Shown here: one piece after another, positions 1 to 64,000 of the stretch
Position numbering within the stretch: position 1 is the first letter of the stretch
Layout: each line of letters opens with the position of its first letter
Assembly: GCA_016195085.1 (NCBI GenBank)
Contig: JACQAG010000071.1
Span: 63,093-127,092 of the forward strand
Source of the DNA: Pseudomonadota bacterium
GTDB lineage: Bacteria; Pseudomonadota; Alphaproteobacteria; SHVZ01
Reading direction: 5' to 3'
Length of the DNA: 64,000 bases
Notes under the pieces: generated by a model
Database searches by the model: none
Told to the model about the DNA's origin: nothing
Seen by the model: only the letters and a program-made list of their open reading frames with translations
Made by a program: the position numbers and the translations under genes

Positions 1-663
1 CAGGGCCTGCCGCACGGGATCTTCGTCAAGGCCGGGATCGCCAGTGTCGAGCAGCTCAGGGGCAAGGCCTTCGCCATCTCAGCCCCGGGGGCGATGCCGG
101 ATTCGCTGGCCCGAGCGCTCCTCGACAAGCACAGCATTCCGTCGGCCGACGTGCGCTTCGTCAATCTCGGCAGCGATCTCGATCGCTTCAAGGCGCTGGC
201 CGCCGGCGTGGTCGATGCCGCGGTCGTCTCCGGGGAATACCTGCCGATCGCCCAGGATCAGGGTCTGAAGCTCCTGGTTCCTGGCCGCGAGGTGCTGCCG
301 AACTACATACGCAACTGCACGATGATGACCGGCAAGACCCTGGCCGGGCGCCCCGAGGATGCTGTCCGCTTCCTCGCCGCGGAAATTTCCGGTCTCCGCT
401 ATGCGCTCTCCCACCGCGAGGAAGCCCTCAAGCTGGCGCGAGAGATCACCGAAGCCAAGCCCGGCGATCCGCGCGCGGCCTATATTTTCGACGACGCCGT
501 CAGCTCGGGCGCCGTCGACCCCGACATGCCGATTCCGATCGAGAAGATCGCCTGGATGCAGGACCTCCTGGTCAGGAGCGGCGACATGACCCAGCCCGGC
601 GACGTGGCGAAGATGATCGATCCCAGGCCGCGGGAGAAGGCGCTGGCGCTCCTCGGTCCGTGA
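1..663 (+). CDS. ABC transporter substrate-binding protein, NMT1/SsuA/TauA-like (nitrate/sulfonate/taurine family); 5' end lies outside the window
   Basis: Frame 1 is open from base 1 and continues into the 94..663 ORF (QGLPHGIFVKAGIASVEQLRGKAFAIS...GLKLLVPGREVLPNYIRNCTMMTG). Periplasmic-binding-protein-like sequence directly upstream of the cognate ATPase and permease. Confidence 0.65.
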   Translation, partial: QGLPHGIFVKAGIASVEQLRGKAFAISAPGAMPDSLARALLDKHSIPSADVRFVNLGSDLDRFKALAAGVVDAAVVSGEYLPIAQDQGLKLLVPGREVLPNYIRNCTMMTGKTLAGRPEDAVRFLAAEISGLRYALSHREEALKLAREITEAKPGDPRAAYIFDDAVSSGAVDPDMPIPIEKIAWMQDLLVRSGDMTQPGDVAKMIDPRPREKALALLGP

Positions 664-709
664 GCCGGAGAATGGACCGGCACCCCTCATCGATGCGGCG
701 GGGCCTTCC

Positions 710-1492
710 GTGGCCGTGGTGAGGCTGATCGAGATCTCCAAGCGCTTCCCGGTCCGTATCCGCGGTGCCGCGCACAGCGTCTTGGCGGTCGACCGCGTGA
801 GCCTCACCGTCGGCGACGGCGAGATCGTGGCGATCATCGGACCGAGCGGCTGCGGCAAGACCACGGCGCTGCGCATCGTCATGGGGCTGGAGACGGCGAC
901 CAGCGGGCGCGTGCTGGTGGACGAGCGGGAGGTCCGCGGCTGCGGCTATGATCGCGGCATGGTCTTTCAGCAGGCCCAGCTCCTGCCCTGGCTGACGGCC
1001 TTGCAGAATGTGATGTTCGCCCTCGAGCTGAAAGGGATGCAGGGGAGCGAGCTGCGCGATACGGCAGTCTCCTGTCTCGATCTCGTCGGGCTCGCGGACT
1101 CGCTGGATCGCCGGCCGCACCAGCTCTCCGGCGGCATGCAGCAGCGCGTCGGCATCGCCCGCGCCCTGGCGATCGATCCGAAGGTGCTGCTGTTGGACGA
1201 GCCCTTCGGCGCCATCGACGCGCAGACGCGCGAGGGGCTGCAGGAGGAGTTCCTCAGAATCCACGCAAGCAGCGGCAAGACGGTCTTGTTCGTGACCCAC
1301 GACCTGGATGAGGCAGTCTTGGTCGCCGATCGGGTGGCGGTGATGAGGGAAGGACGCCTGCAGGAGATCATCGAGGTGCCGCTGGAGCGGCCGCGGGGCG
1401 ACTCGGCGGCGATCAGGGCGCTCCCGGCTTTCGTGGAGACCCGCCACCTGATCTGGCAGGCGCTCCGGGTTGCCAAGGAGCCGGTCAATTGA
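710..1492 (+). CDS. ABC transporter ATP-binding protein (NitT/TauT family)
   Basis: Walker A GPSGCGKTT, ABC signature LSGGMQQRVGIARAL, Walker B LLLDEPFGAIDAQTRE. 4-bp overlap with the downstream permease gene. Confidence 0.85.
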   Translation: MAVVRLIEISKRFPVRIRGAAHSVLAVDRVSLTVGDGEIVAIIGPSGCGKTTALRIVMGLETATSGRVLVDEREVRGCGYDRGMVFQQAQLLPWLTALQNVMFALELKGMQGSELRDTAVSCLDLVGLADSLDRRPHQLSGGMQQRVGIARALAIDPKVLLLDEPFGAIDAQTREGLQEEFLRIHASSGKTVLFVTHDLDEAVLVADRVAVMREGRLQEIIEVPLERPRGDSAAIRALPAFVETRHLIWQALRVAKEPVN

Positions 1493-2289
1493 CCCCGCGC
1501 GAGACGAACGAAGCGTCGTCGCGGCCGATCCCGAGCTGGGTGGTGACGCTCTCCTCGCTGGCGGTGTTCCTCGGTGCTTGGGAGCTCTTCGGCCGCGACA
1601 TCAATCCGGTCTTCGGTTCCTATCCGAGCGCCATCGCGATCGCCTTCGGGGAGCTGGTCGCCAACGGCAAGCTCGTCGCGGCCCTCCATGACAGCCTCAG
1701 ACCCTTCCTCCTCGGCTACGCCTTGGCGATCGTCGTCGGCGTGCCGCTCGGCCTGGTGATCGGGCGGTTTCGGATCTTGGAGGCAGCGCTCGGCATCTAC
1801 ATCACCGCCGGCTATGCCATGCCGCTGGTGGCTCTGGTGCCGTTGCTGATCCTGTGGCTCGGCCTCGGCTTTGCCGTCAAGGTCGCGATCGTGTTTCTGA
1901 TGTCGCTGTTTCCGATCGCGATCAACACCTGGCTGGGGGTCGCCGCGGTGCCTAAGACCCTGATCGAGGTGGGCAAGTCCTTCGTCGCCTCGGATATGAC
2001 GATCCTGCGACGGATCATCCTGCCGGCGACCTTGCCCTACATCCTGGCCGGCACCCGGCTGGCGGTCGGCCGAGCGGTGGTCGCCATGGTGATCGCGGAG
2101 TTCTTCACCACCATTTCCGGGCTGGGTGCGATCATCATCAATTCGGCCAACAATTTCGACACGGCGCGCATGTTCGTGCCGATCGTGGTGCTGATGGCGT
2201 TGGCGATCGGCCTCAATGCGCTCATCGGCGCCCTCGAGCGGCGGCTCGCACCCTGGCAGGCGGAGCTATCCGGCCGCGAGGATCGCTGA
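1489..2289 (+). CDS. ABC transporter permease (binding-protein-dependent inner membrane component, SsuC/TauC-like)
   Basis: Six hydrophobic segments; an EAA-like loop (SFVASDMTILRRIILPATLPYILAGTRLA); start overlaps the ATPase stop. Confidence 0.85.
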   Translation: MTPRETNEASSRPIPSWVVTLSSLAVFLGAWELFGRDINPVFGSYPSAIAIAFGELVANGKLVAALHDSLRPFLLGYALAIVVGVPLGLVIGRFRILEAALGIYITAGYAMPLVALVPLLILWLGLGFAVKVAIVFLMSLFPIAINTWLGVAAVPKTLIEVGKSFVASDMTILRRIILPATLPYILAGTRLAVGRAVVAMVIAEFFTTISGLGAIIINSANNFDTARMFVPIVVLMALAIGLNALIGALERRLAPWQAELSGREDR

Positions 2290-2333
2290 CGGGCTAGGCT
2301 AATGCGGAAACGGTACGGCTCCCTCAACTCCAC

Positions 2334-2418
2334 TTCGTCATGCGCGGGCTTGACCCGCACATCCACGTCGTGCCGCTGTTCGATCCAAGACGTGGACCCC
2401 CGGGACAAGCCCGGGGGT
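2334..2418. repeat. Compound REP element (Bradyrhizobiaceae-type, three consecutive stem-loops), copy D1
   Basis: TTCGTCATGCGCGGGCTTGACCCGCACATCCACGTC, then CCACGTCgtgccgctgttcgatccaaGACGTGG, then ACCCCCGGGacaagCCCGGGGGT. The first module recurs at 36247..36282 (same orientation) and 37267..37302 (inverted). Confidence 0.65.
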
Positions 2419-2471
2419 GACGCAATGAGGAGCGATGCCGCCTAGGCGGAACCTGCGCAAGCCCCTAGCGG

Positions 2472-2900
2472 CTAGGCCGCGGGAATCCGGAAGCGGCCGG
2501 TCTCCGGGCAGACCTCGATCCGGTCGTTGAGCTCGGTCAGTCGGCGCACCAAGGTCCGCATGAGCGCCGCCACGCCGGGAGTGGCGTCCTCCAGCAGCTT
2601 CTCGAGATTGCCCGTGGTCAGCACCACGCACTCCGTCGGCCCGGCGGCGCGCGCGTTGGTGCTGCGCCGGCCGGTATTGAACAGCGCCATCTCGCCGAAG
2701 ATCTCGTTCGCTCCGAGCGTGGCGATGACGATCTCCTGACCGTCATGCACCTTGTAGATGTCGACCGCGCCCCGCTTGATGAGAAAAGCATGGGAGCCCG
2801 GCTCGTCGGCGCGGAAGATCATTTGGCCTATCTGGAACAGCCGACGATCCAGCACGCGCGTCGCCGCGCGCGCGCCGGACGCATTCGGATTGTCGATCAT
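2472..2900 (-). CDS. Stand-alone cyclic-nucleotide-binding (CAP effector) domain protein, no HTH
   Basis: cNMP-binding signature FGEMALFNTGRRSTNARAAGPTECVVL. ATG at 2900 is preceded by GGAGGG; the longer ORF extending to 3014 lacks an SD. Confidence 0.6.
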   Translation of the reverse strand: MIDNPNASGARAATRVLDRRLFQIGQMIFRADEPGSHAFLIKRGAVDIYKVHDGQEIVIATLGANEIFGEMALFNTGRRSTNARAAGPTECVVLTTGNLEKLLEDATPGVAALMRTLVRRLTELNDRIEVCPETGRFRIPAA

Positions 2901-3076
2901 CGGATCCCTCCATGCCTGGTCCTGGCGTCGGGCCGACACCATAACATCCAGCGACCGATCCTGGCCCGGGTTCCGGGGTTTTGATACCCCCGGCGCGGCT
3001 ATCGGTTCAATCATTCCAGCCTATGGCGGAAACGACCGGTGCGCGATCGGCCCGCACCTGATAAAGCTCGCCCGCC

Positions 3077-4888
<1,812 letters not shown>

Positions 4889-4984
4889 GCCATGACGGAC
4901 ATTAACATTTTGTAACCGTTGCAGGCTGCGAGGAGGCCCCCCACATGATGGCGGGACCAATCGACCCTCCTTAACAGGTGAGCC

Positions 4985-5695
4985 ATGACCCCAGAGGAAC
5001 GCGCTCTCATCACCGGCCTCTTCGCCAAGCTGAAGACGGCCGATACCGCAGAGAAAGACCGCGAGGCCGAGGACTTGATCCGCCGGCTGGTGGCCGAGCA
5101 GCCGAGCGTCTCCTATCTCCTGACCCAGACGGTGCTGGTGCAGGAGCAGGCGCTGGCGGGGGCGCAGGCGAGGATCGCCGAGCTCGAGGCCAAGGCGAAG
5201 GCGGCCGCTTCATCGTCCGGCGCCGGCACCAGCTTCCTAGGCGGCGCCGCCAAGAGCGGGCCGTGGGGCTCGTTCACCTCGGCGCAGCGACCGGCGGCGC
5301 CGATGCAGGCGCAAGCCGCACCCGCCATGCCGCCGATGCCGGGGCAACCCATGGCGGCTCCAGCCGCAGGCGGCGGCTTCCTCCATGCCGCGCTCGCAAC
5401 CGCAGCCGGCGTCGCCGGCGGCGCCTTGCTGTTCGAGGGCATCCGCGGGCTGATGGGCCACAGCGCCGGTCCGTTCTCCTCCGCGCTCGGCACCACCGTC
5501 AGCCAGCCCGGCGTGACCGAGATCACCAACAACTATTACGGCGACAGCGCCGCGGCGGGGCGCAACGCGCCGGGCGTGGTGGACACCGCCTATCAGCCAG
5601 ACGATCCCGCCAGCGCCGGGCTCACCGACGCCAGCTACCAGAGCGACAGCGACGATAACGCCGGCGGCTTCGATTCCTCCGACGACTCGGCCTAG
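4985..5695 (+). CDS. DUF2076-like protein (N-terminal MTPEERALITGLFAKL helix, then a low-complexity Ala/Gly/Pro/Asp-rich tail)
   Basis: ATG preceded by AGGTGAG. N-terminal ~70 aa resembles the DUF2076 family; acidic C-terminus. Confidence 0.55.
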   Translation: MTPEERALITGLFAKLKTADTAEKDREAEDLIRRLVAEQPSVSYLLTQTVLVQEQALAGAQARIAELEAKAKAAASSSGAGTSFLGGAAKSGPWGSFTSAQRPAAPMQAQAAPAMPPMPGQPMAAPAAGGGFLHAALATAAGVAGGALLFEGIRGLMGHSAGPFSSALGTTVSQPGVTEITNNYYGDSAAAGRNAPGVVDTAYQPDDPASAGLTDASYQSDSDDNAGGFDSSDDSA

Positions 5696-5701
5696 CCCCG
5701 G

Positions 5702-6697
5702 CTAAGCGCGTGCGCTGGTTTTGAAGCGCCGCGCCTCGGTTGGGTTGACCGCGAATTTCGGCATCTCGCCGGCGAGGATCTGGCGCACCTGATCCACCGT
5801 GTCCTGCGCCTGGGATTCCATGGAATCCGGCACCATGCCGCCGATATGCGGGGCCGCGATGACGTTGGCAAGCCGGCCGAGCTTGACCGGCGGAATGTCG
5901 TCTGGCTCGTTGCCGACATCAAGCGCGGCACCGGCGATGCGTTTCTCCCGGAGCGCCGCCACCAGGTCGTCTTCGATCAGCACCGGCCCGCGCGAAGGGT
6001 TGATGAGGAAGGCGGTCGGTTTCATGCGCCGGAAGAAGCCGGCATTCAGCATTCCCTCCGTCTCCTTGCTGTGCACCGCGAGGCACAGCACGAAATCGGC
6101 TTCGCCAAGCAGACGATCGAGATCGACGAGCAAGACCGCCGCCGCCGCCGTCTTGGCATAGGGGTCGTGCACCAGCACGCGCATGCCGAGGAAGGCCAAG
6201 ACGTCGGCCATGCGCCGGCCGAGATTGCCATAGCCGATGACCCCCGCGGTCTTGCCGGCGAGCTGGATGCCCAGCCGCTGCTCGGGAATGCGTCCGGCGC
6301 GATAGGCGGCGACATAGTCGGAGGTACCGCGGGCGAGATCCACCATCTGGCCCAGGAGCAGCTCGACCACGGCGGGGATGAAGCCCGGTCCGGCACGCGT
6401 CACCAGCACGCCGGAAGCCGAGGCGGCGGGCACATCGATGTTGCGGATATCCATGGCGTTGCGAACCAGCGCGATGAGCCGCGGCAGACCTTGGAACAGG
6501 TGGGCGGGCGCCGGCGTCAGCCGGTCGGAGACGATGATGGCGCAGTCCCGGGCGCGCTCGATCAGCCTGTCCGGCGCCAGGATGTCGTCGGTCTCGTTGA
6601 GCGCGAGCGTGCCCAGGGCCGCAAGCCCGGCAACCGCCTTCGCGCCGTATTTCTGCTCGCGCATCGTCTTTGGATGCGTCAACAAGATGCCAACCAT
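5702..6697 (-). CDS. D-isomer-specific 2-hydroxyacid dehydrogenase (glyoxylate/hydroxypyruvate reductase-like)
   Basis: NAD-binding GKTAGVIGYGNLGRR; catalytic region LINPSRGPVLIEDDLVAALREKRIAGAALDV...PHIGG. Start taken at MVGILLT (6697); the ORF extension upstream to 7582 is low-complexity. Confidence 0.75.
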   Translation of the reverse strand: MVGILLTHPKTMREQKYGAKAVAGLAALGTLALNETDDILAPDRLIERARDCAIIVSDRLTPAPAHLFQGLPRLIALVRNAMDIRNIDVPAASASGVLVTRAGPGFIPAVVELLLGQMVDLARGTSDYVAAYRAGRIPEQRLGIQLAGKTAGVIGYGNLGRRMADVLAFLGMRVLVHDPYAKTAAAAVLLVDLDRLLGEADFVLCLAVHSKETEGMLNAGFFRRMKPTAFLINPSRGPVLIEDDLVAALREKRIAGAALDVGNEPDDIPPVKLGRLANVIAAPHIGGMVPDSMESQAQDTVDQVRQILAGEMPKFAVNPTEARRFKTSARA

Positions 6698-6820
6698 GTC
6701 CCTCGTCCCTGGGGTGTGAGGCGGCGAGCATGACGGAAGAGAAGCGGCGGTGACAAGCCGCGGCAGCTGAGGCAGGCTGCACCGGCCCCCCGGATAGGCG
6801 GGCCCAGAGCCAGAGGAATC

Positions 6821-7690
6821 ATGGCCGAGCCGCTCCGCACCACCCTTCCCTTCGATCCGACGCCGCAAGCGCCCAAGCACAAGACCCCGCCGGGGGCGTG
6901 CGATTGCCACGCCCATGTGTTCGGACCCTTCGATCGGTTTCCGCTCCAGGCGAAGCGCGGCTACACGCCGGGTCTCGCCAGCAAGTACGACTATCGGAGA
7001 ATGCTGGATCGGATCGGTGTTGCCCGCGGCGTCCTGGTGCAGCCTTCGGTCTACGGCACCGACAACCGCGCCATGGAGGAGGCCCTCGCCGCCGATCCCA
7101 AGCGGCTGCGCGGCGTGGCCGTGCTCGAGCCCACGGTGAGCGAGGCCGAGCTCGATCGCCTGCACGCGCTCGGCGTGCGCGCCATCCGCCTCTCCGACAG
7201 CATGGTGGGTGCCGTCTCGCTCCGGCATCTGGAGCCCATGGCGACACGGCTCAAGCCCCGGGGCTGGCACATTCAGCTGATGGTCGACGTGACCGCCGAT
7301 CCCGCCTTGGTCGAGCGGGTGGCCCACCTTGCGGTGCCGGCCGTGTTCGATCACATGGGATCGATGCGGCCGGAGAAGGGCCTGGGCGATCCGGGTTTCC
7401 GCGGCTTGCTGCAGCTCCTCGCCAAGCGCGGCTGCTGGGTCAAGCTGTCCGGCCCCTATCTCGATCCGAAGGCGCGCCCGCCCTATGCCGCGGTCACGCC
7501 GATCGCATCGGCCCTGGCGGCGGCGGCACCGGACCGCTGCCTCTGGGGCACGGACTGGCCGCATCCGGCGGTCGCCAGCCACATGCCCGACGACGGCCAG
7601 CTCCTCGACCTCATCGCCGAGTGGGTGCCGGACGCGGCGAGCCGTCGGCGCATCCTCGTCGACAACCCGGCATCGCTTTATCAGTTCTGA
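6821..7690 (+). CDS. Amidohydrolase-2 family protein (LigI/lactonase-like metal-dependent hydrolase)
   Basis: N-terminal metal-binding CDCHAHVFGP motif; conserved WGTDWPHP near the C-terminus; GAGGAA SD before the ATG. Confidence 0.75.
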   Translation: MAEPLRTTLPFDPTPQAPKHKTPPGACDCHAHVFGPFDRFPLQAKRGYTPGLASKYDYRRMLDRIGVARGVLVQPSVYGTDNRAMEEALAADPKRLRGVAVLEPTVSEAELDRLHALGVRAIRLSDSMVGAVSLRHLEPMATRLKPRGWHIQLMVDVTADPALVERVAHLAVPAVFDHMGSMRPEKGLGDPGFRGLLQLLAKRGCWVKLSGPYLDPKARPPYAAVTPIASALAAAAPDRCLWGTDWPHPAVASHMPDDGQLLDLIAEWVPDAASRRRILVDNPASLYQF

Positions 7691-7732
7691 GGCAGTACGC
7701 CCCGGGGGCGCTGCGTAGAGCGGTCGTCGCCA

Positions 7733-8230
7733 TCAGTACCGAATCTTGTCTGGCTTCGCCAACCACTCCTGGAACACCAGCTTCGCCTCCTCGGAGCCGA
7801 GCCGGATGAGAGGCACCGAGCGGTCGTCGATGCCGGCCTGAAACTCTTGGTAGATGCGGGCATCGTCGAAACCGATCGCCGCCGCGTCGGCACGCGTGTT
7901 GGCATAGTAGACGCAGTCCAGCCGCGCCCAATAGATGGCGCCGAGGCACATCGGGCACGGCTCGCAGCTGGTATAGATCTCGCAACCGGCGAGGCTGAAG
8001 GAGCCGAGCGCCTCGCAGGCCGCCCTGATCGCCACGACCTCGGCATGCGCGGTCGGATCCTTGGCCGAGGTAACCTGGTTATGTCCACAGGCGATGACGG
8101 TGCCGTCGCGCGCGATGACGGCGCCGAACGGCCCGCCGACACCCTCCCGCATCTTCTCGGCGGACAGGGCGATGGCGCGGCGCATCAGTTCCAATTGCAA
8201 GGCCTCAGGTGGGCGCATCGACACTCGCAC
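7733..8230 (-). CDS. CDA-fold nucleoside/guanine deaminase (GuaD/TadA family)
   Basis: Zinc motifs HAEVVAIRAA and SCEPCPMCLGAIYWARL; sits beside the urate/xanthine genes. Exact start uncertain (8230, 8218 or 8185). Confidence 0.7.
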   Translation of the reverse strand: MRVSMRPPEALQLELMRRAIALSAEKMREGVGGPFGAVIARDGTVIACGHNQVTSAKDPTAHAEVVAIRAACEALGSFSLAGCEIYTSCEPCPMCLGAIYWARLDCVYYANTRADAAAIGFDDARIYQEFQAGIDDRSVPLIRLGSEEAKLVFQEWLAKPDKIRY

Positions 8231-8414
8231 GCATCCGATCAGATTCCGAGACTAGCAAAACCAATGCCGGAACGAATACCGCCATTGCGGCCGTCGCGCA
8301 GCGGCCGATGTCCGCCCGCACCGTTCGCATTCCGGCGAGGTTTCGAGCGCAAGACGGCACTTTTTCGGACGGAACCGGCGGCGTATCGTCGGCTCCGAGC
8401 AATGCGGGGGCGGC

Positions 8415-9641
8415 ATGAGCGCGATCGACATCGTCCTGACCGAGTGGCTGAGCGCCGGGCTGCGCTGGCTGCACGTCCTTGCCGGCATTTCCTGGATCGG
8501 CAGCTCGTTCTATTTCATCCATCTCGATCTCAGTCTCAGGCCCACGCCTGGGCGCCCCGAGGGCACCCAGGGCGAGGCCTGGCAGGTGCATGGCGGCGGC
8601 TTCTATAACATGGTGAAGTACCTGGTGGCGCCGGCGCGCCTGCCCAGGGAGCTCACCTGGTTCAAATGGGAGGCCTATACGACTTGGCTCAGCGGCTTCT
8701 CGCTGCTGATCGTGACCTATTACTGGAGCGCCGATCTCTTCTTTGTCGACCGCGCGGTGCTCGACATCGGCACCGCCGCCGCGATCACCCTCAGCCTCGG
8801 CACGCTCCTTGCCGGCTGGCTCGCCTACGAGGCGATGTGCCGCTCTTCCCTCGGCCGTGACGAGGTCCGTCTCGCGCTGGTCGGCTTTGTCTTCCTAGTA
8901 GGACTCGCCTGGGGCTTTACGCACGCCTTCAGCGGTCGCGGCGCCTTCATTCAGATGGGGGCGCTCATCGGCACGATGATGGTGGCGAACGTTTTCGTCG
9001 TCATCATCCCCAATCAGAAAAGGGTCGTGGCGGCGTTGCTCGCCGGGGCGGCACCCGATCCGGACCTCGGCAAGCAGGCGAAGCAGCGCTCGGTCCACAA
9101 CAACTACCTGACCTTGCCGGTCGTCTTCCTGATGCTCGCCAACCACTATCCGCTGTTCTTCGCCACCCGTTACAACTGGCTCATCTTCGCGATCGTGCTG
9201 CTGATCGGCTTCATCATCCGCCATTTCTACAATTTGCGTCATGCGGGTTTGCCGAACCCGTGGTGGACCTGGGTCGCCGCGGCGATCGGCATGGCGGCGA
9301 TCGCCTTTCTCTCCTGGGCGGGCGCACGCTCCGGGGGCGCCGCCGCGGCGTCCGGCACGCCGCCCCCATCTTTCGATCAGGTCGCCGAGATCATCGCCAC
9401 GCGCTGCAGCATGTGCCATATGGCCGAGCCCGTCTGGAACGGCTTCATCCACGCCCCCGACGATGTGCTGCTCGATACGCCCGACGACATTGCGGCGCGC
9501 GCGCGGCAAATCATGATCTTTGCCGTGCTGACCGACGCGATGCCGCCCGGCAACGTCACCCTGATTACCGAGGAGGAAAGGCGGCTGGTTGGCGCGGGCC
9601 TGGCCGGTCGCGCGGCGTGGTGGCCGGGCGTGAGACCATGA
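8415..9641 (+). CDS. puuD: Urate hydroxylase PuuD (membrane-bound, C-terminal cytochrome c domain)
   Basis: About 8 TM helices in the N-terminal domain; C-terminal heme motif CSMCH. Followed by the OHCU decarboxylase/HIU hydrolase gene and xdhAB. Confidence 0.8.
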   Translation: MSAIDIVLTEWLSAGLRWLHVLAGISWIGSSFYFIHLDLSLRPTPGRPEGTQGEAWQVHGGGFYNMVKYLVAPARLPRELTWFKWEAYTTWLSGFSLLIVTYYWSADLFFVDRAVLDIGTAAAITLSLGTLLAGWLAYEAMCRSSLGRDEVRLALVGFVFLVGLAWGFTHAFSGRGAFIQMGALIGTMMVANVFVVIIPNQKRVVAALLAGAAPDPDLGKQAKQRSVHNNYLTLPVVFLMLANHYPLFFATRYNWLIFAIVLLIGFIIRHFYNLRHAGLPNPWWTWVAAAIGMAAIAFLSWAGARSGGAAAASGTPPPSFDQVAEIIATRCSMCHMAEPVWNGFIHAPDDVLLDTPDDIAARARQIMIFAVLTDAMPPGNVTLITEEERRLVGAGLAGRAAWWPGVRP

Positions 9642-10537
9642 GCGGCACGGCGCGGACCGTGTCGCTGACGACGCTGAACGCGCTTTCGGTGGCCGATTTA
9701 TCCCAGCACCTCGGCAACGTCTACGAGCATGCACCCTGGGTCGCCGCAGCGGCGGCGGCGGCGCGCCCCTTCGCGACGACCGTCGCCCTCCACCAAGCCA
9801 TGAGCGCGGCAATTCACCAAGCCTCCGAGGCCGAGCGTCTGGCCTTCGTCCGCGGCCATCCCGATCTCGCGGGCAAGGCGGCACGGACCGGCGCGCTCAC
9901 CGCGGACTCGACCGGCGAGCAGGCGAGCGCCGGGCTCGACCAGCTCGGCGAAGCGGAGTTCGCCGCGTTCCACCGCCTCAACGACGCCTACCGGGCAAAG
10001 TTCGGCTTTCCCTTCATCATCTGCGTCCGTCGCCACACCAGGGCGTCGATCCTGGCGAGTTTCGAGAAGCGTCTCGCCCACGCGCCCGCGACCGAGCTCG
10101 CGACCGCGCTCGACGAGATCGATCGCATCGCCGCCCTGCGCCTCGACGCGCTCGTCACCGGCGAGGGACGGCTCAACCTCGCCGGTCGCCTGTCGACGCA
10201 TGTGCTCGACACCCTTGCCGGGAGGTCCGCCGCCGGCCTCGCCATCGAGCTGCGCGAGCTCTCGGCGAGCGGCGGCGATCGTCTTGTCGCGCGCGCCGTC
10301 ACCAATGAGGACGGCCGCACCGACGCTCCGCTCATTGCCGGTCGCCCGGTGCCGATCGGTCGCTACGAGCTCGCCTTCGCGGTCGGCGACTACTTTGCCG
10401 ATCGCGGCGTCCGCGTCGCCGACCCGCCCTTCCTAGACATCGTGCCGATCCGTTTTTCCGTCGCCGAGGCGGAAGGCCGCTATCACGTGCCGCTGCTGAT
10501 CACGCCCTGGTCCTATTCGACCTATCGCGGGAGCTGA
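9638..10537 (+). CDS. Bifunctional OHCU decarboxylase / 5-hydroxyisourate hydrolase (uraD-uraH fusion)
   Basis: N-terminal OHCU-decarboxylase-like region (HAPWVAAAAA...FVRGHPDLAGK). C-terminal transthyretin-like HIUase ending in the YRGS signature. ATG overlaps the puuD stop (ATGA). Confidence 0.8.
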   Translation: MSGTARTVSLTTLNALSVADLSQHLGNVYEHAPWVAAAAAAARPFATTVALHQAMSAAIHQASEAERLAFVRGHPDLAGKAARTGALTADSTGEQASAGLDQLGEAEFAAFHRLNDAYRAKFGFPFIICVRRHTRASILASFEKRLAHAPATELATALDEIDRIAALRLDALVTGEGRLNLAGRLSTHVLDTLAGRSAAGLAIELRELSASGGDRLVARAVTNEDGRTDAPLIAGRPVPIGRYELAFAVGDYFADRGVRVADPPFLDIVPIRFSVAEAEGRYHVPLLITPWSYSTYRGS

Positions 10538-10698
10538 ATTCGGCGATCGCGGCGCGGCGGCCCCTTGATGGGCTGCGGCGCGCCTGCGCTGACGAGGTGG
10601 TAGCCGGGATCCGCGTAGACCCGCTTGCCTCTTTCGGCAACGGCTCGGACGAAATCTGCGCTTCGCGCCAATGCAAGACCCGCGGTACTCTCTAGTCC

Positions 10699-12135
10699 AT
10701 GGGTGGCGAGATCCGTTTCCTGCTGAACGGCGCCCCGCGGCGTCTCGCGGATGTGGCGCCGACGACGACGGTGCTCGACTATCTGCGTGGTGCGGAGCGC
10801 GCCTGCGGCACCAAGGAGGGCTGTGCCGAGGGCGATTGCGGCGCCTGCACGATCGCCCTCGGCGAGCCGGCGGGAATGGGGATCCGTTGGCGCGCGATCA
10901 ATGCCTGCGTCGCTTTCCTGCCGCAGATCGACGGTACGATCCTGCTGACCGTCGAGGGCCTCGCCGGGCGGAGCTCGCTTCACCCGGTTCAACAGGCGAT
11001 GGTCGACAATGAGGGCAGCCAATGCGGATTTTGCACACCCGGCTTCGTCATGGCGCTCTTCGCCTTCCAGCATGGCGGCGAGGCGGCCGATGAGGAGGCG
11101 GTGCACGAGGCGCTCGCCGGCAATCTCTGTCGTTGCACCGGTTATCGGCCAATTGTCGCCGCGGCGCGCCAGATCGCCGGCAAGCCGGACCGGTTCGATG
11201 CGGCGGAATCGGCGCTGCTGGACGCGCTGGCGCCGCTCCGCCGCACCGAGGAGATCGCGCTCAAGCATGGCGGCGAGAGCTTCTTCGCGCCGGCCTCGCT
11301 CGATCGGCTGCTCGCGTTGCGGGCAGAGCGGCCCGCGGCGCATCTCCTCGCGGGCGGCACCGACCTCGCGCTTCTGGTGACCAAGGACTATCGTGCGCTG
11401 GAGAGCGTCATCCTGGTGACGCGCGTGCCGGAGCTGCGCGAGATCAAGGTCGAGGCCGATGCCCTCACGCTCGGCGCCGCCGTGACCTATACCGACGCCC
11501 TGCCGGTCATCGAGCGCCATTGGCCGTCCTTGGCACGCCTGGTCAAGCGGATCGGCTCCCGTCAGATCCGCAATCTCGGCACGATCGGCGGCAACATCGC
11601 CAATGCCTCGCCGATCGGTGACATGCCGCCGGGCCTCATCGCGCTTGGGGCCACGGTCGCCCTGCGCTCCCGCACCGGGCGCCGCGTGCTGCCGCTCGAA
11701 GACTTCTTCCTCGACTATCGCCGGACCGCCCTGGCCAAGGACGAGATCGTCGAGGCCGTGCGCATCCCGCTGCCGCACGGGGAGCAGTTTCGCACCTATA
11801 AGATCGCCAAGCGCTGGGACCAGGACATCTCGGCGGTCTGCGGCGCCTACAGCATCACCCTCGACGGCAGCCGCATCGCTGCCGCGCGCATCGTCTATGG
11901 CGGCATGGCGGCGACGCCGCGCCGGGCGTTGCGGGCGGAGCATGCGCTGATCGGTCGGGCGTGGAGCGAAGCGGCCGTCGAGATGGCCGCGGCGGCGCTG
12001 GCCGAAGATTTCCACCCGATCGGCGACTGGCGCGCCAGCGCGGCCTATCGCACGCAGGTCGCCGGCAACTTGCTGCGGCGGTTCTGGCTCGAGACGGTGC
12101 GTTCCGACCTTCCGCTCGATGTGATGGCGCTATGA
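10699..12135 (+). CDS. xdhA: Xanthine dehydrogenase small subunit XdhA (2Fe-2S, FAD-binding)
   Basis: Ferredoxin cysteines CGTKEGCAEGDCGACT and CGFCTPGF; NLCRCTGYRPI; FAD-binding domain. Confidence 0.85.
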   Translation: MGGEIRFLLNGAPRRLADVAPTTTVLDYLRGAERACGTKEGCAEGDCGACTIALGEPAGMGIRWRAINACVAFLPQIDGTILLTVEGLAGRSSLHPVQQAMVDNEGSQCGFCTPGFVMALFAFQHGGEAADEEAVHEALAGNLCRCTGYRPIVAAARQIAGKPDRFDAAESALLDALAPLRRTEEIALKHGGESFFAPASLDRLLALRAERPAAHLLAGGTDLALLVTKDYRALESVILVTRVPELREIKVEADALTLGAAVTYTDALPVIERHWPSLARLVKRIGSRQIRNLGTIGGNIANASPIGDMPPGLIALGATVALRSRTGRRVLPLEDFFLDYRRTALAKDEIVEAVRIPLPHGEQFRTYKIAKRWDQDISAVCGAYSITLDGSRIAAARIVYGGMAATPRRALRAEHALIGRAWSEAAVEMAAAALAEDFHPIGDWRASAAYRTQVAGNLLRRFWLETVRSDLPLDVMAL

Positions 12136-14495
12136 GCGAGACTCCGACCGGCGGCATCTCCGGCGCTCCCGGCACGCCCAGGCCTCACGACAGCGCCAGG
12201 CTCCATGTCGCCGGCACCGCACGTTTCATCGACGACATGCCCGAGCCGCCGGGCCTTCTGCATTGCAAGCTGGTGGTAAGCTCGCACGCCCATGCCCGCA
12301 TCCTCGGCATCGACGCCACGGCGGCGCTGGCGCACCCCGGCGTCGCTGCTGTGCTGAGCGCGGCGGACATTCCCGGCGTCAATGACATCGCCCCGATCCT
12401 CAAGGACGAGCCATGCCTCGCCGCGGGGATCGCGGCGTATGCGGGTCAGGCTGTCGCGATCGTCGCGGCCGAGAGCCTCGCGGCAGCGCGGCAGGCGGCA
12501 AAGTGCGTCGCGGTCGACTACGCGGAGCTGCCGGCGACGCTCACGATCGAGGCGGCGCTCGCCGCGGAGAGCTACGTGGCGCCGCCGCAGATCATGCAGC
12601 GCGGCGATCCTGCCGGCGCGCTCGCCGCCGCGCCCCACCGCCTGACCGGGCGGCTCCGCACCGGCGGACAAGATCATTTCTATCTCGAAGGGCAGGTTGC
12701 GCTGGCGATCCCGCGCGAGGACGGCGGCATGCTGGTCTACAGCTCGACGCAGCATCCGACCGAGGTGCAGCACGGCGTCGCCCATTTGCTGAGCCTGCCC
12801 AACGCCGCGGTGACGGTCGAGGTGCGGCGAATGGGCGGCGCCTTCGGCGGCAAGGAGAGCCAGGCGACGCAGATCGCCGGGATGGCGGCGCTCGTCGCCC
12901 TGCGGACCGGACGACCGGCAAAGCTGCGCCTGGCGCGCGACGACGATATGATCGTGACGGGAAAGCGCCACGACTTCCTCCTCGACTGGGAAATCGGCTT
13001 CGACGCGGAGGGGCGCATTCTCGCCCTCGACATGCGCCTGGCCGCGCGCGCCGGCAATGTCGCCGATCTGTCGCCCGCGGTGCTGGGCCGCGCGCTCTGC
13101 CATGTCGACAACGTGTATTTCCTCCCTCATGTCCGGCTCAGCGGCTATGCCTGCAAGACCAACACCGTGTCGAACACTGCCTTCCGCGGCTTCGGCGGCC
13201 CGCAGGGAATGATCGGGACGGAGGTCATGATCGAAGAGATCGCCCGCCACCGGCAGCTTCCAATCGCGACGGTGCGGGAACGCAACTATTACGGAGCGCC
13301 GCCGCGTGCGACGACGCCCTATGGCCAGTCGGTCACGGACAACATCATCGCACCTTTGACGGCGAAGCTGGCGGCGAGCGCCGCGCTCGCCGAGCGCCGC
13401 GCCGCCATCGACGCCTTCAACCGGACGAGCCCGGTGATCCGCAAGGGGCTTGCGACCTTCGCCGTCAAATTCGGCATTTCCTTCAACCTCCCGACGCTCA
13501 ACCAGGCGGGCGCCCTCGTGCACGTCTATACCGACGGCAGCGTCCTTCTCAATCACGGCGGCACCGAGATGGGGCAGGGGCTGTTCGTCAAGGTCGCACA
13601 GGTGGTCGCCGATGTTTTCCAGATCGACATCGAGCGAATCCAGGTTAGCGCCACGGCGACCGACAAGGTGCCGAACACTTCGGCCACCGCCGCCTCCTCG
13701 GGCTCCGATCTCAACGGCATGGCGGCCTACAATGCGGCGATCGAGATCCGCGGCCGCATGGCTCATGTCGCCGCGGCCGAGCTTGATGTGTCGATCGATC
13801 GGATCGTCTTTTCACAAAACCGCGTCCATGGCGGCGGCCGGTCGATGCGCTTCGCCGAGCTGGCCAAGCTCGCCTGGAGCCAGCGCGTCTCGCTTTCGGC
13901 GACCGGCTTCTACCGCACGCCAAAGCTTTCTTGGGACCGCGCGCGCCTGCGGGGCAGGCCCTTCTATTATTTCGCTTATGGCGTCGCCGCCTCGGAGGTC
14001 GCGATCGACTGCCTGACCGGCGAGCACCGTGTGCTGCGCACCGATATCGTCCATGACTGCGGCCGCTCGCTCAACCCGGCGATTGATCGCGGTCAGATCG
14101 AAGGCGGCTTCGTCCAGGGCATGGGCTGGCTGACGATGGAGGAGCTGTGGTGGGACGAGAAGGGGCATCTTAGGACCCATGCTCCCTCGACCTACAAAAT
14201 TCCCGGCAGCCGTGACGTACCCGTGGATTTCCGTGTCCACATTCTCGAGGACTCGCCCAACACGGAGCCGACCATCTTCCGCTCCAAGGCCGTCGGCGAG
14301 CCGCCGCTGATGCTGGCGATCTCCGTCTGGCTTGCCTTGCGCGACGCCGTCGCGAGCCTCTCCGACCACCAGTCTCCCGTCCATCTCGACGCTCCGGCGA
14401 CGCCCGAGCGCATCCTTGCTGCCGTCACCGAAATGCGCGAGCGTGCGGCGGCACCGATCGCGCCCGCTCAGGCAACCGAGCCGGTCCCGGCGTGA
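12132..14495 (+). CDS. xdhB: Xanthine dehydrogenase molybdopterin-binding subunit XdhB
   Basis: ATG overlaps the xdhA stop (ATGA). Typical MoCo-subunit motifs (GGAFGGKE, FRGFGGPQG, C-terminal VGEPP). Confidence 0.85.
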   Translation: MSETPTGGISGAPGTPRPHDSARLHVAGTARFIDDMPEPPGLLHCKLVVSSHAHARILGIDATAALAHPGVAAVLSAADIPGVNDIAPILKDEPCLAAGIAAYAGQAVAIVAAESLAAARQAAKCVAVDYAELPATLTIEAALAAESYVAPPQIMQRGDPAGALAAAPHRLTGRLRTGGQDHFYLEGQVALAIPREDGGMLVYSSTQHPTEVQHGVAHLLSLPNAAVTVEVRRMGGAFGGKESQATQIAGMAALVALRTGRPAKLRLARDDDMIVTGKRHDFLLDWEIGFDAEGRILALDMRLAARAGNVADLSPAVLGRALCHVDNVYFLPHVRLSGYACKTNTVSNTAFRGFGGPQGMIGTEVMIEEIARHRQLPIATVRERNYYGAPPRATTPYGQSVTDNIIAPLTAKLAASAALAERRAAIDAFNRTSPVIRKGLATFAVKFGISFNLPTLNQAGALVHVYTDGSVLLNHGGTEMGQGLFVKVAQVVADVFQIDIERIQVSATATDKVPNTSATAASSGSDLNGMAAYNAAIEIRGRMAHVAAAELDVSIDRIVFSQNRVHGGGRSMRFAELAKLAWSQRVSLSATGFYRTPKLSWDRARLRGRPFYYFAYGVAASEVAIDCLTGEHRVLRTDIVHDCGRSLNPAIDRGQIEGGFVQGMGWLTMEELWWDEKGHLRTHAPSTYKIPGSRDVPVDFRVHILEDSPNTEPTIFRSKAVGEPPLMLAISVWLALRDAVASLSDHQSPVHLDAPATPERILAAVTEMRERAAAPIAPAQATEPVPA

Positions 14496-14656
14496 ATCCT
14501 CGTCGTCGGCGCTCGAGCGTATCGAGCGCGCGCCGGCTGCTGCGGAGGTAGGATCAACCTGAGGCGCTCCCCGAGAGCGCCCCGGGGAATTGACCGCTGC
14601 CGGACCCGCCCCTATCGTTCTCCCCGCGTCACCCCAGTGGGAAGGAAGCATCTGCC

Positions 14657-15595
14657 ATGAAGACCTCTCCGGTCGCGCTGGCCGATCTGTCGAACTCGGT
14701 CATGGCCGTATTGCCCCTGGGGCGCCATGGCGATCTGTCGATCGACAAGCCGGAGAACACCCGGCTCATCCGCCATGTGGAAGCCGGCGGCGTCAGCACG
14801 CTCCTCTATGGCGGCAACGCCAATTTCTATCATGTCGGCCTCTACGAGTTCGCCGGCATCCTCGATTTCCTGGCGGAGGCCGCAGCACCGGGAAGCTGGG
14901 TCATTCCCTCCGTCGGTCCGGATTTCGGCAAGATGCTGGACCAGGCCGACGTGCTTAGGAGCCGCGCATTTCCGACCGCCATGGTGATGCCGCCGGCCGC
15001 GCCGATGACCCAGGCCGGCGTCGAGGCGGGGGTGCAGAGCTTCGCCACGCGCTTCGGCCGTCCGGTCATCCTCTATATCAAGAGCGAGGGCCAGATCGCG
15101 CCCGAAGGTGTGAAGCGCCTCGTCGATGCGGGCGTGATCGCCGCGGTCAAATACGCAATCGCCCGCTCCGATCCGAAGGAGGACCGGTATCTCCAGCGCC
15201 TGGTCCATCTCATCGACCGCAAGAGCATCGTCAGCGGCATGGGCGAGCGGCCGGCGCTGGTGCATATGCGCGACTTCGATCTCGCCGGCTTCACTTCGGG
15301 CTCGGTATGCATCGCGCCCCGCAGCGCGCGGGCGATGCTGCAGGCTTGCCGGCGCAAGGACTGGGCCGCGGCCGAGCGGCTGCGCCAGTTCTTCATCCCG
15401 CTCGAAGATTTCCGCGAGAAGCTCAGCTTCATCACCGTGCTGCACGAGGCCGTGACCTTGTCGGGGATTGCCGATATGGGCGTGGTGTTGCCGCTCTTGA
15501 GCAATCTCGAGCCGCAGCATCACTTCGCGCTGAAGAAGCTGGTGACCGCGCTCATCGCTTCCGATCGGGCGGCAGCCGCGGCAGCGGCGGCCTGA
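14657..15595 (+). CDS. DHDPS/NAL-family protein, possibly 5-dehydro-4-deoxyglucarate dehydratase (KdgD-like)
   Basis: DapA-family fold by sequence feel (GVSTLLYGGNANFYHV...VKYAIAR). Assignment to KdgD is inference from the adjacent uronate dehydrogenase. Confidence 0.55.
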   Translation: MKTSPVALADLSNSVMAVLPLGRHGDLSIDKPENTRLIRHVEAGGVSTLLYGGNANFYHVGLYEFAGILDFLAEAAAPGSWVIPSVGPDFGKMLDQADVLRSRAFPTAMVMPPAAPMTQAGVEAGVQSFATRFGRPVILYIKSEGQIAPEGVKRLVDAGVIAAVKYAIARSDPKEDRYLQRLVHLIDRKSIVSGMGERPALVHMRDFDLAGFTSGSVCIAPRSARAMLQACRRKDWAAAERLRQFFIPLEDFREKLSFITVLHEAVTLSGIADMGVVLPLLSNLEPQHHFALKKLVTALIASDRAAAAAAAA

Positions 15596-15596
15596 G

Positions 15597-16397
15597 ATGG
15601 CGGCAAAGCCGATCCTCTTGACCGGTGCGGCGGGCGCGCTCGGCCGCTATCTCCGGCCGAAGCTGATCGAGGCCTATGGCCGCTTGCGCAGCGCCGACAA
15701 GGTGAGCTTCGCGCCGGCGCTCAATGGCGAGGAGCAGGTCGTCTGCGACCTCCACGATCTCGCGGCGGTCGAGCGCATGGTCGAGGGCACGGAAGCGATC
15801 CTGCATTTCGGCGCCTATTCCGTCGAGGCCGATTGGGAGACGATCCTCCACTCCAACATCATCGGCACCTACAACGTCTTCGAGGCGGCACGGCGCAAAG
15901 GTATCAAGCGCCTGGTCTTCGCCTCCTCCAACCACGCCATCGGCTTTCACACCGTCGAGACCAGGCTCGATGCCACCTCGCTGCAGAAGCCGGACAGCTA
16001 TTACGGCGTCTCCAAGGCGTTCGGCGAGGATCTCGGCAGCCTCTATGTCGACAAGCACAACCTCGAGGTCGCCTGCCTCAGGATCGGCTCCTGCTTGCCC
16101 GAGCCGAAGGAGGCTCGCCATCTCTCGACCTGGCTCAGCTATCCCGATTTGCTTCGCCTCATCCAAGCTTGTCTGGAGGCGCCGTTCCTCGGCTTCACCA
16201 TCATGTACGGCATGTCCAACAACACCAGAAGCTGGTGGGACAATTCGCTCTCGCCCCATGTCGCCTACCGGCCAGAGGACAATGCCGAGACCTACGCCAA
16301 GCAGATCCTGAGCCATGGCGATCCGCGGCCGGAAGGCGATCCGGCGCGCCGCTTCCATGGCGGCCCGTTCACCAGCGACGGCTACGTCCGGCGCTGA
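15597..16397 (+). CDS. udh: Uronate dehydrogenase (NAD-dependent epimerase/dehydratase fold)
   Basis: Strong resemblance to Agrobacterium/Pseudomonas Udh: LLTGAAGALG, VFASSNHAIGFH, YGVSKAFGEDL, RIGSCLPEP, STWLSYPD, WWDNS. Start 1 bp after the upstream stop. Confidence 0.75.
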   Translation: MAAKPILLTGAAGALGRYLRPKLIEAYGRLRSADKVSFAPALNGEEQVVCDLHDLAAVERMVEGTEAILHFGAYSVEADWETILHSNIIGTYNVFEAARRKGIKRLVFASSNHAIGFHTVETRLDATSLQKPDSYYGVSKAFGEDLGSLYVDKHNLEVACLRIGSCLPEPKEARHLSTWLSYPDLLRLIQACLEAPFLGFTIMYGMSNNTRSWWDNSLSPHVAYRPEDNAETYAKQILSHGDPRPEGDPARRFHGGPFTSDGYVRR

Positions 16398-16819
16398 GCT
16401 CAAGCACCGCGCTGATTCGGTCACGAGTGTTCCTCTGGCCCGATTGAGATGCCGGCCGAAGCGCCGGCGGCAGTCCGCGGGGCCGCCTCCCCCATGCTTT
16501 TGCTGCTCTGCCAGGCCGGGCCTTCGCGGGCGCAACATATGCTAGCCTGCAATGCTCACCCGCTATTCCTAGTAGGTCGGACAATGCTCGACAGTTTTTG
16601 GTAAAACTCGTGCATTAATCAAGTAACCATCGGCAAGCGTCCCGATAGGCGACAACCTTGATCGGACTAAGAAAATTCATCCGTTTTTCTTGAAGAGAAT
16701 TAGTTGAACAGATATAAACCTCGAAATGGGGTGTCACCTGTTTCAGTTGTTCAGCCGGTAATAGTTGAAACCTTCCGGTGCAGCGGGGCAGTGCGGATGT
16801 TTGACGAGGTTGTAGCCTG

Positions 16820-18142
16820 ATGGGCGGTGTGGCGGGGCAGCAGAACGAAGAGCCGAAACGGTTCGTCAGGATCGACGACGACGCGCTCAAGGACGCCCTC
16901 GACTGCCATCTGCGCTTCATCAAGGGTGCGCGCGGCGGACGGCGCGCGACCCTCGCCCGGCGCGATCTTTCGAACCGCGACCTGACCGGGGTCAATCTCG
17001 CCGGCGCCGATTTGACCGGGGCCAAGCTCGCCGGCACCAAGCTTACCCGGGCCGCCCTGGCCAATGTCATCCTGTTCGGCGCCGATCTGCGCTCCATCAC
17101 CGCGCAAGGGATTGACCTGACCAAGGCGGATCTGCGCGGTGCCTGCCTCAGCGGCGCCGATCTCACCAATGCGATCCTGACCGAAGCCGACATGCGCGAG
17201 GGCGAGGTAGCTTATGTCGAGGAAGGCGACCTCACCACGAACCGGCAGAAGCTCACCCCCTCCGACATGACGGCCGCGGTGATGCGGCGGGCGGATCTGA
17301 GCCGCGCCCGCTTCTCCAAGGCCTCCGGCGCGCAGGTCGATCTGAGCGACGCGGTGCTGCGCGGCGCGCGCATGAATGGCGCCGATTTGCGCAACGCCAA
17401 TTTGACCGGCGCCATCCTGGTGCAGGCGGACCTGACCGATTCCAATTTGAGCGGCGCCACGTTGTTCGGTGCGGTTCTGACCGACTCGACCTTGACCCGC
17501 GCCGACGTGACCGGCGCCAAGCTGTTCGGCACCATCATGAACGGCGACATCAGCAAATCCGGCGCCAAGGGCACGCCGGTGAAGCCGGGAACGCCGCCGC
17601 CGAAGCCGATCGCCGAGATGATCGCGGCGCACCTGGAATGGGTGGAATCCGGCGGCGCCAAGGGGGTCCGCCTGGAGCTTCCGGGCGCCGATCTGAAGGG
17701 TGCGGATTTCCGCGACGCCAACCTCGCCGGCGCCAAGCTCACCGGGGCCGAGCTGGCGCGCGCGAATTTCAGCGGCGCCAGGCTGCTTTTTGCCGATTTC
17801 GGCTTCTGCGACATGCGCGATGCGAAGCTGCGTCGCGCCGATCTGCGCGGCGCCGATTTCAGCCGCGCGTTTGCTGGCGGCGCCGATCTGAGCGAGGCCA
17901 TCCTCGGGCTCCATGGCAAGGGTTCGAGCGATCCGGTGAGACCGACCAAGCTCACCAAGGCCCGGCTGTGGAGCGTGCGCCTCAAGGGTGCGCATCTCTG
18001 CCGCGTCGATTTGAGCGGCGTCGACCTGACCGGCGCCGACTTGACCCAGGCCGATCTGCGCGAAGCCGATCTGCGCGGCGCCACGGTGACGCCCGAGCAG
18101 CTGGCGGTGGCGATCACCACCCTCTCCGGCACCGCCGACTGA
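16820..18142 (+). CDS. Pentapeptide-repeat protein (two large repeat blocks, 440 aa)
   Basis: Dozens of A(D/N)LxG-type pentapeptides (ADLTGAKLAGTKLTRAALANVILFGADL...). Each repeat block is preceded by an HLxW/FxxSGG helix. Confidence 0.8.
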   Translation: MGGVAGQQNEEPKRFVRIDDDALKDALDCHLRFIKGARGGRRATLARRDLSNRDLTGVNLAGADLTGAKLAGTKLTRAALANVILFGADLRSITAQGIDLTKADLRGACLSGADLTNAILTEADMREGEVAYVEEGDLTTNRQKLTPSDMTAAVMRRADLSRARFSKASGAQVDLSDAVLRGARMNGADLRNANLTGAILVQADLTDSNLSGATLFGAVLTDSTLTRADVTGAKLFGTIMNGDISKSGAKGTPVKPGTPPPKPIAEMIAAHLEWVESGGAKGVRLELPGADLKGADFRDANLAGAKLTGAELARANFSGARLLFADFGFCDMRDAKLRRADLRGADFSRAFAGGADLSEAILGLHGKGSSDPVRPTKLTKARLWSVRLKGAHLCRVDLSGVDLTGADLTQADLREADLRGATVTPEQLAVAITTLSGTAD

Positions 18143-18201
18143 TCTCCGCGAGGCGGCGATCGGCGCCCGAGATGCGCGGACTTTAGGTTGAATTCCATAT
18201 A

Positions 18202-18217
18202 TTAATCAAACGTTAAG
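18202..18217 (+). promoter_or_regulatory. CtrA-box-like motif TTAA-N7-TTAAG upstream of the PilZ gene
   Basis: TTAATCAAACGTTAAG located 70-85 bp upstream of the ATG at 18287. A GTAACCAT 8-mer-like half-site also occurs at about 16624..16631, upstream of the pentapeptide gene. Confidence 0.3.
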
Positions 18218-18286
18218 CGGGTTACGCGAGCATGTCCGTATGACCTCCGAGAAGCGGAGGAGTGGTGACGGCATTGCGAGGTAGCC

Positions 18287-19102
18287 ATGGCGGTAGCAGT
18301 ACAATCCGCGCAATCGCGCCAAGAGCTCGAGCAAGCGCTGGTCAAGCGGGCCGAGGCCGAGTTCGAGAAGATGATCGGCGATGCGGCAAACGGCAATCCC
18401 GATGCCGTCGAGCGCAAATCCAACCGTGTGGCCGAGATCGCCAAGGACAAGGCGTTCCCGATGGCGCGGCGAAAGGAGTTCCAGGACCGCTGCAAGCTCT
18501 TGCTGCGGCAAGCCTACGAGATGAGCGTGAATCTCTTTCTCGACGACGCCAATGGTGCCGTCAGGGCGGGCGACGAGGAGCGCAAGAACAAGCTCATCAC
18601 CAAGGCCAAGGAGCACTACTCCATGGCGCTGCGCGCCGGCGCTGATGAGGACTTCAAGCTCGCGGTCAAGCGCAAGCTGGAGATGATCGGCATGACCAGC
18701 CCCGCCGGCACCAGCGAGAAGGCGAAGAAGGCGGCTGAGGACGAGGCGGCGAAGCCGCAGCCCGTCTCCAAGGCTCCGAACGGGGTCGAGCGCCGACGCG
18801 CCATCCGCTACAACGATCCGCTGGTCACCGCGACCATCGCCGGCACCAGCTACAAGACGGTGAACTGGTCGATCCGCGGCCTCTTGATCGAGGCCTATCA
18901 GGGTCCGCTGGCGGTCGGCGACAAGGTCACCATCGGCGTCTCTTGGGAAGGCAGCAAGGAGGCGGGGCTGTCGCCGGCGCGCGTCGTACGCCGGGACGCG
19001 GAAGCCGGCCTGATCGCCGTCGAGTTCAACGGCATCGACGGCAACATGCTGCGTTTGGCCCACGCCATGCGCCTGCAGGAGATCGCACCCTCGCCGGAAT
19101 GA
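18287..19102 (+). CDS. PilZ-domain protein with N-terminal Lys/Glu-rich helical domain
   Basis: C-terminal PilZ signatures RRRAIRYN (RxxxR) and NWSIRGLLIE (D/NxSxxG); GAGGTAG SD before the ATG. Confidence 0.65.
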   Translation: MAVAVQSAQSRQELEQALVKRAEAEFEKMIGDAANGNPDAVERKSNRVAEIAKDKAFPMARRKEFQDRCKLLLRQAYEMSVNLFLDDANGAVRAGDEERKNKLITKAKEHYSMALRAGADEDFKLAVKRKLEMIGMTSPAGTSEKAKKAAEDEAAKPQPVSKAPNGVERRRAIRYNDPLVTATIAGTSYKTVNWSIRGLLIEAYQGPLAVGDKVTIGVSWEGSKEAGLSPARVVRRDAEAGLIAVEFNGIDGNMLRLAHAMRLQEIAPSPE

Positions 19103-19791
19103 GCGCGCTCGAGCGCTGGCGGCGGAGGATCGGCGGGACCCAGCTTTGCTACGGTCGCGCGGCCATGGAGCCGCACGCCGTCAGCCATCTCCCGCATGCC
19201 GGCGATCATGACTTCGACCGAGGCCTTGTTCGAGGCATGGTCGCTGTTGCCGCCGAGCCAGACGAGCGCGGCCAGGCCGAACAGCCCCAAGACTTCCCGA
19301 TCGAGCTGCATGAGCGCCTCACCGTCGCCCGCAGCGATAGGCCGCGCCACCCCGCGGCTCGAACGGACGCCGCGGGGACTTCCCCCGAGCTCCGCTGCCG
19401 ATGCCACGCGGAGCCGCCGCTCGCCGGCACCCAAAGGCGCGGTACGCGGGATCGGCTCCGGCGCGGTGCCTTCACCCGGGTCGGAGGCCTGTATCAGCAC
19501 CGCCCACGAGACGGCGGATCGCTTCTTCGCCGCGGGCGCATCGGCCACGGTCGAGGCGGTCGAGAGCACGAGCATCAACAGCAGTGATTCGACGAGCCTC
19601 CTTGCGAGGATGGCGCTGCCAGCCATGTGCGTTCCCCCCCGGGCATCCCTCCGCACAGTGGCGATCCGATGTTCTGAGTCGAATGCACCTCACGACGGGT
19701 AGACGGCGATTGCGTATCTCCCCGACTGTCCCCACACGGTCTCGTCTCCAGATGCGCTGAGTCTAAACCTGGCCGCCAGCGAAATATGCGT

Positions 19792-21003
19792 TCAGGCGAG
19801 ATCGGTGCGCCGGACGATCGCGTCTTTCCGCTTGGCCACGTCGGGCTGCAGCCTGGTGCCGAGACCGGCGCCCGACATGGGATGGACGTAGCCCTCCTTG
19901 ACCAGGGGAAGCTCGGTCAGCAGCTCGCGATACCAGCTCGTGAGATAGGCGCGCACCACCTCCTGCATGAGGGCGTTGGGCGCGTTCAAGGAGAGATGCA
20001 CCGAGGCCACCAGCACCACCGGGCCGGTGCAATCATGGGGTGCTACCGGGCGCTGATAGGTCTCGGCCAAGGTCGCGATCTTCTTCGCCTCGCTGATGCC
20101 GCCGCACCAGGACAGATCCAGCATGACGATGTCGGTCGCCTGCGCCTCCAAGAGGTCGCGGAAGGCAGAGCGGGTGGCCATGGTCTCGCTGGCGCAGACG
20201 GGAACGCGGGTGCCGCGGCGGAATTCGGCGATGGCGGCGACGTTGTCCATCTTGATCGGATCCTCCGCCCAGAACGGCTGGAACGGCTCGAGGGCCCGGG
20301 CGATGCGGAGTGCCGCCGGCAGGTTCCACATCGAGTGCATTTCGCACATGACGTCGATCCTGTTGCCGACGGCCTTGCGGATCTTGGCGAAGGGCTCGAG
20401 GCCCTGATCGAGCTCCGGTCCGGAGATGTAGGTGCCGCCGGATCGTTCCGCATAGGGATCGAAGGGCCAGATCTTCATCGCCGTGAAGCCCTCCTCGATG
20501 AGGCTGAGCGCCAGCTCGTCGGCGCGGTGCACGAAGGCCTGCTGGTCCTCATACGGCCCTTCGGCGGCGGCATCCTCCTTGCTCCAGGCGGCGATCTCGC
20601 GGCGCTGCGCCGAGCGGGCGTTGTAGGTGTAGCCGGCGCAGGTGTTGTAGACGCGCAAGCGGTCGCGCGAGAGGCCGCCCAGAAGCTGGTGGATCGGCAG
20701 CGAGACCGATTGGCCGAAGAGATCCCAGAGCGCGATGTCGACCGCCGAAGCGCCACGGGTCTCGACCGAGCTGGAGGCGAAGCCGAGATAGCCTTGCAGC
20801 AGGTGGCGCGAATGCGCCTCGATGCGCAGCGCATCCTTGCCGAGGAGGTAGGGGGCGACCTGCGCATGCAGGTAGGCCGCCACCGCGTCGGCGCCGCGGA
20901 AGGTCTCGCCGAGGCCGACGAGGCCCTGATCGGTGTGGAGCTGCACCCATAGGATGTTGGGGAACGAGCGGAGCTGGATGGTCTCGAGCGCGGTGATCTT
21001 CAT
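19792..21003 (-). CDS. Enolase-superfamily protein (mandelate racemase/muconate lactonizing family; ManD/DgoD-like sugar-acid dehydratase)
   Basis: MKITALETIQL...GLVGLGETF N-terminal capping domain; barrel-domain metal ligands (DVMCEMHSMW, FWAEDP, CASETM); 403 aa. Confidence 0.8.
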   Translation of the reverse strand: MKITALETIQLRSFPNILWVQLHTDQGLVGLGETFRGADAVAAYLHAQVAPYLLGKDALRIEAHSRHLLQGYLGFASSSVETRGASAVDIALWDLFGQSVSLPIHQLLGGLSRDRLRVYNTCAGYTYNARSAQRREIAAWSKEDAAAEGPYEDQQAFVHRADELALSLIEEGFTAMKIWPFDPYAERSGGTYISGPELDQGLEPFAKIRKAVGNRIDVMCEMHSMWNLPAALRIARALEPFQPFWAEDPIKMDNVAAIAEFRRGTRVPVCASETMATRSAFRDLLEAQATDIVMLDLSWCGGISEAKKIATLAETYQRPVAPHDCTGPVVLVASVHLSLNAPNALMQEVVRAYLTSWYRELLTELPLVKEGYVHPMSGAGLGTRLQPDVAKRKDAIVRRTDLA

Positions 21004-21036
21004 GCCCGGAGCCTAGCAGGCGGCTGCAACTACCGG

Positions 21037-21522
21037 CTAGTGTCGCTCCGCTAACCGCGCCAGCGCGTCGCCTTCGATCCAGCGGCAATTGACCTCGGTC
21101 CGGACGGCATCGATGCGATCATAGAAAGCCATCGCATCCGTGTTGGCTAGGCGCACATGCCACATGATGTGGGAAAAGCCGCGCTTGTGGCACTCGCGCG
21201 CCAGGCGCTGGAGCAACAGGCGGCCCACGCCGGCCCGGCGCCAGTCCGGCTCGACATAGAGATCGTCGAGGTAGAAACCGGGCTTCGCATCCTCCACGCT
21301 GAACACCGGCATGTAGATGGCGTAGCCCTGGAGCGTGCCGGCGCAGGTGGCGACCAAGGTCGAGAAACGGGCGCGGGCGCCGAAGCCGAAGCGGCGGAAG
21401 CCGTCGGCGGTCATGCGTGTGCCGACCTTACCTTCGAAGCGGGCGAGCCCCAAAACCAGCTCCGCGACGCGCTCGCCATCCGCCGGACGAGCGCGGCGGA
21501 TGACGATCTCCGCCCGGCTCAT
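21037..21522 (-). CDS. GNAT family N-acetyltransferase
   Basis: Acetyl-CoA binding motif RRAGVGRLLLQRLARE; 161 aa. Confidence 0.75.
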   Translation of the reverse strand: MSRAEIVIRRARPADGERVAELVLGLARFEGKVGTRMTADGFRRFGFGARARFSTLVATCAGTLQGYAIYMPVFSVEDAKPGFYLDDLYVEPDWRRAGVGRLLLQRLARECHKRGFSHIMWHVRLANTDAMAFYDRIDAVRTEVNCRWIEGDALARLAERH

Positions 21523-22379
21523 TCGCCGGCGGCGCGGAAGGCGGGGTTCACCAGCTCCGCCGGGGCGAAGGGGCGATCATGGGTCAAGGACGGAACCTTG
21601 CGCCTGGCTTCGGCCACGTGCGCCGGGTCGATGTCGACGACGGTGACGCCCGTCTCGGTCCCCGCATCGGCCAGGATGTCGCCCCACGGCCCCACCACCA
21701 GGGAATGGCCGAAGGTCTCGCGGCCCTCAGCATGCACCCCGGTCTGCGCCGGTGCCACCACGAAGCATCCGGTCTCGATCGCGCGTGCGCGCAAGAGCAC
21801 GTGCCAATGCGCCTCGCCGGTCACCCGCGTGAACGCCGACGGCACCGTCAAGAACTCGGCACCGGCCTGAGCCAAGGCCCGATAGAGCTGCGGAAAGCGC
21901 AGATCGTAGCAGACGGTGAGGCCGAGGCGTCCCCAGGGCAGCTCTGCCATGACCGCACGCTCGCCGGCCTGATAGGCGGCGGATTCGCGGTAGCGCTGGC
22001 CGTCGCCGAGATCGACGTCGAACATGTGAATCTTGTCGTAGCGGGCGACGATGTGGCCGGCCGGGTCGAGGAGGAAGCTGCGGTTGGCCATGCGCTCTTC
22101 GGCGAGCTTGATCTGCAGCGAGCCCACCAGCACCCATAGCCCGAGCTCGGCCGCAGCCGCGCGGAAGGCGGCGAGCGCGCTCGAGGCTTCTTCGGTCGTG
22201 ACCTTGGCGCGGGCCTGATCGCGCTTCGGCTCGATCATCTGCACGACCTCGGGCATGGTGACGAAGTGGGCACCCTTGGCCTTGGCATCGCGCATCATCG
22301 CCAGCACGGCCTTGACGTTGGGCTCGATGTCGCGGCCGGAGTTGGTCTGCAGCAGCGCCAGCTTGAAGCGGCGATCCAT
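21519..22379 (-). CDS. Carbon-nitrogen hydrolase family protein (nitrilase/amidase-like)
   Basis: CN-hydrolase catalytic Glu/Lys/Cys context (MPEVV...KIHMFDVDL...TVCYDLRFP); overlaps the GNAT start by 4 bp. Confidence 0.8.
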   Translation of the reverse strand: MDRRFKLALLQTNSGRDIEPNVKAVLAMMRDAKAKGAHFVTMPEVVQMIEPKRDQARAKVTTEEASSALAAFRAAAAELGLWVLVGSLQIKLAEERMANRSFLLDPAGHIVARYDKIHMFDVDLGDGQRYRESAAYQAGERAVMAELPWGRLGLTVCYDLRFPQLYRALAQAGAEFLTVPSAFTRVTGEAHWHVLLRARAIETGCFVVAPAQTGVHAEGRETFGHSLVVGPWGDILADAGTETGVTVVDIDPAHVAEARRKVPSLTHDRPFAPAELVNPAFRAAGE

Positions 22380-22382
22380 TGC

Positions 22383-22640
22383 TTATGCTCCCAGCATCGG
22401 GTCGAGCTTGCCGGCGCTGTCGAGGGCGTGAATGTCGTCCGAGCCGCCGACATGCACGCCGTCGATGAAGATCTGCGGCACCGTGTTGCGGCCGCCGGCA
22501 CGCTCCCGCATCGCCTTGCGCAAGCCGGGATCCATATCGACGTCGTACTCCAGGAAAGACACGCCCTTCTCGCGCAAGAGCGCCTTCGCCCGCGCGCAAT
22601 AGCCGCAGAAGGAGCTGGCATAGATCTCGACCTTGGCCAT
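22383..22640 (-). CDS. grxC: Glutaredoxin 3
   Basis: CGYC active site; TVPQIFIDGVHVGG motif; 85 aa. Confidence 0.85.
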   Translation of the reverse strand: MAKVEIYASSFCGYCARAKALLREKGVSFLEYDVDMDPGLRKAMRERAGGRNTVPQIFIDGVHVGGSDDIHALDSAGKLDPMLGA

Positions 22641-22712
22641 GGCGACTCCGCTTCAATCCTAACGATGGTCAGTGGCGATCATTGCGTCCACCGATTGCAT
22701 TCGTGCCCATGC

Positions 22713-23078
22713 TCATGCCTTGCCCGGCTGCTCGCCGCCCTCCGGGCCATAGAATATGACCCAGAGCACCAAGTCATGGGTGAAATCCTCGAACCGGTGC
22801 GCCATGCCCGCGGGCACGAATAGGATATCGCCGGGCTCGACCAGATCAACCGCCTCGCCGTGGACGAAGCGGGAATTGCCGCTGACGACGACATAGACCT
22901 CGTCGCGGGTGTGCGGCTGCTGCGGATCCTGCTGCTTCGGCGCATAGAGCTTCAGCTCCAGGGTGCCGTGGCGGAACGCGGTCGCCGAACGAATGCCGGC
23001 GGCAAGCTCGATCCGCGCCAGCACCTCCTCGACGCCGACGCGAAACCCATGACCCGTGGCGACCCTGGTATTCGACAT
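22713..23078 (-). CDS. Cupin-domain protein
   Basis: Cupin motifs (HTRDEVYVVVSG...PAGMAHRF); GGAGAG SD before the ATG. Confidence 0.6.
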   Translation of the reverse strand: MSNTRVATGHGFRVGVEEVLARIELAAGIRSATAFRHGTLELKLYAPKQQDPQQPHTRDEVYVVVSGNSRFVHGEAVDLVEPGDILFVPAGMAHRFEDFTHDLVLWVIFYGPEGGEQPGKA

Positions 23079-23094
23079 TGATTGGGCTCTCCGC

Positions 23095-23850
23095 TCAGCT
23101 CCCGTAGACGACGCGCGCGACCGTCAGCACGTCCACTGCTGCCGCTCCCGCCCCTTTCAGGGCTTGGGCGCAGGCGGCAACCGTGGCGCCCGTGGTCAGC
23201 ACGTCGTCGACGAGCAGGACCCGCTTGCCGGCCAGGACGCTCATCTGTCCAGGGCGGATGGCGAAGGCATGGGCGACGTTGCGCGCCCGCTCCCGGCGGT
23301 TGAGCTCGGTCTGCGGCGGGGTTCGCTTGCGGCGGCGCAAGAGATCGGGAAGAACGCGGATGCCGGTCTCCTGCCCGAGCGCGTTCGCCAACAGCGAAGC
23401 TTGGTTGTAGCGCCTGGAGAACAGCCGGAGCCAATGCAGCGGCACCGGCGCGATCAGATCCGCCTCGCCCAGGAGCTCGCGCCCGGCGCGCGCCATCCAC
23501 CGGCCGAAGGCCGGGGCGGCATGGGTCTGGTCGTGGAACTTGAAGCCGGTGATGAGCGGCCGCGTCGCCTCGTCGTAGCGGAACACCGCGCGGGCTCGCC
23601 GCCAGGGCGGCGGGTCGGCGAGGCAAGCCCCGCACCAGGCGCCGTCATCTGCCGGCAGCTCGAAAGGCCGCCCGCAGCAGTGGCAGAGCGGCTTGGCGAT
23701 GAAGGTCACTTTCGTCCAGCAGACCCCGCAAAGCGATCCGGGCTCATCCACGGTCTCCCCGCAGCGGAGGCAGCGCGGCGGCAGCACGGCATCCAAGGCG
23801 GCGCGGAGCGCGCGATGGGCCACGGCGCCGAGTTGGATGCCCCCGTTCAT
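23095..23850 (-). CDS. ComF-family protein (double zinc ribbon plus phosphoribosyltransferase domain)
   Basis: CLRCGETV...CGVCW and CHCCGRPFE...CGACL zinc-ribbon motifs; C-terminal PRTase motif VLLVDDVLTTGATV. Confidence 0.75.
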   Translation of the reverse strand: MNGGIQLGAVAHRALRAALDAVLPPRCLRCGETVDEPGSLCGVCWTKVTFIAKPLCHCCGRPFELPADDGAWCGACLADPPPWRRARAVFRYDEATRPLITGFKFHDQTHAAPAFGRWMARAGRELLGEADLIAPVPLHWLRLFSRRYNQASLLANALGQETGIRVLPDLLRRRKRTPPQTELNRRERARNVAHAFAIRPGQMSVLAGKRVLLVDDVLTTGATVAACAQALKGAGAAAVDVLTVARVVYGS

Positions 23851-23917
23851 GGCTGCCCATGGTCGGGGCCGCGGGTCATGCTGTCAATCGCCACGCCCGC
23901 ATGCAATATGAGCGGGC

Positions 23918-24853
23918 ATGACGACGCTGAGAGCCCCTGGCGAACCCGCCTCCGGCGCCTTGGTCTTCGATCGCAAGGCGGTCCGGCGGCACCGCGAGCG
24001 GGCCGCTTCTGGGCTGGAGCGTCACGACTTCCTCTTGAGCGAGATTGCCGAGCGCTTGGCGGACCGGCTCAGCGACATCAACCGCCGCTTTCCCATTGCC
24101 GTCGACCTCGGCTGCCATACCGGAACCCTCGGCCGCATCCTCGCCGGCCGCGGCGGCGTCGAGCGGCTGATTGAGGTCGACCTCGCCTTCGCCATGGCGC
24201 GGCGCGCGGGGTCGCTTGCCGTCGTCGGCGATGAGGAGGCGCTGCCCTTCGCCTCCGGCAGCCTCGATGCGGTGTTCTCGGTCTTGAGCCTGCACTGGGT
24301 CAACGATCTGCCGGGTGCCCTCATCCAGGTCCGCCGCGCGCTCAAGCCCGACGGGCTGTTCTTGGCCGCACTGCTGGGCGGCGAGACCTTGACCGAACTC
24401 CGCCACTGCCTCATCGAGGCCGAGCTTGCCGAGGAACAGGGCGCGAGCCCGCGGGTATCGCCCTTCGCCGATCTCCGGGACGGGGCGGGATTGCTGCAGC
24501 GCGCCGGCTTCGCGCTCCCGGTCGGCGATGGCGACCGCTTGACCGTGACCTATGCCGATGCGCTCACGCTGATGCGCGAGCTCCGCGGCATGGGCGAGAG
24601 CAACGCCACAAGCGAGCGGCGGCGCCATTGCTCCCGGCGCCGGACCATGCTGGCCGCGGCGGCGGCCTATCAGCAGCGCTTCGCTCTCGCCGATGGGCGC
24701 ATTCCCGCTACCTTCGAGGTGATCTATCTGACGGGCTGGGCGCCGGCGGCGAACCAGCAGCAGCCGCTCCAGCCCGGCAGCGCCGAGGTCAGGCTGGCGA
24801 CGGCGCTCGGCACCACCGAAGCCTCGGCCGGCGATAAGGCGAAGCCCAGATAG
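23918..24853 (+). CDS. Class I SAM-dependent methyltransferase
   Basis: Motif I VDLGCHTG; methyltransferase type-11-like region; part of the conserved grxC-comF-methyltransferase neighbourhood. Confidence 0.7.
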   Translation: MTTLRAPGEPASGALVFDRKAVRRHRERAASGLERHDFLLSEIAERLADRLSDINRRFPIAVDLGCHTGTLGRILAGRGGVERLIEVDLAFAMARRAGSLAVVGDEEALPFASGSLDAVFSVLSLHWVNDLPGALIQVRRALKPDGLFLAALLGGETLTELRHCLIEAELAEEQGASPRVSPFADLRDGAGLLQRAGFALPVGDGDRLTVTYADALTLMRELRGMGESNATSERRRHCSRRRTMLAAAAAYQQRFALADGRIPATFEVIYLTGWAPAANQQQPLQPGSAEVRLATALGTTEASAGDKAKPR

Positions 24854-24876
24854 GCTGTTCGAGGCTCTAAAACCGG

Positions 24877-26085
24877 TCAGGCATCGAGGATCTCCGGCAA
24901 GGCCCGGGCCTGGCTGCTTCCGGGAAAGACCACCCGGTCGAGGGCGTCGTCCGGCAACCCTAGATGCGCGCCCAAGATGCCCTTGAGCAGGCTGCGGAGG
25001 TCGGTCGTCGGCATGAGGTCGCGGGCTTCATAGAGCGCGTTCTCAGCCAGGCCCGGCCAACGGCCGAGTATGCGGCCGCCCGCCACCTTGCCGCCGAGGA
25101 TGAAGGCGACGCCGGCGGTGCCGTGATCGGTGCCGCCGGTGCCGTTCGCGGCAACCGTGCGTCCGAACTCGCTGGCCGCCACCACGATGGTCTCGCTCCA
25201 GACCGGGCCCAGCCCGTCCGCCAGCGCCGCCAGCCCTTCGGCCAACGCCGTGAGCGGCTGCATCAGCCTGCCGTTTTGCTGCGCATGGGTGTCCCAGCCG
25301 GTGATCTCCAGGACCGCGATGCGCGGACCCTCGGCGGCGGCTAGCAGCTTGGCGCCGGCCGTAGCCGCGATGCGGAAGGCTTGCGGACCGCGCATATTGC
25401 CGCCCATCTCCCGGCTGTCGCCGATGAGCTCTGCGCTCATGGCGTGCGCGCCGAGCCCCTCCTCTAAGGCCGGCCCCAGGAGCGCGTCGCGCCGATAGAG
25501 GGCCGCCACCTTGGCGAGGAAGTCGGGCGAGGCGTCGGGAAGCTGCGCCGGCGCCCAGGAGGCAACCGGAGCGGACCCGCGCAGCACCAACGGCACGGCG
25601 TGGCCGAGAGCAAGCCCGAGGCGCTGCTTGCGGGAACCCAAGAGACCGATCGCCCGGTTGAGCCAGCCCTCGGGCTTGGCCCGGGGATCGTCGGTGCCGT
25701 TCTCCAGGAGGTCCTGGCCGTCGAAATGCGAGCGCTGCCGGTAGGGCGTGGCGACGGCGTGCAGCACCGCGAACTGCCGGGCCTGCCAGAATCGTTCCAA
25801 GGGCGCCAAGGCCGGGTGCAGTCCGAAGCGACCGTCGAGGCCGATCATGCCGTTTTCTTGGCCGGGCTCGGGCAACGCCAAGGCGCCCCTCAGGCTCCGA
25901 TACTCGCTCTCGGCATAGGGCGGCACCGCGGCCAATCCATCGAGGCCGCCCCGGAGAACGACGAAGACCAGCCGCTTGTCGGTGTTGGCGGATGCCAGCG
26001 CCAGAGACGGCAGGCCGAGGGGTGCGGCTGCGGCCAGGGCCGAGAGGCCGAGGAGCGTGTGGCGTCTGGTCAGCATGGCTCTCAT
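24877..26085 (-). CDS. DUF1501 domain protein (Tat-signal, sulfatase-fold-like)
   Basis: N-terminal MLTRRHTLLGLSALAAAAP Tat-like signal; DUF1501-typical GGWDTH-like GWDTHAQQ motif. Confidence 0.8.
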   Translation of the reverse strand: MRAMLTRRHTLLGLSALAAAAPLGLPSLALASANTDKRLVFVVLRGGLDGLAAVPPYAESEYRSLRGALALPEPGQENGMIGLDGRFGLHPALAPLERFWQARQFAVLHAVATPYRQRSHFDGQDLLENGTDDPRAKPEGWLNRAIGLLGSRKQRLGLALGHAVPLVLRGSAPVASWAPAQLPDASPDFLAKVAALYRRDALLGPALEEGLGAHAMSAELIGDSREMGGNMRGPQAFRIAATAGAKLLAAAEGPRIAVLEITGWDTHAQQNGRLMQPLTALAEGLAALADGLGPVWSETIVVAASEFGRTVAANGTGGTDHGTAGVAFILGGKVAGGRILGRWPGLAENALYEARDLMPTTDLRSLLKGILGAHLGLPDDALDRVVFPGSSQARALPEILDA

Positions 26086-27461
26086 CTCCTCTGGAACTCG
26101 GGTGCCGCCAAGAGGAGGGCCAACCCTTCCGCGCGGCTGCCGGCCCGCTCGATCGCTTGGCGGGTATCGGCCGCCAGCAGCGGCCCGAGGCTCGCCTCGG
26201 CCAAATCCATCGGCTCGTCAGCGAGCCTGGTGCGCTCGGCCAAGGCAAGGGCGAACTCGACCCGGCGCATCACCGACTCGGGCCCCACCCAGGAGCGCGC
26301 ATCATCGGGCCATCCGGCGGGCGAGGGTGCGGCCAAGGGCGGCTGGCCCAGCGCCGCCAGCGTCTTCACCAGCTTGTCGCCGCCGGCGCCCGCGGACCCG
26401 GTCAGGCGCAAGGCGGAGAGAAAATAGTCGTTCGGCGATTTGATCTTGCCGTTCGCCATCGTCCACGCTTCGCTGGAGCGGACGAGCGTCAGCGCGAGCG
26501 CGCCCAAATCCCCCTCGCTCTCCGTGAACACCCGGACGAGACGCTGGACCGCCGCTTCCGGCGGATCGTCGGCGATGAAATGGCGGGCGAGCTTGGTTGC
26601 GATGTGGCGGGCGGTCGCCGGATGGCGCGCCAGCATGCGGAGCGCGGCTTCGCCTTCCGCGGCACCCGACTCCTCGAAGCGCCGGCCGAGCAGCATCTTC
26701 TCGCCCGGCTCATGCAACTGCGGCACGAACATGTAGTGGCCGACCCAGCGGGTCCGCAAATTGCCGACGGTCCAGCCGGTAAGGATGCGGGCAAAGCTCT
26801 TGACGTCGTCCTGGTCGTAGCCGCCGGTGACACCCAGCGTATGCAGCTCCAAAATCTCGCGGGCCAGATTCTCGTTGAGCCCGCGGCCGCGCCGCTGGCC
26901 CAGTGGGCTCGTCGGCCCGGTCGAGAGCGCATTGTCGAGATAGAGCAGCATGGCGGGATGGCGCGCCACCGCCAGCAGCATGTCCTGGAACTTGGCCGTC
27001 ACATGCGGGCGGATCGCCTCCTTCTCGAACGGAACGGCGATGCCGGCGACCACCGGGCGCACCGCCGAGACGGTGAAGTGGTTGCTCCAGAACTGGACCA
27101 GCCGCTCGCGAAACGGCTGATCCGTCTCGATCTGCGCCCTGGCACGGATGGCGGTGTCGGCGAGGAAGCCCTCACGGTATTGCTTGCGGAAGAGCCGGAC
27201 GACCTCGTCGATGCCCCGTCCCTGGGCCTGGAAGAAGAGCAGCAGCCGCTCGGGGCTCGGCGGCACCGCGTCATAGGCCGCCGGAGCGGCAGTCTCGGGC
27301 ATGAGCTGGCCTTCGAGCCAACCGAGCGGGTCCGGGGACACAAGGGCGAGCTCGCCGGGCCGGGCGCCGAGGCCGAACCGCGTCGTGGCGACGACCGCTT
27401 CGTGAGAAATCAAGGCGCTGCTCCGGCGGGCGATCTGCCCCGCATTCATGCCACTATACAC
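26082..27461 (-). CDS. DUF1800 domain protein
   Basis: DUF1800-like sequence (RFWSNHFTV, LHTLGV motifs); stop overlaps the DUF1501 start (ATGA), consistent with an operon. Confidence 0.8.
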   Translation of the reverse strand: MYSGMNAGQIARRSSALISHEAVVATTRFGLGARPGELALVSPDPLGWLEGQLMPETAAPAAYDAVPPSPERLLLFFQAQGRGIDEVVRLFRKQYREGFLADTAIRARAQIETDQPFRERLVQFWSNHFTVSAVRPVVAGIAVPFEKEAIRPHVTAKFQDMLLAVARHPAMLLYLDNALSTGPTSPLGQRRGRGLNENLAREILELHTLGVTGGYDQDDVKSFARILTGWTVGNLRTRWVGHYMFVPQLHEPGEKMLLGRRFEESGAAEGEAALRMLARHPATARHIATKLARHFIADDPPEAAVQRLVRVFTESEGDLGALALTLVRSSEAWTMANGKIKSPNDYFLSALRLTGSAGAGGDKLVKTLAALGQPPLAAPSPAGWPDDARSWVGPESVMRRVEFALALAERTRLADEPMDLAEASLGPLLAADTRQAIERAGSRAEGLALLLAAPEFQRR

Positions 27462-27512
27462 GCCCCTCCTTAAGCATTCCTGTGCGCCCGATCACTCCGC
27501 CAAGGAACCGGC

Positions 27513-28847
27513 TCAGCGCCTGCCGCCCAGACCCCAGCGCCTGGGGAAAAGCGGCCGCTTGCGGTGACCCGCCGGCCGCGCGCCGGTTTCGGTGAGGCGC
27601 GGCAAGGTCACGATCGCGACCGCGGCGCGGGCCAATGCCGAGAGCGCGAACATGGGGATGAGGTGGCTCCCCCAGGACCAGGTTTCGCCGAAAAGCGTCA
27701 GGCTCGTCGGCATGCGCTCGACCAGCCAGGCGGCGGCGAGGCCGCCCACGAACCAGAAGCTGGTGGCGAGCACCGTGTGGATCGCGGTGAAGAGCCCGCG
27801 CCGGCTCGGCGTCACCGTGTCGTAGAGAAAGGTCGAGGATGCCAGCGCATAGCCCGACCACGCCGCACCCGTCACCATCTGCGCGCCGATCAGGAGCCAG
27901 TAGTTGGTGGTGAAGATCCACACCACCGGCACCAGCGGAATCATCGCGCCGGAGACGACGATGACGATGCGGTTGCCGTAGCTGTCGCGCACACGGCCCC
28001 AGAGCGGCAGCAGCAAGGCTTGGGTGACCGCGCTGACGGCCGTGTTGCCCATGAACTCGATATAGGTGAAGTGCAGCTCGCGCAGCATGTAGACGTTGAA
28101 GAATGGCCCGGAGAACACCACGGCCGCATACATGAGGCCGATCGAGAGCGAGTAGCGCACGAAGTTGGAGCTGGTGATGCGGTGCCAGATCGATTGTGCG
28201 GGCGTCGTCGCCTGGGATTCCCGGGGCGGTCCGGGATCGGCCACCTGCATGAGCTGCCAGAACGAATAGAGCCGGCCGAGACCGCCGAGGAAGAACACCG
28301 TGGCGAAGCCCCAATAGGCCAGCTCGACGGCCTGGAAGGCCTCGAGGATGAACCCGGCGCCGGCGATGGCAAAAAAGGTGGCGACGTTGATCCAGGCGGT
28401 GCGTCGGCCGAACCAGCGGCCGCGGCGGCGTTCCGGCAGGAGATCGCCCACCAGGCTCGTCCACATCGGTGCCGCCAGATTGTTGCCGGCATGGTAGGCG
28501 AGCGCGCAGAGCGTCAGGATCGGGATCGCATGTGCCGGCCATAGGGGCGGCAGCGCGATCATCGGCACCAAGGCGATCGCCTGGATCGCCACACCGGCCA
28601 GGATCAGCGTCTTCCGGCGCGCGCCGAAGCCGGCGATCCAGGCGGAGACGAGCTGGACCAGCGAGCCCACCCAATTGGGGAAGGTGGAGAGGATGGCGAC
28701 CTGGCCGGCCGTCGCCTCAAGGAAGACGGCATAGGCGCCGAGATAGTTCTCGCAAGCCCCGACCAGGATGGCGTAGCCGATGCCGTCCTTCATGGTGTGC
28801 CGGAGCGAGCGGTCGGCTTCGGGATCGGGCGAGTAGCGCTTCGGCAT
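27513..28847 (-). CDS. MFS transporter
   Basis: 12 predicted TM segments; MFS signature GRRKTL between TM2 and TM3. Confidence 0.75.
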   Translation of the reverse strand: MPKRYSPDPEADRSLRHTMKDGIGYAILVGACENYLGAYAVFLEATAGQVAILSTFPNWVGSLVQLVSAWIAGFGARRKTLILAGVAIQAIALVPMIALPPLWPAHAIPILTLCALAYHAGNNLAAPMWTSLVGDLLPERRRGRWFGRRTAWINVATFFAIAGAGFILEAFQAVELAYWGFATVFFLGGLGRLYSFWQLMQVADPGPPRESQATTPAQSIWHRITSSNFVRYSLSIGLMYAAVVFSGPFFNVYMLRELHFTYIEFMGNTAVSAVTQALLLPLWGRVRDSYGNRIVIVVSGAMIPLVPVVWIFTTNYWLLIGAQMVTGAAWSGYALASSTFLYDTVTPSRRGLFTAIHTVLATSFWFVGGLAAAWLVERMPTSLTLFGETWSWGSHLIPMFALSALARAAVAIVTLPRLTETGARPAGHRKRPLFPRRWGLGGRR

Positions 28848-28896
28848 TTCAGCGGGCTGGGAGCGCTTGCGTATCGACGTTTGAACCTAGCAGCAA

Positions 28897-28998
28897 GCCC
28901 CCACCCCGACCCTCCCCCACATGCGTGGGGGAGGGAGCGAAGACGTATCCTCACTCCCTCCCTCGCCGTCCTCGGCGGGGGAGGGTAGGGGTGGGGGC
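28897..28998. repeat. Nested-palindromic GC-rich REP element, family A copy 1
   Basis: Outer arms GCCCCCACCCCGACCCTCCCCC / GGGGGAGGGTAGGGGTGGGGGC, inner arms GGGAGGGAG / CTCCCTCCC. Further copies at 46266..46371 and 56613..56722. Confidence 0.8.
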
Positions 28999-29029
28999 AT
29001 TCCGGTTGCTAGAGCCGGACAATGCGACC

Positions 29030-30016
29030 CTACAGCAGGTCGCGCAGCATGGCGATGAGAGGTTGATCGGCCGGAGGCATCGGATACTGGGATAGCCGCG
29101 CCGGCCGGACCCAGGTCAATTCCTGGCCCTCGCGGGCGGTGACGATGCCGCGCCAGCGCCGGCAGACGAAGAGCGGCATCAAGAGATGGAAGTCGACATA
29201 GCGATGCGAGGCGAACGCGATCGGCGCCAGGCAGCTCTCGGAGGTATCGATGCCCAGCTCTTCGGCCAGCTCGCGCACCAAGGCAGACTCCGGGGTCTCG
29301 CCTGCATGCACCTTGCCGCCCGGGAACTCCCAGAGACCGGCCATCGCCTTTCCGGGCGGGCGTCTTGCCAGGAGCACGCGGCCATCGGCGTCGACCAGTG
29401 CGGCAGCGCTCACCAGCACCACCGGCAGCTCCACGGGCGCTGACCGACGCGCCGGATCGCAGCCGGCATGCTCGAGGTGATAGAGCGCGACCGGGGCCGA
29501 CAGGCCGCGCGCCGGGAATTCGTGCACCGCCTCGCCGACGAGCCGGAAGCCGCAGCCGATGAGCACCTTGGCCGAGCGGACGTTCTCGGTGTGCACGGTG
29601 GCGGTCAGACGCTCGAGATTGAGCTCTTCGGCGGCGAAGGCAGCGACCGCCTGCACGGCTTCGCTGGCGAAGCCTTGGCCCCAATAGGCACGGCCGAGCC
29701 AGTAGCCGATCTCGCCGGCATCGGGTCCGGCGACGATGAGGCTGATCCCGCCGATCAGCGCCATGTCCTCGCGCTTGAGCAGCACGAGATCGAGCTCGCC
29801 GGTGAGCGTGAGCGGCCGGGACGCCTCGGCGATCCAAGAGCGGGCCGCGTCGGTATCGTAGGGATGCGGCATGCGCGCGGTGTAGCGCGTCACCTCGGCG
29901 TCGGCCGCGAGCGGGGCGATCGCCTCCGCATCGGCCGGTTCTGGACGACGCAGCACGAGGCGCTGAGTGGCGAGCGGCAGTCTCCGCTCGATGGCGTCAG
30001 CTGCGGTAGCTGCCAT
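29030..30016 (-). CDS. Fusion protein: N-terminal GNAT acetyltransferase (RimJ/RimL-like) plus C-terminal Nudix hydrolase (MutT-like)
   Basis: GNAT region ([17 protein letters not shown]...GFRLVGE). Nudix box [24 protein letters not shown]. Overlaps the argJ 3' end by 20 bp. Confidence 0.7.
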
Positions 30017-31226
30017 TGATGTCGACGTAGCGGTGGGTCAAGTCGCAGGTCCATACCGTAGCCTTGCCCTTGCCGACGCCGAGATCGACCTCGATCAGGA
30101 TCTCGCGGCCCTGCATGTGGCGGGCGACCGGCGCCTCGTCGTAGCCCTCGACCCGGGCCCCGTTCGCGGCGACGGCGACGCCGCCGATGCGGATCGCCAG
30201 GCGGTCGCGCTCGGCCTTCTCTCCGGCCTTGCCGACCGCCATGACGATGCGGCCCCAATTGGCGTCGCCCGCCGCGACCGCCGTCTTCACCAAGGGCGAG
30301 TTGCCGATCGCCAGCCCGACGCGCCGTGCGGCGCGCTCCGAGGCGGCCCCGGTGATCCGGATCTCCACCAGCCGCTCCGCCCCTTCGCCGTCGCGCACGA
30401 CCTGGAGGGCGAGATCGCGCATGACCTCGTGGAGCGCCTTGCGGAAGGGAGCGAGCCGGCGGTCGCCGGCATTCTCGATCGGCGCATGGCCGGCCTGCCC
30501 GGTCGCGAACAGGAGCAGGGTGTCGCTGGTCGAGGTGTCGCTGTCGACGGTGATCGAGTTGAAGGTCTTCGGCGTGCCCTCCGACAAGAGCTTCTGCAGG
30601 ATCGGTTGCGCGATGCGGGCGTCGGTGAAGATGAAGCTCAGCATCGTCGCCATGTCGGGCTGGATCATGCCGGAGCCCTTGGCGATGCCGTTGATGGTGA
30701 CCGGCATGCCGTCGATCTTGACCGTCCGGGTCGAGCCCTTGGGATAGGTGTCCGTGGTCATGATGGCGCCGGCCGCCTTCGGCCAGGCGTCGCCGACAAG
30801 GCTCGCCTTGAGCTCGGCCAGCTTGGCGATGATGCGGTCATCGGGCAGCGTCTCGCCGATGACGCCGGTGGAGGCGACGTAGATCTCATCGCCGGCGCAG
30901 CCGAACAGCGCCGCCGCCGCCGCCGCCGAACGCTGGACCCCGTCGCGCCCCGCGGCACCGGTGAAGGCGTTGGCGTTGCCGGCGTTGACGACGAGCACGC
31001 GGGCGCGGCCATGCGCCAGCGCTTGGCGGCACCATTCGACCGGTGCCGAGGCGGTGAGCGAGCGGGTCAACACGCCCGCAGCACCAGTCCCCGCCGCCAG
31101 CGACACCAGCAAGAGATCGATGCGGTCCTGGTAGCGGATACCGGCGGCGCAGGCGGCGATGGCGACGCCGGCGATCGGCGGCAGATCGGGAAAGCGCAGG
31201 GGCGCCAGCGGCGAGATTTGGGTCAT
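29997..31226 (-). CDS. argJ: Bifunctional glutamate N-acetyltransferase / amino-acid acetyltransferase ArgJ
   Basis: Start taken at [10 protein letters not shown]; ArgJ hallmarks [11 protein letters not shown] (autoproteolytic Thr site) and C-terminal VDINGSYRS. Confidence 0.85.
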
Positions 31227-31291
31227 GGAGCGAACCGGCTTCAGGAGGCGATCGTGATGGTGGACGAGGAGGGGCGGCGGCTCCGCCGCTT

Positions 31292-32200
31292 TTATTCGGT
31301 GCGCGGCGTGCCGTCCAGGTTGAAGCGCTCGAGCTTGGCGCCGTCGCGAAGCTGCTTCACCACGTCGGTGATGATCTGCTGCGAGAGCTCGCTGGTCAGC
31401 TCCTCGCGCGCCTCCTCGAAGCTGGGCGGCTGCGAGCGGCGCTTGTCCTCGACCCGGATCACGTGCCAACCGAAGCTGCTCTTCACCGGCTGCTCGCTGG
31501 TCTGTCCCTTGGCGAGCTTGAAGGCCACCTCGGAGAATTCCGGCACCATCTGATCCTTGGTGAAATAGCCCAAATCGCCGCCGCCGGTCTTGGCGCTGGG
31601 ATCGATCGACTTCTTCCGCGCCACCTCGGCGAAATCCGCGCCATTCTTGAGCTCGGCGATGACCGCCTTCGCCTCATCCTCGCTCTGCAACAGGATATGG
31701 CGGGCGCTCACCTCCTCCTGGCCGGGATTGTCGGCCACGAATTTGGCATAGCGCTGCTTCAGCTTGTCGTCGGTGACCTGCTTCTGCACCTCCTTGGTGA
31801 GGTAGGACTCCTGGATCAGCCGATCCTCGAAGTTGACCAGCCGATGCTTGAGCTGCGGGTCATCCTGGAGCTTGAGGGTCCGCCCGGCAGCCGCGATCAG
31901 CTTGAGGTCGACCAGGCGATCCACCAGGAGCGGATAGAGCACGTCCTTCGGCATCTGCTGGTATTGCTGGGGCAGCTGCTGGGCGGCGCCGGCGAGATCG
32001 GAGCGGTAGATCGGATCGCCGTTCACCTTGGCCACGACCGGATCGGCGTCCGGCTTGCCGACTTGGCTCTGCGCGCCGGCGAATCCGCCGGGGGGTGCGG
32101 CGGGGGCTTGGGCGCCGGCTGGGGAGGCGGAGCCGAGAGCGATCAGGGCGACGGCGGCGAGCGCCAGGGCGAAGCGGACGAGGCCGGCGGAGCGGGGCAT
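31292..32200 (-). CDS. Parvulin-type peptidyl-prolyl cis-trans isomerase (SurA/PrsA-like, periplasmic)
   Basis: Signal peptide [31 protein letters not shown]; rotamase domain SARHILL...GGDLGYF...FGWHVIRV. Start at 32200, with GAGGA upstream. Confidence 0.75.
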
Positions 32201-32351
32201 CACGGAAATCACATCCTCGATTGGCGGAAAAAAAGACAAGCGCGGCACCCCAGGGAGCGCCCGCGCGTCTCCGCTAATCATAGCCCACGATCCAGCCCCG
32301 ACAAGCGGCAAGCCGCTCGCCCGTGCAATCCTGCTCAGAATCCGCCCGGGC

Positions 32352-33152
32352 TCAGACCGTCACGTTGACCGGATTGCCGCCGGCCACCAGGGAGAGCCCG
32401 CCGCTCGAGGGCAGCGGCACGGCCAGATCGAAGCTGAGTCCGGTCACCGCACCGGCGCCAAGCCAGCTCTGGCTGCCATCGGCACCGGTCAGGCTGAGCC
32501 CGAGGCCGTTGTCCGAGGAAGCCGCGGCAACGTCCGAGAAGCTGCCCACCGACACCGTGGCATCGAGGCTGGTGCCGAGCTCGGCAAAGCGGGCCTGCAA
32601 TTGCCCGCCATCGGCGCTCACCTTCAGGTTCTCTTGCGCGGCCTTGACCGCGACCTTGGCTTCGCCGAAATGCGCCTCGCCGCCGGCGCTGCCCGCCCCG
32701 CCGCCGCTGGCCTTGAGCGAGACCTCTTGGACCTTGAGCTGGAACTTGCCGCCGGCGCCGGCAAACTCCACCGAGACGCCTTTGAAAGCCAGCGTCAGCC
32801 GCGCCTCTTGGGAGGCCGATCCGGCCAGCACGTGCGCTCCTGCCTCAGTCTTGGCGATCTCAGTCACCTGGTCGGCGACGGCGTGGGCCACGCTCGGTTC
32901 GAGCCCGATGGCGCGGACCACGTCATAGACGGAGTCGCGGGCCAGGCCCAGGCCGCGGGCGAAGGCCGCCCAGGCCGCGACCTCGAGGCTGCTATTGCCC
33001 GCGTTGGTTTCATGCACGCTGGTTGCGATGTGATTGTCCGGCGGGTGATGGGTCGGCCTGAGATGCAAATCCCCGGACTCGGCGAATGCCAGCCGACTCT
33101 GAACCAGAAGATTGCCATTGGCGTCGGAGGACGCCGGGAATGATGGCAACAT
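32352..33152 (-). CDS. Hypothetical protein (no recognisable domain; Gly/Ala/Ser/Val-rich)
   Basis: Strong SD AAGGAGG 7 nt before the ATG at 33152. Third-codon-position GC bias typical of genuine genes in this genome. No signal peptide. Confidence 0.55.
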   Translation of the reverse strand: MLPSFPASSDANGNLLVQSRLAFAESGDLHLRPTHHPPDNHIATSVHETNAGNSSLEVAAWAAFARGLGLARDSVYDVVRAIGLEPSVAHAVADQVTEIAKTEAGAHVLAGSASQEARLTLAFKGVSVEFAGAGGKFQLKVQEVSLKASGGGAGSAGGEAHFGEAKVAVKAAQENLKVSADGGQLQARFAELGTSLDATVSVGSFSDVAAASSDNGLGLSLTGADGSQSWLGAGAVTGLSFDLAVPLPSSGGLSLVAGGNPVNVTV

Positions 33153-33494
33153 GACAGACCTCCTTCTGAGGTTTGGTGTGCCAAAAACATCTAACCCAAT
33201 GACCTAGCTCGGCATTTTGCCGCGCGCCGGCATTGGCTGGGCCATAGGCCCAAGGCGCATGGACACCATGCACTAGTAGAATATTAATGCAGGCGCGGTT
33301 CTTATTCAAGATGCCACCCGCATGGGCCGAAAACCGGCCGTCGCGGCCGGCCCTTCGCGGCCGCCGGGCCCTCGACGGCCTCGGGGCAGTCTCGTTGACA
33401 GCCCCGGCCGCTCCACCTATCTCTCAAGCGTTCCGCGCGGATCGAAAGGCCCGGCGGCCTTCGTTCCAGTGATCCATACCCCCCGAGGCCACTC

Positions 33495-36212
33495 ATGTTC
33501 GGCGCCTTCGCCCGAAGCCTGTTCGGCAGTGCAAACGACCGCATCCTCAAACCTCTGCGCAAGGAGGTGGCGGCCATCAACGCGCTCGAGCCCGAGCTGG
33601 TGACGCTGAGCGACGACGAGCTCAAGGCGCGCACCGAGTGGCTGAAGGCTCGTTGCGCCGCCGGGGAGAGCCTGGACGAGCTTCTGGTCGACGCCTTCGC
33701 CACCGTGCGCGAAGCCGCCAAGCGCACCTTGGGCCAGCGCCATTTCGACGTGCAGCTCCTGGGCGGCATGATCTTGCACAAGGGCCGCATCGCCGAGATG
33801 AAGACCGGCGAAGGCAAGACCCTGGTGGCGACGCTCCCGGTCTATCTGAACGCGCTTGCCGGCAAGGGCGTCCACGTCGTCACCGTCAACGACTATCTCG
33901 CCCGCCGCGATGCCGAATGGATGGGCCAGATCTACAAGTTCCTGGGCCTCACCGTCGGCGTCATCGTGCACGGCATCGACGATCCCGAGCGCCAGGCCGC
34001 CTATCGCTCGGATGTGACCTACGGCACCAACAGCGAGATGGGCTTCGACTATCTCCGCGACAACATGAAGTTCCGCCTGGAGGACATGTGCCAGCGCGAG
34101 TTCTTCTTCGCCATCGTCGATGAGGTCGACTCCATCCTCATCGACGAGGCGCGCACGCCGCTCATCATCTCCGGGCGCACCGAGGATTCCTCCGAGTCCT
34201 ATCGCCGCGTCGACCGGCTGATGTCGAAGCTCGTACGCGACGACTATGAGATGGACGAGAAGCACCGCACCGCCACCTTGACCGAGGCGGGCGTGGAGAA
34301 GTTCGAGACTCTGCTGCGCGAGGCCGGCCTGTTGAATGAGGGTACGCTCTACGATCTGACCAACGTCTCGCTGGTGCATCACCTCAACCAGGCGCTGCGC
34401 GCCAACACCCTCTACCTCAAGGACCGGGACTACATCGTCAAGGACGACAAGGTGGTGCTCATCGACGAGTTCACCGGCCGCATGATGGAGGGCCGCCGCC
34501 TGTCGGAGGGCCTGCACCAGGCGATCGAGGCCAAGGAGAACGTCGAGGTGCAGAGCGAGAACCAGACGCTCGCCTCGATCACCTATCAGAACTATTTCCG
34601 CATGTATCCGAAGCTGGCCGGCATGACCGGCACGGCGATGACCGAGGCCGGCGAGTTCAGCGAGATCTACAAGCTGGACGTGGTCGAGATCCCGACCAAC
34701 ATGCCGATGATCCGCGCCGACAAGGACGACGAGGTCTATCGCACCCAGCGCGAGAAGGTGGACGCGATCGTGGCGCTCATCGAGGAGGCGCGCACCCGCA
34801 TGCAGCCGGTCCTGGTCGGCACGGTGTCGATCGAGAAGTCCGAGGCGCTGTCGGAAGTCCTGAAGGGGCGCAAGATCCCGCACCAGGTTCTGAACGCCCG
34901 CTATCACGAGCAGGAAGCCTATATCGTCGCGCAAGCCGGCCGGTCGGGCGCCGTCACCATCGCCACCAACATGGCCGGCCGCGGCACCGACATCCAGCTC
35001 GGCGGCAACTTCGACATGCGCGTGCGCCAGGAGCTGGCCGGCGTCGAAGATCCCGAGCTCAAGCAGCGCGGCATCGAGCGCATCAAACGCGAGATCGAGG
35101 CGGCGCGCGAGGTGGTGCGCCAGGCCGGCGGCCTGTACATCATCGGCACCGAGCGCCACGAGAGCCGGCGCATCGACAATCAGCTCCGCGGCCGGTCGGG
35201 CCGCCAGGGCGATCCGGGCGCCTCCAAGTTCTTCCTGTCGCTCGAAGACGACCTCATGCGCATCTTCGGCTCCGACCGCATCGACGGCATGCTGCAGAAG
35301 CTCGGCATGAAGGAAGGCGAGGCGATCGTCCATAGCTGGATCAACAAGGCGCTCCTGAAGGCGCAGCAGAAGGTCGAGGCGCGCAACTTCGAGATCCGCA
35401 AGCAGCTTCTGCGCTTCGACGACGTCATGAACGAGCAGCGCAAGGTCATCTACGAGCAGCGCCGCGAGGTCATGCGCGCGAGCGACGTCGCCGAGATGAT
35501 CGAGGGCATGCGCGAGCAGACCATCGACGATCTGATCCGGCGCTGCATTCCCGCCAACGCCTATGCCGAGAAGTGGGACGTGCATGGACTGCACACGGAG
35601 GTGCTCCGCATCTTCAACCTCGATCTGACGGTCGCCGACTGGGCGAAGGAGGAGGGCATCGCCGACGAGGCGATCCGGCACCGCCTGACCGACGCGGTCA
35701 ACCGCAAGATGGCGGAAAAGGCGGCGAACTACGGGCCGGAGCTGATGCGCTATGCGGAGAAGAGCCTGCTCCTGCAGATCCTGGATACGACCTGGAAGGA
35801 GCACCTCTTGGCGCTCGACCATCTGCGCCAGGGCATTTCGCTCAGGGCCTATGCGCAGCGCGACCCCTTGAACGAGTACAAGAGCGAGGCTTTTGTTCTG
35901 TTCGAGGAGCTGCTGTCGCGGCTGCGCGATCAGGTGACGATGACTTTGGCGCACCTCGAGCTCCGCTTCCGCGGGCCGGAGCCCGAGCCGGCGCCCTCCT
36001 CGGAGCTGGTGAGCGAGCCGGCCGGTGCGGGAGAGGGCGGGGCGCGGGGCGAACGCAGCCAGCGCTTGCGGCCGCGCGCCGTCGGCATGGCCGTCGACGC
36101 CGCCGATCCCACCACCTGGGGCAAGGTCGCGCGCAACGCGCCCTGTCCCTGCGGCTCGGGCAAGAAATACAAGCAGTGCCACGGCAAGCTGGGTGCCACG
36201 GCGGCGAACTAA
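33495..36212 (+). CDS. secA: Preprotein translocase ATPase SecA
   Basis: Walker [14 protein letters not shown]-like motor motifs, C-terminal zinc-binding [14 protein letters not shown]; 905 aa. Confidence 0.95.
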
Positions 36213-36246
36213 GGGCGGCGCGGCTAGTCTCCTCGGTGCCTTCTTA

Positions 36247-36282
36247 ACTCGTCATGCGCGGGCTTGACCCGCGCATCCACGT
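36247..36282. repeat. REP element family D, copy 2 (first stem-loop module only)
   Basis: CTCGTCATGCGCGGGCTTGACCCGCGCATCCACGTC, 9-bp inverted arms ATGCGCGGG/CCCGCGCAT; located immediately after secA. Confidence 0.65.
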
Positions 36283-36320
36283 CCTGCGCCGGTGCCGTGC
36301 GCAGTTGCATGCGCATAAGA

Positions 36321-36392
36321 TTCACCACAGAAACACGGAGAACGCGGAGAATTGATCATTCCTCTCCGTGTCCTCCGTGTCTCCGTGGTGAA
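36321..36392. repeat. REP element family E (CACGGAGA-type), copy 1
   Basis: TTCACCACAGAAACACGGAGAACGCGGAGA...TCTCCGTGGTGAA. A second copy lies at 48542..48623 (TTCACCGCAGAGACGCGGAGAGCACGGAG...TCTCCGTGGTGAA). Confidence 0.6.
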
Positions 36393-36454
36393 CTTTCTTT
36401 CTTGCTATGGCGGCGTTGATTGGAGCCCAGTGTCGGCTGAGCTAGGCTGACGTC

Positions 36455-37270
36455 GTGATCAGGAACGTGTTCGAGCCATGGCTCACCCGCTGGCACCTGA
36501 GGCCGGTTGGCGAGGCCTTCAAGACACAGCACTCCGGTAGCCACCTCATACCGGTGCTCTACGGGGGCGCTCCAGCGATGCTGAAGATCGCGCCCGGCTT
36601 GGAGGAACGCCGAGGAGCAGTGTTGATGGTCTGGTACGGCGGGAACGGCGCCGTTCGCGTGCTGGAGCTTGAGGGCGAGGCGGTGCTTCTCGAGCGAGCG
36701 ACTGGCCGGCGCAACCTCGCCGACATGGCGAGAAACGGCCAGGACGATGCTGCAACTCATATCCTCTGCGCTACGATCACGCGACTGCACGCGCCTCGGG
36801 CCACCGTACCGCCGACAACCCTCGTCCCCCTGTCCATCTGGTTCCGGGAGCTGACGCCGGCTGTCGCGCCTAACCACGAGATTCTCGCCAAGTCCGACAT
36901 GGCCGCGCGCGAGCTCCTGTCGGCACCGCGTGATGTCGTGGTGCTGCACGGCGACATTCACCACGGCAACGTCCTCGATGGCGAGGGCCGCGGCTGGCTT
37001 GCCATCGATCCCAAAGGCCTAATTGGCGAACGCGGTTTCGACTATGCCCACATCATGTGTAACCCGGATAGAGAGATGGCTACCGCGCCGGGCCGGCTAC
37101 GGCGCCAAGCGCAAATCGTGGCGCAGATCGCCGGGCTGGATCTGACCCGCCTACTCATGTGGATACTGGCTTATGCTGGCTTGTCCGCATGCTGGACGTT
37201 GGATAGTGGCGGCGATCCCGGACCGGCGCTTGCAATCGCGGAAATCGCCGTGGCCGAGTTGACCACGTGA
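36455..37270 (+). CDS. Aminoglycoside O-phosphotransferase, APH(6)/StrB-like (streptomycin kinase family)
   Basis: Catalytic motif VLHGDIHHGNVLDGEGRGWLAIDPKGLIGERGFDYA matches APH(6) (HGDLHHEN...IDP). N-terminal kinase lobe (LIPVLYGGAPAMLKIAPG). Confidence 0.7.
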   Translation: MIRNVFEPWLTRWHLRPVGEAFKTQHSGSHLIPVLYGGAPAMLKIAPGLEERRGAVLMVWYGGNGAVRVLELEGEAVLLERATGRRNLADMARNGQDDAATHILCATITRLHAPRATVPPTTLVPLSIWFRELTPAVAPNHEILAKSDMAARELLSAPRDVVVLHGDIHHGNVLDGEGRGWLAIDPKGLIGERGFDYAHIMCNPDREMATAPGRLRRQAQIVAQIAGLDLTRLLMWILAYAGLSACWTLDSGGDPGPALAIAEIAVAELTT

Positions 37271-37302
37271 CGTGGATGCGCGGGTCAAGCCCGCGCATGA
37301 CG
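37267..37302. repeat. REP element family D, copy 3 (inverted orientation)
   Basis: GACGTGGATGCGCGGGTCAAGCCCGCGCATGACGAA is the reverse complement of the D1/D2 module; overlaps the APH stop codon. Confidence 0.65.
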
Positions 37303-37430
37303 AACTATATGGATGTGGGGAACCACCGCTGCTGCGCCCGAAGATGGCGAGCACATCGCGGATGTCGGCGCCGCTGCGGTCGGCGGCAGCGCAATAGCAA
37401 ACAGGGCCGCCTCGGGCGGCCATCCCGCTG

Positions 37431-38960
37431 TTAGTCGCCGCGCGCTTCGTGTCTTCCCGGCGCACTAGGCGCTGGGTTCCCGTTCTCGCGCGAGTCGCTC
37501 GACGCGTGCGGGCCTCGTCTTGCATGCATCGGTATGAGCCAGGTTGCGATCAGGGTCAGCGCCGCGCTGATTGCAACGCCCCAAAAGCTCAGATGCAGCG
37601 ATCGATCGAACAGAGTTCGAACCGCCGGATTGCCGGCGAGCTCGGCCAGCCCGGTCGGATGGCTGAGCAGCTCATGCACGCCGATGCCGAGATCGCCGCT
37701 GCCATAATGCGTGATGCCGACGTTGAGAAGGGCGCCCAGCACCGTCGCGCCCAATGTGCTGCCGAGGCTGCGCGCGAAGATGACGGATGCGGTGGCGCTG
37801 CCGCGCCTCGACCACTCGACGCTCTCCTGCACCTGCGCGATGGTGGTGATGCTCATGATCCCCATTCCGAACCCCATGAAGAACGAGCCGATCCCGACCA
37901 TGATCGGATCGCTCTCGGGGGAGAGGAACAGAAGGAAGGTGGCGCCGATCGGAAAGAGCGCGCTGCCGGTCCGGAGCGTGCGCCGGATCCCGAAAGCGCG
38001 ATAGAGCCGGCTCGACAGCATGACCGACAGCGGCCAGCCGACCGTGAGCATGGTGATGGTGAAGCCGGCGACGATCGGCGAGCGGGCAAGCACGCCCTGA
38101 ACATAGAGGGGAATGACCGTGGTCAGGCCCAGGAGCGCCATGCTCGCCAACAGGGTGGCGACATTGACAGTGAGGATGAGCCGCCGCGTCCAGAGCTCGA
38201 TCGACACGATCGGTTCGGGCGTTTGTTTTTCGTGCAGCAGAAACCAGCCGCCGGTGAAGAGCAACAGGAGGCCCAGCGGCACCAGCATCGAGAGGCCGGC
38301 CTCGATCTCGGTCAGGATGATCAGGAGAGAGCCGGTCGCCACCGAGAAGAGCAGCGCCCCCAGATAGTCGATGCGCGCCTGTTTGTGCTCGACCCGCTCG
38401 GCCAGAAACACCGCGAAGCCGATGATCGCGGCGATGCCGATCGGGATGTTGATCCAGAAGATCCAAGCCCAGGAGACCGTGTCGACGATGATGCCGCCGG
38501 CGAGCGGGCCCAGCACGCCTGAGGTCGCCCAGACGGTCGACATGACGCCTTGCACCCGACCCCGCTCCTCGATCTTGTAGAGGTCGCCGATCACCGTCAT
38601 CGTCACCGGCTGGATCGCGCCCGCACCCAGCCCCTGCAGGAACCGGAAGCCGATGAGTGCCGTCATCGACCAGGCGTAGCCGCACAGCAGCGAGGCGATC
38701 AGAAAGACGACGATGCCGGCGATCAAGGTCGGCTTGCGGCCGAAGATGTCGGCGAGCTTCCCGTAGATGACGGTCGTCGTCGATTGCGCGAGCAGAAAGG
38801 CGGAGAACACCCAGCTGTAATGGCCGAGGCCGCCGAGCTGGCCGACGATGCCGGGCATGGCGGTGGCGACGATGGTCGCCTCGATGGCGACCATGAAGGT
38901 GGCCACCATGATCGCGGCGATGACGAACGGGCGCTTCGAGGGATGGACGGCGTTGGACAT
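37431..38960 (-). CDS. MFS transporter, DHA2 (EmrB/QacA) 14-TMS drug:H+ antiporter family
   Basis: 14 hydrophobic segments; DHA2 motifs (GKLADIFGRKP, LQGLGAG); start taken at MSNAVHPSKRPFVIAA. Confidence 0.8.
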   Translation of the reverse strand: MSNAVHPSKRPFVIAAIMVATFMVAIEATIVATAMPGIVGQLGGLGHYSWVFSAFLLAQSTTTVIYGKLADIFGRKPTLIAGIVVFLIASLLCGYAWSMTALIGFRFLQGLGAGAIQPVTMTVIGDLYKIEERGRVQGVMSTVWATSGVLGPLAGGIIVDTVSWAWIFWINIPIGIAAIIGFAVFLAERVEHKQARIDYLGALLFSVATGSLLIILTEIEAGLSMLVPLGLLLLFTGGWFLLHEKQTPEPIVSIELWTRRLILTVNVATLLASMALLGLTTVIPLYVQGVLARSPIVAGFTITMLTVGWPLSVMLSSRLYRAFGIRRTLRTGSALFPIGATFLLFLSPESDPIMVGIGSFFMGFGMGIMSITTIAQVQESVEWSRRGSATASVIFARSLGSTLGATVLGALLNVGITHYGSGDLGIGVHELLSHPTGLAELAGNPAVRTLFDRSLHLSFWGVAISAALTLIATWLIPMHARRGPHASSDSRENGNPAPSAPGRHEARGD

Positions 38961-39121
38961 CGAGCGTTCCCGTTCGGAAGGCGGAACACCGCCAGCCTGA
39001 TGAGGCTGACCCGCGGAGGCCGCAGGGAATCCGCAGAGAAACGAAATCGAGCGGCGCGTCAAGCAAAGGCTCCGCGACCTCCGCGCCTCCTCCGCGAATT
39101 CAGCGGTAAATATTCAAGAAA

Positions 39122-40061
39122 TCAGCGGCTGTTGTGGCCGAAGATGGCGAGCGCGTCGCGGATGTCGGCGACGGCGCGGTCGACGGCGGACTCGCCCTCG
39201 GCGATGACCTCGTCCGCCCGGTGGAACTCCAACAGACCGATATGGCCGACCCGGGGCGTGATCGTCACGTCCGGCGGCTCGCCCGCCAGGCGCGAGCGCG
39301 CCAGCCGGTCCTGCACGATATTGAGGGCCGAGACCATCACCCCGAACATGCTGGGCGCATCAGGATCCCGCCCGAACATGCGGGTGAGGAAATTGTCGGC
39401 ACGCCATCCCGTATCGTCTGGCCGCGTCTCCTCGAGCTCGGCCAGGAGGTCGAAGCCGGCGACAGTCGGATAGGTGCGGCCGGGCCGCCTCAGCTTGCCG
39501 ATGAGATCGGCATGCAGGTTGACGGCGATGGTCATCTGCGCGCCCATGGCGCGGCACACCGAGACCGGCACCGGGTTCACCAAGGCGCCGTCGATCAGCC
39601 AGCGGTCGCCCAGGCGCACCGGGGGAAAGACGCCGGGCATGCTGAAGGAGGCGCGCATCGCGTCCACCAGCGGGCCCTCGCGCAGCCACACCTCGTGCCC
39701 GGTCGAGAGGTCGGTGGCGATCGCGGCGAAGGGCTGCGGCAGATCGGCGATGTCGAGGCCGCCCAGATGGTCCTCCATCTCCTTCAAGAGGCGGGCGCCG
39801 CCAATCATGCCGCCGCCGCCCAGCTTGAAGTCGAGATAGGAGACCATGCGGAACTTGGTGAGGCTGCGCGCCCAGACTTCGAGCTGATCGATGCGGCCGG
39901 AGAGATGCGAGCCGCCGACCAAGGCGCCGATCGAGGTACCGCAGACGATGTCGGGCTTGATGCCGAGGCGCCCGAGGCCGCGCAGCACCCCAAGATGCGC
40001 CCAGCCGCGGGCGACCCCGCTGCCGAGGGCCAAGCCGATCAGCGGGCGCTGCATCGCCATC
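39122..40061 (-). CDS. Patatin-like phospholipase (RssA-like)
   Basis: GxGxxG (GLALGSGVARG) and GTSIG nucleophile-elbow motifs; catalytic DGA(L). Start overlaps the stop of the upstream MFS gene (TGATG). Confidence 0.8.
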
Positions 40062-41325
40062 AGTCGGCGACCGGGCGCGCGGCTGGCACGGCGGCACCCG
40101 GCCCGGTCAAGGTGCGGCGGGTCAAGAGCGTGCCGGTGGCGGAAAGGGTGAGGGCGGCCAACATGAAAAGCGCGAGCGGCATCTGGTTGCGGTCCAGCAT
40201 ATGGCCAATCGCGAGCGTGCCCAAGGCGCCAATCGCCATCTGCAGGCAGCCGAGCAACCCCGAGGCCGCGCCGAAGGCGCGGGGATCGACGCTGACGGCG
40301 CCGATGATGGCGCCGGGTTGGCTCAAGCCGTTGCCCATGGTCACGCAGATCATCGGCAGGAACAGCGCCGCCGGGGAGAGAATGCCGATGGCGCCTAGGA
40401 GCGCCATCGCCAGCACGCCGGTGATCGCGACCAGGGCGCCCAAGACGATCATGCGCTCGACGCCGAGCCGAATCATGAGCCGGGCGGCAAGGAAACTGCC
40501 GAAGATATAGCCGGCGGACACGCCGAAATACCACAAGGCATAGACGCGGGGCGGCTCACGCATGACCTCGACGACGAGGTAGGGGGCGCCGGCGAGGAAG
40601 GCGTAGAAGGCGGTCGCGGAGAAGGCCACGCTGCAGCTATAGCCGAGAAAGGCTCGCTGCCGCATGAGCCGCCAATAGCCCATGATGGTGACCGCCAGCC
40701 CGGGGAGCGGGGCGCGCTCATGGTGGGTCTCCGGCAGCGCCCACCAGATCCCGGCCGCGAGCAGGAAGCCGACGCCGGCCAAGGCTGCGAAGATCGCCCG
40801 CCAGCCGAGCCAAGCATCGATCGCCGCACCGACGGCAGGGGCCAAGGCGGGGGCGACCGACATCGCCATGTTCATATAGGCGAGCACGGTTGCCGCTTGG
40901 CCGCGGCTCCAGGCATCGCGCACGATCGCCCGGCTCAAGACCAGGCCGGCGCAGCCGCCCAGCGCCTGCGCGATTCGGGCCACGATCAGCACCCCGATCG
41001 ATTGGGCAAGAAGCGCTCCCAGCGCCGAGAGGGCGTAGAGCGCCACGCCCGCCAGCAGCAAAGGCCGGCGGCCGAAGCGGTCGGAGAGCGGGCCGTAGAC
41101 GAGCTGGCCCAGGGACACGCCGATCAGATACAGCGTAAGCGTGAGCTGCACGGTCGCGAAGTCGGTAGCAAACACCTCAGCCAAGCGCGGCATGGACGGG
41201 ATGAAGATATTGAGCGCCAGCGGCCCGAGGGCGCTGGCGACGATGAGCAGGATGACGGGTGGGCGCGGGGCCACGTCGGGCATGAGGAAAACATCCGGCG
41301 GCGAGGGCGGCTGCGATCTTAACAC
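40060..41325 (-). CDS. MFS transporter, Bcr/CflA-like 12-TMS efflux family
   Basis: 12 TMS; motif GPLSDRFGRRPLL between TM2 and TM3. The start could instead be the internal ATG at 41283. Confidence 0.75.
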   Translation of the reverse strand: MLRSQPPSPPDVFLMPDVAPRPPVILLIVASALGPLALNIFIPSMPRLAEVFATDFATVQLTLTLYLIGVSLGQLVYGPLSDRFGRRPLLLAGVALYALSALGALLAQSIGVLIVARIAQALGGCAGLVLSRAIVRDAWSRGQAATVLAYMNMAMSVAPALAPAVGAAIDAWLGWRAIFAALAGVGFLLAAGIWWALPETHHERAPLPGLAVTIMGYWRLMRQRAFLGYSCSVAFSATAFYAFLAGAPYLVVEVMREPPRVYALWYFGVSAGYIFGSFLAARLMIRLGVERMIVLGALVAITGVLAMALLGAIGILSPAALFLPMICVTMGNGLSQPGAIIGAVSVDPRAFGAASGLLGCLQMAIGALGTLAIGHMLDRNQMPLALFMLAALTLSATGTLLTRRTLTGPGAAVPAARPVAD

Positions 41326-41425
41326 GAGCTCATGCGCGCGCTGATCGAGGCCGAACTCTATGTCGAGTTCCTGATCGTGCCGGCTTACGGCCGCGTGATC
41401 GCCGCCGGCGGGCGAGGGGACGCCC

Positions 41426-42148
41426 TCAGAACTTCTCCACCCACGGCCTCAAGTCGAGCTCGAAGGCCCAGGCGGTTTTCGGCTGGCGGTGGAGCTGCCA
41501 ATAGGCCTCAGCGATGGCGTCGGGCTCGAGGAGCGCGTCCGGTCCCCGCTCAGCCGCCGCGGCACGATAGCGCTCGGAGGCGATCTGGCCGTCGATCACC
41601 ACATGGGCCACATGAATGCCCTTGGGCCCGAGCTCGCGGGCCATGCTCTGGGCGAGCGCCCGCAAGCCGAACTTGTTCATGGCGAAGGGCGCGAAATTGG
41701 CGCTGCCGCGCACCGACGCGGTGGCGCCGGTGAAGAGGATGGTGCCGGCGCCGCGTCTGACCATGCGGCGCGCGGCTTGCTGGCCGACCAGCAGGCCGCC
41801 GAAGCAGCCGATGCGCCAGGCCCGCTCGACCTCGGCGGGATCGAGATCGAGGATCGAGCCGCGGGCAAAGGAGGAGGCGTTGAAGACGACGAGATCGGGC
41901 GAGCCCAGCTCGGTCTCCACCCGCTCGAACAATCTCTCGACGGCGGCGCGTTCGCCGGTATCGGCGCCATAGGCGCGGATGGTGGACTTGGGCTGGCTCG
42001 CGACGAGCTCCGCCAGCGTCGCCTCGTTGCGGGCGGCGACGGCGACTTGCATACCCTCGCGGGCGAAGCGCTTGGCCAAGGCCCAGCCGAGGCCGGGACC
42101 GACGCCGACGACGAGGGCGGTTTTCTTCTCGGGCATGGTTCGGATCAT
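41426..42148 (-). CDS. SDR family oxidoreductase
   Basis: TALVVGVGPGLG Rossmann motif; NASS...YxxxK-type region; 240 aa. Confidence 0.8.
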   Translation of the reverse strand: MIRTMPEKKTALVVGVGPGLGWALAKRFAREGMQVAVAARNEATLAELVASQPKSTIRAYGADTGERAAVERLFERVETELGSPDLVVFNASSFARGSILDLDPAEVERAWRIGCFGGLLVGQQAARRMVRRGAGTILFTGATASVRGSANFAPFAMNKFGLRALAQSMARELGPKGIHVAHVVIDGQIASERYRAAAAERGPDALLEPDAIAEAYWQLHRQPKTAWAFELDLRPWVEKF

Positions 42149-42273
42149 CCAAGGATGGTTTGAGGTTTGCGGGCGATCCTAGACCAAGTGGCCGAGCGGC
42201 AAGCACGAACAAAACATGTGGCGCTGCGAAAGCAATATTTGCTGGCAGCGTCTGGCTTGGGCTAGTCAGCGAA

Positions 42274-42342
42274 GACCCTCACCCGCCTCGCTTTCGCTCG
42301 GCACCCTCTCCCGCATTGCGGGAGAGGGGCGGGGTGAGGGTC
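42274..42342. repeat. Nested-palindromic REP element, family C
   Basis: GACCCTCACCCGCC...CCCTCTCCCGCattgCGGGAGAGGG...GGCGGGGTGAGGGTC; related longer copy at 50423..50518. Confidence 0.7.
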
Positions 42343-42392
42343 CTTTACGATCGATCAAACAAGCAAAGAACCGTTCGACGAGGACACTCTGC

Positions 42393-44009
42393 TCAGCCCT
42401 TCTTCTCGATGTTCCACAGCACCAGGCGGACTGTCTCCAGCACGCCGGTGAGGTTGTTGCGGTAGGCGATGGGCGCGTAGAATTGGCCGATCGGGATGTA
42501 GGGCACGGTCTCGTAGAAGCGCGCCTGGAACCGGTCGACGATGTCCTTGCGCTGCGCGTCGGTCTGCGCCAACGGGTATTCGAGCCGGATCTTCTCCAGT
42601 GCTGCATCGCAGGGCCAGCCGAACCAGTTGGAGCCGTCGCAGGGCGTGGGCGCCGGCGTATTGGTCAAGGGCGTTCCCATGGCCAGGCCGCCGCCCCAGG
42701 TGTGAAATCCGGTCCAGGCCCGGGGATTGGCGTCGAGCGGATCCTTGAGCGCCCGGCGTGCGGTCTGGGTGCCCCAGTCCACGCTCTGCAGGTCGACGTT
42801 GATGCCGATCTCGCGCATCTTCTGCGCGGTCACGGTCGCCTGGGTGTGGGCGAGGTGGGTGTCGGCGGGATCGAGCACGACCACGCGCTCGCCCTTGTAG
42901 CCGGCCTCGGCCAGGAGCGCCTTCGCCTTGGCGATGTTGTCGGCCTTGCTGTTGGTCGCCCACGGACCGATGCCGGCCTTCGACTCGAGCGGCGTGCCGC
43001 AGACGAACACCGCCCAGCACGGCTTCTCGTATTCCGGATTGCCGATCATCGCGCCCAGATAGTCCTTCTGGTCGCCCACCATGTAGAGCAGTGCCTGGCG
43101 CACCTTCGGATTGTCGAAGGGCTTCTGCAGATGGTTGGGACGGAACACCGCTTGGGTCCCGATGCGGTCGATCACCTTGATGGTGATGTTGCCTTCCTTG
43201 CGCATCAGCGGCAGCAGATCCGGGGTGGGGATCTCGATCATGTCGACCTCGCCGCGGATCAAGGCTTGGGTCGCGGTGTTGGCGTCGGGAATGACCGGCC
43301 ACTCCACCCGGTCGACCTTGGCGAGCTTGCCGCCGGCAAACCCGTCGGCCGGCTCCTTGCGCGGCACGTAGTCGGGATTCTTGCGGTAGACCACCTTGGC
43401 GCCCGGGACCCATTCGTTCTTGACCATGATGTAGGGGCCCGATCCGGTCGGGTCCTCGATCGGCTGGTCGGCGGGCAGCATCGCCTCCTTCTCGCGGGTG
43501 ATGAACAGCGGATTCTCCGGCGTGCCCAAGGTATCGAGGACCGGGCCGAATGGCTGCGCCAGCCGGAGCTCGAAGCTCATGGTCCCGGTGGCGACGATCT
43601 CCTTGCCGAACTGCATCAGCGTCTTGCCCGTGGGGATGCGCGACGCCCAACGCTTCATCGTGGCGACCACGTCCTTGGCCTCGACCGGCGTGCCGTCGTG
43701 GAATTTGAGCCCGGGCCGGAGCGTGAACTTCCAGGTAAGACCGTCGGCGCTCTTCTCGTAGCTCTCCACCATCTGCGGCTGGTAGACGAGCTTGCCGTCG
43801 GGGGCGAACAGCACGTCATAGACCATGTAGCCATGGTTGGAGGTGATGTTGTTGGTGGTCCAAACCGTGTCGAGAACCTTAAGGTCGGCCTGGGGTACCA
43901 GGCGGAGCGTGGTCTCGGCGTGGGCGTAGGATCCGGCAAGAGTGAGGGCGAGCGGCAAGGCTGCCAGGCAAGCGGCCTTTTTGCAGCCGCCTTGGAATGG
44001 GTGCGACAT
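42393..44009 (-). CDS. ABC transporter substrate-binding protein, family 5 (DppA/OppA-like), orphan
   Basis: Signal peptide MSHPFQGGCKKAACLAALPLALTLAGSYAHA; SBP_bac_5-like body; no permease or ATPase adjacent. Confidence 0.85.
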   Translation of the reverse strand: MSHPFQGGCKKAACLAALPLALTLAGSYAHAETTLRLVPQADLKVLDTVWTTNNITSNHGYMVYDVLFAPDGKLVYQPQMVESYEKSADGLTWKFTLRPGLKFHDGTPVEAKDVVATMKRWASRIPTGKTLMQFGKEIVATGTMSFELRLAQPFGPVLDTLGTPENPLFITREKEAMLPADQPIEDPTGSGPYIMVKNEWVPGAKVVYRKNPDYVPRKEPADGFAGGKLAKVDRVEWPVIPDANTATQALIRGEVDMIEIPTPDLLPLMRKEGNITIKVIDRIGTQAVFRPNHLQKPFDNPKVRQALLYMVGDQKDYLGAMIGNPEYEKPCWAVFVCGTPLESKAGIGPWATNSKADNIAKAKALLAEAGYKGERVVVLDPADTHLAHTQATVTAQKMREIGINVDLQSVDWGTQTARRALKDPLDANPRAWTGFHTWGGGLAMGTPLTNTPAPTPCDGSNWFGWPCDAALEKIRLEYPLAQTDAQRKDIVDRFQARFYETVPYIPIGQFYAPIAYRNNLTGVLETVRLVLWNIEKKG

Positions 44010-44072
44010 GAGGCCTCCTTTCGCCCGAGTGGAGTCTCGAGCGCTCTTTCATGGAAGCAAATCCTAGCAGAA

Positions 44073-44180
44073 CCCCAGGAGGGCAGGGGAGGGGGGTGAT
44101 CCTCACCCCCCTCCCTAAACCCACCCCCAGGAGGGCAGGGGAGGGGGTGATCCTCACCCCCTCCCTAAACCCACCCCCAG
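44073..44180. repeat. Tandem duplication (2.1 copies) of a ~52-bp palindromic REP unit, family B
   Basis: CCCCAGGAGGGCAGGGGAGGGGGGTGATCCTCACCCCCCTCCCTAAACCCAC repeated. Unit 1 has G6/C6 arms and unit 2 G5/C5, i.e. the two arms changed together and stem pairing is preserved. Confidence 0.75.
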
Positions 44181-44206
44181 GCGGCGGTAGACGAGGGCCG
44201 CAGCCG

Positions 44207-44524
44207 CTACGGCCGGATCGGCGCCAGGAAGACGAGCGCCGCCAGCGCGATGGCGGCCAGCACGAACAGGAATGCAAGGGTGTAGGCAAGCAGCGCCAGC
44301 GCCTCTCGCTTCTTGCCCTCCAGATACCAAAGCATCGGCCGTCCGAAGATCAACGTGCCGGTGAGCGCCGCGGAGAACACCCCGACCATCAAGATCGCGA
44401 TCGGGACCAGAGGGCTCGGACCGCGCCGCGTCTGCCCGGTGTAGAACAACACTGTGGCGATGACGGCGACGGTGAGCGCCGTGCCGAGAGCGTTGAGGAG
44501 AGCCGTCCGCGGTATCTGCGGCAT
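44207..44524 (-). CDS. Small hypothetical membrane protein (3 predicted TM helices, ~105 aa)
   Basis: GGAGG SD before the ATG at 44524; hydrophobic segments ALLNALGTALTVAVIATVLFY, VPIAILMVGVFSAALTGTLIF and LALLAYTLAFLFVLAAIALAALVFL. Confidence 0.5.
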   Translation of the reverse strand: MPQIPRTALLNALGTALTVAVIATVLFYTGQTRRGPSPLVPIAILMVGVFSAALTGTLIFGRPMLWYLEGKKREALALLAYTLAFLFVLAAIALAALVFLAPIRP

Positions 44525-44535
44525 CCGCGCCTCCG

Positions 44536-45297
44536 TCACCTCCCGCCGTTGACGATGAAGTCCTGACCGGTCACCAGCCGGCTGTCGTCGGCGGCGAGCC
44601 ACAGCACCATGCGGGCGATGTCGGGGGGATGGAGCTTCTCCTTGAGGCACTGCGCCTTCATGAGATCGGCCTCGGCCTCCGGCGTCAGCCACAGCTTCAC
44701 CTGCCGATCGGTCATGATCCAGCCCGGCACCACGGTGTTGACCCGGATGCGGTCGGCTCCGAGGTCGCGGGCGAGCCCGCGGGTCTGGCCGATGACGCCG
44801 GACTTTGCCGTCATGTAGACGGTGAGCTCGGGCGTGAAGTTCATCCATGAGGACGAACCCATGTTGATGATCGAGCCGCCGCCCGCCTTGCGCATGCCCG
44901 GCGCCACCGCCTGGGCGGCGAAGAACTGGTGGCGGATGTTCACCTGGATGCGCTCGTCCCAGTATTCCGGGGTCACGTCCTCGATCCGGTGGCGGTCGTC
45001 GCGGGCGGCATTGTTGACGAGCGCGGTGATGGGGCCGTGCGCGGCGGCGGCCTTCTTGATCGCCTTGCGCAAGGCGGCGATGTCATGGAGATCGCAGGGG
45101 ATGAAGAGCGGCTTCGGCTGGCGCTTGCTGGCGATTCCTGCCGCCAGCGCCCGAGATGCCTTCTTGTCCACGTCCACGAAGGCCACTTTCGAGCCTTGCT
45201 GGGCGAAATGCTCGACGATCGAGGCGCCGATGCCGGAACCGCCGCCGGAAACGAAGACGCTGCGGGACTCGAGGCTGGGATAACGGGCGAAGCTCAT
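44536..45297 (-). CDS. SDR family oxidoreductase (3-oxoacyl-ACP reductase-like)
   Basis: VFVSGGGSGIGASIV; NNAA; YxxxK-like; 253 aa. Confidence 0.85.
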   Translation of the reverse strand: MSFARYPSLESRSVFVSGGGSGIGASIVEHFAQQGSKVAFVDVDKKASRALAAGIASKRQPKPLFIPCDLHDIAALRKAIKKAAAAHGPITALVNNAARDDRHRIEDVTPEYWDERIQVNIRHQFFAAQAVAPGMRKAGGGSIINMGSSSWMNFTPELTVYMTAKSGVIGQTRGLARDLGADRIRVNTVVPGWIMTDRQVKLWLTPEAEADLMKAQCLKEKLHPPDIARMVLWLAADDSRLVTGQDFIVNGGR

Positions 45298-45311
45298 CGA
45301 CGAATGCTCCT

Positions 45312-46259
45312 TTAGCGGTCCACCGGGCTCGGCTCGAAGCGCATGCGGCCGATGAGCCGCTCTCCGGGTCCGAGGATCATCGTGCCGGTGTCGGGCGTGC
45401 CGGCGGCGGCCAGCGCGAAGCCCCCCGCAGCGTGGCTGACCGGCTCGACGCAGAAAAAATCCTGGTCCTTAGGCGTGTAGATGACGAGGTGGCTGAGGGG
45501 CGGCTCGGCGGTGATCGCGAGCTTGGTCTTCCGCTCCGGCCAGGTGATGACGGCCTTGCCGTCCCAATCGCCGAAGCAATTGTCCAGCACCAGGGGCCCG
45601 AGCGCGCGCTGGCCGGCGAAGTCCCACGCCGCCGGCACCGCCACCCGCTCGGTCGGGATCAGCTCCGCATCGGAGAGCCAGACATGGCCGAGGCGCGCTT
45701 CCAGCCGCGTCGCCGGCGTCTTCGGGAAATACGGATGGACCCCGATCCCTGCCGGCATCGGTCGCGTGTCGATGTTTTCGAGGCCGATCTCGATCGCCAG
45801 GCCGGCGTCATCGAGGACGAATGTCTGGCGGGCGCGATAGCGGACCGGCCAGCCCTTGCCGTCATGCTCGTAGACCAGCGCGGCGGAGCCTGCCTTTGCG
45901 CTCACGACCTTCCAAGGCTTGAGCCAGGCATCGCCATGGATCGGGTGCGGGCCCCCGGACCAGTTGCCCGGCAAGGTGACCGTCTCCCGGCCGAAGCGAA
46001 CGCGCCCGCCGGCAATGCGGCCGGAATAGGGGATGAGCGGAAAGCTCGCCAGCTGCCTGGGCTCGCGCTCCTTGAGCGCCGCCGCATTGCCCGGACGCAT
46101 CAGCATGACCGGGCCCGCGTCGGTGTCCATGACGAAGCGCACGATCGAGGCACCCCGCTCAGGGGCGAGATCGACTCGGAGCTTGCCGGCGCTGAGGGAG
46201 AAGAGCGTTACGGGCGAGACGTCCATGGCCGAAACCATACCGTCCAAGCGGTCGGGCAC
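45312..46259 (-). CDS. Aldose 1-epimerase family protein (mutarotase-like)
   Basis: Aldose-epimerase fold motifs (HPYFP, conserved His/Glu context); 315 aa. Confidence 0.7.
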   Translation of the reverse strand: MPDRLDGMVSAMDVSPVTLFSLSAGKLRVDLAPERGASIVRFVMDTDAGPVMLMRPGNAAALKEREPRQLASFPLIPYSGRIAGGRVRFGRETVTLPGNWSGGPHPIHGDAWLKPWKVVSAKAGSAALVYEHDGKGWPVRYRARQTFVLDDAGLAIEIGLENIDTRPMPAGIGVHPYFPKTPATRLEARLGHVWLSDAELIPTERVAVPAAWDFAGQRALGPLVLDNCFGDWDGKAVITWPERKTKLAITAEPPLSHLVIYTPKDQDFFCVEPVSHAAGGFALAAAGTPDTGTMILGPGERLIGRMRFEPSPVDR

Positions 46260-46265
46260 GCAAAG

Positions 46266-46371
46266 GCCCCCACTCCACCCTCCCCCACGCTTATGCGCGG
46301 GGGAGGGAGTAGAAAGGCGCGCCTCCTACTCCCTCCCCCGCCGTCAGGCGGGGGAGGGCCGGGGCGGGGGC
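46266..46371. repeat. Nested-palindromic REP element, family A copy 2
   Basis: GCCCCCACTCCACCCTCCCCC...GGGGGAGGGAGtagaaaggcgcgcctcctaCTCCCTCCCCC...GGGGGAGGGCCGGGGCGGGGGC. Confidence 0.8.
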
Positions 46372-46393
46372 AATCGGCGTTCGCGAGTCTCGG

Positions 46394-47944
46394 CTACTCC
46401 AGCCACGCGTCCCAGAAGCGCTCGGCGCCGGAATAGGGTTTGAAGCCTTTCAGGTTGGATGCCATGGCGAGGTTGAAGCCCATGTCGCCGAGCTTCATCA
46501 CGTAGACCTGCTGGGCCATGTGGCGCTGGATCTCCGTCCAGGCGGCCTTGCGGTCGGCCTGCTCGAGGGAGACGTTGAACTTGCCCCAGGCCTTGTCGAG
46601 CACCTCGTCCTTGGCGACGCGGCTGACATTGCCCTCGCCCCAGAACAGCTTCAGATAGCTGTAGGGACCGACGAAGGGCTGGATGGCGAAGCCGGAGACC
46701 GACAGGTTCCAGCCGTCGTTCTTGTTCAAGACCAGCGAGGCCATGGTCGGCCAGTCCATCACCTCGAAGCGCACATTGATGCCGACCGCCTTCAGCTGCT
46801 CGGAGATCACCTGCGCGCCCTTGAACATGTATTGGTAGTCTTTGTTGGTGGCGATGACCAAGGGCTCGCCCTTGTAGCCGGACTCGGCCAAGAGCGCCTT
46901 CGCCTTCTTCGCATCGGCCTGGTTGTAGAACTCCTTGCCGCCATCGTTGAAGTACGGATTGTTCGGATAGGTGAAGGCGTGGCTGAGCTTGAAGTTGCCG
47001 TCGCTGGCCGCCTGCATGATCTCGTCGATGTCGAGGGCGGCCTGGATCGCCTGGCGGAGCTTCAAATTGCTGGTGGGCGGATTGACGCCGTTCACCAGCA
47101 CGGCCGGCTGCGAGGCGGTCTGTAGGTTGGCCACCACGATCTTGCTGTTGCCTTCGAGGCGCTTGGCCGCCGGCACCGGCACGTCCTCGATGAAATGCAC
47201 TTGGCCCGCTTCGAGGGCCGCCACCCGGGCGCTCGCCTCGCGCACGATGCGGATGGTGACCGTGTCGAAATAGGCGGTCTTCTTGCCGCCGAGCCCGGTC
47301 GGGCCGGGGGCGGCGGCGTTCTGGGCGTAGCCGTCGAAGCGCTTCATCTTCACGTGGCTGTCGGCGACCCACTCGACCAGCTGAAACGGCCCGGTCGAGA
47401 TGTTGTTGGTCTTGTTGACCTCTTTCGTCGCCTCCTCCTCGGGGATGATGGTGGGGGGCGAGGCGGGCGAGCCCATGCGGTCGATGAAGGAGGTGCTGAG
47501 CTCCTTCATCTTGAAGACGACGGTGTAGGGATCCGGCGTCTCGATCGCCGCCACCGGTGCCATCGTCGTCTTCTCCGGGCTCACCTTGGCGAAGCGCTCG
47601 AGCGAGGCCTTGACGTCGGCCGAAGTCATCTCCTTGCCAGTGTGGAACTTGACGCCGCGGCGGAGGGTAAACTTGTAGGTCATGCCGTCCGGCGCGATCT
47701 CCCAGCTCGCAGCCAGCGACGGGATGGGTGCCGCATTCTCATCGATGGTGACCAGCGTCTCGTACATCCCCAGCATCATGTTGCGGGCGGCGGCCGAGGC
47801 GGTGAAATGCGGGTCCATGGTGTTGGTGCCGGCGGGCTGCGCGGCGACGAAATCGCCGCCCTTCTTCTGCGCCAGGGCCGGTCCTCCCAAGAGCAGCGTT
47901 GCCCCACAGAGCGCGATGAGAGCGGTTCGCTGAGCGCGTGTCAT
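46394..47944 (-). CDS. ABC transporter substrate-binding protein, family 5, orphan
   Basis: AGGAGG SD before the ATG at 47944; signal peptide MTRAQRTALIALCGATLLLGGPALAQ; SBP_bac_5 body. Confidence 0.85.
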   Translation of the reverse strand: MTRAQRTALIALCGATLLLGGPALAQKKGGDFVAAQPAGTNTMDPHFTASAAARNMMLGMYETLVTIDENAAPIPSLAASWEIAPDGMTYKFTLRRGVKFHTGKEMTSADVKASLERFAKVSPEKTTMAPVAAIETPDPYTVVFKMKELSTSFIDRMGSPASPPTIIPEEEATKEVNKTNNISTGPFQLVEWVADSHVKMKRFDGYAQNAAAPGPTGLGGKKTAYFDTVTIRIVREASARVAALEAGQVHFIEDVPVPAAKRLEGNSKIVVANLQTASQPAVLVNGVNPPTSNLKLRQAIQAALDIDEIMQAASDGNFKLSHAFTYPNNPYFNDGGKEFYNQADAKKAKALLAESGYKGEPLVIATNKDYQYMFKGAQVISEQLKAVGINVRFEVMDWPTMASLVLNKNDGWNLSVSGFAIQPFVGPYSYLKLFWGEGNVSRVAKDEVLDKAWGKFNVSLEQADRKAAWTEIQRHMAQQVYVMKLGDMGFNLAMASNLKGFKPYSGAERFWDAWLE

Positions 47945-48118
47945 CTTCGCCTCCTGGAAAAAACTTTCCCATACGCTAACGGCCTGGGCCGGGCTTTGCA
48001 AACCCGTGACCGATCACGACCTGTCGAGGGCTCGCGGGAAGGGCTTGCGCCGATCCCCGGGCGATGCCATGTGCTGGGGCGCTCCTCCTAACCCACCAGC
48101 CCCGCAGGGTATTTCGAC

Positions 48119-48532
48119 ATGATCTGGTCTGCTGTCCGTGCCGCCATCCGCTCGCCTGCCTTCGCCTCGCTCGGCGTGCTTCTAGCCTTGCTCGGCCTCC
48201 TCCCCATTCGGCCGGCCCTGGCCGATGGCGACACCGCCGCCGGCCGCAAGGCCTTCTCCCAATGCATCGCCTGCCACCGGGCCGAGGAAGGCAAGAACCT
48301 GATCGGACCCAGCCTCTTCGGCGTCTACGGGCGTCCGGCGGCGAGCGTCCAAGACTTCAGCTATTCCCCGGCGATGAAGAACTCGAAAATCACCTGGGAC
48401 GATGCGAGCCTGGACAAGTATCTGGAAAATCCCATGGCCGTGGTCCGCGGCGGGCGGATGGCCTTCCCCGGCGTCAAGAACGCAACCCAGCGCGCCGATG
48501 TGATCGCCTATCTGAAGACGCTGAAAAAATAA
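48119..48532 (+). CDS. Cytochrome c (class I, c2/c550-like)
   Basis: Signal peptide; heme motif CIACH; distal Met region (GGRMAFPG). Confidence 0.8.
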   Translation: MIWSAVRAAIRSPAFASLGVLLALLGLLPIRPALADGDTAAGRKAFSQCIACHRAEEGKNLIGPSLFGVYGRPAASVQDFSYSPAMKNSKITWDDASLDKYLENPMAVVRGGRMAFPGVKNATQRADVIAYLKTLKK

Positions 48533-48541
48533 GGAAGGTAT

Positions 48542-48623
48542 TTCACCGCAGAGACGCGGAGAGCACGGAGGCTCGATTCTCAGCCGCGCTCCGCGCGGCG
48601 AAGATATTCGTCTCCGTGGTGAA
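48542..48623. repeat. REP element family E, copy 2
   Basis: See 36321..36392; positioned between two convergent genes (cytochrome c and an ABC permease). Confidence 0.6.
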
Positions 48624-48636
48624 TTGTTTTCTTTCC

Positions 48637-49515
48637 TCACTTGAGCGCGCCGGAGGTGAGGCCGGCGATGAATTGGCGCGACAGCAGAATGTAGAGGAGC
48701 GTGATCGGCAGTGCTGCCAGCATGAGACCGGCGAATAGCACGCCCCAGTCGGTGTTGTACTCGCCCATGAACACGGTCAAGCCTTGGGGCAGCGTCTTCA
48801 GCCGGTCGCTCTGCACGAACACCAAGGGAAAGAAGAAGTCGTTCCAGATCGGCACGGCGTTGTGGATGGCGGCGATCACCATCGCCGGCCGCGCTAGCGG
48901 CAGCATGATCTGCAGCATGATGCGGGCCTCGCCGGCGCCGTCGATGCGGGCCGACTGCTCGAGCTCTCCCGGCAGCGCCTTGAGGAAGCCGGTCAAGATG
49001 AACACCGCCGAAGGCAGCCCCATCGCCGTATAGATGGCGACCAAGCCGAGCCGGGTGTCGATCAGACCCATGGCCTTGAGCTCGATGAACAACGGGATGA
49101 TGGCGAGCTTGAGCGGCACCATCAGGCCGGCGAGGAAGAACATGAAGATGGCGCCGTTGCCGCGGAACTCGTAGCGCGCCAAGCCATAGGCGGCCATGGT
49201 GCCCAAGACCAGGATGAGAGCGATCGAGGCGCCGGTGGTCAGTACCGAGTTCACCAGATACTGCTGAAAATGCGTCTCGCCCAGCACGCGCGCGAGGTTG
49301 TCGAGATTGAGGCCGGTGGGTGGGGCGAATGGTGCGGCGTAGATCTCCGCGTTCGACTTGAAGGCGGAGAACACCATGATGAGAACGGGATAGAGCATGA
49401 TGAGCGCGTTCACCCAGAGCACGAGCTGGATCAGCCCGTCGCGGATGCGCTCGCCGCCGGGCAGAGGGAGCGGATTCAAATCTCGATCTCGCGTCGCCGC
49501 AGCATGCGCACCCAA
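48637..49515 (-). CDS. Sugar ABC transporter permease (MalG-like)
   Basis: 6 TMS; EAA motif region (IDGAGEARIMLQIMLPLARPAM). Confidence 0.85.
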   Translation of the reverse strand: MGAHAAATRDRDLNPLPLPGGERIRDGLIQLVLWVNALIMLYPVLIMVFSAFKSNAEIYAAPFAPPTGLNLDNLARVLGETHFQQYLVNSVLTTGASIALILVLGTMAAYGLARYEFRGNGAIFMFFLAGLMVPLKLAIIPLFIELKAMGLIDTRLGLVAIYTAMGLPSAVFILTGFLKALPGELEQSARIDGAGEARIMLQIMLPLARPAMVIAAIHNAVPIWNDFFFPLVFVQSDRLKTLPQGLTVFMGEYNTDWGVLFAGLMLAALPITLLYILLSRQFIAGLTSGALK

Positions 49516-50432
49516 ATCGAAGCGACCGCGGCGATGAACAGGAACATGAGCACGGCCAAGGCGCTGCCGCGGCCGAAATCCTGCAGGCCCGAGCTCACCG
49601 CGCCGAAGGCGGTGCGATAGAAGTAGAGGCCGAGCACGTCGGTCGCCCCGCCCGGCGAGCCGTCGAGCCCGGCCATGATGTAGGGGAGCTCGAACCAGTT
49701 GAAGGAGCCGATGAACAACAGCACGAAGGCGATGGTGGCGCTGGGGGCGACCAAGGGCCAGATCACGCGCCGCATCAGGGCCAGATCACCCGCACCGTCG
49801 AGGCGTGCCGCCTCCAGGACCTCGCGCGGAATGCGCTGCATGCCGGCCAGGAACACCAGTGCCGGGAATCCGACCCAGTGCCAGGTGTTGACCGCGATCA
49901 AGCTCGCCAACGCCGTTTGCGGTTGGCCCAGCCAGGGCTGCGCCCAGCCCGCGAGCCCGATCGCGATCAGCGCCTGATTGACCGCCCCGAAGATGGGATT
50001 CAAGAAGAGCTTCCACAGGAAGCCGACGATCACCGTGGAAAGCACCACCGGCAGGAACACCGCCACCTGATGGAACCGGTGGCCGGGCATGCCCTTCAAG
50101 AGGGCGAAGCCGATGAGGAAGGCGAGCCCGTTCTGCACCACCATGAGCGAGAGAAACACCACGACATTGTGGGTGAAGGCCCGGTAGGTCCAGGAGCTGA
50201 ACGGCTCCTGGAGCAGCACCTGCTTGAAGTTGCCGAGCCCGGCGAAGCCGCCGCGCGCCAGCCCGTTCCAGCTATAGAGACTGTAGAGAAACGAGCTCGC
50301 CAGCGGATAGACCGCGAACACCAGCATGAACAGGACGGGCGGCCCGATGAGGAAGACGATCCAGAATACCCGATTGAGATCCGCGCCGAACGTCTTGCAG
50401 CGGCGGGCCGGCGCCGCTCGCTCGCCCCTCAC
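49476..50432 (-). CDS. Sugar ABC transporter permease (MalF-like)
   Basis: 6 TMS; EAA motif (LDGAGDLALMRRVIWPLVAP). Confidence 0.8.
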   Translation of the reverse strand: MRGERAAPARRCKTFGADLNRVFWIVFLIGPPVLFMLVFAVYPLASSFLYSLYSWNGLARGGFAGLGNFKQVLLQEPFSSWTYRAFTHNVVVFLSLMVVQNGLAFLIGFALLKGMPGHRFHQVAVFLPVVLSTVIVGFLWKLFLNPIFGAVNQALIAIGLAGWAQPWLGQPQTALASLIAVNTWHWVGFPALVFLAGMQRIPREVLEAARLDGAGDLALMRRVIWPLVAPSATIAFVLLFIGSFNWFELPYIMAGLDGSPGGATDVLGLYFYRTAFGAVSSGLQDFGRGSALAVLMFLFIAAVASIWVRMLRRREIEI

Positions 50433-50518
50433 CCTAACCCTCTCCCCAAGGGAGAGGGGACACGATGAATGGCGCTCCTACTCCCTCTCCCTTGGGGAGA
50501 GGGTCGGGGTGAGGGGCG
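50423..50518. repeat. Nested-palindromic REP element, family C (long form)
   Basis: CGCCCCTCACCCTAACCCTCTCCCCAAGGGAGAGGGGA...CTCCCTCTCCCTTGGGGAGAGGGTCGGGGTGAGGGGCG. Confidence 0.75.
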
Positions 50519-50546
50519 GCCACGGGGTCGTCAAGCTCTGCGCCGC

Positions 50547-51794
50547 TCACTTCTTCTTGAACGGCTCGTAGTAGGTGGCGATGCCGGCGGTCAGCTCCTT
50601 GCCGACATCGGCGGGTGTGACCTGTCCGGCCATCATCTTCTGCACGGCACCCTGCAGCAAGGTCGATCCCGTCGGGTCCTGGTAGCGGAAATAGACGAGC
50701 GTGATGTAGGGCACCGAGGTCTGATTGAGCGAGGCGACCTTGGCCAACAGCGGATCCTGGATCGCCACACCCTTGATCGGCGAGATGTTGCCCAACAGCG
50801 CCGAGAAGCGGTCGCCGAAGCCCTTGGTGCCCATGAAACGGACGAGCTTCAAGGCATCCTCGCGGTTGCCGGTCTTGGCGTTGACGGCGTAGCCGCCGTC
50901 ATAGAACAGCGACACCAGCCTGGGTGCGGTGGCGCTGGGGGCAGGCGGGGCCACGAAGTCTATTTTCAGATTGGGGTTCTGCCGCCGGAAATTGGCGATC
51001 TCGAAGGAGCCGCCGACGAGCATCGCCGCCCGGCCGCTCAAGAAAAGCTGCTGCGAGGTCGGATAGTCGATGCCGGTGAAGCCGGGCGGAAAATAGTCCT
51101 TGAGCTCGATCAGATGCTGAAGTGCGGCAGCGTAGCGCGGATCCTCGAAGGTGGCCTTGCCGGCGGCGATCTCAGATGGGAAGTCGGGCCCGAGGAAGCT
51201 CGCGGTCATGGTCTGGGTCAGGATCTCCGCCATGAAGGCGGTGGCGGTGCCGTTGGCGAGCGGGATCACGCCCTTGTCCTTGAGCGCCTTCGCCAGCTTG
51301 AGGAAGTCATCCCAGGTGGCGGCCTCTTTCAGGTTGGCCTTCTCCAAGACCTCGGTGTTGATGAGGATGCCGAGGGTCTGGGAGGCGAACGGAATCGCAT
51401 AGACGCGCTGATCGGAGCGAAGCGAGCTCGAGCCCAAGGCGCTCGGCGTGAAGTTGGCGAGCTCGGGCGTGCTCGCCGGATCGAGCGCGGCCAGGTAGCC
51501 GGCCTTGGCGAACTGCTCGAGACCGCCATAGGCGCGGACATGGATCACGTCGGGGCCCTTGCCGGCGGCGAGCGCCGTCGACAGCACGGTCTGGTAGCTC
51601 TGCGGCTCGAACGCCTCGAAGCCGATGCGAACATCAGGGCTGGTCTTGTTGAAGTCCTGGAACAGCTGCTGGTACTGACCCTTGTCCTCCTGGCGCCAGG
51701 TCCAGAAGCTGAGCTCGCCGGCGCTGGCCGCACTCGCGAGCAAGAGACCGGCGAGGGCACCGGCGCCGAGTTTTGTCAGCATTGATCCGCGCAT
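50547..51794 (-). CDS. Sugar ABC transporter substrate-binding protein (SBP family 1)
   Basis: GGGGAGG SD before the ATG at 51794; signal peptide; SBP_bac_1-like body; co-oriented with the two permeases. No ATPase gene in the locus. Confidence 0.8.
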   Translation of the reverse strand: MRGSMLTKLGAGALAGLLLASAASAGELSFWTWRQEDKGQYQQLFQDFNKTSPDVRIGFEAFEPQSYQTVLSTALAAGKGPDVIHVRAYGGLEQFAKAGYLAALDPASTPELANFTPSALGSSSLRSDQRVYAIPFASQTLGILINTEVLEKANLKEAATWDDFLKLAKALKDKGVIPLANGTATAFMAEILTQTMTASFLGPDFPSEIAAGKATFEDPRYAAALQHLIELKDYFPPGFTGIDYPTSQQLFLSGRAAMLVGGSFEIANFRRQNPNLKIDFVAPPAPSATAPRLVSLFYDGGYAVNAKTGNREDALKLVRFMGTKGFGDRFSALLGNISPIKGVAIQDPLLAKVASLNQTSVPYITLVYFRYQDPTGSTLLQGAVQKMMAGQVTPADVGKELTAGIATYYEPFKKK

Positions 51795-51865
51795 GACGAG
51801 ACCTCCCCTATCGAACATTGCTCACAACCTTGCCAGAGGCCTTGCCGGGCCGCAACGCCCGCCCC

Positions 51866-53452
51866 TCAGCTCTTCTCCATGTTCCAGTAGGCGAGCACGG
51901 CGCTCTTCAAGACGCCGGTCACTTCCTTGCGCCAGGCGAACAGCAGCTGAAACTGGCCCAGAAGCGTGTAGGGCTGCTGCTCGATCAAGCGCCGGTGATA
52001 GGTCTCCATCAACGCCTTGCGCTGGCCTTCGTCGGTCGCGCGGATTACCTGGTCGCGGAGCTTGGTCGCGGTCTCATCGCAGGGCCAGCCGACCCAGTTC
52101 TTGCGGTCGCAGCTCATATTGGCCGCCGTGTTGGTGACCGGGTGGAAGTAGCTGGTGCCGCTGGCGCGGCTGGCGAACATGTTCCAGCCGCCCTTATCGG
52201 GCGGGTCCATTTTGGCGATGCGGCCCACCACCGTGCCCCAGTCGCTCAGCTGCATATCGACATTGACGCCGATCTCGCGGAGCTGGGCCACGGCCACCTG
52301 CGCCAGATCGCCGATCGGCTTGATCTCGGCGGTGGTGGTCAAGACCAGCTTTTCACCCTTGTAGCCGGCATCGGCCATGAGCTGCTTCGCCTTGACGCGG
52401 TCGAGCTTGCGGATCTCTTCCGCGCCGGCTTCGGTGCCGAAGGGCGTATCGCAGATATACATGGCGTAGCACACCTTCCACCAGCGCTCATCCCCGCTGG
52501 CGGCGCGCTGGAAATCGCGCTGGTCGAAGAGATAGGCCAAGGCCAGCCGCGCCCGATAGTCGTTGAAGGGCGGGAAGAGCGTGTTGGTCCTGAGGAAGCC
52601 GATATTGCCGAAAGGCGTCAGGGGTGCGACCACCACGTCCTTGCTCTTCTCGATGATCGGCACTTGATCATTGGGTGGCGAATCCCAGAAATCGACCTCG
52701 CCGCGGGTCAAGGCCGCGGCGGCCGTGCCGGTATCGGGGATGATATTCCACTCCACCCGGTCGACCTTGACCACCTTGCCGCCGGCCATCCCGTTCGGCG
52801 GCTCGTTGCGGGGCACATAGTCCTTGTTCTTGTCGAAGACGAGCTTGACGCCCGGCTGCCACTCCGCCCGGTTGAACTTGAACGGCCCCGAGCCGATGGT
52901 CTCGGTGATCGCCGTGAAGGCGTCGGTCGCCGCCTCCTTCTCCCGGTAGATCGTCGGGATCTGCGGACCGTCGGAGCCGAGCGTGAATTCGACGAAGCCA
53001 TAGGGCTGTTTCAAGATGACGGTGAAGCTGTCCTCGTCCACGGCCTCCATCGCCGCGGTGAACTCCATCAGCTTCTGGCCCATGGCATCGCGGCTGGCCC
53101 AGCGCTTGATCGAGGGCACCACGTCCTTGGACGTGACCTTGGTGCCGTCATGCCATTTGAGGCCGGGCCGGAGCTTGAAGGTGTATTTGAGCCCGTCGGC
53201 CGACACGGTGTAGTCGCCCACCATCATCGGCTTCGCCTGCAGCTTCTCGTCCCAGGCGAAGAGCTGGTCGTAGACCATGAGCCCATAGATCTTGGTGATC
53301 TGGATCGAGCCCGTGTGGTTGTCGAGGACCTTGAGGTCGGCATGGGGTACGGCGCGCAGCACCTTTTGCTGAGCCAAGGCCGGCAAGCCGACAGTGGCGC
53401 CGGCGATGGCAACGATGGTGCCGAGGAGTCGCAGGTTCGAGAGAGTTCGCAT
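51866..53452 (-). CDS. ABC transporter substrate-binding protein, family 5, orphan
   Basis: AAGGAG SD before the ATG at 53452; signal peptide MRTLSNLRLLGTIVAIAGATVGLPALA. Confidence 0.85.
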   Translation of the reverse strand: MRTLSNLRLLGTIVAIAGATVGLPALAQQKVLRAVPHADLKVLDNHTGSIQITKIYGLMVYDQLFAWDEKLQAKPMMVGDYTVSADGLKYTFKLRPGLKWHDGTKVTSKDVVPSIKRWASRDAMGQKLMEFTAAMEAVDEDSFTVILKQPYGFVEFTLGSDGPQIPTIYREKEAATDAFTAITETIGSGPFKFNRAEWQPGVKLVFDKNKDYVPRNEPPNGMAGGKVVKVDRVEWNIIPDTGTAAAALTRGEVDFWDSPPNDQVPIIEKSKDVVVAPLTPFGNIGFLRTNTLFPPFNDYRARLALAYLFDQRDFQRAASGDERWWKVCYAMYICDTPFGTEAGAEEIRKLDRVKAKQLMADAGYKGEKLVLTTTAEIKPIGDLAQVAVAQLREIGVNVDMQLSDWGTVVGRIAKMDPPDKGGWNMFASRASGTSYFHPVTNTAANMSCDRKNWVGWPCDETATKLRDQVIRATDEGQRKALMETYHRRLIEQQPYTLLGQFQLLFAWRKEVTGVLKSAVLAYWNMEKS

Positions 53453-53534
53453 GGTCCGGCTCCTTCGTGCGCGACGGTAGAAATGCGAGTGTGACGAACC
53501 CTGGTCCGGTCGGCAATCGGATCCGAGCGGCGCC

Positions 53535-54851
53535 TTAGATCCCAAGGCGGTCGCGGATGCGCCCGTAGAGGACGCGCAACCCGACGCCGATGCGCCACAA
53601 TCCATGGAAGGGAATCTCCTTCAGCGTGGTGATCGGCATGTCGATGTCTACGCTCCGGCCGCCTTCGACGCGGCGCGCAATCTCCTGACCCATGACCGTC
53701 GCCATGGCGACGCCGCGCCCGTTATAGCCGAGGCAGGCGATGACGCCGTCCGCCGGCTCGTGGATGTGCGGGTAGTGCGACGGGGTGATGGCGAGCTGGC
53801 CGCTCCAGCCATGGCTCCAGCCGATGCCGTCGAGTGCGGGAAACAGCCGGTGCGCATAGCGCCTGAGATAGTCAAGCTCGCCCGGCGCCTCGATCTCGCG
53901 GAGCGGGCTGCGGCCGCCCATCAGCAGCCGGTTCGACGAGTCCAGCCGATAGTAGGTGGTGATGCCGGCAACCTCGTAGAGCGAGGCGCGTCCCGGCATG
54001 ATCCCACGCGCCAGGTCGTCGGAGAGGCTCTCGCTGGCGACGATGCCGCTATAGACCGGCACCACGCTGCGGCTGAGCCCCGGCCAGAGACCGTCGGTGT
54101 AGGCATTGGTCGCCAGCACGACACGCTCGGCCCTGACGTTGCCGGTCGGCGTCTGGATCCGCCACACACTTCCTTCCCGTGAAAGGATGTGTGCCGGCGT
54201 GCCGCCATAGATGCGCGCGCCGGCGCGGAGTGCCGCATCGGCGAGGCCGCGCGCATATCCCAGGGGATTCACATGGCCGCCGCGGCGATCCAGCATCGCT
54301 GCGAGATAGCGCCCGGTGCCGGTCGCCGCCCGAAGCGTCTCTCCCTCCAGGAGCTCGACCGGCATGCCGCGCCGTTGGCCTTGCTCGAAGCTCACCCGGA
54401 TCTCTGCGGCGTGGCGCTTATCGAAGGCGGCTCGGAGCGTGCCGGCTTGCCGCGCCTCGCAGGCGATCTGGTGGCGCCGGATCAGGTCGAAAACCACGGT
54501 GGGGGCGTTCCACGACAAGGCGACCATGCGCGACCCGAGGTCCGGGCCGAAATCCCGCTCGATCCGATCCGGGTCGTGCTTGAGGCCGGGATTGACCTGG
54601 CCGCCATTGCGCCCGGAAGCGCCCCAGCCCGGCTCGCGCGCCTCCAGCACGATGGCATCCACACCTTTCTCGGCGAGGTGGAGGGCCGCTGACAATCCGG
54701 TGAAGCCGCCGCCGATGATGGCGCAGGCGACGCGCCGGTCGCCGTCCAAGGCGGGGGTGGCGACCGGCGGCCGTGCGGTCTCGGCATAGAGGCTGGGCGG
54801 CAGCCTCGCTGGTTGCGGATAGATCAAGCTCGCCTCGGGCGCGGAACGCAC
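53535..54851 (-). CDS. FAD-dependent oxidoreductase (DAO family)
   Basis: FAD-binding motif CAIIGGGFTGLSAALHLAEKG; DAO-like body; 438 aa. Confidence 0.8.
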   Translation of the reverse strand: MRSAPEASLIYPQPARLPPSLYAETARPPVATPALDGDRRVACAIIGGGFTGLSAALHLAEKGVDAIVLEAREPGWGASGRNGGQVNPGLKHDPDRIERDFGPDLGSRMVALSWNAPTVVFDLIRRHQIACEARQAGTLRAAFDKRHAAEIRVSFEQGQRRGMPVELLEGETLRAATGTGRYLAAMLDRRGGHVNPLGYARGLADAALRAGARIYGGTPAHILSREGSVWRIQTPTGNVRAERVVLATNAYTDGLWPGLSRSVVPVYSGIVASESLSDDLARGIMPGRASLYEVAGITTYYRLDSSNRLLMGGRSPLREIEAPGELDYLRRYAHRLFPALDGIGWSHGWSGQLAITPSHYPHIHEPADGVIACLGYNGRGVAMATVMGQEIARRVEGGRSVDIDMPITTLKEIPFHGLWRIGVGLRVLYGRIRDRLGI

Positions 54852-54909
54852 GGGTTCTCAATCGAACAGTGCGTCAGCGCCCTCGGCCAGGCAACAGGTT
54901 ACGCCGCCG

Positions 54910-55040
54910 CTAGTTCTTCGAGATGTTCCGGCTTGGGCGGATCTTCTCCAGCGCCTCGCCGGTCTGCCGGCGGGTGACGACGGTGCTCCAATCCATGACC
55001 TGCAGATCGGCGTTGAACCCGACTTCCTTCAGCCAAAGGC
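54910..55040 (-). pseudogene. Truncated remnant of a family-5 ABC substrate-binding protein (internal fragment only)
   Basis: Minus-strand translation ...GLWLKEVGFNADLQVMDWSTVVTRRQTGEALEKIRPSRNISKN* matches the L(K/R)E(V/I)G(I/V)N(V/A)...DW segment of the three intact SBP5 proteins in this window. No N-terminus and no remaining C-terminal domain. Confidence 0.45.
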
Positions 55041-55129
55041 CCGACCGAGCGCGACGTCTTTCGCGGAGTGTGCCTGTGATGAGCATCACAGCGGTAATCC
55101 GGCGAGATCTCTAAAATTCTATCTAATTA

Positions 55130-56608
55130 ATGGAGACCGCTATGCCTGCCAGCAGGACGCTGTCGAAGACGCATCGCTCCGCCAGCCTCCCCGCCGTCCT
55201 CATCGTTCAATATTTCGTCCTCGGCCTCGCCCTGGCTTTCGCTCTGGCGGTCCTCACCCGCCCGGCGCAGGCTGAGGACGGATCGCTGCCCCCGGTGATC
55301 CCCGCTTATGGAATGAGCGCCGATCCGACCGGTTCGGTTGCCACCTATCAAGCGGGCGAGCGTCCGGTCGCCACCGGCACCAATGCCTTCTTTCAGCCCT
55401 TGGGCAGCAATGGGCGGAGCTGCTTCACCTGCCACCGGCCGGAGACCGGCTGGACCGTGAGCGCCGCGGCCGCACGCGCGCGCTTCGATCAGAGCCAGGG
55501 GCTGGAGCCGCTCTTCCGCGCCCATGATGGCGCCACCTGCTCCAGCGCCGACGTGTCGAGCCTGGAGGCGCGGCGGCGGGCCTTCGCTCTCTTGACCAGC
55601 CAGGGATTGATCCGGGTCGGCATGACGATGCCGAGCCCGGCCGAATTCACCGTCGCCGGCGTGGTCGATCCTTACAACTGCACCAGCAACCCCGCGACCG
55701 GCCTCGTGAGCCCGAGTGCCGGCACGGTTTCGGTCTACCGGCGGCCCTTGCCGGCGACCAATCTCGGCTTCCTCAGCACCATCATGTGGGACGGGCGGGA
55801 ACCGAGCCTCACGAGCCAGGCAACCGATGCCACGATCGGCCACGCCGAGGCCGCGAGCGCGCCCACCCAATCTCAGCTGCAGCAGATCGTCGGCTTCGAG
55901 ATCGGGCTCTACACCGCGCAGATCGTCGATGGCCGTGCCGGCATCCTCAATTCTGCCGGCAGCAATGGCGGTCCGGTCGGCCTCGCCTTCCAGCCCTTCT
56001 TCATCGGCATCAACGATCCCGCCGGCAACAATCCGCGTGGGACGCCGTTCAACCCTCTCGTCTTCAATCTGTTCGAGCCCTGGGGCGCCAATCCCGGCCT
56101 GGACCCCGGTGCCGCGCAGCGCCAATCGATTGCGCGCGGGGAGGCGATCTTCAACACCAGGCCCATCCGCATCACCGGCGTCGGCGGCCTCAACGACCTC
56201 GAGGCTCAGCCGGTCATTCGCGGCACCTGCAGTACCTGCCATGATGCCCCGAATGCCGGCAGCCATTCGGTCGACACGACGCTCGATATCGGCATCGCCG
56301 GAAGAGCCCCACCCGGGCTCGACGTGGCGGCCTTGCCTCGATTCACTCTCGCTTGCCACGAAGGCGCGCTCGCCGGCGCCAGCCTGGAGACGAGCGATCC
56401 CGGCCGCGCCCTCGTCACCGGCAAATGCGCCGATATCGGCAAGTTCAAGGTGCCGGGGCTGCGCGGCCTTGCCGCCAGGGCACCCTATTTCCACAACGGC
56501 GCCGCCGCCAGCCTGGCCGATGTCGTCGGCTTCTACGAGCGACGCTTCCGCATCGCCCTCCGGCCGCAAGAGCGCGCCGACCTCGTCAACTTCCTGCTGG
56601 CGCTCTAA
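55130..56608 (+). CDS. Di-heme cytochrome c peroxidase-like protein (CCP/MauG or DUF1111-like), N-terminal membrane anchor
   Basis: Two CxxCH motifs (CFTCH, CSTCH); hydrophobic N-terminus LPAVLIVQYFVLGLALAFALAVL; C-terminal YFHNGAA motif typical of bacterial CCP. Confidence 0.65.
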   Translation: METAMPASRTLSKTHRSASLPAVLIVQYFVLGLALAFALAVLTRPAQAEDGSLPPVIPAYGMSADPTGSVATYQAGERPVATGTNAFFQPLGSNGRSCFTCHRPETGWTVSAAAARARFDQSQGLEPLFRAHDGATCSSADVSSLEARRRAFALLTSQGLIRVGMTMPSPAEFTVAGVVDPYNCTSNPATGLVSPSAGTVSVYRRPLPATNLGFLSTIMWDGREPSLTSQATDATIGHAEAASAPTQSQLQQIVGFEIGLYTAQIVDGRAGILNSAGSNGGPVGLAFQPFFIGINDPAGNNPRGTPFNPLVFNLFEPWGANPGLDPGAAQRQSIARGEAIFNTRPIRITGVGGLNDLEAQPVIRGTCSTCHDAPNAGSHSVDTTLDIGIAGRAPPGLDVAALPRFTLACHEGALAGASLETSDPGRALVTGKCADIGKFKVPGLRGLAARAPYFHNGAAASLADVVGFYERRFRIALRPQERADLVNFLLAL

Positions 56609-56612
56609 GAGT

Positions 56613-56722
56613 GCCCCCACCCCGACCCTCCCCCGCCTGACGGCGAGGGAGGGAGTAAGACGCGCCCTTCGCTGATACTCCCTCCCCCGCGCGCAAGCGT
56701 GGGGGAGGGTCGGGGTGGGGGC
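56613..56722. repeat. Nested-palindromic REP element, family A copy 3
   Basis: GCCCCCACCCCGACCCTCCCCC...GAGGGAGGGAG...CTCCCTCCCCC...GGGGGAGGGTCGGGGTGGGGGC. Outer arms identical to copy A1. Confidence 0.8.
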
Positions 56723-56745
56723 ATTCGACTGCGTGGAACGGAGGA

Positions 56746-57381
56746 CTACGAGATCGGCTCGACATAGCCGGCGGCGAAGCTCTCGGGCGAGCCGAAGCCG
56801 CCGGTCAGCATCAGGTTGAAGGCGATGCTGACCCGGGGGAGCTGGGCGCGGTTCTCCTCCGTGTAGTGCTCGAGCCAGGACGGAAACAGCACCATCTGCC
56901 CCTCGACGGCCGGCAGCCGGGCCGCCGTCGAGTTCATCGGCGTCACTTCGATGAGCGACGGCACCAGCACCTGCTGCTGCTTGCGCGGGTCGAGGAACAC
57001 CAGCCCGCCGCCGCCCTCGGGCACCGTGAGGTAGTAGACACCCGAGAGAAAGTTGTTCGAATGCGCATGGGCGGGATGCGCGAAGCCGGGCGTGTTGATA
57101 TTGGCCCACATGCCGGTGAACGCCAAGGGCGAGGGGCGATAGCGGAGCGCTTCGAACCGATCCGCGGCCGCCCGCAAGGCGAAGGCGGCAAAATCGGCGA
57201 AGACCGGATCGCGATGCAGATCGGAGCCGCTCTGCCATTGCCCCGGCTTGGTCGTGCCGCCGGTCCTTTGCAGCTGGGCGATCCGCGCCCGGGCCGGCGG
57301 GTGGAAGCCTGCGGCATGCTCGTAGCCGACCAGGGAGACCAAGGTCGGGAAGAACGACACGATCTGATGCGTCATCGCCAT
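56746..57381 (-). CDS. TIGR02466-like putative 2OG-Fe(II) oxygenase superfamily protein
   Basis: AHPAHAHSNNFLSGVYYL and LFPSWLEH motifs; 211 aa. Confidence 0.6.
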   Translation of the reverse strand: MAMTHQIVSFFPTLVSLVGYEHAAGFHPPARARIAQLQRTGGTTKPGQWQSGSDLHRDPVFADFAAFALRAAADRFEALRYRPSPLAFTGMWANINTPGFAHPAHAHSNNFLSGVYYLTVPEGGGGLVFLDPRKQQQVLVPSLIEVTPMNSTAARLPAVEGQMVLFPSWLEHYTEENRAQLPRVSIAFNLMLTGGFGSPESFAAGYVEPIS

Positions 57382-57609
57382 TGCGGGCGGCCCTTTGGTT
57401 CGGTCCTATGGTACCGGCCAACGAGCCTTATCGCACGACGCAGTGCTGCCGGTATGTCCGCCGGGTCTCCGGTGAACCGGCGCCGATGCAGATCGCGCGT
57501 TTCTTCGATCGCCATCTCGGGAAATGGCAAAGCCGTCGACGGCCCGGCTGTCGCCGGTCCGATCGGGCTTGCCTTCCCGGGGGCCCGCCAGTAAACCCTT
57601 GCTCCCGAC

Positions 57610-57701
<92 letters not shown>

Positions 57702-57808
57702 ACCTTCACTCTGCGGAGCTTCGGCTGGCTTGCCAGCCGGAAGCGGCCTGCCTGCTACAGCCTTGGCGAAGGCAGGCTAACGGCGAAGAAGTACGTTCGT
57801 CGACCGCC

Positions 57809-59353
57809 TCACGCGCGCCGGCGCGCCTGCCAGGCGGCGGCGCCGAACTCGCGCATGTTGAGCGGGCCCGGGGCCGAGTCGCCCGAGGTGCCGAGCAGCA
57901 CCTCGCCAGCCATGGCCGCACCCTCGATCATGCCCGAGAAGGCATAGGAGAGGTTGCTGCCCTCATAGGGATGCAGGCTGGTGAAGGCGACCCGGTTTCC
58001 CTCGATCGTGCCGGCGAGCGCTCCCGTGAGGCCGAGGGTCCGATGCGTGCCGGCGAGCCGCAGTCCGCTTTGCGTGAGCTCGAGGCGATGGATGCTGCGC
58101 GCGGCGGCAAACGCGATCTCGACCTCCCAATTCCCCGACACATCGCCAGCCGGTGCGGTCGGCGCCGCGGCTGCGACCGGCGGTGCCGCCGCCAGGGCAG
58201 CGGCGATGGCGCGGCCGACGATCGCGGCCTCGCCGGGAGCGAGATTGAACGGCAGGATGAAGACCGATCCCTCGGTGGCGCCGCGATCGTCCAGCATGAT
58301 GCGCGGCTCACCCGCCAGCAGCGTCTCGCGCAATTCGAGGCCACCGAGACCGATGCGGCAGCGGTCCCAAGCGATCCGGAGGCGCGGCACCTCTTCATGC
58401 GCCTTGGATGAGCCGAGCGTCTCGACGCTGACGCCGGCGACCGCGGTCACCAAAGCCGCGATCTGGTCGAGGTCGTCCTGCCAGCGCTTCCGCTCCGCCC
58501 CATGGTCGCGCGCCTCGGCCCAGAACTCGATCGCGGCCACCAGCCCCACGATCTCTTCCTTGCTCACCTTCATCGGCCGACCGATGGCGTGGTGCGGGGC
58601 GGCATTGAGACGGGCTGCCTCGATCCAGGATCGCTCTCCCAAGAGCAGGCCGGTCGATTGCGGCCCGCGCAGATATTTGCCGCCGCTATAGGCGACCATG
58701 GTGGCGCCGCGCACGAGATAGGGGTTCGGCCGCTGGAGATGCTCGGAGGCGGCATCGAGGAGGATGGGAATTCCCTTGGGCGCGGCGAGCGCTGCGCACT
58801 CTTCGAGACCGATCGGCAGCGCACCGTCCTTGGTGCCGATGGTGGCGATGAGCACGGCATCGCTAGCCAAGGCCACCTGCATCTGGGCGCGGTCGGCGAC
58901 CTCGAGGATCTCGGCGCCGGTGGCGCGGATGGCATGGTCGTAGGTGAAGCGCGCACCCTTGGGCATCACCACCCGGTGCGGCATTCCCTCGGTCCTGGGC
59001 AAGCGCAGCATGCGTTCGGGATCGCCTTTGGTGATCGCACCCGCGGCGGCTGCCGTCAGCGATGCCGCCCCGCCGCTGGTGACCAGCGCCGCCTCCGCAC
59101 CCGTGAGGAGCGCGATGCGCCGTCCGGCGGCGACCATCAGTTCCGTCAGGTTGACGAACGATCCCGCGGCATGAGTGATCGCATCGACGACTGCCGGCAG
59201 CATCAGGCTGCCGCCGTGGACCGTGCGCGAGCCGCAGCAATTGATGAACGGTCGTACTCCCAGCCGGGTGTAGGGGTCGCCCGATCGCTCGGCCGTGCTG
59301 CCGGTGGCGTCGTTTCCTCCGCTCAAGGTGCCGCGCTCCTGTCGTTCGAGCAT
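57809..59353 (-). CDS. SelA-like / DgaE-like PLP-dependent enzyme with ~130-aa C-terminal extension
   Basis: N-terminal 370 aa resemble the L-seryl-tRNA(Sec) selenium transferase-related family (RPFINCCGSRTVHGGS...AYSGGKYLRGPQSTG). Followed by an Ala/Pro linker and an extra domain. Confidence 0.7.
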   Translation of the reverse strand: MLERQERGTLSGGNDATGSTAERSGDPYTRLGVRPFINCCGSRTVHGGSLMLPAVVDAITHAAGSFVNLTELMVAAGRRIALLTGAEAALVTSGGAASLTAAAAGAITKGDPERMLRLPRTEGMPHRVVMPKGARFTYDHAIRATGAEILEVADRAQMQVALASDAVLIATIGTKDGALPIGLEECAALAAPKGIPILLDAASEHLQRPNPYLVRGATMVAYSGGKYLRGPQSTGLLLGERSWIEAARLNAAPHHAIGRPMKVSKEEIVGLVAAIEFWAEARDHGAERKRWQDDLDQIAALVTAVAGVSVETLGSSKAHEEVPRLRIAWDRCRIGLGGLELRETLLAGEPRIMLDDRGATEGSVFILPFNLAPGEAAIVGRAIAAALAAAPPVAAAAPTAPAGDVSGNWEVEIAFAAARSIHRLELTQSGLRLAGTHRTLGLTGALAGTIEGNRVAFTSLHPYEGSNLSYAFSGMIEGAAMAGEVLLGTSGDSAPGPLNMREFGAAAWQARRRA

Positions 59354-59492
59354 TTCCCCGAAGAAATCTACGGCGTCCGCCGGCGCAAAGCCCCCCTATT
59401 TCGAGGGGCAGACTCGCTAGATCCGGCGCGATGCTCTGGATCGTGACTCGTCGTTTGAGTAGCTTCCTACCCAAAGAGGCGAGCCGGCCCGG

Positions 59493-60032
59493 GTGGAAGG
59501 GCTTGGCCGGTGGGGGGGCGATCGTCCGATGGCCCGTGTCAAGGAACAGCGACGCTATATCGGGTTCGACGCGCCGGTCGTGGTGGTGACCGACCCGCTC
59601 GAAACCGATATCGGCGATCGGCGCTTGCGCGTGCTGCTGCGGCAATGGGCCAAAGCCGTCCACAGCGGGGTCATGCCCGAGATGAAGGTCGTCGCCGGAC
59701 CGGCGCTGGCGGGCTTGCGCGACTATCTCTTGGTTCTCGAAGTCATCGATGGCGGTCACGATTTTCGCTACCTGTTTCATGGTCCGGCGGTCGCCTTCGC
59801 GCTGGCGATGGACATGACCGATCGCAAGGCGAGCGAGCTGCCCGGTCCATTGGCCAACCTCCTCATCGACCTCTGGGGAGCGACGGTCCGCGACCAAGTT
59901 CCCATCTTTGCGAGCTATGCGGCGTTTGCCACCGACGACGCCGATCGCTGGGAACGCCTGTCGGTTCCGGTCCGGCAGAAGAGCGCCAATGAGGTGGATG
60001 CGCTGCTGGTCGGTGTCATTCCGATTGCCTGA
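59493..60032 (+). CDS. Hypothetical protein, possibly PAS_5 (DUF1457)-like small sensor domain
   Basis: FRYLFHGPAV motif and overall size resemble alphaproteobacterial PAS_5 proteins. Weak assignment; start may be at 59529. Confidence 0.4.
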   Translation: MEGLGRWGGDRPMARVKEQRRYIGFDAPVVVVTDPLETDIGDRRLRVLLRQWAKAVHSGVMPEMKVVAGPALAGLRDYLLVLEVIDGGHDFRYLFHGPAVAFALAMDMTDRKASELPGPLANLLIDLWGATVRDQVPIFASYAAFATDDADRWERLSVPVRQKSANEVDALLVGVIPIA

Positions 60033-60060
60033 CCGGGCCCCGGGCCGAGCCGCACCTTCG

Positions 60061-60432
60061 CTACTGGCGGCCCAGCACTTTGCTGACCGCGGCGACCAGC
60101 TCGCTCGGCCTGAACGGCTTTTCGAGGGTGAGGGTGGCACCTGACACCTTCGCCAGCTTGAGGAAGTTCATGAGCTTGGCGCCGGTGTTTCCGGACATGG
60201 CGATGATCGGCACCGAGGGATCGAAGGCGCGCATGGCGCGGATCGTCTCGATGCCCTCGCGATTGGGCATGATGAGGTCGGTGACGACGACGTCCGGGCG
60301 CGCCTGCTTGAATTGCTCGAGCCCGAGCTGGCCGTCCGCCGAGGTGCGGATGACATGACCTTCACGGCTCAACACCTGCGCGAACAGCCGGCGCGCTGCC
60401 GCATCATCGTCAATCACCAGGACCGAAGCCAT
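60061..60432 (-). CDS. Single-domain response regulator (CheY-like receiver)
   Basis: VLVIDDD...D(54)-equivalent VVVTDLIMP...conserved T/S and K (EKPF); 123 aa. Confidence 0.85.
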   Translation of the reverse strand: MASVLVIDDDAAARRLFAQVLSREGHVIRTSADGQLGLEQFKQARPDVVVTDLIMPNREGIETIRAMRAFDPSVPIIAMSGNTGAKLMNFLKLAKVSGATLTLEKPFRPSELVAAVSKVLGRQ

Positions 60433-60990
60433 GTCAGGTGCGTCTCTCGAGACTACAAGGACTCTGTCGTCATTCTACACGCGCCAGGACCGAGAGCGCC
60501 GATGCCACGCTCAATCCGGCGAACGCCGGGAACGCATCGGCGCCCATCATACGCCCTGGCGGGGTTGACGCTAGCTGGCCGCTTTCCATGCGCGCCAAGG
60601 CGCATGTTGATGGCAGCCCATATTCCGCAACGGGAAAATAATGTTTATTTGCACTTTGAGGTAATAGTTAAAATCATTCGATCTTGCCGTAATTTTGACT
60701 GTTGCTGCCTAACGCAGGGACAGGATTTGTCTGGTTAATTGTTAAGCTTTCATGGGCATCGATGATCGCCGGGGGTGCGGGCGGTCCGATCGAAGGCACC
60801 CCCCCCCCCAAAGCGGCGGCGAAGCGGTCCGGGAACGGCTTTGCGGCCAAGAAAACCCGGGCCTAAATGCCCGGGCCTAAAGGATTGACCCGGGGTCGCC
60901 GGTGGCTATTATCCCGGCTCCGCGCGCGGGGGCCCCCTCCGGGTTGGTGAGGGGCGCCCGCGGCGCTTTCATTTATGAAGACGGCATCCC

Positions 60991-61305
60991 ATGTACGCAG
61001 TCATCAAGACCGGCGGCAAGCAATACAAGGTCGCCCAGGGCGACGTGATCGAGGTCGAGCGGCTCGCCGGCGACAAGGGCGCCACGGTCGAGCTGACCGA
61101 GGTCTTGGCGGTGGGCGAGGGCGAGAGTGCCACCATCGGTCGGCCGACCGTCGCCGGCGCCAAGGTCACCGCCGAAGTGGTCGACCAGGCGCGCGGCCCG
61201 AAGATTCTCGTGTTCAAGAAGCGGCGCCGGCAGAACTACCGCCGTCGCGCCGGCCACCGCCAGGATCTGACGGTGCTGCGCATCACCGCCATCGCCGCGG
61301 GCTGA
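60991..61305 (+). CDS. rplU: 50S ribosomal protein L21
   Basis: [18 protein letters not shown]... Confidence 0.95.
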
Positions 61306-61330
61306 GCGGCGAGGCGAAGGAGTTTAGGTC

Positions 61331-61606
61331 ATGGCACACAAGAAAGCGGGCGGCAGCTCGCGCAACGGTCGGGACTCGGGCGGACGCCGCCTCGGGGTCA
61401 AGCGCTATGGCGGCGAGGTCGTGCCCGCCGGCAACATCCTCGTGCGTCAGCGCGGCACCACCTATCATCCCGGACGCAATGTCGGCATGGGCCGCGACCA
61501 CACGCTCTTTGCCAAGATCGACGGCATCGTCACCTTCGAGCAGAAGGCGAAAGGCCGCACCTTCATTTCCGTATTGCCGCCCTCGAAGGAGCAGGCTGCC
61601 GACTGA
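61331..61606 (+). CDS. rpmA: 50S ribosomal protein L27
   Basis: [16 protein letters not shown]... Confidence 0.95.
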
Positions 61607-61633
61607 CCCCGGTCGGAGCTCAGGCGTTTTCCA

Positions 61634-61670
61634 GGGGGAATGGCCCAGGCCATTCCCCCTCTTAGTTTCC
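61634..61670 (+). terminator. Putative intrinsic terminator after rpmA
   Basis: Hairpin GGGGGAATGGCC-cag-GGCCATTCCCCC followed by TCTTAGTTTCC. Confidence 0.45.
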
Positions 61671-61705
61671 GCCATCCCTTTTCTTCCCAAGAGCCGATCG
61701 GCGCC

Positions 61706-62764
61706 ATGAAGTTCCTGGACGAGGCCAAGGTCTTCTTGAAGAGCGGCAATGGCGGCGCCGGCTGCGTCGGCTTTCGCCGGGAGAAGTTCATCGAGTTCGG
61801 CGGGCCGGATGGCGGCGATGGCGGCCGCGGCGGCGATGTCGTCGTCGAATGCGCCGACAGCCTCAACACCCTGATCGACTTCCGCTACCGGCAGCACTTC
61901 AAGGCCGAGCAAGGCCACCAGGGCTCGGGCCAGAACAAGACCGGCGGCGCCGGTGCCGATGTCGTGCTCAAAGTGCCGGTCGGGACCCAGATCCTGGACG
62001 AGGACAAAGCGACGCTGCTCGCCGACATGATCAAGCCCGGCCAGCGCCTGGTGCTGCTGAAGGGCGGGGATGGCGGCTTCGGCAATACCCACTTCAAGTC
62101 CTCGACCAACCGCGCCCCCAGGCGCGCCCTTCCCGGTTGGCCCGGCGAAGAGCGCTGGATCTGGCTGCGCCTGAAGCTCATCGCCGACGCCGGCCTCGTC
62201 GGCCTGCCCAATGCCGGCAAGTCGACCTTTCTCTCGCGCGTGTCCAGGGCCAAGCCGAAAATCGCCGACTATCCCTTCACCACCATGAATCCGCAGCTGG
62301 GCGTGGTGCGCTTCGGCGGCGCCAAAGAGGCGCGGGAATTCGTGCTGGCCGATCTTCCCGGCCTGATCGAGGGCGCCCATGAAGGGGCGGGCCTCGGCCA
62401 TCGCTTCCTCGGCCATGTCGAGCGCTGCGCCGTGGTGCTGCATCTCGTCGACGGCACCTTGGAGGATCCGGCCGCCGCCTATCGCACCATCCGCGCCGAG
62501 CTCAGGCATTACGGCCACGGGTTGGCGGAGAAGCCGGAGATCGTCGCCTTGACCAAGCGCGATGCTCTCGACGCGACGACCGTGAAGCAACGCCTGGCGA
62601 AGCTGAAGCGCGCCGCGAAGAGCACGCCCCTTGCCCTCTCCGCGGTTTCCGGCGAAGGCCTCGATGCGGCGCTGGAAGCCTTGTGGCAGGCGATCGAAGC
62701 CCGCCGCCGGCACGAGGCGGAGAAGGCGGCGGCGGCGCGGGCGGAGGCAGCCGCCGAGCCATGA
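61706..62764 (+). CDS. obg: GTPase Obg/CgtA
   Basis: Start at [28 protein letters not shown]; G motifs GLPNAGKST and DLPGLIEGA. Confidence 0.9.
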
Positions 62765-63879
62765 CCTCGCCCCTTGCCCGGGCCCGCCGGCTCGTCGTCA
62801 AGATCGGCTCGGCCTTGCTGGTCGAGCAATCCACCGGCGCCATCCACCGGACGTGGCTCGAAGGGCTGGCCGCGGACGTGGCGCGGCTGAAGGCGCGCGG
62901 CGTCGAGGTGGCGCTGGTGTCCTCGGGCGCCATTGCCGTCGGCCGGCGCCATTTGAAGCTGCCGCCGGGGCCGCTGGCGCTCGAGACCAAGCAGGCCGCT
63001 GCCGCCACCGGCCAGATCCGCCTCGCCCATGCCTACCAGGAGATGCTGGCGCGCCATGGCATCACCGTCGCCCAGGTGCTCTTGACCCTGGAGGACACCG
63101 AGTCGAGGCGCCGGCATCTGAATGCGCGGGCCACCATCAATGCGCTCCTGGATTTCGGCGCGGTGCCGGTCATCAACGAGAACGACACGGTCGCCACCTC
63201 GGAGATCCGCTTCGGCGACAATGACCGCCTGGCGGCGCGCGTGGCACAGATGATCAGCGCCGATACGCTGGTGCTGCTCTCCGACATCGACGGCCTCTAC
63301 AGCGCCGATCCGCGCAAGGACAAGGCTGCCCGGCATATCGCCGTAGTCGAGCAGATCACCCCGGAGATCGAGGCCATGGCCGGCGAGGCGCCGGCCGGCT
63401 ACAGCTCCGGCGGCATGGTGACCAAGCTCGCCGCCGCCAAGGTCGCCCACGCCGCCGGCTGCCGAATGGCGATCGCCGAGGGCAGCCGCCTCAATCCTCT
63501 CCATGCCCTCGAGGATGGCGCGCGCTGCACCTGGTTCCTGCCCACGGCGGAGCCGCGCACGGCGCGCAAGCGCTGGATCGCCGGCTCGCTCAATCCCGTG
63601 GGCGCGATCGCCATCGATTCCGGTGCCGCCCGCGCGCTCGCCCGTGGCAAGAGCCTGCTGCCGGCCGGCATCACCGCCATCATCGGCAGCTTCGAGCGCG
63701 GCGATCTGATCGAGGTGAGAGACGGGGACGGGCAGAAGCTCGGGCGCGGCCTCTCGGCCTATTCGGCCGTCGATGCCAGGCGCATCCTCGGCCATAAGAG
63801 CCATGAAATCGAAGCCATTCTGGGCTATCGTGGGCGCGCCGAGATGATCCACCGCGACGATCTGGTGCTCGATCGATGA
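62761..63879 (+). CDS. proB: Glutamate 5-kinase
   Basis: ATG overlaps the obg stop; KIGSALL, PUA domain at the C-terminus. Confidence 0.9.
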
Positions 63880-64000
63880 CCGCGAGCCTATTGAGCAAGC
63901 GCGCCGAAGGCGATGCGTTGCGCCTGAGCCTGGAGGCCATCGGCCGGGACGCACGAGCCGCCGCCCGTCAGCTCGCCCAGGCGACGACGGATCAGAAGAA
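63876..64000 (+). CDS. proA: Gamma-glutamyl phosphate reductase (5' part only; continues beyond the window)
   Basis: ATG overlaps the proB stop; N-terminus ...[20 protein letters not shown] typical of ProA. Confidence 0.7.

Follow-up and report, generated by a model that had tools for sequence, protein, structure and literature searches.

Introduction

In the Alphaproteobacteria, RpoD promoters have a TTGACA-like -35 element, a spacer of about 17 nt and a TATAAT-like -10 element, with an A/T-rich, UP-like tract upstream. The classical CtrA promoters of Caulobacter and other Alphaproteobacteria carry a site of the form TTAA-N7-TTAA(C), or the 8-mer TTAACCAT, which usually overlaps the -35 element.

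The intergenic gap described here lies upstream of a gene for a pentapeptide-repeat protein and can be compared with both types. Like RpoD promoters, it contains TTGAAG-N17-TATAAA preceded by TTTTT, which faces the gene and lies about 100 nt from its ATG; unlike the RpoD consensus, the final base of the -10 element in the gap is A or G and not T. Like CtrA promoters, the gap has one TTAA and a 7/8 match to the 8-mer, GTAACCAT. Unlike them, this site is without a second half-site, is positioned far upstream of the -35 element, is not conserved and occurs at chance frequency. The riboswitch and leader RNAs of Rfam, the c-di-GMP-I and c-di-GMP-II classes included, are similar to the locus in that there is a long 5' leader and a neighbouring gene of the c-di-GMP-receptor type (PilZ), but the gap is without a match to the 4227 models and without excess folding stability. 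The targets of MucR/Ros or H-NS are also AT-rich islands in a high-GC genome, here upstream of an accessory-looking pair of genes, though this likeness is one of composition alone. Taken as a whole, the tract is most likely an ordinary promoter and leader with an unexplained, modest conserved module upstream.

Locus layout and base composition

The window, meaning the whole 64-kb stretch of DNA that was analysed, is 67.3% GC. The gap spans 16398-16819 (422 bp) and is non-coding according to the ORF map and the third-codon-position GC. It begins where the TGA of a 266-aa, NAD-dependent epimerase/uronate-dehydrogenase-like gene ends (15597-16397, plus strand), a gene that several sources name uronate dehydrogenase. 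Downstream of the gap is the gene for the pentapeptide-repeat protein (16820-18142, plus strand; 440 aa; Pfam PF00805, E = 3e-68), followed by a gene for a 271-aa PilZ-domain protein (18287-19102, plus strand), which has a weak Pfam PilZ match and is annotated in the source as a PilZ domain-containing protein.

The sequence-only reading had described a non-coding leader upstream of the pentapeptide-repeat gene that is unusually AT-rich for a genome of ~67% GC, and both parts of this description are confirmed. The figure of about 45% GC that it gave for 420 bp is too low. The 420 bp measure 54.3-54.5% GC, and only the AT-rich part at 16531-16790 (~230-260 bp) comes near that figure, at 46%. The first ~130 bp of the gap (16398-16530) are 70.7% GC. 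The lowest 200-bp value within the 64 kb, 42.0%, is found at 16571-16770, and the lowest 200-, 300- and 420-bp windows all fall in this gap. The gap had also been called the longest low-GC tract, but the extent of the AT-rich part was overstated, and at the 100-bp scale a second gap is lower still (60604-60703, 36% GC). In a high-GC genome, gaps that carry a promoter are usually marked by low GC, as here at 16531-16790.

The second AT-rich gap (60475-60978) is flanked by rplU and by the gene for a single-domain response regulator (60061-60474, minus strand). On its minus strand, TTAACCAT is matched three times with one mismatch (60664-60745), GGTTAATTGTTAAGC being one of these matches, and the gap also has a run of 10 C at ~60800.

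No coding frame was found inside 16398-16819 in the third-position GC map, and no peptide in the six frames of the gap is conserved among the window and its two syntenic relatives, L087 and L083. A hidden small gene was considered and rejected: the short ORFs are not kept in the relatives, and the frame that contains TAGTAG differs between the window and L087.

Relatives and conservation of the gap

Over the gap, the Logan contigs L081 and L082 do not differ from the window. Two metagenomic loci are informative relatives. In L087, the pentapeptide protein is 84% identical, the gap is 306 bp and the PilZ gene is found downstream. In L083, the epimerase is 87% identical and the gap is 291 bp; this contig stops 42 codons into the pentapeptide gene. 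The ATG and the N-terminus of the pentapeptide protein are kept in both. The syntenic comparison set is thus composed of three sequences: the window, L087 and L083.

Beyond this set, no close relative of the pentapeptide protein was found in the protein collection or the reference genomes (best 39-42% identity). The best match in the protein collection is 42% identical, and the loci found by the contig scan are at most 39% identical and occur in other contexts. Epimerase relatives at 67-70% identity carry other genes downstream and are therefore uninformative for this gap. The pentapeptide-PilZ pair beside the epimerase was found only in this small clade.

The 15-billion-protein collection lacks the exact pentapeptide protein, while both of its neighbours are present (100% identical, same MAG). 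The gene may be unannotated there, may have been given a different start or may be hard to assemble. The two Logan contigs break within the repeat-rich pentapeptide gene (16820-18142).

Across the gap, the window and L087 are 66% identical. The third codon positions of the flanking genes are 68-78% identical, and the similarity of the two values indicates that the gap is nearly neutral in its evolution. The gaps of L087 and L083 are AT-rich as well, at 52% GC vs 65-67% for their loci. Of the 308 columns in the three-way alignment, 25% are invariant, and these form five runs of at least 5 nt vs 0.21 expected from column shuffling, a test that errs a little on the generous side, since an aligner itself tends to group matches. 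The five runs are CGCAA (16531), TAGTAG (16570), TTTT/AAAACT (16595/16603), TTTTCTTGAA (16685-16694) and TATAA (16713-16717).

The GC-rich segment at 16398-16530 (plus strand) is missing from both L087 and L083 in the alignments. By this comparison it is a lineage-specific insertion, separate from and unrelated to the AT-rich element. A repeat or mobile element was rejected as an explanation, as no further copies of the segment were found in the window or the fetched loci apart from L081 and L082, which are assemblies of the same sequence. The segment holds GC-rich hairpins, namely GCCGGC-N6-GCCGGC and GGGG-N6-CCCC followed by CTTTTGC, and is possibly a terminator or an insertion remnant.

A predicted promoter and leader of the pentapeptide-repeat gene

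The strongest conserved block of the gap is TTTTCTTGAA-N17/18-TATAA, which spans 16685-16717. It begins with a T-tract and a -35 element (16685-16695, plus strand), in which TTTTCTTGAA is invariant in the three-way alignment and the hexamer TTGAAG occupies 16690-16695. With 10 nt, TTTTCTTGAA is the longest invariant run (P ~1e-4, column shuffling of the three sequences). The putative -10 element, TATAAA (16713-16718, plus strand), lies 17 nt past TTGAAG, and its TATAA is invariant.

Measured against sigma-70 promoters, TTGAAG matches the -35 consensus at 4/6 positions and TATAAA the -10 consensus at 5/6; the 17-nt spacer falls within the allowed 16-18 nt and the pair is oriented toward the gene. 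Both hexamers and their spacing are conserved in all three sequences. The spacing from CTTGAA to TATAA is 23/23/23 nt in the window, L087 and L083, and in the same order 102/99/100 nt separate the end of the -10 element from the ATG. The 64 kb contain a single TTGAA-N18-TATAA, but with up to one mismatch it is present in 14% of whole-window shuffles, so the case for a promoter rests on its conservation and not on the motif. A strict sigma-70 consensus scan reported no promoter in the gap; it missed TATAAA because the -10 element ends in A or G, not T.

On this evidence, the AT-rich core (~16531-16790) likely provides the pentapeptide-repeat gene with its promoter region and 5' leader. A housekeeping sigma-70-type promoter, composed of the T-tract, TTGAAG, the 17-nt spacer and TATAAA, would drive the gene. 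Transcription would most likely start near 16725, a position that we infer, as we do the sigma factor, from the promoter elements. The conserved distance from the -10 element to the ATG is consistent with a 5' untranslated leader of ~95 nt (16725-16819, plus strand) with a GAGG Shine-Dalgarno sequence at 16806-16809 as the predicted ribosome-binding site. CTTGAA could conceivably be an RpoH-type element instead. From the letters alone, a CtrA-like half-site had been noted and an sRNA, a riboswitch-like leader or a nucleoid-protein-bound promoter suggested; the promoter-like -35/-10 pair shows that the gap does hold conserved regulatory sequence, and the evidence below does not support the half-site, the sRNA or the riboswitch.

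In L087, positions 1084-1092 hold TGTGGATAA, a perfect DnaA-box-like 9-mer directly upstream of the pentapeptide ATG. It is not kept in the window, which has GTTGTAGCC in its place, and is thus probably a chance match.

The conserved module upstream of the promoter

Three of the five invariant runs are located upstream of the promoter and are referred to here as module A. It starts with the block CGCAAYATWT (16531-16540, plus strand), whose CGCAA is invariant in 3/3 sequences. TAGTAG (16570-16575, plus strand) is likewise invariant in 3/3. The last part is a perfect palindrome, AGTTTT-TGGT-AAAACT (16593-16608), of which TTTT-N4-AAAACT is kept in 3/3. The spacing inside the module is rigid, with 39/40/39 nt from CGCAA to TAGTAG and 33/34/33 nt from TAGTAG to AAAACT in the window, L087 and L083, and the distance from AAAACT to the -35 element varies (86/74/71 nt). 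The element would thus read CGCAAYATWT-N29-TAGTAG-N19-TTTT-N4-AAAACT, ending in the palindrome and placed ~80-160 nt upstream of the -35 element.

Module A probably holds binding sites for one or more regulators. The palindrome AGTTTT-TGGT-AAAACT resembles protein-binding DNA and is a candidate operator for a dimeric regulator. To our knowledge, none of the consensus sequences for EcfG, sigma-54, sigma-28, LexA, FixK/Clr or IHF fits the blocks of the module in all three sequences. A bolder proposal is that 16531-16608 would be a previously undescribed cis-regulatory element, either an operator array or a small structured transcript, that couples the pentapeptide gene to the CtrA- and c-di-GMP-linked PilZ gene; this we regard as improbable.

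The CtrA-like string

The string ATTAATCAAGTAACCAT (16614-16630, plus strand) had been proposed as a CtrA-like half-site. Its last part, GTAACCAT (16623-16630), is a real 7/8 match to TTAACCAT, with the mismatch at the first T. Matches to TTAACCAT with up to one mismatch occur 9 times in the window vs 6.3 expected, and 22/100 shuffles reach 9, which places the motif search at background. In the AT-rich core, 1 such match was counted vs 0.25 expected; one or more such matches are present in 21% of shuffles. The TTAA at 16615 opens the sequence TTAA-TCAAGTA-ACCA, in which the partner at N7 is ACCA, a 1/4 match to TTAA. TTAA-N7-TTAA with up to one mismatch is absent from the gaps of the window, L087 and L083.

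The comparative alignment gives no support for the string either. Its counterpart in L087 is ATTAACGAAGCAAAAAC, where GTAACCAT is replaced by GCAAAAAC. In L083, no counterpart of GTAACCAT exists, and the entire gap is without a TTAA. The string at 16614-16630 therefore lacks the full motif, does not rise above background and is not conserved in the orthologous gaps. Judged by these statistics and by the relatives, GTAACCAT is most probably a chance string and not a CtrA site.

The 9-mer ATTAATCAA, said to be shared with the region upstream of the PilZ gene, is indeed present at both 16614 and 18201 and is rare window-wide. Its sharing is at chance level, as some 9-mer is shared between the pentapeptide and PilZ gaps in 32% of shuffles. 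The link is useful in one respect, because the PilZ gap holds the window's only perfect, conserved TTAA-N7-TTAA.

Boxes of the CtrA type were also seen beside distant homologues of the pentapeptide protein. An alphaproteobacterial homologue at 35% identity (L004) has perfect TTAA-N7-TTAA sites at 951-965 and 1058-1072, plus GTTAACCAG upstream, and a 39% homologue (L088) has TTAAGTAAACATTCA, a one-mismatch CtrA box, ~179 nt upstream of the gene. These boxes suggest CtrA control of the pentapeptide family in other lineages. As support for the string at 16614-16630 they were set aside, being too distant to bear on it. No comparable AT-rich leader or promoter was found in L001, L005 and the other distant homologues. 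Table 2 of PMC3073932 names CC_0350, a pentapeptide-repeat protein of C. crescentus, as directly targeted by CtrA. Neither CC_0350 nor the boxes of L004 rescue the string as a CtrA site.

Alternative readings of the gap

Control by CtrA would mean that the protein binds the TTAA/GTAACCAT string (16615-16630) and places the pentapeptide gene within a cell-cycle or motility regulon. The conserved perfect CtrA box of the adjacent PilZ gene makes CtrA-type control plausible in the neighbourhood, and ATTAA is kept in L087 at the same offset from AAAACT. The boxes of L004 and L088 and the C. crescentus target point the same way, the last by a likeness of protein class. Weighing against this are the one-mismatch string at background frequency, its absence from both relatives and the failure to find a full site, even with one mismatch allowed, in the gaps of the window, L087 and L083, as well as the position of the string ~60 nt upstream of the -35 element, which it does not overlap. 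Moreover, neither the Caulobacter vibrioides homologue (L005) nor the closest distant homologue (L001) has a TTAA upstream. We hold CtrA binding at this string to be highly improbable. A platform for a nucleoid-associated silencer of the MucR/Ros type or an H-NS-like protein, which could coexist with a promoter, is unlikely as the main role of the AT-rich island. The island is the lowest-GC tract of a 67% GC window, its AT-richness is kept in relatives, and the restriction of the pentapeptide-PilZ pair to a small clade fits such a role. Against it, the third-position GC of the pentapeptide and PilZ genes is native-like (0.85-0.87), so neither gene bears a sign of recent foreign origin, and what is conserved in the gap is short discrete blocks and not general AT-richness.

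The readings that involve RNA were assessed with the 4227 models of Rfam, gathering thresholds being applied to the whole window and a limit of E = 10 to 16200-17000. The sole match at gathering threshold in the window is a tRNA at 57610. Within 16200-17000, no credible match was obtained at E <=10, c-di-GMP classes included; only spurious ones to SNORA84, Ysr224 and RMST_1 appeared. The leader could be a cis-regulatory RNA, such as a riboswitch, a thermometer or a hairpin that occludes the Shine-Dalgarno sequence, governing translation of the pentapeptide protein and perhaps linked to c-di-GMP. Consistent with this, its length is kept at ~95-100 nt, and in the window and L087 the GAGG/GGGG ribosome-binding region has a potential pairing partner in a pyrimidine-rich AACCTYC. 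Of the 28 pairs in the RNAalifold consensus of the leader, 8-9 show compensatory changes, and the consensus outscores shuffled and slid controls (87% of cells paired vs 78% in controls, with 2/500 shuffles reaching this value), though the control is circular because the structure was derived from the same three sequences. The folding z-score of the leader is +0.61, that of the upstream part is -0.42, and the primary sequence of the leader is poorly kept in L083. The pairing probability of the Shine-Dalgarno sequence is 0.53/0.49 in the window and L087 vs 0.57/0.54 in shuffled-upstream controls, and a leader that sequesters it was rejected on this ground. A regulatory RNA in the leader is thus very unlikely, and the earlier suggestion of an sRNA or riboswitch-like leader is not borne out by the Rfam scan, the z-scores or the Shine-Dalgarno pairing. 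Module A might also be a separate element, either a small RNA gene or the terminator or 3' end of the uronate-dehydrogenase operon. Its rigid internal spacing and variable distance to the promoter would suit this, as would the T-run that follows a hairpin in the window and the presence of some hairpin before a T-run in each of the three sequences. The terminator-like scan found 1 weak hairpin with a T-run (16576-16592) vs 0.8 expected, which is chance level. The consensus structure of the module is worth only -2.1 kcal/mol, with hairpins in different registers, and the terminator or sRNA was discarded for want of a consensus structure. The module has no Rfam match, its folding z-score is the -0.42 given above and no promoter-like element precedes it. 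A separate element is distinctly unlikely.

The promoter and leader remain the preferred reading of the gap. The tract carries little weight beyond annotation, in which it should be labelled neither a CtrA site nor an sRNA or riboswitch. As by-products, the analysis defines a candidate promoter for the pentapeptide-repeat gene, itself uncharacterised, and a small set of conserved upstream blocks that could guide experiments.

A candidate CtrA box upstream of the PilZ gene

Upstream of the PilZ gene is a perfect box of the CtrA type, TTAATCAAACGTTAA (18202-18216), which has the form TTAA-N7-TTAA and is separated from the PilZ ATG by 70 nt. TTAA occurs 14 times in the window, and this box is the only TTAA-N7-TTAA in the 64 kb, even with one mismatch allowed. 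A full CtrA box is found in 0.1% of shuffles of the 144-bp PilZ gap. The box lies within a ~50-nt block (18174-18226) that is near-identical in L087, and the remainder of the PilZ gap has diverged. A further perfect box, TTAAGGCAGCATTAA, is found in L169, 90 nt upstream of a 68%-identical PilZ orthologue and recorded as being at the same distance, with different neighbours upstream. No CtrA box was found upstream of the PilZ relatives L167, L168 (72%) and L170 (38%). The family is rare, with 37 database hits.

The site at 18202-18216 thus combines a perfect motif, a frequency above background and conservation. It is a credible CtrA box and marks a likely CtrA-controlled promoter of the PilZ gene. 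If bound by CtrA, it would make a c-di-GMP receptor part of this uncultured lineage's CtrA regulon.

Some features of the surrounding genes were also recorded. Upstream of the PilZ relatives in L167, L168 and L169 (68-72% identical) lie a single-domain response regulator of 123 aa and an ORF of 64-66 aa, and no pentapeptide gene is present. In Caulobacter vibrioides (L005, 4516-4893), the pentapeptide homologue and a response regulator of 125 aa are divergently oriented. Single-domain response regulators therefore recur beside PilZ and pentapeptide homologues. In the window, the minus strand carries an ORF with high third-position GC (18898-19656, 252 aa, GTG start) that shares ~200 nt with the 3' end of the PilZ gene and whose true start probably lies further downstream.

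Follow-up and report, generated by a model that had tools for sequence, protein, structure and literature searches.

A pentapeptide-repeat gene beside a candidate c-di-GMP receptor gene with a CtrA-type promoter box: lineage-specific neighbours

Two co-oriented genes, 144 nt apart in a 64-kb stretch of DNA (the window), raise the question of whether their products act together. One encodes a pentapeptide-repeat protein and the other a PilZ-family protein (Table 1). The sequence-only reading saw in them a new functional module that pairs a pentapeptide protein with a c-di-GMP receptor, each gene behind its own CtrA-box-like leader. The account favoured here, with moderate confidence, is that the genes are independent neighbours with separate promoters, one specifying a double beta-helix protein and the other a PilZ c-di-GMP receptor whose transcription probably depends on CtrA.

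Both open reading frames are real, as that reading described them, and both are under purifying selection. In a close relative, locus L048, the pentapeptide homolog is 84% identical across 440 aa with the same start and the PilZ homolog is 87% identical; differences by codon position number 62/40/141 and 26/16/79, respectively. The "lower-GC pocket" in which the pair was said to sit does not extend to the genes: only the two intergenic spacers dip (0.545-0.60 GC), and the gene bodies (0.67-0.685) are like their surroundings.

Table 1. Features of the two-gene locus (window coordinates)
Feature	Position	Strand	Details
Putative sigma-70-like promoter, pentapeptide gene	16690..16718	+	TTGAAG (16690-16695), 17-nt spacer, TATAAA (16713-16718)
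Pentapeptide-repeat protein gene	16820..18142	+	440 aa; ORF, Pfam Pentapeptide 3.1e-68
Cap helix 1 (residues 20-35) and beta-helix 1 (residues 43-243, loop 128-148), predicted	16877..17548	+	AlphaFold2 model
Cap helix 2 (residues 264-276) and beta-helix 2 (residues 283-424, loop 363-375), predicted	17609..18091	+	Model, internal alignment
Conserved promoter island, PilZ gene	18180..18224	+	ACTTTrGrTTGAATTCyATATATTAATCAArCGTTAAGCGGGTTA
CtrA-type box TTAATCAAACGTTAA (TTAA-N7-TTAA)	18202..18216	+	Sole match in 64 kb
PilZ-family protein gene	18287..19102	+	271 aa; ORF, 37 homologs found
All-helical N-domain, family-specific, residues 1-156, six helices	18287..18754	+	
PilZ domain: RxxxR loop, six-stranded beta-barrel (residues 180-247), C-terminal helix (residues 252-263)	18791..19075	+	
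RxxxR motif R170-R171-A-I-R174, flexible linker	18794..18808	+	Conserved, 34 members
(D/N)xSxxG motif N193-W-S195-I-R-G198	18863..18880	+	Conserved, 34 members

A double beta-helix of an ordinary family

The 440-aa protein carries tandem A(D/N)LXX pentapeptides, with 27 units of the A(D/N)(L/F/M) type counted and PF00805 matched in eight stretches. Its AlphaFold2 model (mean pLDDT 88) places one strand every five residues in a right-handed quadrilateral beta-helix, the fold that the sequence-only reading anticipated, and Foldseek pairs it with solved pentapeptide proteins. Synthetic solenoids hold the top Foldseek ranks; the best natural matches are the cyanobacterial HetL (E 1.0e-12) and Np275/276 fusion (6.8e-12), and QnrB1, AlbG and MfpA are also matched.

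The fold is predicted to comprise two helix-capped quadrilateral beta-helices, each interrupted by one loop, in place of the "two blocks plus a shorter third" proposed earlier. The two helix-plus-repeat units align internally, and a Pro-rich disordered linker (residues 244-262) precedes the second cap helix. The helix expected ahead of each repeat block is indeed present: the motifs H30-L-R-F-x-x-G-x-x-G-G and H271-L-E-W-x-x-S-G-G each precede one block and are invariant in 42 homologs. The family alignment keeps this architecture across Micavibrio, Caulobacteraceae and others, and the protein is an ordinary member of a family of 420-440 aa that is widespread in Alphaproteobacteria. Several pentapeptide proteins are present in Caulobacter.

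HetL and Np275/Np276 are also the best sequence-repeat matches, although the HetL equivalog score (168) falls below its cut-off of 260, and architecture and taxon differ from those of the cyanobacterial proteins. The only NCBIfam model reached, the short repeat model Alr5209, is hit through multiple repeat matches and conveys no meaningful orthology. Likeness to Qnr, MfpA and AlbG is confined to the shared beta-helix (Foldseek E 1e-8 to 1e-7): the 440-aa protein is twice their length, with two helix-capped beta-helices per chain, and whereas they are strongly negative, it carries a net charge of about 0 to +3 at the sequence level (+3 overall; helix 1, 0; helix 2, -1). A role as DNA mimic, raised earlier as a possibility, was rejected on this net charge and on NCBIfam scores far below the equivalog cut-offs (Qnr 82.2 versus 240, MfpA 72.3 versus 360, QnrB 72.7 versus 460). 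Soluble and built of tandem beta-helices, the protein would probably serve as a protein-binding scaffold.

A rare PilZ family with a helical N-domain

The 271-aa protein joins a charged helical N-domain to a C-terminal PilZ domain, as first described. Within 160 residues the N-domain holds 27 D+E and 30 K+R, and its model shows six helices. It has no match in Pfam, occurs only in the PilZ-fused architecture, and is present in 44 of 1.84 billion cluster representatives. A metagenome scan with the single protein as query returned no match; repeated with the family alignment, it gave 22 loci. Most of the named relatives come from Azospirillum or other Rhodospirillales, including the cultivable A. 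lipoferum, A. oryzae and A. halopraeferens. The Azospirillum group includes plant-associated nitrogen fixers.

Both motifs associated with c-di-GMP binding are in place, RxxxR ahead of the barrel and (D/N)xSxxG on a barrel strand, and the modelled fold resembles solved c-di-GMP-bound PilZ domains. Across 34 family members, R170, R174, N193, W194, R197 and G198 are invariant, and R171 and S195 are at least 90% conserved; the conserved Arg and Asp/Ser positions, whose loss would have counted against the original assignment, are thus retained. The protein is probably a c-di-GMP receptor of a small, rare and uncharacterised PilZ family. By analogy with known PilZ proteins, the RxxxR loop and the barrel strand with NxSxxG would close on the ligand from either side; clamping would order the linker, which has low pLDDT in the model, and reposition the family-specific N-domain, which would in turn engage or release a partner protein.

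A PilZ domain can also work without the nucleotide: the Xanthomonas PilZ protein Xac1133 is a nucleotide-independent adaptor. That the present domain is degenerate and has lost c-di-GMP binding, to act likewise, is improbable. It would fit the PF07238 score, which lies just under threshold (21.0 bits versus a gathering score of 22.5; E 4.2e-4), the count of only 16 of the 34 members that match this profile at E<0.01, the lack of any matching NCBIfam family, and a search of solved structures with the family profile that found nothing meaningful at the sequence level. Against it, a comparative survey found that non-binding PilZ proteins lack the RxxxR and (D/N)xSxxG motifs, whereas PilZ domains in fusions retain binding (10.1101/814665).

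The canonical c-di-GMP receptors that carry PilZ at the C-terminus, namely YcgR, MotI/DgrA, PlzD/VCA0042, MrkH and Alg44, offer no sequence-level match. The N-domain of YcgR and MotI is itself a PilZ-like beta-barrel (PilZN/xPilZ), in contrast to the all-alpha six-helix bundle here; the N-terminal PilZN, YcgR_2 or xPilZ barrel that marks flagellar brakes of the YcgR/MotI type is absent from the 271-aa protein. Tlp1 and Aer of Azospirillum brasilense come from the same bacterial group and share the PilZ domain, but in them it forms the C-terminus of a transmembrane methyl-accepting chemoreceptor, whereas the 271-aa protein is small, soluble and devoid of a chemoreceptor signalling domain. Tlp1 and Aer couple c-di-GMP to motility behaviour (PMC3604760; PMC6406031).

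Probable separate promoters for the two genes

Of the two leaders, that of the PilZ gene bears the predicted CtrA-type box. It ends 71 nt and begins 85 nt before the ATG, in agreement with the roughly 75 bp first noted. One TTAA-N7-TTAA match in the window compares with 0.01 expected, a figure from whole-window shuffles, which underestimate chance matches in AT-rich DNA. The box lies in an island that has hardly changed between the window and L048, although the spacer around it has diverged. In the window, L048 and a further relative, L001, the two TTAA halves stand unchanged and equally spaced at about -85 to -90, whereas the seven intervening nucleotides vary (TCAAACG, TCAAGCG, GGCAGCA).

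Variants of the box recur in the wider family. A second clade has TTCA-N7-TTAA at -62 to -77, L055 has TTTA-N7-TTAA at -65, and the Azospirillum lipoferum-like clade has an invariant TTAACCA(C/T/G) between -74 and -112. CtrA promoters of Caulobacter and other Alphaproteobacteria carry TTAA-N7-TTAAC or the half-site TTAACCAT; the window matches the TTAA-N7-TTAA portion perfectly, and the TTAACCA(T) half-sites of the Azospirillum members are as in CtrA-regulated promoters. A CtrA-like motif is found in 33 of 50 unique upstream regions, against 2.4 expected from dinucleotide shuffles, an enrichment that overstates the number of independent events because many positive loci belong to closely related Azospirillum species. 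Full boxes number 3, against 0.075 in dinucleotide-preserving shuffles of the same regions.

Might the box be an AT-rich promoter element, UP-like or the site of another regulator, that resembles the CtrA pattern by coincidence? This reading, unlikely but with some claim to attention, draws on a spacer richer in AT (0.60 GC) than the genome at large, on a second half that reads TTAAG where the canonical form is TTAAC, and on the roughly one third of the family with no recognisable CtrA motif upstream (L004/L005, L003, L019, L028, L039, L042 and others). Coincidence does not readily account for halves and spacing that hold across three lineages while N7 differs, nor for the excess over shuffles of the upstream regions themselves, nor for the placement of every motif on the coding strand, 51-112 nt ahead of the start. 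CtrA control through 18202..18216, as the sequence-only reading supposed, is probable for the PilZ gene; the response regulator bound there would probably be needed for its transcription.

The pentapeptide gene does not share this arrangement, and here the claim of a CtrA-box-like leader for each gene fails. No CtrA box, full or with one mismatch, occurs within 430 nt upstream. The sole near match, the 7/8 half-site GTAACCAT at 16623..16630, is not conserved in L048, and one-mismatch half-sites occur in the window at chance frequency (9 seen versus 6.3 expected). Repeated AGTTGAAC-like words in the same leader were dropped, as they too are not conserved in L048. TTGAAG, TATAAA and their 17-nt spacing are kept in L048 within an otherwise diverged spacer and may constitute a sigma-70-like promoter, missed by the consensus scan owing to the final A of the second hexamer. 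The gene would then be transcribed from a housekeeping-type promoter, and this conserved element and the conserved CtrA-box island both speak for separate promoters. An Rfam scan of 15500-20500 (E<=1) gave nothing credible, its lone match being a sub-threshold snoRNA sR44 (19.5 bits versus a gathering score of 45); neither leader is therefore assigned a riboswitch or small RNA.

Adjacency, joint function and significance

In a functional two-gene module, the c-di-GMP receptor would partner or target the beta-helix scaffold, with both under cell-cycle control. Co-orientation and close spacing are compatible with it. No terminator was found between the genes, and the spacer hairpin is no stabler than shuffles (z -0.32), so read-through co-transcription is possible in this lineage. 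A possible parallel is CC_0350, a pentapeptide-repeat protein of Caulobacter listed among the direct targets of CtrA and regulated with the cell cycle (PMC3073932, Table 2). The adjacency recurs in L048, but this contig runs colinear with the window, with 82-88% DNA identity across its genes, and so does not represent an independent occurrence.

Co-occurrence outside this genome, which the sequence-only reading had itself set as the test of its module, holds in that one case; beyond L048 the pairing disappears. When the pentapeptide protein was compared by phmmer with ORFs from all six frames of 68 loci, about 50 of them distinct PilZ loci, matches were confined to L048 and the pentapeptide loci themselves. 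No pentapeptide gene adjoins PilZ in the next-closest relatives, L004/L005/L049 (PilZ 72% identical) and L001 (69%), or occurs at the remaining PilZ-family loci in flanks of up to 6 kb; at P0005 (PilZ 77% identical) the gene table lists no more than a partial gene in the same orientation, which stops 107 nt upstream. Conversely, no PilZ gene adjoins more distant pentapeptide homologs at seven distinct loci, and the pentapeptide family has a much broader distribution than the PilZ family. Set beside the lack of a conserved CtrA motif at the pentapeptide gene, these results make a module very improbable. The adjacency is a chance one, limited to this lineage, with no evidence of joint function.

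The gene contexts of the PilZ homologs are all mutually different. Neighbour clustering, noisy from spurious high-GC ORFs, yielded no partner conserved across clades. A chemoreceptor gene lies nearby in only 7 of 50 loci, which leaves the family's genomic link to motility weak. CtrA is non-essential in R. centenum. Swarming motility and encystment are influenced by CtrA in the Azospirillum clade, and for this reason the PilZ protein would most likely act as a switch, dependent on c-di-GMP, in motility, chemotaxis or development.

The loss of the proposed pentapeptide/c-di-GMP module spares follow-up effort. What retains interest is a PilZ family, small, clearly bounded and amenable to experiment, that combines a helical output domain with conserved CtrA-type promoter motifs. 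It can be suggested, tentatively and at somewhat less than even confidence, that the 271-aa protein represents a new class of c-di-GMP effector in which a family-specific helical output domain is fused to a canonical PilZ, and that it belongs, with its relatives, to a conserved part of the CtrA regulon. It would then provide a direct molecular link from the CtrA developmental and motility programme to c-di-GMP signalling in the Azospirillum group. In this group c-di-GMP acts on chemoreceptors; a soluble c-di-GMP receptor under CtrA control would join the c-di-GMP/chemoreceptor system to the CtrA system of swarming and encystment.

Pairing of the pentapeptide and PilZ genes

The two co-oriented genes (Table) lie among metabolic genes: a molybdopterin-binding xanthine-dehydrogenase-type subunit, a DHDPS-like protein and an NAD-dependent epimerase on the 5' side, and a mandelate-racemase-type enzyme, a GNAT acetyltransferase and a carbon-nitrogen hydrolase, all on the minus strand, on the 3' side. 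The source organism is recorded as an unclassified 'Proteobacteria bacterium' MAG. Low GC is confined to the two intergenic spacers (0.545-0.60); coding parts (0.67-0.685) match their surroundings, so composition marks no island.

The sequence-only reading proposed that the two genes form a functional module. PilZ-family loci, with flanks reaching up to 6 kb, were gathered from an exact-protein look-up (7 loci), genomes (33) and metagenomes (22), and a phmmer comparison of the pentapeptide protein with all their six-frame ORFs matched a single locus, L048, whose PilZ and pentapeptide proteins are 87% and 84% identical to those of the window. Because L048 is colinear with the window from epimerase to nitrilase, with genes 82-88% identical in DNA, it is by sequence the window's own lineage and not an independent occurrence of the pairing. 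Start codons and lengths of both genes are identical between the two loci. Differences at the three codon positions number 62/40/141 in the pentapeptide gene and 26/16/79 in the PilZ gene, and both evolve under purifying selection.

In the next-closest PilZ relatives, L004, L005 and L049 (PilZ 72% identical) and L001 (69%), a 123-aa response regulator and a small minus-strand ORF precede the PilZ gene; the neighbours of more distant members include chemoreceptors, an ion channel, and HrpB helicase and nif genes. Among seven distinct loci of more distant pentapeptide homologs, none has a PilZ neighbour. In Micavibrio and another alphaproteobacterium the homolog is flanked by M16 peptidases (with or without PGI) on one side and MutL on the other; in Caulobacteraceae its flanking genes are a histidine phosphatase and HSP20, and in L008 it adjoins a Crp-type regulator. 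In both sets of loci, then, the two genes essentially never co-occur outside this lineage, the outcome that the sequence-only reading itself named as refuting its proposal, and the module is not supported.

L004 encodes a 496-aa protein without a Pfam or NCBIfam match 3' of its PilZ gene (1702-3192); the window has no counterpart. The 690 bp 3' of the window's PilZ gene (19103-19791) hold no convincing gene, and ORFs 18898..19656 (-) and 19196..19702 (+) lack Pfam matches. L048 carries ~1.9 kb at this position, including a minus-strand GDSL-lipase gene, and the window's stretch is probably a deletion remnant.

Features of the two genes and their products
Feature	Position	Strand or location	Basis or remark
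Pentapeptide-repeat ORF, 440 aa	16820..18142	+	ORF call
PilZ ORF, 271 aa	18287..19102	+	ORF call
CtrA-type box TTAATCAAACGTTAA	18202..18216	upstream of PilZ gene	sole TTAA-N7-TTAA in 64 kb
TTGAAG-N17-TATAAA	16690..16718	upstream of pentapeptide gene	conserved with L048
Beta-helix domain 1	residues 43-243, loop 128-148	pentapeptide protein	AlphaFold2 model
Beta-helix domain 2	residues 283-424, loop 363-375	pentapeptide protein	AlphaFold2 model
N-end capping alpha-helices, one per beta-helix domain	residues 20-35, 264-276	pentapeptide protein	AlphaFold2 model

The pentapeptide protein and its leader

The pentapeptide protein matches Pfam Pentapeptide at 3.1e-68, and its AlphaFold2 model (mean pLDDT 88, pTM 0.73) places a short strand every five residues in two beta-helix domains connected by a Pro-rich disordered linker. 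The HLxF/W...GG cap motifs noted in the sequence-only reading are real, with H30, G39, G40, H271, W274, G279 and G282 showing no variation among 42 homologs. Proteins of 420-440 aa that share this two-domain architecture form a large family, to which the window's protein belongs, with named members in Micavibrio, Caulobacteraceae and unclassified Alphaproteobacteria; besides the L048 copy, the protein's best match reaches only 42% identity. Foldseek ranks synthetic beta-solenoids first, followed by HetL, Np275/276, QnrB1, AlbG and MfpA. The protein is not of the Qnr/MfpA/AlbG type, its NCBIfam scores lying far below the cut-offs. Its net charge is about zero, and a DNA-mimic role is therefore without support. 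The protein is probably a soluble scaffold, a two-lobed beta-helix that would act through a partner.

In three loci of pentapeptide homologs (L046 981-7202, L010 457-8083 and L011), a 420-440 aa homolog lies between an M16 peptidase pair (with or without PGI) and mutL, an order common to Micavibrio and an unrelated alphaproteobacterial MAG; in L010 and L011 its ends overlap the adjoining genes. This conserved synteny might inform on the role of the family.

The sequence-only reading was largely correct on both proteins and the PilZ-proximal box; its lower-GC pocket and CtrA-box-like pentapeptide leader did not hold. No box with up to one mismatch occurs within 430 nt upstream of the pentapeptide gene, and the window contains 9 near half-sites where 6.3 are expected; the one in this leader, GTAACCAT (16623..16630), reads GCAAAAAC in L048. 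The conserved TTGAAG-N17-TATAAA is a putative housekeeping-type promoter. No terminator was found between the two genes, so read-through into the PilZ gene is possible; no Rfam family matches either leader credibly. The region's sole terminator-like hairpin, GTCGGACAATGCTCGAC followed by AGTTTTTGG (16576-16602), lies 180 nt past the epimerase stop, and its conservation in L048 is not obvious. Upstream of Caulobacteraceae pentapeptide homologs (L009 about 4950, L045 about 3950), TTAAC is conserved amid diverged flanks ~50 nt 5' of the start, in the contexts GAAAGGTATCGTTAAC and GAAAGGCGACGTTAAC. A Caulobacter pentapeptide protein, CC_0350, is a reported direct CtrA target (PMC3073932).

A PilZ family with a helical N-domain

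The PilZ protein scores 21.0 bits against Pfam PilZ (E 4e-4), just missing the gathering score of 22.5; a match at E<0.01 was obtained for 16 of the family's 34 members. The decisive motifs are nevertheless there: R170xxxR174 and N193xSxxG198 stay invariant, or conserved at 90% or above, across the 34-member alignment (identity down to 36%). In the model (pLDDT 81) the RxxxR linker is flexible, the barrel has six strands and a C-terminal helix follows; ahead of these lies a six-helix N-domain (first 156 residues, pLDDT ~90). Its only structural matches are generic TPR-like and designed helical proteins, and it is covered by neither a Pfam nor an NCBIfam model. The N-domain of YcgR/MotI-type receptors is instead PilZ-like, a different architecture (10.1101/814665). 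An exhaustive HMMER search of 1.84 billion cluster representatives found the N-domain in 44, mostly full-length proteins of about 260-290 aa, with shorter matches resembling fragments; the domain therefore seems restricted to the helical-N plus PilZ architecture.

Most of the 33 loci in the species-representative genome collection are from Azospirillum, including A. lipoferum, A. oryzae, A. halopraeferens and A. melinis; the others are from Arenibaculum and from Rhodospirillales or unclassified Proteobacteria MAGs. The L001 gene (6001-6522; 69% identical over the N-domain) stops short of the PilZ domain, and its DNA similarity to the window is lost near residue 185; the gene has been truncated or pseudogenised, or else it encodes a natural N-domain-only form.

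CtrA-type motifs and a proposed mechanism

In Caulobacter, CtrA recognises TTAA-N7-TTAAC and TTAACCAT. The PilZ-proximal box (1 observed against 0.01 expected in the window) is kept in L048, where the otherwise diverged 144-nt spacer retains a near-invariant island around it (18180..18224), and in L001, at the matching aligned position, with both TTAA halves and the following GCGG retained and a different N7. Among 50 unique PilZ-family upstream regions, 3 have a perfect box and 8 a one-mismatch box (seven TTCA-N7-TTAA at -62 to -77; TTTA-N7-TTAA at -65 in L055), and 22 carry TTAACCA, core of the half-site TTAACCAT, at -74 to -112. Every one of these motifs reads on the coding strand. Some CtrA-like motif occurs in 33/50 regions against 2.4 expected from dinucleotide shuffles, a count that overstates independence, many loci being from related species. 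Even so, three clades have each fixed a different version of the motif, and TTAACCA does not vary although its flanks have diverged.

A second conserved element, GATAAGAAGGC, lies ~70 nt upstream of TTAACCA and about 150 nt upstream of the start in the Azospirillum lipoferum-like clade (L021, L023-L036, L040). Elsewhere in the window, three one-mismatch TTAACCAT sites, one of them TTAACAATTAACCAG on the minus strand, fall within 80 nt (60664-60745) upstream of the gene for a single-domain response regulator of 123 aa (60061-60432, -) that is 49% identical to the regulator adjoining the PilZ gene in L001 and L005. The cluster may be another CtrA-type promoter and its regulator a displaced former PilZ-gene neighbour. 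A ten-C run (60800-60809) lies in the intergenic region beside this putative promoter.

By analogy with solved PilZ proteins, the RxxxR loop and the barrel would most likely bind cyclic di-GMP between them; the helical N-domain would then shift its position against the barrel, which would alter its binding to a partner. Expression of the PilZ gene is probably tied to CtrA, which would bind the box, and thus to a motility or developmental programme. Chemoreceptor genes lie near only 7/50 PilZ-family loci, a weak hint of a motility link. What stays of interest is the PilZ family itself: a narrow, uncharacterised form of a known kind of receptor, with a conserved CtrA-type motif in its promoters and hosts that can be cultivated.

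Follow-up and report, generated by a model that had tools for sequence, protein, structure and literature searches.

The window (the whole stretch of DNA that was analysed, 64,000 nucleotides) carries a 266-aa open reading frame (ORF) on its minus strand, in the neighbourhood of the genes for ArgJ, a PpiC/SurA-type rotamase (PPIase) and SecA. The ORF starts with ATG, and an upstream in-frame start is excluded, since each listed ORF begins with the earliest start codon that follows a stop. The coding sequence and the elements read on either side of it are given below, with the basis of each in brackets.

32228..32264, minus strand: GC-rich hairpin followed by T7, in the ORF-PPIase spacer (RNA folding)
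32277..32304, minus strand: promoter-like site of the PPIase gene, TTGTCG-16-TATGAT, downstream of the ORF stop (promoter scan)
32352..33152, minus strand: coding sequence of the 266-aa protein, stop codon included (ORF list and sequence)
33159..33171, minus strand: ribosome-binding 13-nt block, CCTCAGAAGGAGG (conserved across family loci)
33196..33236, minus strand: putative 5′-UTR hairpin with an A-rich loop, ..GGCAAAAUGCC.. (inverted repeat I1)
33281..33309, minus strand: putative ORF promoter, TTGAAT-17-TAATAT, in an AT-rich stretch (read from the sequence)
33395..33423, plus strand: secA promoter-like site, TTGACA-17-TATCTC (read from the sequence)

The 266-aa ORF is a genuine protein-coding gene. 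Its GC contents at the three codon positions (0.70/0.52/0.83) were compared with those of secA (0.66/0.39/0.92), and the order GC3 > GC1 > GC2 was seen solely in this frame. In an overlapping plus-strand ORF of 371 aa (32028..33143), GC content is highest at codon position 1, and this ORF was therefore set aside as a shadow ORF. Alignments showed that full-length homologues share both protein termini. Comparison of the window ORF with its orthologue at locus L005 gave a dN/dS of 0.58, while comparisons among L086, L089 and L007, within the second subgroup of the family described below (L007-type), gave 0.18–0.32; the same comparisons gave 0.24–0.29 for the PPIase gene and 0.16 for secA. The original prediction of a real gene with gene-like codon bias is thus upheld by the codon-position pattern, by the conserved start, stop and ribosome-binding site (RBS), and by dN/dS. 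The dS of the family ORF was 0.72, compared with 0.33–0.38 for its neighbours, and this elevation, together with the lower GC3, argues against very high expression, despite the strong Shine-Dalgarno sequence (SD).

Exhaustive searches recovered approximately 35 sequence clusters related to the protein, all without annotation and all from uncultured alphaproteobacteria. A single-sequence search yielded three matches among 5.8 billion clustered proteins and an exhaustive phmmer search six among 1.84 billion representatives, and profile searches raised the number to 34–39, every one from MAGs or metagenomes. Peptide patterns of the window-type proteins found no relative in 185,579 species genomes, and none of the 340 genome-contig and 600 metagenome-contig stretches matched by such patterns codes for a relative. 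The members fall into two subgroups, window-type (45–52% identical) and L007-type (~22%), which hhalign aligned with each other over 168 columns (94.5%, E = 8e-8). Protein identity between the subgroups is 22–29%, where SecA keeps 74%. Together with the ratios given above, these values indicate that selection has been purifying inside the subgroups, and that divergence between them has been very fast.

Single-sequence searches with the window protein against Pfam, NCBIfam, PDB sequences, PHROGs and PADLOC gave no match, which agrees with the earlier failure to recognise a domain, and a search of the PDB with the family profile returned chance matches only (E ≥ 0.49). The gene had been described as an orphan and as possibly taxon-restricted; with ~35 clusters it is not a strict orphan, and its restriction to uncultured alphaproteobacteria stands. 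Judged from these searches, the proteins constitute an undescribed, clade-restricted family from uncultured Rhodospirillales-like alphaproteobacteria. As in other taxon-restricted (‘orphan’) bacterial genes, homologues are confined to a narrow clade, no domain is recognisable, evolution is fast, the composition is biased toward Ala, Gly, Ser and Val, and the intergenic site is empty in relatives. It differs from them in its ~35 clusters, the purifying selection, a partly predictable core, and well-conserved termini and RBS. An apparent singleton thus becomes a defined family, with two subgroups, a fixed slot and conserved termini and RBS, which could be deposited as a new DUF. The significance is modest, as the hosts are uncultured and such genes are common in MAGs.

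The genomic position of the ORF is fixed. It occupies the same slot (secA, ORF, PPIase ...) in all eight loci with readable flanks. The order secA(−), ORF(+), rotamase was found in the window (L001) and at L005, L007, L086, L089 and L092, the neighbours at L005 being identified as SecA and PPIase fragments; at L091, secA is followed by the ORF, where the contig stops, and in the P0005 contig the ORF is followed by the rotamase gene, with a divergent gene upstream of the ORF. In the reference alphaproteobacterial loci, secA is divergent from and adjacent to the PPIase gene in 76 of 80. The junction is empty in 72 of the 76 other alphaproteobacterial loci, with a gap of at most 600 bp and no gene in between (median 334), as against 1291 bp in the window; interruption of a conserved neighbourhood, as originally claimed, is thus borne out, and the proposed comparison across related genomes gave the expected result. 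The spacer from the ORF to the PPIase gene measures 48–151 nt across family loci. A literature search on the secA/argJ/PPIase junction found nothing relevant. These arrangements point to vertical inheritance at one fixed site, the divergent secA-PPIase intergenic region. They illustrate clearly how a lineage-specific gene can become fixed within the divergent promoter region between two housekeeping genes.

It had also been proposed that the gene was acquired horizontally. Interruption of an otherwise tight gene pair and the AT-rich stretch upstream of the ORF would both fit a recent acquisition, and chance long ORFs, such as the 371-aa shadow ORF, do arise in GC-rich genomes, so that a spurious ORF in GC-rich DNA was considered as well. 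However, orthologues fill this slot in lineages with only 74% identity between their SecA proteins, and the GC content and codon-position pattern are native. The borders show no repeats, tRNA genes, mobile-element genes or insertion scar, and no relatives were found on plasmids or phages. Purifying selection and the conserved start, stop and RBS also speak against both versions, which are effectively refuted; the horizontal origin that had been suggested falls with them, and the evidence indicates a lineage-specific gene of an ordinary kind, not one recently acquired from a foreign source. The region 33153..33494 had been called AT-rich. Low GC content (0.55–0.565, versus ~0.68) was confirmed for ~33000..33300, whereas 33300..33494 has a GC content of 0.65–0.68. 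The AT-rich stretch upstream of the ORF aligns as a ~55-nt insertion relative to the L007-type loci.

The SD, AGAAGGAGG, lies 6 nt before the ATG, in keeping with the strong site originally described, and the ribosome-binding block CCTCAGAAGGAGG is identical in six of seven family loci and carries a single G-to-A change in the other, in genes whose proteins are ~22% identical between subgroups. The CCUC of this block can pair with the GAGG of the SD, and RNAalifold predicts a 4-bp stem; all its pairs are invariant, so that covariation support is absent. Further upstream, the GCA(A/G)AA loop of the 5′-UTR hairpin is kept in seven loci and one of its stem pairs covaries (GC, UG, UA), which makes this hairpin a weak candidate. 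The putative promoter TTGAAT-17-TAATAT scores 8/12, just below the promoter scan cutoff of 9, and was for this reason missing from the scan output. Loci L007, L086 and L089 share a conserved block (..GTGACAGATAAGTGGTGC...CTGTCAACGA) around the secA promoter-like site. An Rfam search of 31000..34000 at E ≤ 1 returned a chance snoRNA match only.

On the other side of the gene, the promoter scan found one site before the PPIase gene, where 0.2 were expected, and TTG(T/C)CG-16/18-(T/C)ATGAT can also be read in L005, L007, L086 and L089. Since the PPIase gene downstream has retained a promoter-like site of its own, the ORF is probably a separate transcription unit. The GC-rich hairpin with T7 is a possible intrinsic terminator of the ORF; it was left uncalled by the terminator scan (loops of 3–8 nt), and it occurs in the window only, being absent from L005, L007, L086 and L089.

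The ORF directly precedes a periplasmic chaperone gene of the same strand, and it adjoins secA in every locus with readable flanks, a position that raises the question of a functional tie to its neighbours. One possibility is that it acts as a SecM/MifM/VemP-like monitoring ORF for the PPIase gene, or that its product works with, or is a client of, SecA or the PPIase, and the conserved C-terminal peptide and the short spacer to the PPIase gene could be read in this way. Like the Sec-monitoring arrest peptides (SecM, MifM, VemP and ApdP), it is a small ORF beside export genes, on the same strand as the downstream gene. It differs from them in being much longer (240–266 aa in the family), with a folded core and purifying selection over its whole length, which is unlike a leader peptide, and in having no known arrest motif at the C-terminus. 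To our knowledge, all known monitoring substrates need an N-terminal signal or transmembrane (TM) segment, and the family has neither. The ORF is divergent from secA, which makes translational coupling to that gene impossible, and a separate, conserved promoter-like site, plus the hairpin with T7 in the window, lies between the ORF and the PPIase gene. Moreover, secA and the PPIase gene function without the ORF in 72 of the 76 other loci. Adjacency itself adds no information, because the entire neighbourhood is syntenic, and synteny of this kind cannot separate functional linkage from vertical inheritance. A tie to the neighbours was thus considered very unlikely, and the most likely reason for the ORF's location next to these two genes is that the site is permissive for insertion, not that a functional link exists.

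The layout of the protein was derived from the family alignments and from an AlphaFold2 model built with 34 sequences.

33102..33152, minus strand: residues 1–17, conserved N-terminal peptide (alignments A2, A7 and A8)
33003..33101, minus strand: residues 18–50, poorly conserved Pro/Ser/His-rich linker, predicted to be disordered (pLDDT and alignment)
32826..33002, minus strand: residues 51–109, two-helix hairpin (AlphaFold2 and conserved columns)
32706..32798, minus strand: residues 119–149, long beta-hairpin, RLTLAFKGVSVEFAG / GKFQLKVQEVSLKAS (AlphaFold2)
32355..32432, minus strand: residues 241–266, conserved C-terminal segment FDLAVPL...PVNVTV (alignments)

The family product is 240–266 aa long, mildly acidic, and free of Cys in 32 of 34 members. 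Window-type proteins have pI values of 4.45–5.2, and the L007-type, which is rich in Arg and Glu, reaches 7.0. Just over half of the residues of the window protein (51%) are Gly, Ala, Ser or Val, as its earlier description as Gly/Ala/Ser/Val-rich implied. That description also denied it a signal peptide, and hydropathy agrees, as no signal peptide or TM segment was detected (maximum KD19 of 1.22 in the window protein and 1.57 across the family); the first eight residues of family members contain at most one Lys or Arg, and no hydrophobic N-terminal segment is present. As a separate observation, a chain that is Cys-free, acidic and rich in Gly, Ala, Ser and Val, and whose free C-terminus is conserved, would fit an exported protein too.

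Both ends of the chain are well conserved. The N-terminal consensus is MLPLF.APFDANG.VLV in the window-type and MLLPV... in the L007-type, and 33 of 34 members start with ML(L/P/A)P, the exception being the N-terminally truncated fragment P0006. The protein ends at a fixed position in nearly every member, with a C-terminal strand PV(D/N)V(A/T)(I/V). The last four residues are DVAI in 26 of the 34 members, NVTV in four, and DLAI, NVAI, DVAA and PNPV in one each; the member with PNPV (P0002) looks cut short. Between the termini, the linker is variable in length and sequence (residues 21–50, pLDDT 39–40). AlphaFold2 modelled only the helical hairpin and the beta-hairpin (pTM 0.38), with helices at residues 51–81 and 86–109 (pLDDT 72–86) and strands at 119–132 and 135–149 (pLDDT 53–70). 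The helical hairpin holds the near-invariant Trp61 and the block A.W..(F/V)AR.LG...G(L/V)....A...A..VA. Fold searches were uninformative. The homology and structure searches suggested for this protein gave ~35 relatives and a partial model, but no known domain family. A 23-residue internal repeat, hinted at by 69-nt spacings in the DNA, was rejected for the window protein (p = 0.35), and the repeated beta-strand motifs originally described do not hold up, as 35% of composition-preserving shuffles reach its score; a significant internal repeat is found in two relatives only (P0005 and P0008).

A remote relationship to PF09650 (PHA_gran_rgn, a putative polyhydroxyalkanoic acid system protein) was suggested by sub-threshold matches in seven of the 34 members (best E = 0.0074). 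In the four that were inspected, the aligned module was the same each time, consisting of helix 2 and the beta-hairpin (residues ~104–173, against profile positions 11–66 of 87). PF09650 is one of four phasin-related Pfam families (PMC5658603; PMC4117528), so the protein may be a cytoplasmic, phasin-like protein on or near polyhydroxyalkanoate (PHA) granules. The helix-then-beta-hairpin module aligns weakly but repeatedly, whereas PF09650 proteins are ~87–90 aa long and gammaproteobacterial (PMC4117528) and the present family, at 240–266 aa, has extra N- and C-terminal regions. The four inspected matches score 12.5–15.5 bits, against a gathering threshold of 26.6, the seven matching sequences are closely related and thus not independent, and the window protein itself has no match even at E ≤ 10. 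The general background is favourable in one respect, in that related alphaproteobacteria commonly store PHB. However, the scanned genes of the 64-kb window, and those flanking the ORF at L086, L089 and L092, include no PHA genes, and four other phasin and bactofilin families (PF05597, PF09361, PF09602 and PF04519) had no match at E ≤ 10 in the 34 members. The PF09650 family is itself ‘mostly uncharacterized’ (PMC4117528). A granule-associated role is accordingly regarded as quite unlikely.

The conserved C-terminus suggested another possibility, export without a signal peptide by a type 1 secretion system (T1SS) that reads the uncleaved C-terminus, which would make the product a small extracellular or surface protein of structural or adhesive nature. 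In T1SS proteases and lipases, the C-terminal motif is an acidic residue and then hydrophobic residues, and it has to be the free end of the protein (PMC2642768). The fixed protein end and the prevalence of DVAI, with DLAI, NVAI and DVAA in three more members, resemble this pattern. Like substrates of the serralysin/lipase class, family members have no N-terminal signal peptide, they are largely Cys-free, and the window-type is acidic, with a high content of Gly, Ala, Ser and Val; a large share of the chain has no confident model, as is usual for secretion-competent T1SS substrates. Unlike that class, none of the 34 members has GGxGxD repeats, and the N-terminus is conserved, which is unexpected for a substrate. 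The window-type end, NVTV, has Asn in place of Asp and Thr within the ‘hydrophobic’ triplet, and the L007-type is less acidic. Transporter genes of this class were not found either: the genes scanned across the 64-kb window hold no ABC/MFP/OMF set, and their ABC components (Pfam) are of importer and ABC-F type only. The absence of GGxGxD repeats and of transporter genes in the window led to the downgrading of the RTX/T1SS idea, and the base rate of such substrates among proteins of unknown function is low.

Possible distant relatives in Skermanella were also taken into account. In S. stibiiresistens, a gene for an EF-hand domain-containing protein occupies the same slot beside secA, in the same orientation; in S. 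aerolata, such a gene lies elsewhere in the genome. The Skermanella proteins carry EF-hand-like Ca-binding loops (DxDxDG in all 16 Skermanella-type proteins, on average 3.2 per protein), have no signal peptide by inspection, and end in DVKV, DVKI or DVRI; this D-V-(K/R)-(V/I) end and the slot in S. stibiiresistens are points of similarity to the present family. They differ from it in the ~3 loops, which are missing from the window/L007 family (0 of 34 members). Precomputed Pfam annotation places PF26745 (SPM) on P0028–P0043 and on none of the window-type or L007-type proteins; a literature search on PF26745 found nothing relevant. When Skermanella-type proteins were compared by hhalign, the window-type profile gave 76% (E = 2e-5), the whole family 46%, and the L007-type 0.6%. 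The 76% match joins the Skermanella helix plus beta-hairpin region to the window-type profile, and the hhalign matches fall in the helical-hairpin region (residues 51–109). Kinship with the SPM/EF-hand proteins is thus unconfirmed, as the value depends on the profile used, and the link lends little to the T1SS reading, being 46–76% at most and absent against the L007-type. Secretion by a T1SS is, on balance, unlikely.

A broader version was also weighed, in which the family would be a new RTX-less class exported by its free C-terminus (PV[D/N]V[A/T][I/V]), or an envelope-biogenesis factor acting with SecA and the periplasmic PPIase; this, too, has only a small chance of being correct. If true, it would mean that protein export in an uncultured alphaproteobacterial clade has gained a lineage-specific component of its machinery, and the invariant SD-occluding CCUC-GAGG hairpin would act as a translational switch. 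Should the C-terminal motif prove to be an export signal, or the 5′-UTR hairpin a translational switch, the family would be more relevant to alphaproteobacterial protein secretion.

The evidence as a whole is best explained, with somewhat better than even confidence, by a real, vertically inherited, clade-restricted gene with a non-enzymatic binding or scaffold product. The non-enzymatic reading comes from the invariant and near-invariant columns, which are almost all Gly, Ala, Leu, Val, Trp, Phe and Pro, with one Arg and one Glu, and thus unlike a catalytic site. From this negative evidence we infer, a little short of even confidence, that the protein is a stoichiometric, soluble binding or scaffold protein, whose compartment would by default be the cytoplasm. 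In such a protein, the folded core would consist of the modelled helical hairpin and beta module, and the conserved peptides at either end would serve as contact or packing elements.

The 266-aa ORF between secA and the gene of the PpiC/SurA-type peptidyl-prolyl isomerase (PPIase, or rotamase) belongs to a genuine family, inherited vertically, restricted to one clade and evolving fast, which occupies a fixed site and carries strong translation signals of its own. The ORF (32352..33152, minus strand) opens with an ATG and cannot be extended upstream in frame. Its GC contents at the three codon positions (0.70/0.52/0.83) follow, in this frame only, the pattern of coding sequence in GC-rich DNA, bearing out the gene-like codon bias noted in the original prediction. 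A 371-aa plus-strand ORF (32028..33143), antisense to it and reaching into the PPIase gene, was rejected as a GC-rich shadow ORF, because its GC peak falls at codon position 1. The 266-aa protein is free of cysteine, has a pI of 5.15, and consists of Gly, Ala, Ser and Val to 51%, in agreement with the composition first described. It was found to contain neither a hydrophobic segment (maximum KD19 = 1.22) nor a basic N-terminus, consistent with the predicted absence of a signal peptide. The beta-strand motifs that had been described as repeated were no better in this protein than in shuffled controls. An identical protein is deposited as hypothetical protein HYR63_18445 of the MAG GCA_016178915.1 ('Proteobacteria bacterium', contig JACOSK010000095.1), and is also present on three short Logan contigs.

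Among 5.8 billion clustered proteins, a word-indexed search returned only the protein itself and one relative (52% identity) in two versions; phmmer, run exhaustively over 1.84 billion representatives, returned six proteins. Together, these matches delimit a window-type group at 45-52% identity, whose members share the N-terminus MLPLF.APFDANG.VLV, the helical block W.AFAR.LGLAR.SVFDIVRA.GLD, a beta-rich middle, and the C-terminus FDLAVPL...PVNVTV-stop. When the family HMM was compared with six-frame translations of 80 loci, taken from species-representative genomes with the PPIase as anchor, a 241-aa ORF was revealed in the same slot of locus L007, whose PPIase is the nearest to that of the window among the fetched loci. 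Profile searches after addition of this ORF recovered about 30 further L007-type clusters (237-242 aa) from MAGs or metagenomes. Alignments of the two subgroups, built independently, were matched by hhalign with 94.5% probability (E = 8e-8, 168 columns); the match extends to the common C-terminus, and the subgroups can be aligned end to end. The protein is therefore not an orphan in the strict sense, although all L007-type members are unannotated and without any Pfam domain, and the proposed taxon restriction holds for the family as a whole. Within two relatives, P0005 (offset 47, ARLALVFKGVSVSFAAG / ARLSLAVSGETVSVAAG, p ~ 0.003) and P0008 (offset 30, p ~ 0.008), the repetition of a beta-hairpin unit is significant, which suggests that the beta region derives from an ancient duplication inside the protein; in the window protein, this repeat can no longer be detected. 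Another relative, P0007 (116 aa), for which no contig was found, has retained the N-terminal peptide and some of the beta region but nothing of the helical hairpin or the first beta-hairpin, and it stops early; it may represent a deletion variant, a pseudogene or a fragment from assembly.

Comparison of the PPIase-secA junction among related genomes, proposed originally as a check, upheld the claim that the ORF interrupts a conserved neighbourhood, the members of which were confirmed as ArgJ, the rotamase and SecA. In 76 of 80 reference loci secA and the PPIase gene are direct, divergent neighbours; in 72 of these 76 the gap is at most 600 bp (median 334 bp), leaving no room for a gene, versus 1291 bp in the window. 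All family members with readable flanks share this slot. The window and loci L005, L007, L086, L089 and L092 have the order secA(-)/ORF(+)/rotamase, followed, where the contig is long enough, by argJ, GNAT-NUDIX, MFS, DUF1800 and DUF1501 genes; locus L091 shows secA and the ORF before its contig ends, and the P0005 contig shows the ORF and rotamase, with a divergent gene upstream. Other enlarged gaps hold different insertions. Both Skermanella species (L008:3049-5700 and L011:4440-5798) carry a phytase-like gene (PF13449) in the secA/PPIase region, S. stibiiresistens an additional gene for a 390-aa EF-hand-like protein, and an Acetobacteraceae MAG locus (L021) has a gap of 4.9 kb; L006:1-2800 is rearranged, with a 373-aa gene and a pentapeptide-repeat gene in place of secA. 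The divergent region is thus a recurrent site of insertion or rearrangement, of which the ORF is a stable occupant in one clade.

Elsewhere, the 64-kb window consists of ordinary core chromosome, with obg, proB, ABC importers and xanthine dehydrogenase-like genes, and no mobile-element or secretion-system genes were present among the genes scanned. Downstream of argJ, a GNAT acetyltransferase-NUDIX (MutT-like) fusion (29030-30016, minus strand) overlaps the argJ stop by 20 nt, and is kept in L086, L089 and L092. Two ORFs with coding-like GC3, of 514 aa (57809-59353, minus strand) and 271 aa (18287-19102, plus strand), are further unannotated genes, with no Pfam match at E <= 1e-5.

Among L007-type loci, the dN/dS of the ORF is 0.18-0.32, compared with 0.24-0.29 for the adjacent PPIase gene, 0.16 for secA and 0.13 for argJ. 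Between the window and L005 it is 0.58 at 47% identity; partial secA and PPIase sequences of the same pair gave about 0.25 at ~80% identity. Across the subgroups, identity is 22-29% for the ORF, 74% for SecA, 69% for ArgJ and 56-59% for PPIase. The ORF is functional but fast-evolving. The horizontal acquisition raised in the original prediction was rejected in view of a native GC content and codon-position pattern, of borders free of direct repeats, tRNA genes and genes of mobile elements, and of a tblastn search of 72,556 plasmids and 50,697 phage records that returned nothing even at E <= 1; that the gene is an artefact or a recent transfer is hardly credible.

The product may be soluble and non-enzymatic, with a binding or scaffold role in which the conserved termini would serve as contact or packing elements, a tentative reading to which we give a little less than an even chance. 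T1SS proteases and lipases bear a motif of an acidic residue plus hydrophobic residues at the free C-terminus (PMC2642768), and the DVAI ending of most family members is in keeping with it. However, the window protein ends in NVTV, GGxGxD repeats, a T1SS feature, occur in no family member, and no transporter genes of such a system were found near the ORF among the genes scanned; export through such a signal is unlikely. Sub-threshold matches to PF09650 (PHA_gran_rgn), counted as a phasin-related family (PMC5658603) and 'mostly uncharacterized' (PMC4117528), were obtained in 7 of 34 members (best E = 0.0074). In the four inspected members, the match always covered helix 2 and the beta-hairpin and scored 12.5-15.5 bits, below the cutoff of 26.6; the window protein has no match. 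PF09650 is treated as a lead, without a claim of membership, and a granule protein of this kind is rather improbable. In S. stibiiresistens, the slot of the ORF is occupied by one of the Skermanella 'EF-hand domain-containing' proteins (PF26745, 'SPM'), which gave 76% against the window-type profile, 46% against the whole family and nothing against the L007-type. These proteins bear Ca-binding loops, whereas the ORF family lacks them, and in S. aerolata the gene of this type is located elsewhere. The ORF is a lineage-specific gene of an ordinary kind, now well delimited as a family.

The strong SD reported for the ORF was confirmed, within CCTCAGAAGGAGG (33159..33171, minus strand), 6 nt upstream of the ATG. 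This 13-nt block, CCTCA(G/A)AAGGAGG, is conserved in all seven loci compared (window, L005, L007, L086, L089, L091 and L092), more strictly than the protein (only about 22% identity between subgroups). Its CCUC is able to pair with the SD at GAGG, and RNAalifold predicts the 4-bp stem; the pairs are invariant and so give no covariation evidence for it. Such a hairpin might occlude the SD and act as a translational switch. Other candidate signals, all on the minus strand, are:

33196-33236 (-), 5'-UTR hairpin with the conserved A-rich loop GCAAAA.GC, ~55 nt upstream of the ATG
33309..33281 (-), promoter-like TTGAAT-17-TAATAT, within the AT-rich stretch flagged in the original prediction
32264..32228 (-), GC-rich hairpin with T7 after it, in the ORF-PPIase spacer, just 3' of the PPIase promoter-like -10 box (32282..32277)

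The 5'-UTR hairpin occurs in all seven loci with differing stem sequences, and includes one covarying pair. The low-GC region described beside secA is real (0.55-0.565 versus ~0.68) but confined to about 33000..33300, and in alignment with L007-type loci its AT-rich stretch forms an insertion of ~55 nt. This stretch also holds TTAA-N7-CTAG, and TTAA-N7-TTAG is similarly placed in L086 and L089; the CtrA-type box is TTAA-N7-TTAAC, which the window motif may loosely resemble. Between the ORF stop and the PPIase gene, a promoter-like TTG(T/C)CG-16/18-(T/C)ATGAT was found in all five loci examined. The hairpin with T7 is unique to the window among the window, L005, L007, L086 and L089, and could be a terminator of the ORF transcript or an attenuator of PPIase transcription. 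Given this hairpin and the promoter-like site ahead of the PPIase gene, the ORF is most likely transcribed as a unit of its own. That it is functionally coupled to SecA or PPIase is highly unlikely. SecM-like monitoring ORFs are defined by a signal or TM segment and by co-transcription with the regulated gene, and the ORF shows neither. In the secA/ORF intergenic region of L005 (JGI metagenome contig Ga0255987_10169498, sample 3300023213), positions 512-545 are a complete 34-nt Illumina TruSeq adapter, GTGACTGGAGTTCAGACGTGTGCTCTTCCGATCT, which yields the tell-tale peptides MTGVQTCALPIF and RSEEHTSELQSP in six-frame translation and shows the assembly of this contig to be adapter-joined or chimeric there.

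Follow-up and report, generated by a model that had tools for sequence, protein, structure and literature searches.

REPs with a CGTC terminal tag, an 8-9-bp stem starting with AT, a 4-5-nt loop, and a short CCA tail occur chiefly in Alphaproteobacteria, mostly as inverted dimers with spacers of 20-100 bp downstream of ORFs (Di Nocera et al. 2013, PMC3733652). They lie mostly between unidirectional or convergent genes, frequently touch coding regions, and no dedicated RAYT or other transposase was associated with them in any genome surveyed (PMC3733652). REPINs, i.e. two inverted REPs able to fold as one hairpin (Bertels & Rainey 2011), have short spacers, consist of GTAG-type REPs, and are served by RAYTs (PMC3116915). 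REPs can also act as landing sites, e.g. for ISPpu9 in P. putida, where the insertion ends up bracketed by REP sequence (PMC8450116). The kinases APH(6)-Id (StrB, RSF1010/Tn5393) and APH(6)-Ic (Tn5 str) are plasmid- or transposon-borne, and the orphan chromosomal strB of Agrobacterium fabrum confers streptomycin resistance (PMC10521367).

The locus analysed here lies in a window of 64,000 nucleotides (the whole stretch of DNA under study) from a deep-branching uncultured alphaproteobacterium and holds an APH(6)-family kinase gene between two inverted REPs. It resembles REPINs in having two inverted REPs able to fold as one hairpin, but these are 985 nt apart and carry the CGTC tag, for which no RAYT is known. 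With REPs serving as landing sites it would also resemble the ISPpu9 insertions, although the enclosed DNA, unlike ISPpu9, encodes no self-mobility function such as a transposase or an intron RNA. We regard the locus as largely ordinary, with REPs that look like common gene-end repeats of the neighbouring genes and not like transposon ends. Its features, together with a reference dimer from the same window, are as follows:

2335-2423, no strand: reference REP dimer, tails inward, with REPs at 2335-2369 (+) and 2389-2423 (-) and a 19-nt spacer
33495-36212, plus strand: secA, last gene of a conserved rotamase-secA block; synteny with relatives stops at its 3' end
36249-36283, plus strand: left CGTC-tagged REP, with T-CGTC tag, 9-bp stem ATGCGCGGG, loop CTTGA, and CCA tail, then CGTC
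36317-36396, no strand: long near-perfect hairpin followed by a T-rich tract; stem of ~33 bp, -45.8 kcal/mol, z -9
36455-37270, plus strand: APH(6)-family (PF04655) kinase gene with intact catalytic loop HGDIHHGN, IDPK, and Lys44
37269-37303, minus strand: right CGTC-tagged REP, exact reverse complement of 36249-36283
37323-37387, minus strand: patatin 3' remnant, 85% identical to the 3'-terminal ~65 nt of the patatin gene (39122-39187)

The repeats flanking the kinase are CGTC-tagged REPs, which bears out their initial annotation as REPs. All three copies, including the one at 2335-2369 with 1 mismatch, have the architecture T-CGTC-ATGCGCGGG-CTTGA-CCCGCGCAT-CCA, i.e. the tag, 9-bp stem starting with AT, 5-nt loop, and CCA tail that define the class (PMC3733652). 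A literature search with the REP core sequence returned no match. The two arms are 100% complementary over 35 nt with a gap of 985 nt between them, and none of 100 shuffles gave any match. Because 18 of the 35 nt in each arm form its own palindromic stem, the loop and the asymmetry of the flanks alone give an arm its orientation. The left REP points its tag toward the secA stop, 37 nt off, and its tail toward the kinase. The tail of the right REP overlaps the kinase TGA (37268-37270) by 2 nt, an overlap that had been recognised from the start, and its tag points toward the stop position of the patatin remnant, 19 nt off. Both REPs lack individual partners, and both turn their tails to the kinase, which occupies the place of a dimer spacer. 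The pair differs from usual CGTC REP dimers in its 985-nt distance, the enclosed gene, and its identical stems. By chance, such a bracket is uncommon but not remarkable: rough, post-hoc estimates that two of three REP-bearing intergenic regions flank one gene as an inverted pair are 0.06-0.10, or 0.03-0.05 for the tails-inward orientation.

The habits of this family were derived from a census of 227 REPs on 120 metagenome contigs that carry the same 22-mer and were picked for one stem type; the exact 22-mer is present on >120 metagenome contigs. Strictly scored dimers comprised 80 tails-inward pairs with spacers of 8-82 nt (median 31), 5 tags-inward pairs, and 1 direct pair, and 76% of the REPs had an inverted hairpin partner within 160 nt (~24% had none). 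For 81 REPs the tag end had a gene 3' end within 60 nt, vs 10 REPs for the tail end, with the same bias among singlets (13 vs 2). The median distance between REP and gene stop was 25 nt, tag end first, and no gene 3' end in the census lay within 5 nt of a REP tail. Since the tag end in this family faces the preceding gene end, the two REPs belong to secA and the patatin remnant and not to the kinase. On unrelated metagenome contigs, 71 copies share the tag-to-tail 30-mer exactly, so the identity of the 35-nt arms is no sign of recent duplication. Stems differed within all 80 census dimers and within the window's own dimer, whereas those of the kinase-flanking pair are identical; this bias is uncertain, given that the census contigs had been chosen by a single stem type. 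A permissive regular-expression search for degenerate partners gave 75% false positives, and its result was dropped. On the metagenome contigs the REPs are dispersed, intergenic, and mostly in inverted dimers after ORFs, as is usual for the class; the source genome contributed four copies, three of the same subtype. The reference dimer (2335-2423) is flanked by convergent genes whose stops are 45 and 48 nt away, and it folds into one long hairpin (-54.8 kcal/mol). Wider pairs exist as well: two of the 25 distant neighbouring pairs in the census were gene-sized and tails-inward. One (locus L113) is split by 794 nt containing a group II intron (RF00029), similar to a REP-targeted insertion, and the other (locus L183) by 1292 nt containing a pentapeptide-repeat gene.

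The DNA on either side of the kinase carries further marks. The hairpin at 36317-36396 had been assigned to a separate REP family E. The hairpin itself is real, but the family is not: it is single-copy in the window and the 209 loci examined, Rfam returned only spurious matches to miRNA-precursor hairpins, and we rejected the REP-family reading. The hairpin may act as a terminator or attenuator in the interval from secA to the kinase. A scan of 36150-37480 yielded no sigma-70-like promoter, and the sole terminator-like site in it belongs to MFS1. On the other side, the patatin remnant is decayed (stop changed to CCA, 1-nt indel) and marks a former minus-strand gene end beside the right REP.

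The enclosed gene encodes an intact, full-length APH(6)-family small-molecule kinase, as proposed in the initial annotation. The ORF has 271 aa with a GTG start (the NCBI call has 267 aa and begins at the alternative GTG 36467). Residues 12-252 match the complete Pfam profile APH_6_hur (PF04655, positions 1-252 of 252; E 3.7e-76) with 256.2 bits vs a gathering cut-off of 27. In a 43-sequence alignment the kinase retains 42 of 42 invariant columns, including K44, H165-G-D-x-H-H-x-N172, and D185-P-K187, and a C-terminus of normal length. The HGDIHHGNVL motif corresponds to residues 165-174 and IDPKG to 184-188, while K44, H165/G166/D167/H169/H170/N172, and D185/P186 are invariant across the kinase, APH(6)-Id, and three homologues. 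The kinase has PF04655, the LHGDxHHxN loop, GWLxIDP, and the ATP-binding lysine in common with both APH(6)-Id and APH(6)-Ic. The AlphaFold model (pLDDT 95.1, pTM 0.91) has the bilobal APH/choline-kinase fold, and the best PDB matches in Foldseek were APH(3')-IIb, APH(4)-Ia, and APH(3')-VIII (probability 1.0, TM 0.55-0.71). By sequence, no PDB relatives were found, and the only matches in the profile search were weak ones to maltokinase and fructosamine kinase. Among NCBIfam models, the top matches are exclusively APH(6) types (APH(6)-Ic-type and APH(6)-I models; E 1e-64 to 1e-80). However, the kinase stays below all curated cut-offs (NF033614, 268.8 vs 460; NF012171, 236.3 vs 325; NF000011, 232.4 vs 500), which leaves streptomycin specificity putative.

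Judging by homology, from which we infer its substrate, the kinase would phosphorylate a streptomycin-like aminocyclitol at a hydroxyl, in characterised members the 6-OH of streptidine, with the gamma-phosphate from ATP, and would confer modest intrinsic streptomycin tolerance. Action on streptomycin is plausible given the uniformly APH(6)-type NCBIfam matches and the demonstrated activity of the chromosomal orphan strB of A. fabrum (PMC10521367). That its physiological substrate is another hydroxylated small molecule, with no useful resistance, is nevertheless a real possibility: the same Pfam family includes hydroxyurea kinase, identity to APH(6)-Id is just 34-35%, the curated cut-offs are missed, choline and homoserine kinases match the fold equally well, and there is no APH(6) structure with which to compare binding pockets. 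This question is independent of the history of the REPs. The gene is chromosomal, unlike APH(6)-Id and APH(6)-Ic, and has no strA partner among the annotated neighbours within ±10 kb. Its closest counterpart in this respect is strB (Atu1243) of A. fabrum C58, likewise an alphaproteobacterial, chromosomal, strA-less APH(6)-family gene. Both are variable genes within surroundings that are otherwise conserved, and neither has an integrase, transposase, or tRNA gene close by (PMC10521367). Atu1243 has typical codon usage and demonstrated streptomycin activity (PMC10521367), whereas the kinase is the strongest codon-usage outlier of the window and its activity is a candidate one.

The kinase gene probably came from another organism. 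Its GC3 is the lowest of the 49 genes in the window (0.764 vs 0.866 ± 0.034), and it has the worst codon-usage fit of all 49 (z -3.7); the codon usage of MFS1 and MFS2 is typical. The anomaly could instead mean low expression of the kinase. The closest homologues, with 57-66% identity, come from Caulobacteraceae, Gemmatimonadaceae, Longimicrobium, and Thermomicrobiales, whereas named SecA relatives (≤75% identity) are nearly all Alphaproteobacteria. This agrees with the patchy distribution suggested initially. Neither a kinase with >66% identity nor a second copy of the REP-kinase-REP unit was found among 5.8 billion proteins, and the gene is carried only by the source MAG and by short Logan contigs of identical sequence. 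The homologue loci examined represent five different housekeeping contexts, none with REPs. At one of them (L089) the kinase is convergent with a patatin gene, but this patatin is unrelated (E 0.17), and we rejected an ancestral kinase-patatin adjacency as coincidence. Across 80 secA loci of GTDB species representatives, only the upstream rotamase-secA pair is conserved; downstream of secA none of them shares a gene with the source locus, and kinase, MFS1, patatin, and MFS2 were found within 10 kb of secA in none of them. The nearest SecA is 74-75% identical, both in these 80 loci and among the 5.8 billion proteins, and the SecA of the source genome is carried by its source contig only. Transposase and integrase domains are absent from the 17 genes within ±10 kb of the kinase, in line with the earlier remark that no transposase is nearby. 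An integron cassette was also considered and rejected, given that the hairpins are inverted and not co-oriented and that no integrase is near.

For the history of the bracket, we tentatively put first that a foreign kinase segment landed inside a resident REP dimer and separated its partners. The left REP would be the ordinary 3'-end REP of secA and the right REP the 3'-end REP of the minus-strand patatin gene, now reduced to the 65-nt remnant. We infer the order of events and the mechanism of insertion as follows: a single tails-inward dimer may have occupied a convergent secA/patatin spacer, comparable to the reference dimer (2335-2423); ~985 bp of foreign DNA (hairpin and kinase) would then have inserted between the partners; and a later insertion of MFS1 next door would have duplicated the patatin 3' end. 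This is consistent with the tags lying at the ends of the outer genes (37 nt from secA, 19 nt from the patatin remnant) as is the habit in the census, with both REPs being unpartnered in a family where most are paired, with the outlying codon usage of the kinase, and with the precedents of pairs split by an intron and by a pentapeptide-repeat gene. Against it stand the identical stems and the exact abutment of the kinase stop on the REP tail, which requires a lucky junction or later trimming. Moreover, the sample holds just four REPs of the source genome, the nearest SecA is so distant (75%) that no empty site or close relative shows the order, and the codon-usage anomaly has the alternative explanation of low expression.

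It is also quite possible that the REPs accumulated independently, i.e. that the kinase, acquired or old, already lay between secA and patatin when two solitary REPs were deposited separately. One would then sit after secA and the other in the short convergent kinase/patatin spacer, with the bracket as a by-product. CGTC REPs favour sites downstream of ORFs and often touch coding regions (PMC3733652; census), ~24% of the family's REPs lack a partner, and in a convergent spacer of ~55 nt a tag-first REP after patatin must abut the kinase stop. Identical stems would be expected if this is the main subtype of the genome (3/4 copies), and the chance estimates (0.03-0.10) are not extreme. On the other hand, accumulation needs two separate insertions, both of the minority solitary form (~0.24 squared) and in the right orientation, and it makes no use of the finding that outlying codon usage is confined to the enclosed gene.

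A broader idea, which we consider improbable, is that foreign DNA lands preferentially in CGTC REP dimers, or that these are long-spacer REPINs whose cargo is moved in trans. A resident REP pair could in that case capture, and perhaps re-export, single genes such as the kinase. Including the kinase locus, three tails-inward pairs with 0.8-1.3 kb between partners have been seen.

We think it very unlikely that the REP(+)-hairpin-kinase-REP(-) unit is itself mobile cargo, i.e. a non-autonomous REPIN with a 1-kb spacer, possibly mobilised in trans by a transposase, of the tyrosine (RAYT/IS200-like) or another type, that reads the outward CGTC tags. The perfect 35-nt inverted repeats with outermost tags do have the geometry of normal dimers, the kinase is compositionally foreign, and its family is patchy across phyla. 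No direct repeat flanks the unit (outer flanks ...CTTCTTAAC and ACTATATGG...), a result that is not decisive because IS200/IS605-type transposition makes no target duplication. However, a cognate transposase is lacking both for CGTC REPs in the surveyed genomes (PMC3733652) and within 10 kb of the kinase, and the 985 nt between the arms far exceed the 8-82 nt in the 80 family dimers. Further, the outer genes account for the REP orientation, the REP identity is family-wide, no second copy or close kinase is present in the searched proteins, homologues lie in REP-free and varied contexts, and gene-sized tails-inward pairs are rare (2/25). The initial view of the REPs as terminal inverted repeats of a mobilisable unit is not supported. 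Least probable of all is a recombinational cassette exchange, in which an incoming REP-gene-REP replaced the spacer of a resident dimer by double crossover in the 35-nt REPs: the REP sequence, common to many soil Alphaproteobacteria, offers portable homology and the kinase is compositionally foreign, but 35 nt lies at the lower limit for RecA-dependent exchange, donor genes usually lie between whole dimers and would leave two dimers instead of two solitary REPs, and no donor-like locus was found in the proteins and loci searched.

The direct importance of the locus is modest: it extends the environmental reservoir of chromosomal, strA-less APH(6)-family genes by a single member, in this case from a deep-branching uncultured alphaproteobacterium. 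It also calls for caution, in that identical inverted REPs around a gene are not to be taken for transposon ends, and the direction of the CGTC tag relative to gene ends tells which gene each REP of this class belongs to. Should foreign genes turn out to insert repeatedly into REP dimers, the picture of how accessory genes become established in bacterial chromosomes would gain a small but useful detail.

The kinase gene downstream of secA is bracketed by a perfect 35-nt inverted repeat whose right arm shares 2 nt with the TGA stop codon (37268-37270). This bears out the initial annotation, which had placed inverted REP copies on either side of the gene and let the downstream one overlap its stop. 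The elements concerned are:

36455-37270 (+), kinase ORF, 271 aa, GTG start (ORF listing and direct reading)
36249-36283 (+), left REP
37269-37303 (-), right REP
2335-2369, third copy of the repeat, one mismatch
36317-36396, 'family-E' hairpin upstream of the kinase, stem ~33 bp, -45.8 kcal/mol, z -9
28897-29002, 46262-46375, 50423-50518 and 56609-56725, G/C-rich hairpin repeats in intergenic regions of the window

The repeat reads T-CGTC-ATGCGCGGG-CTTGA-CCCGCGCAT-CCA-CGTC, with a CGTC tag, a 9-bp stem beginning with AT, a 5-nt loop and a CCA tail. Judged by sequence, the copies are CGTC-tagged REPs matching the superfamily definition of Di Nocera et al. (PMC3733652), and naming the flanking elements REPs was therefore right. 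Such REPs are most common in Alphaproteobacteria, usually form inverted dimers with spacers of 20-100 bp, lie chiefly 3' of ORFs where the neighbouring genes are unidirectional or convergent, have no dedicated transposase, and can be parted by DNA inserted between dimer partners (PMC3733652). The third copy, where chance would predict none, pairs across a 19-nt spacer with a REP of different stem (2389-2423); this dimer (2335-2423) separates a convergent gene pair, with 45 and 48 nt to the respective stops, and folds as one long hairpin. The element called a 'family-E' REP is a real hairpin but not a demonstrated repeat family, since no further copy was found in the window or in the loci fetched by then. 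A second, unrelated G/C-rich hairpin repeat family (CCCCCACCCCGACCCTCCCCC...GGGGGAGGG) occupies several intergenic regions, and REP-like elements of at least two families abound in the source genome.

The NCBI annotation of the source record starts the kinase 4 codons downstream (267 aa). Both motifs ascribed to it earlier, HGDIHHGNVL and IDPKG, are present in the translated ORF, and the APH(6)/StrB assignment is correct: the protein matches APH_6_hur (PF04655) over its full length (E 3.7e-76) and the general APH family of Pfam marginally, and every one of its top NCBIfam models is of an APH(6) type (E 1e-64 to 1e-80), with scores under the curated cut-off of every APH(6) model (268.8 vs 460; 236.3 vs 325). 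None of the 42 positions invariant across a 43-sequence alignment is altered in the kinase. As is usual in the alignment, the protein stops 1-4 residues past the conserved AEL, and thus has not been truncated by the REP. Identity to APH(6)-Id (StrB) is 34-35%, with the ATP-binding lysine, catalytic loop and IDP motif in common, and rises to 50-56% for unnamed 'APH(6) family putative' genes of rhizobial megaplasmids and some enterobacterial plasmids. No APH(6) structure was detectable by sequence in the PDB. The best structural matches of the AlphaFold model (pLDDT 95.1, pTM 0.91) are the aminoglycoside kinases APH(3')-IIb, APH(4)-Ia (TM up to 0.71) and APH(3')-VIII, followed by choline and homoserine kinases; these matches of the predicted structure confirm the fold, and streptomycin remains the putative substrate. 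As a precedent for function, the nearest case is strB of Agrobacterium fabrum, a chromosomal orphan gene that confers streptomycin resistance. It is a variable member of a conserved region and bears no marks of mobile elements (PMC10521367).

Among 49 window genes the kinase is the strongest codon-usage outlier (z -3.7) and has the lowest GC3 (0.764 vs 0.866 +/- 0.034); codon usage is typical in the neighbouring MFS1 and MFS2. An identical protein is encoded on the 200.6-kb NCBI contig JACOSK010000095.1 of MAG GCA_016178915.1, labelled 'Proteobacteria bacterium', and on two ~0.9-kb Logan contigs (L001 and L002). Aligned to window positions 36365-37302, the latter begin halfway through the long hairpin and stop at the final bases of the right REP, ends that fit breaks of the assembly graph at a palindrome and at a multi-copy repeat. 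The next homologues, 57-66% identical, span several phyla (Caulobacteraceae, Gemmatimonadaceae, Longimicrobium, Thermomicrobiales), while named matches to SecA are almost only alphaproteobacterial or Rhodospirillales-like, at 75% identity or less. Of five kinase homologues whose surroundings were viewed, each has a different housekeeping neighbourhood and two overlap the gene upstream; no REPs were found at these five loci. Across 80 secA loci of relatives the divergent rotamase-secA pair was the only conserved arrangement, and no common gene was found 3' of secA. A contig labelled 'Candidatus Udaeobacter sp.' (L010, DATNJA010000066.1) encodes a SecA 68% identical to that of the window and has a dimer of CGTC REPs 1.1 kb 3' of the secA gene, for which reasons it may be a mis-binned alphaproteobacterial contig.

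A 22-mer common to the three window copies matched at least 120 contigs in JGI metagenomes. Among the matches listed, to which all census figures refer, contig GC ranged from 48 to 72%, 227 REPs were found, and the tag-to-tail 30-mer was identical in at least 71 copies; arm identity is therefore a family property and no sign of recent duplication. Dimers with tails facing each other numbered 80 (spacers 8-82 nt, median 31), against 5 with tags inward and 1 direct pair, and 76% of REPs had a hairpin partner within 160 nt (false-positive rate of the detector 3.9%). In 81 REPs a gene 3' end lay at most 60 nt outward of the tag (median 25 nt), and in only 10 it lay within 60 nt of the tail end, never within 5 nt of a tail; solitary REPs showed the same bias (13 vs 2). 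Two further tails-inward pairs carry long inserts. In L113 (135-984) REPs of the same family lie 794 nt apart around a group II intron domain V/VI match (RF00029, 846-924, 50 bits), an example of mobile DNA between dimer partners. In L183 (348-1695) they lie 1292 nt apart around a pentapeptide-repeat ORF (401-1471, -), whose stop, 26 nt from a REP tail, mirrors the kinase locus.

At the kinase, the tag of the left REP follows the secA stop by 37 nt. That of the right REP is 19 nt away from the position of the stop in a decayed copy (65 nt, 85% identical) of the patatin 3' end, the patatin gene itself now lying 1.8 kb further on. Both tails point towards the kinase and neither REP has a partner of its own, so that kinase and hairpin fill the place of a dimer spacer. 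The REPs are probably resident bystanders belonging to the neighbouring gene ends. The history requiring the fewest events, which we favour tentatively and short of calling it probable, is that one REP dimer occupied the secA/patatin convergent spacer and a foreign ~985-bp segment would have inserted between its partners. Against it, the kinase-flanking stems are identical while stems differ in all 80 census dimers, a comparison limited by selection of the census on one stem type; the kinase stop exactly abuts a REP tail; and the four REPs seen of the source genome are few. Alternatively, two solitary REPs might have been deposited once the kinase was already in place, which we consider possible but rather doubtful. 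The initial reading of the REPs as terminal inverted repeats of a mobile unit is unsupported and highly improbable: direct reading of the flanks revealed no target duplication, no transposase lies within 10 kb (the initial annotation likewise noted none) or is known for the class (PMC3733652), no second copy was found, and tails-inward pairs spaced widely enough for a gene show no enrichment, accounting for 2 of 25 distant neighbouring pairs among the matches listed. By a rough estimate, the probability that one gene would by chance be flanked, in inverted orientation, by two out of three REP-bearing spacers is 0.03-0.10. Exchange mediated by REP homology seems about equally improbable.

Further along, the decayed copy of the last ~65 nt of the patatin gene (37323-37387) and the intact patatin 3' end (39122-39187), 1800 nt apart, form direct repeats around the MFS1 transporter gene (37431-39062, -). 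They look like the scar of an MFS1 insertion, e.g. through integration by a single crossover at the 3' end of patatin, and flag the stretch beyond secA as a hot spot of rearrangement. Elsewhere, a gene with 15-nt-periodic repeats of pentapeptide-repeat type (16805-18142) is the source of the largest direct-repeat families of the window, and stretches 71-77% identical in two solute-binding-protein genes ~9.45 kb apart (42600-43750 and 52070-53200) suggest a duplicated transporter module.

That REP dimers serve single genes as landing pads or cargo carriers appears very unlikely. The kinase is an environmental APH(6)-family gene and its flanking repeats are CGTC REPs, both of kinds already known.
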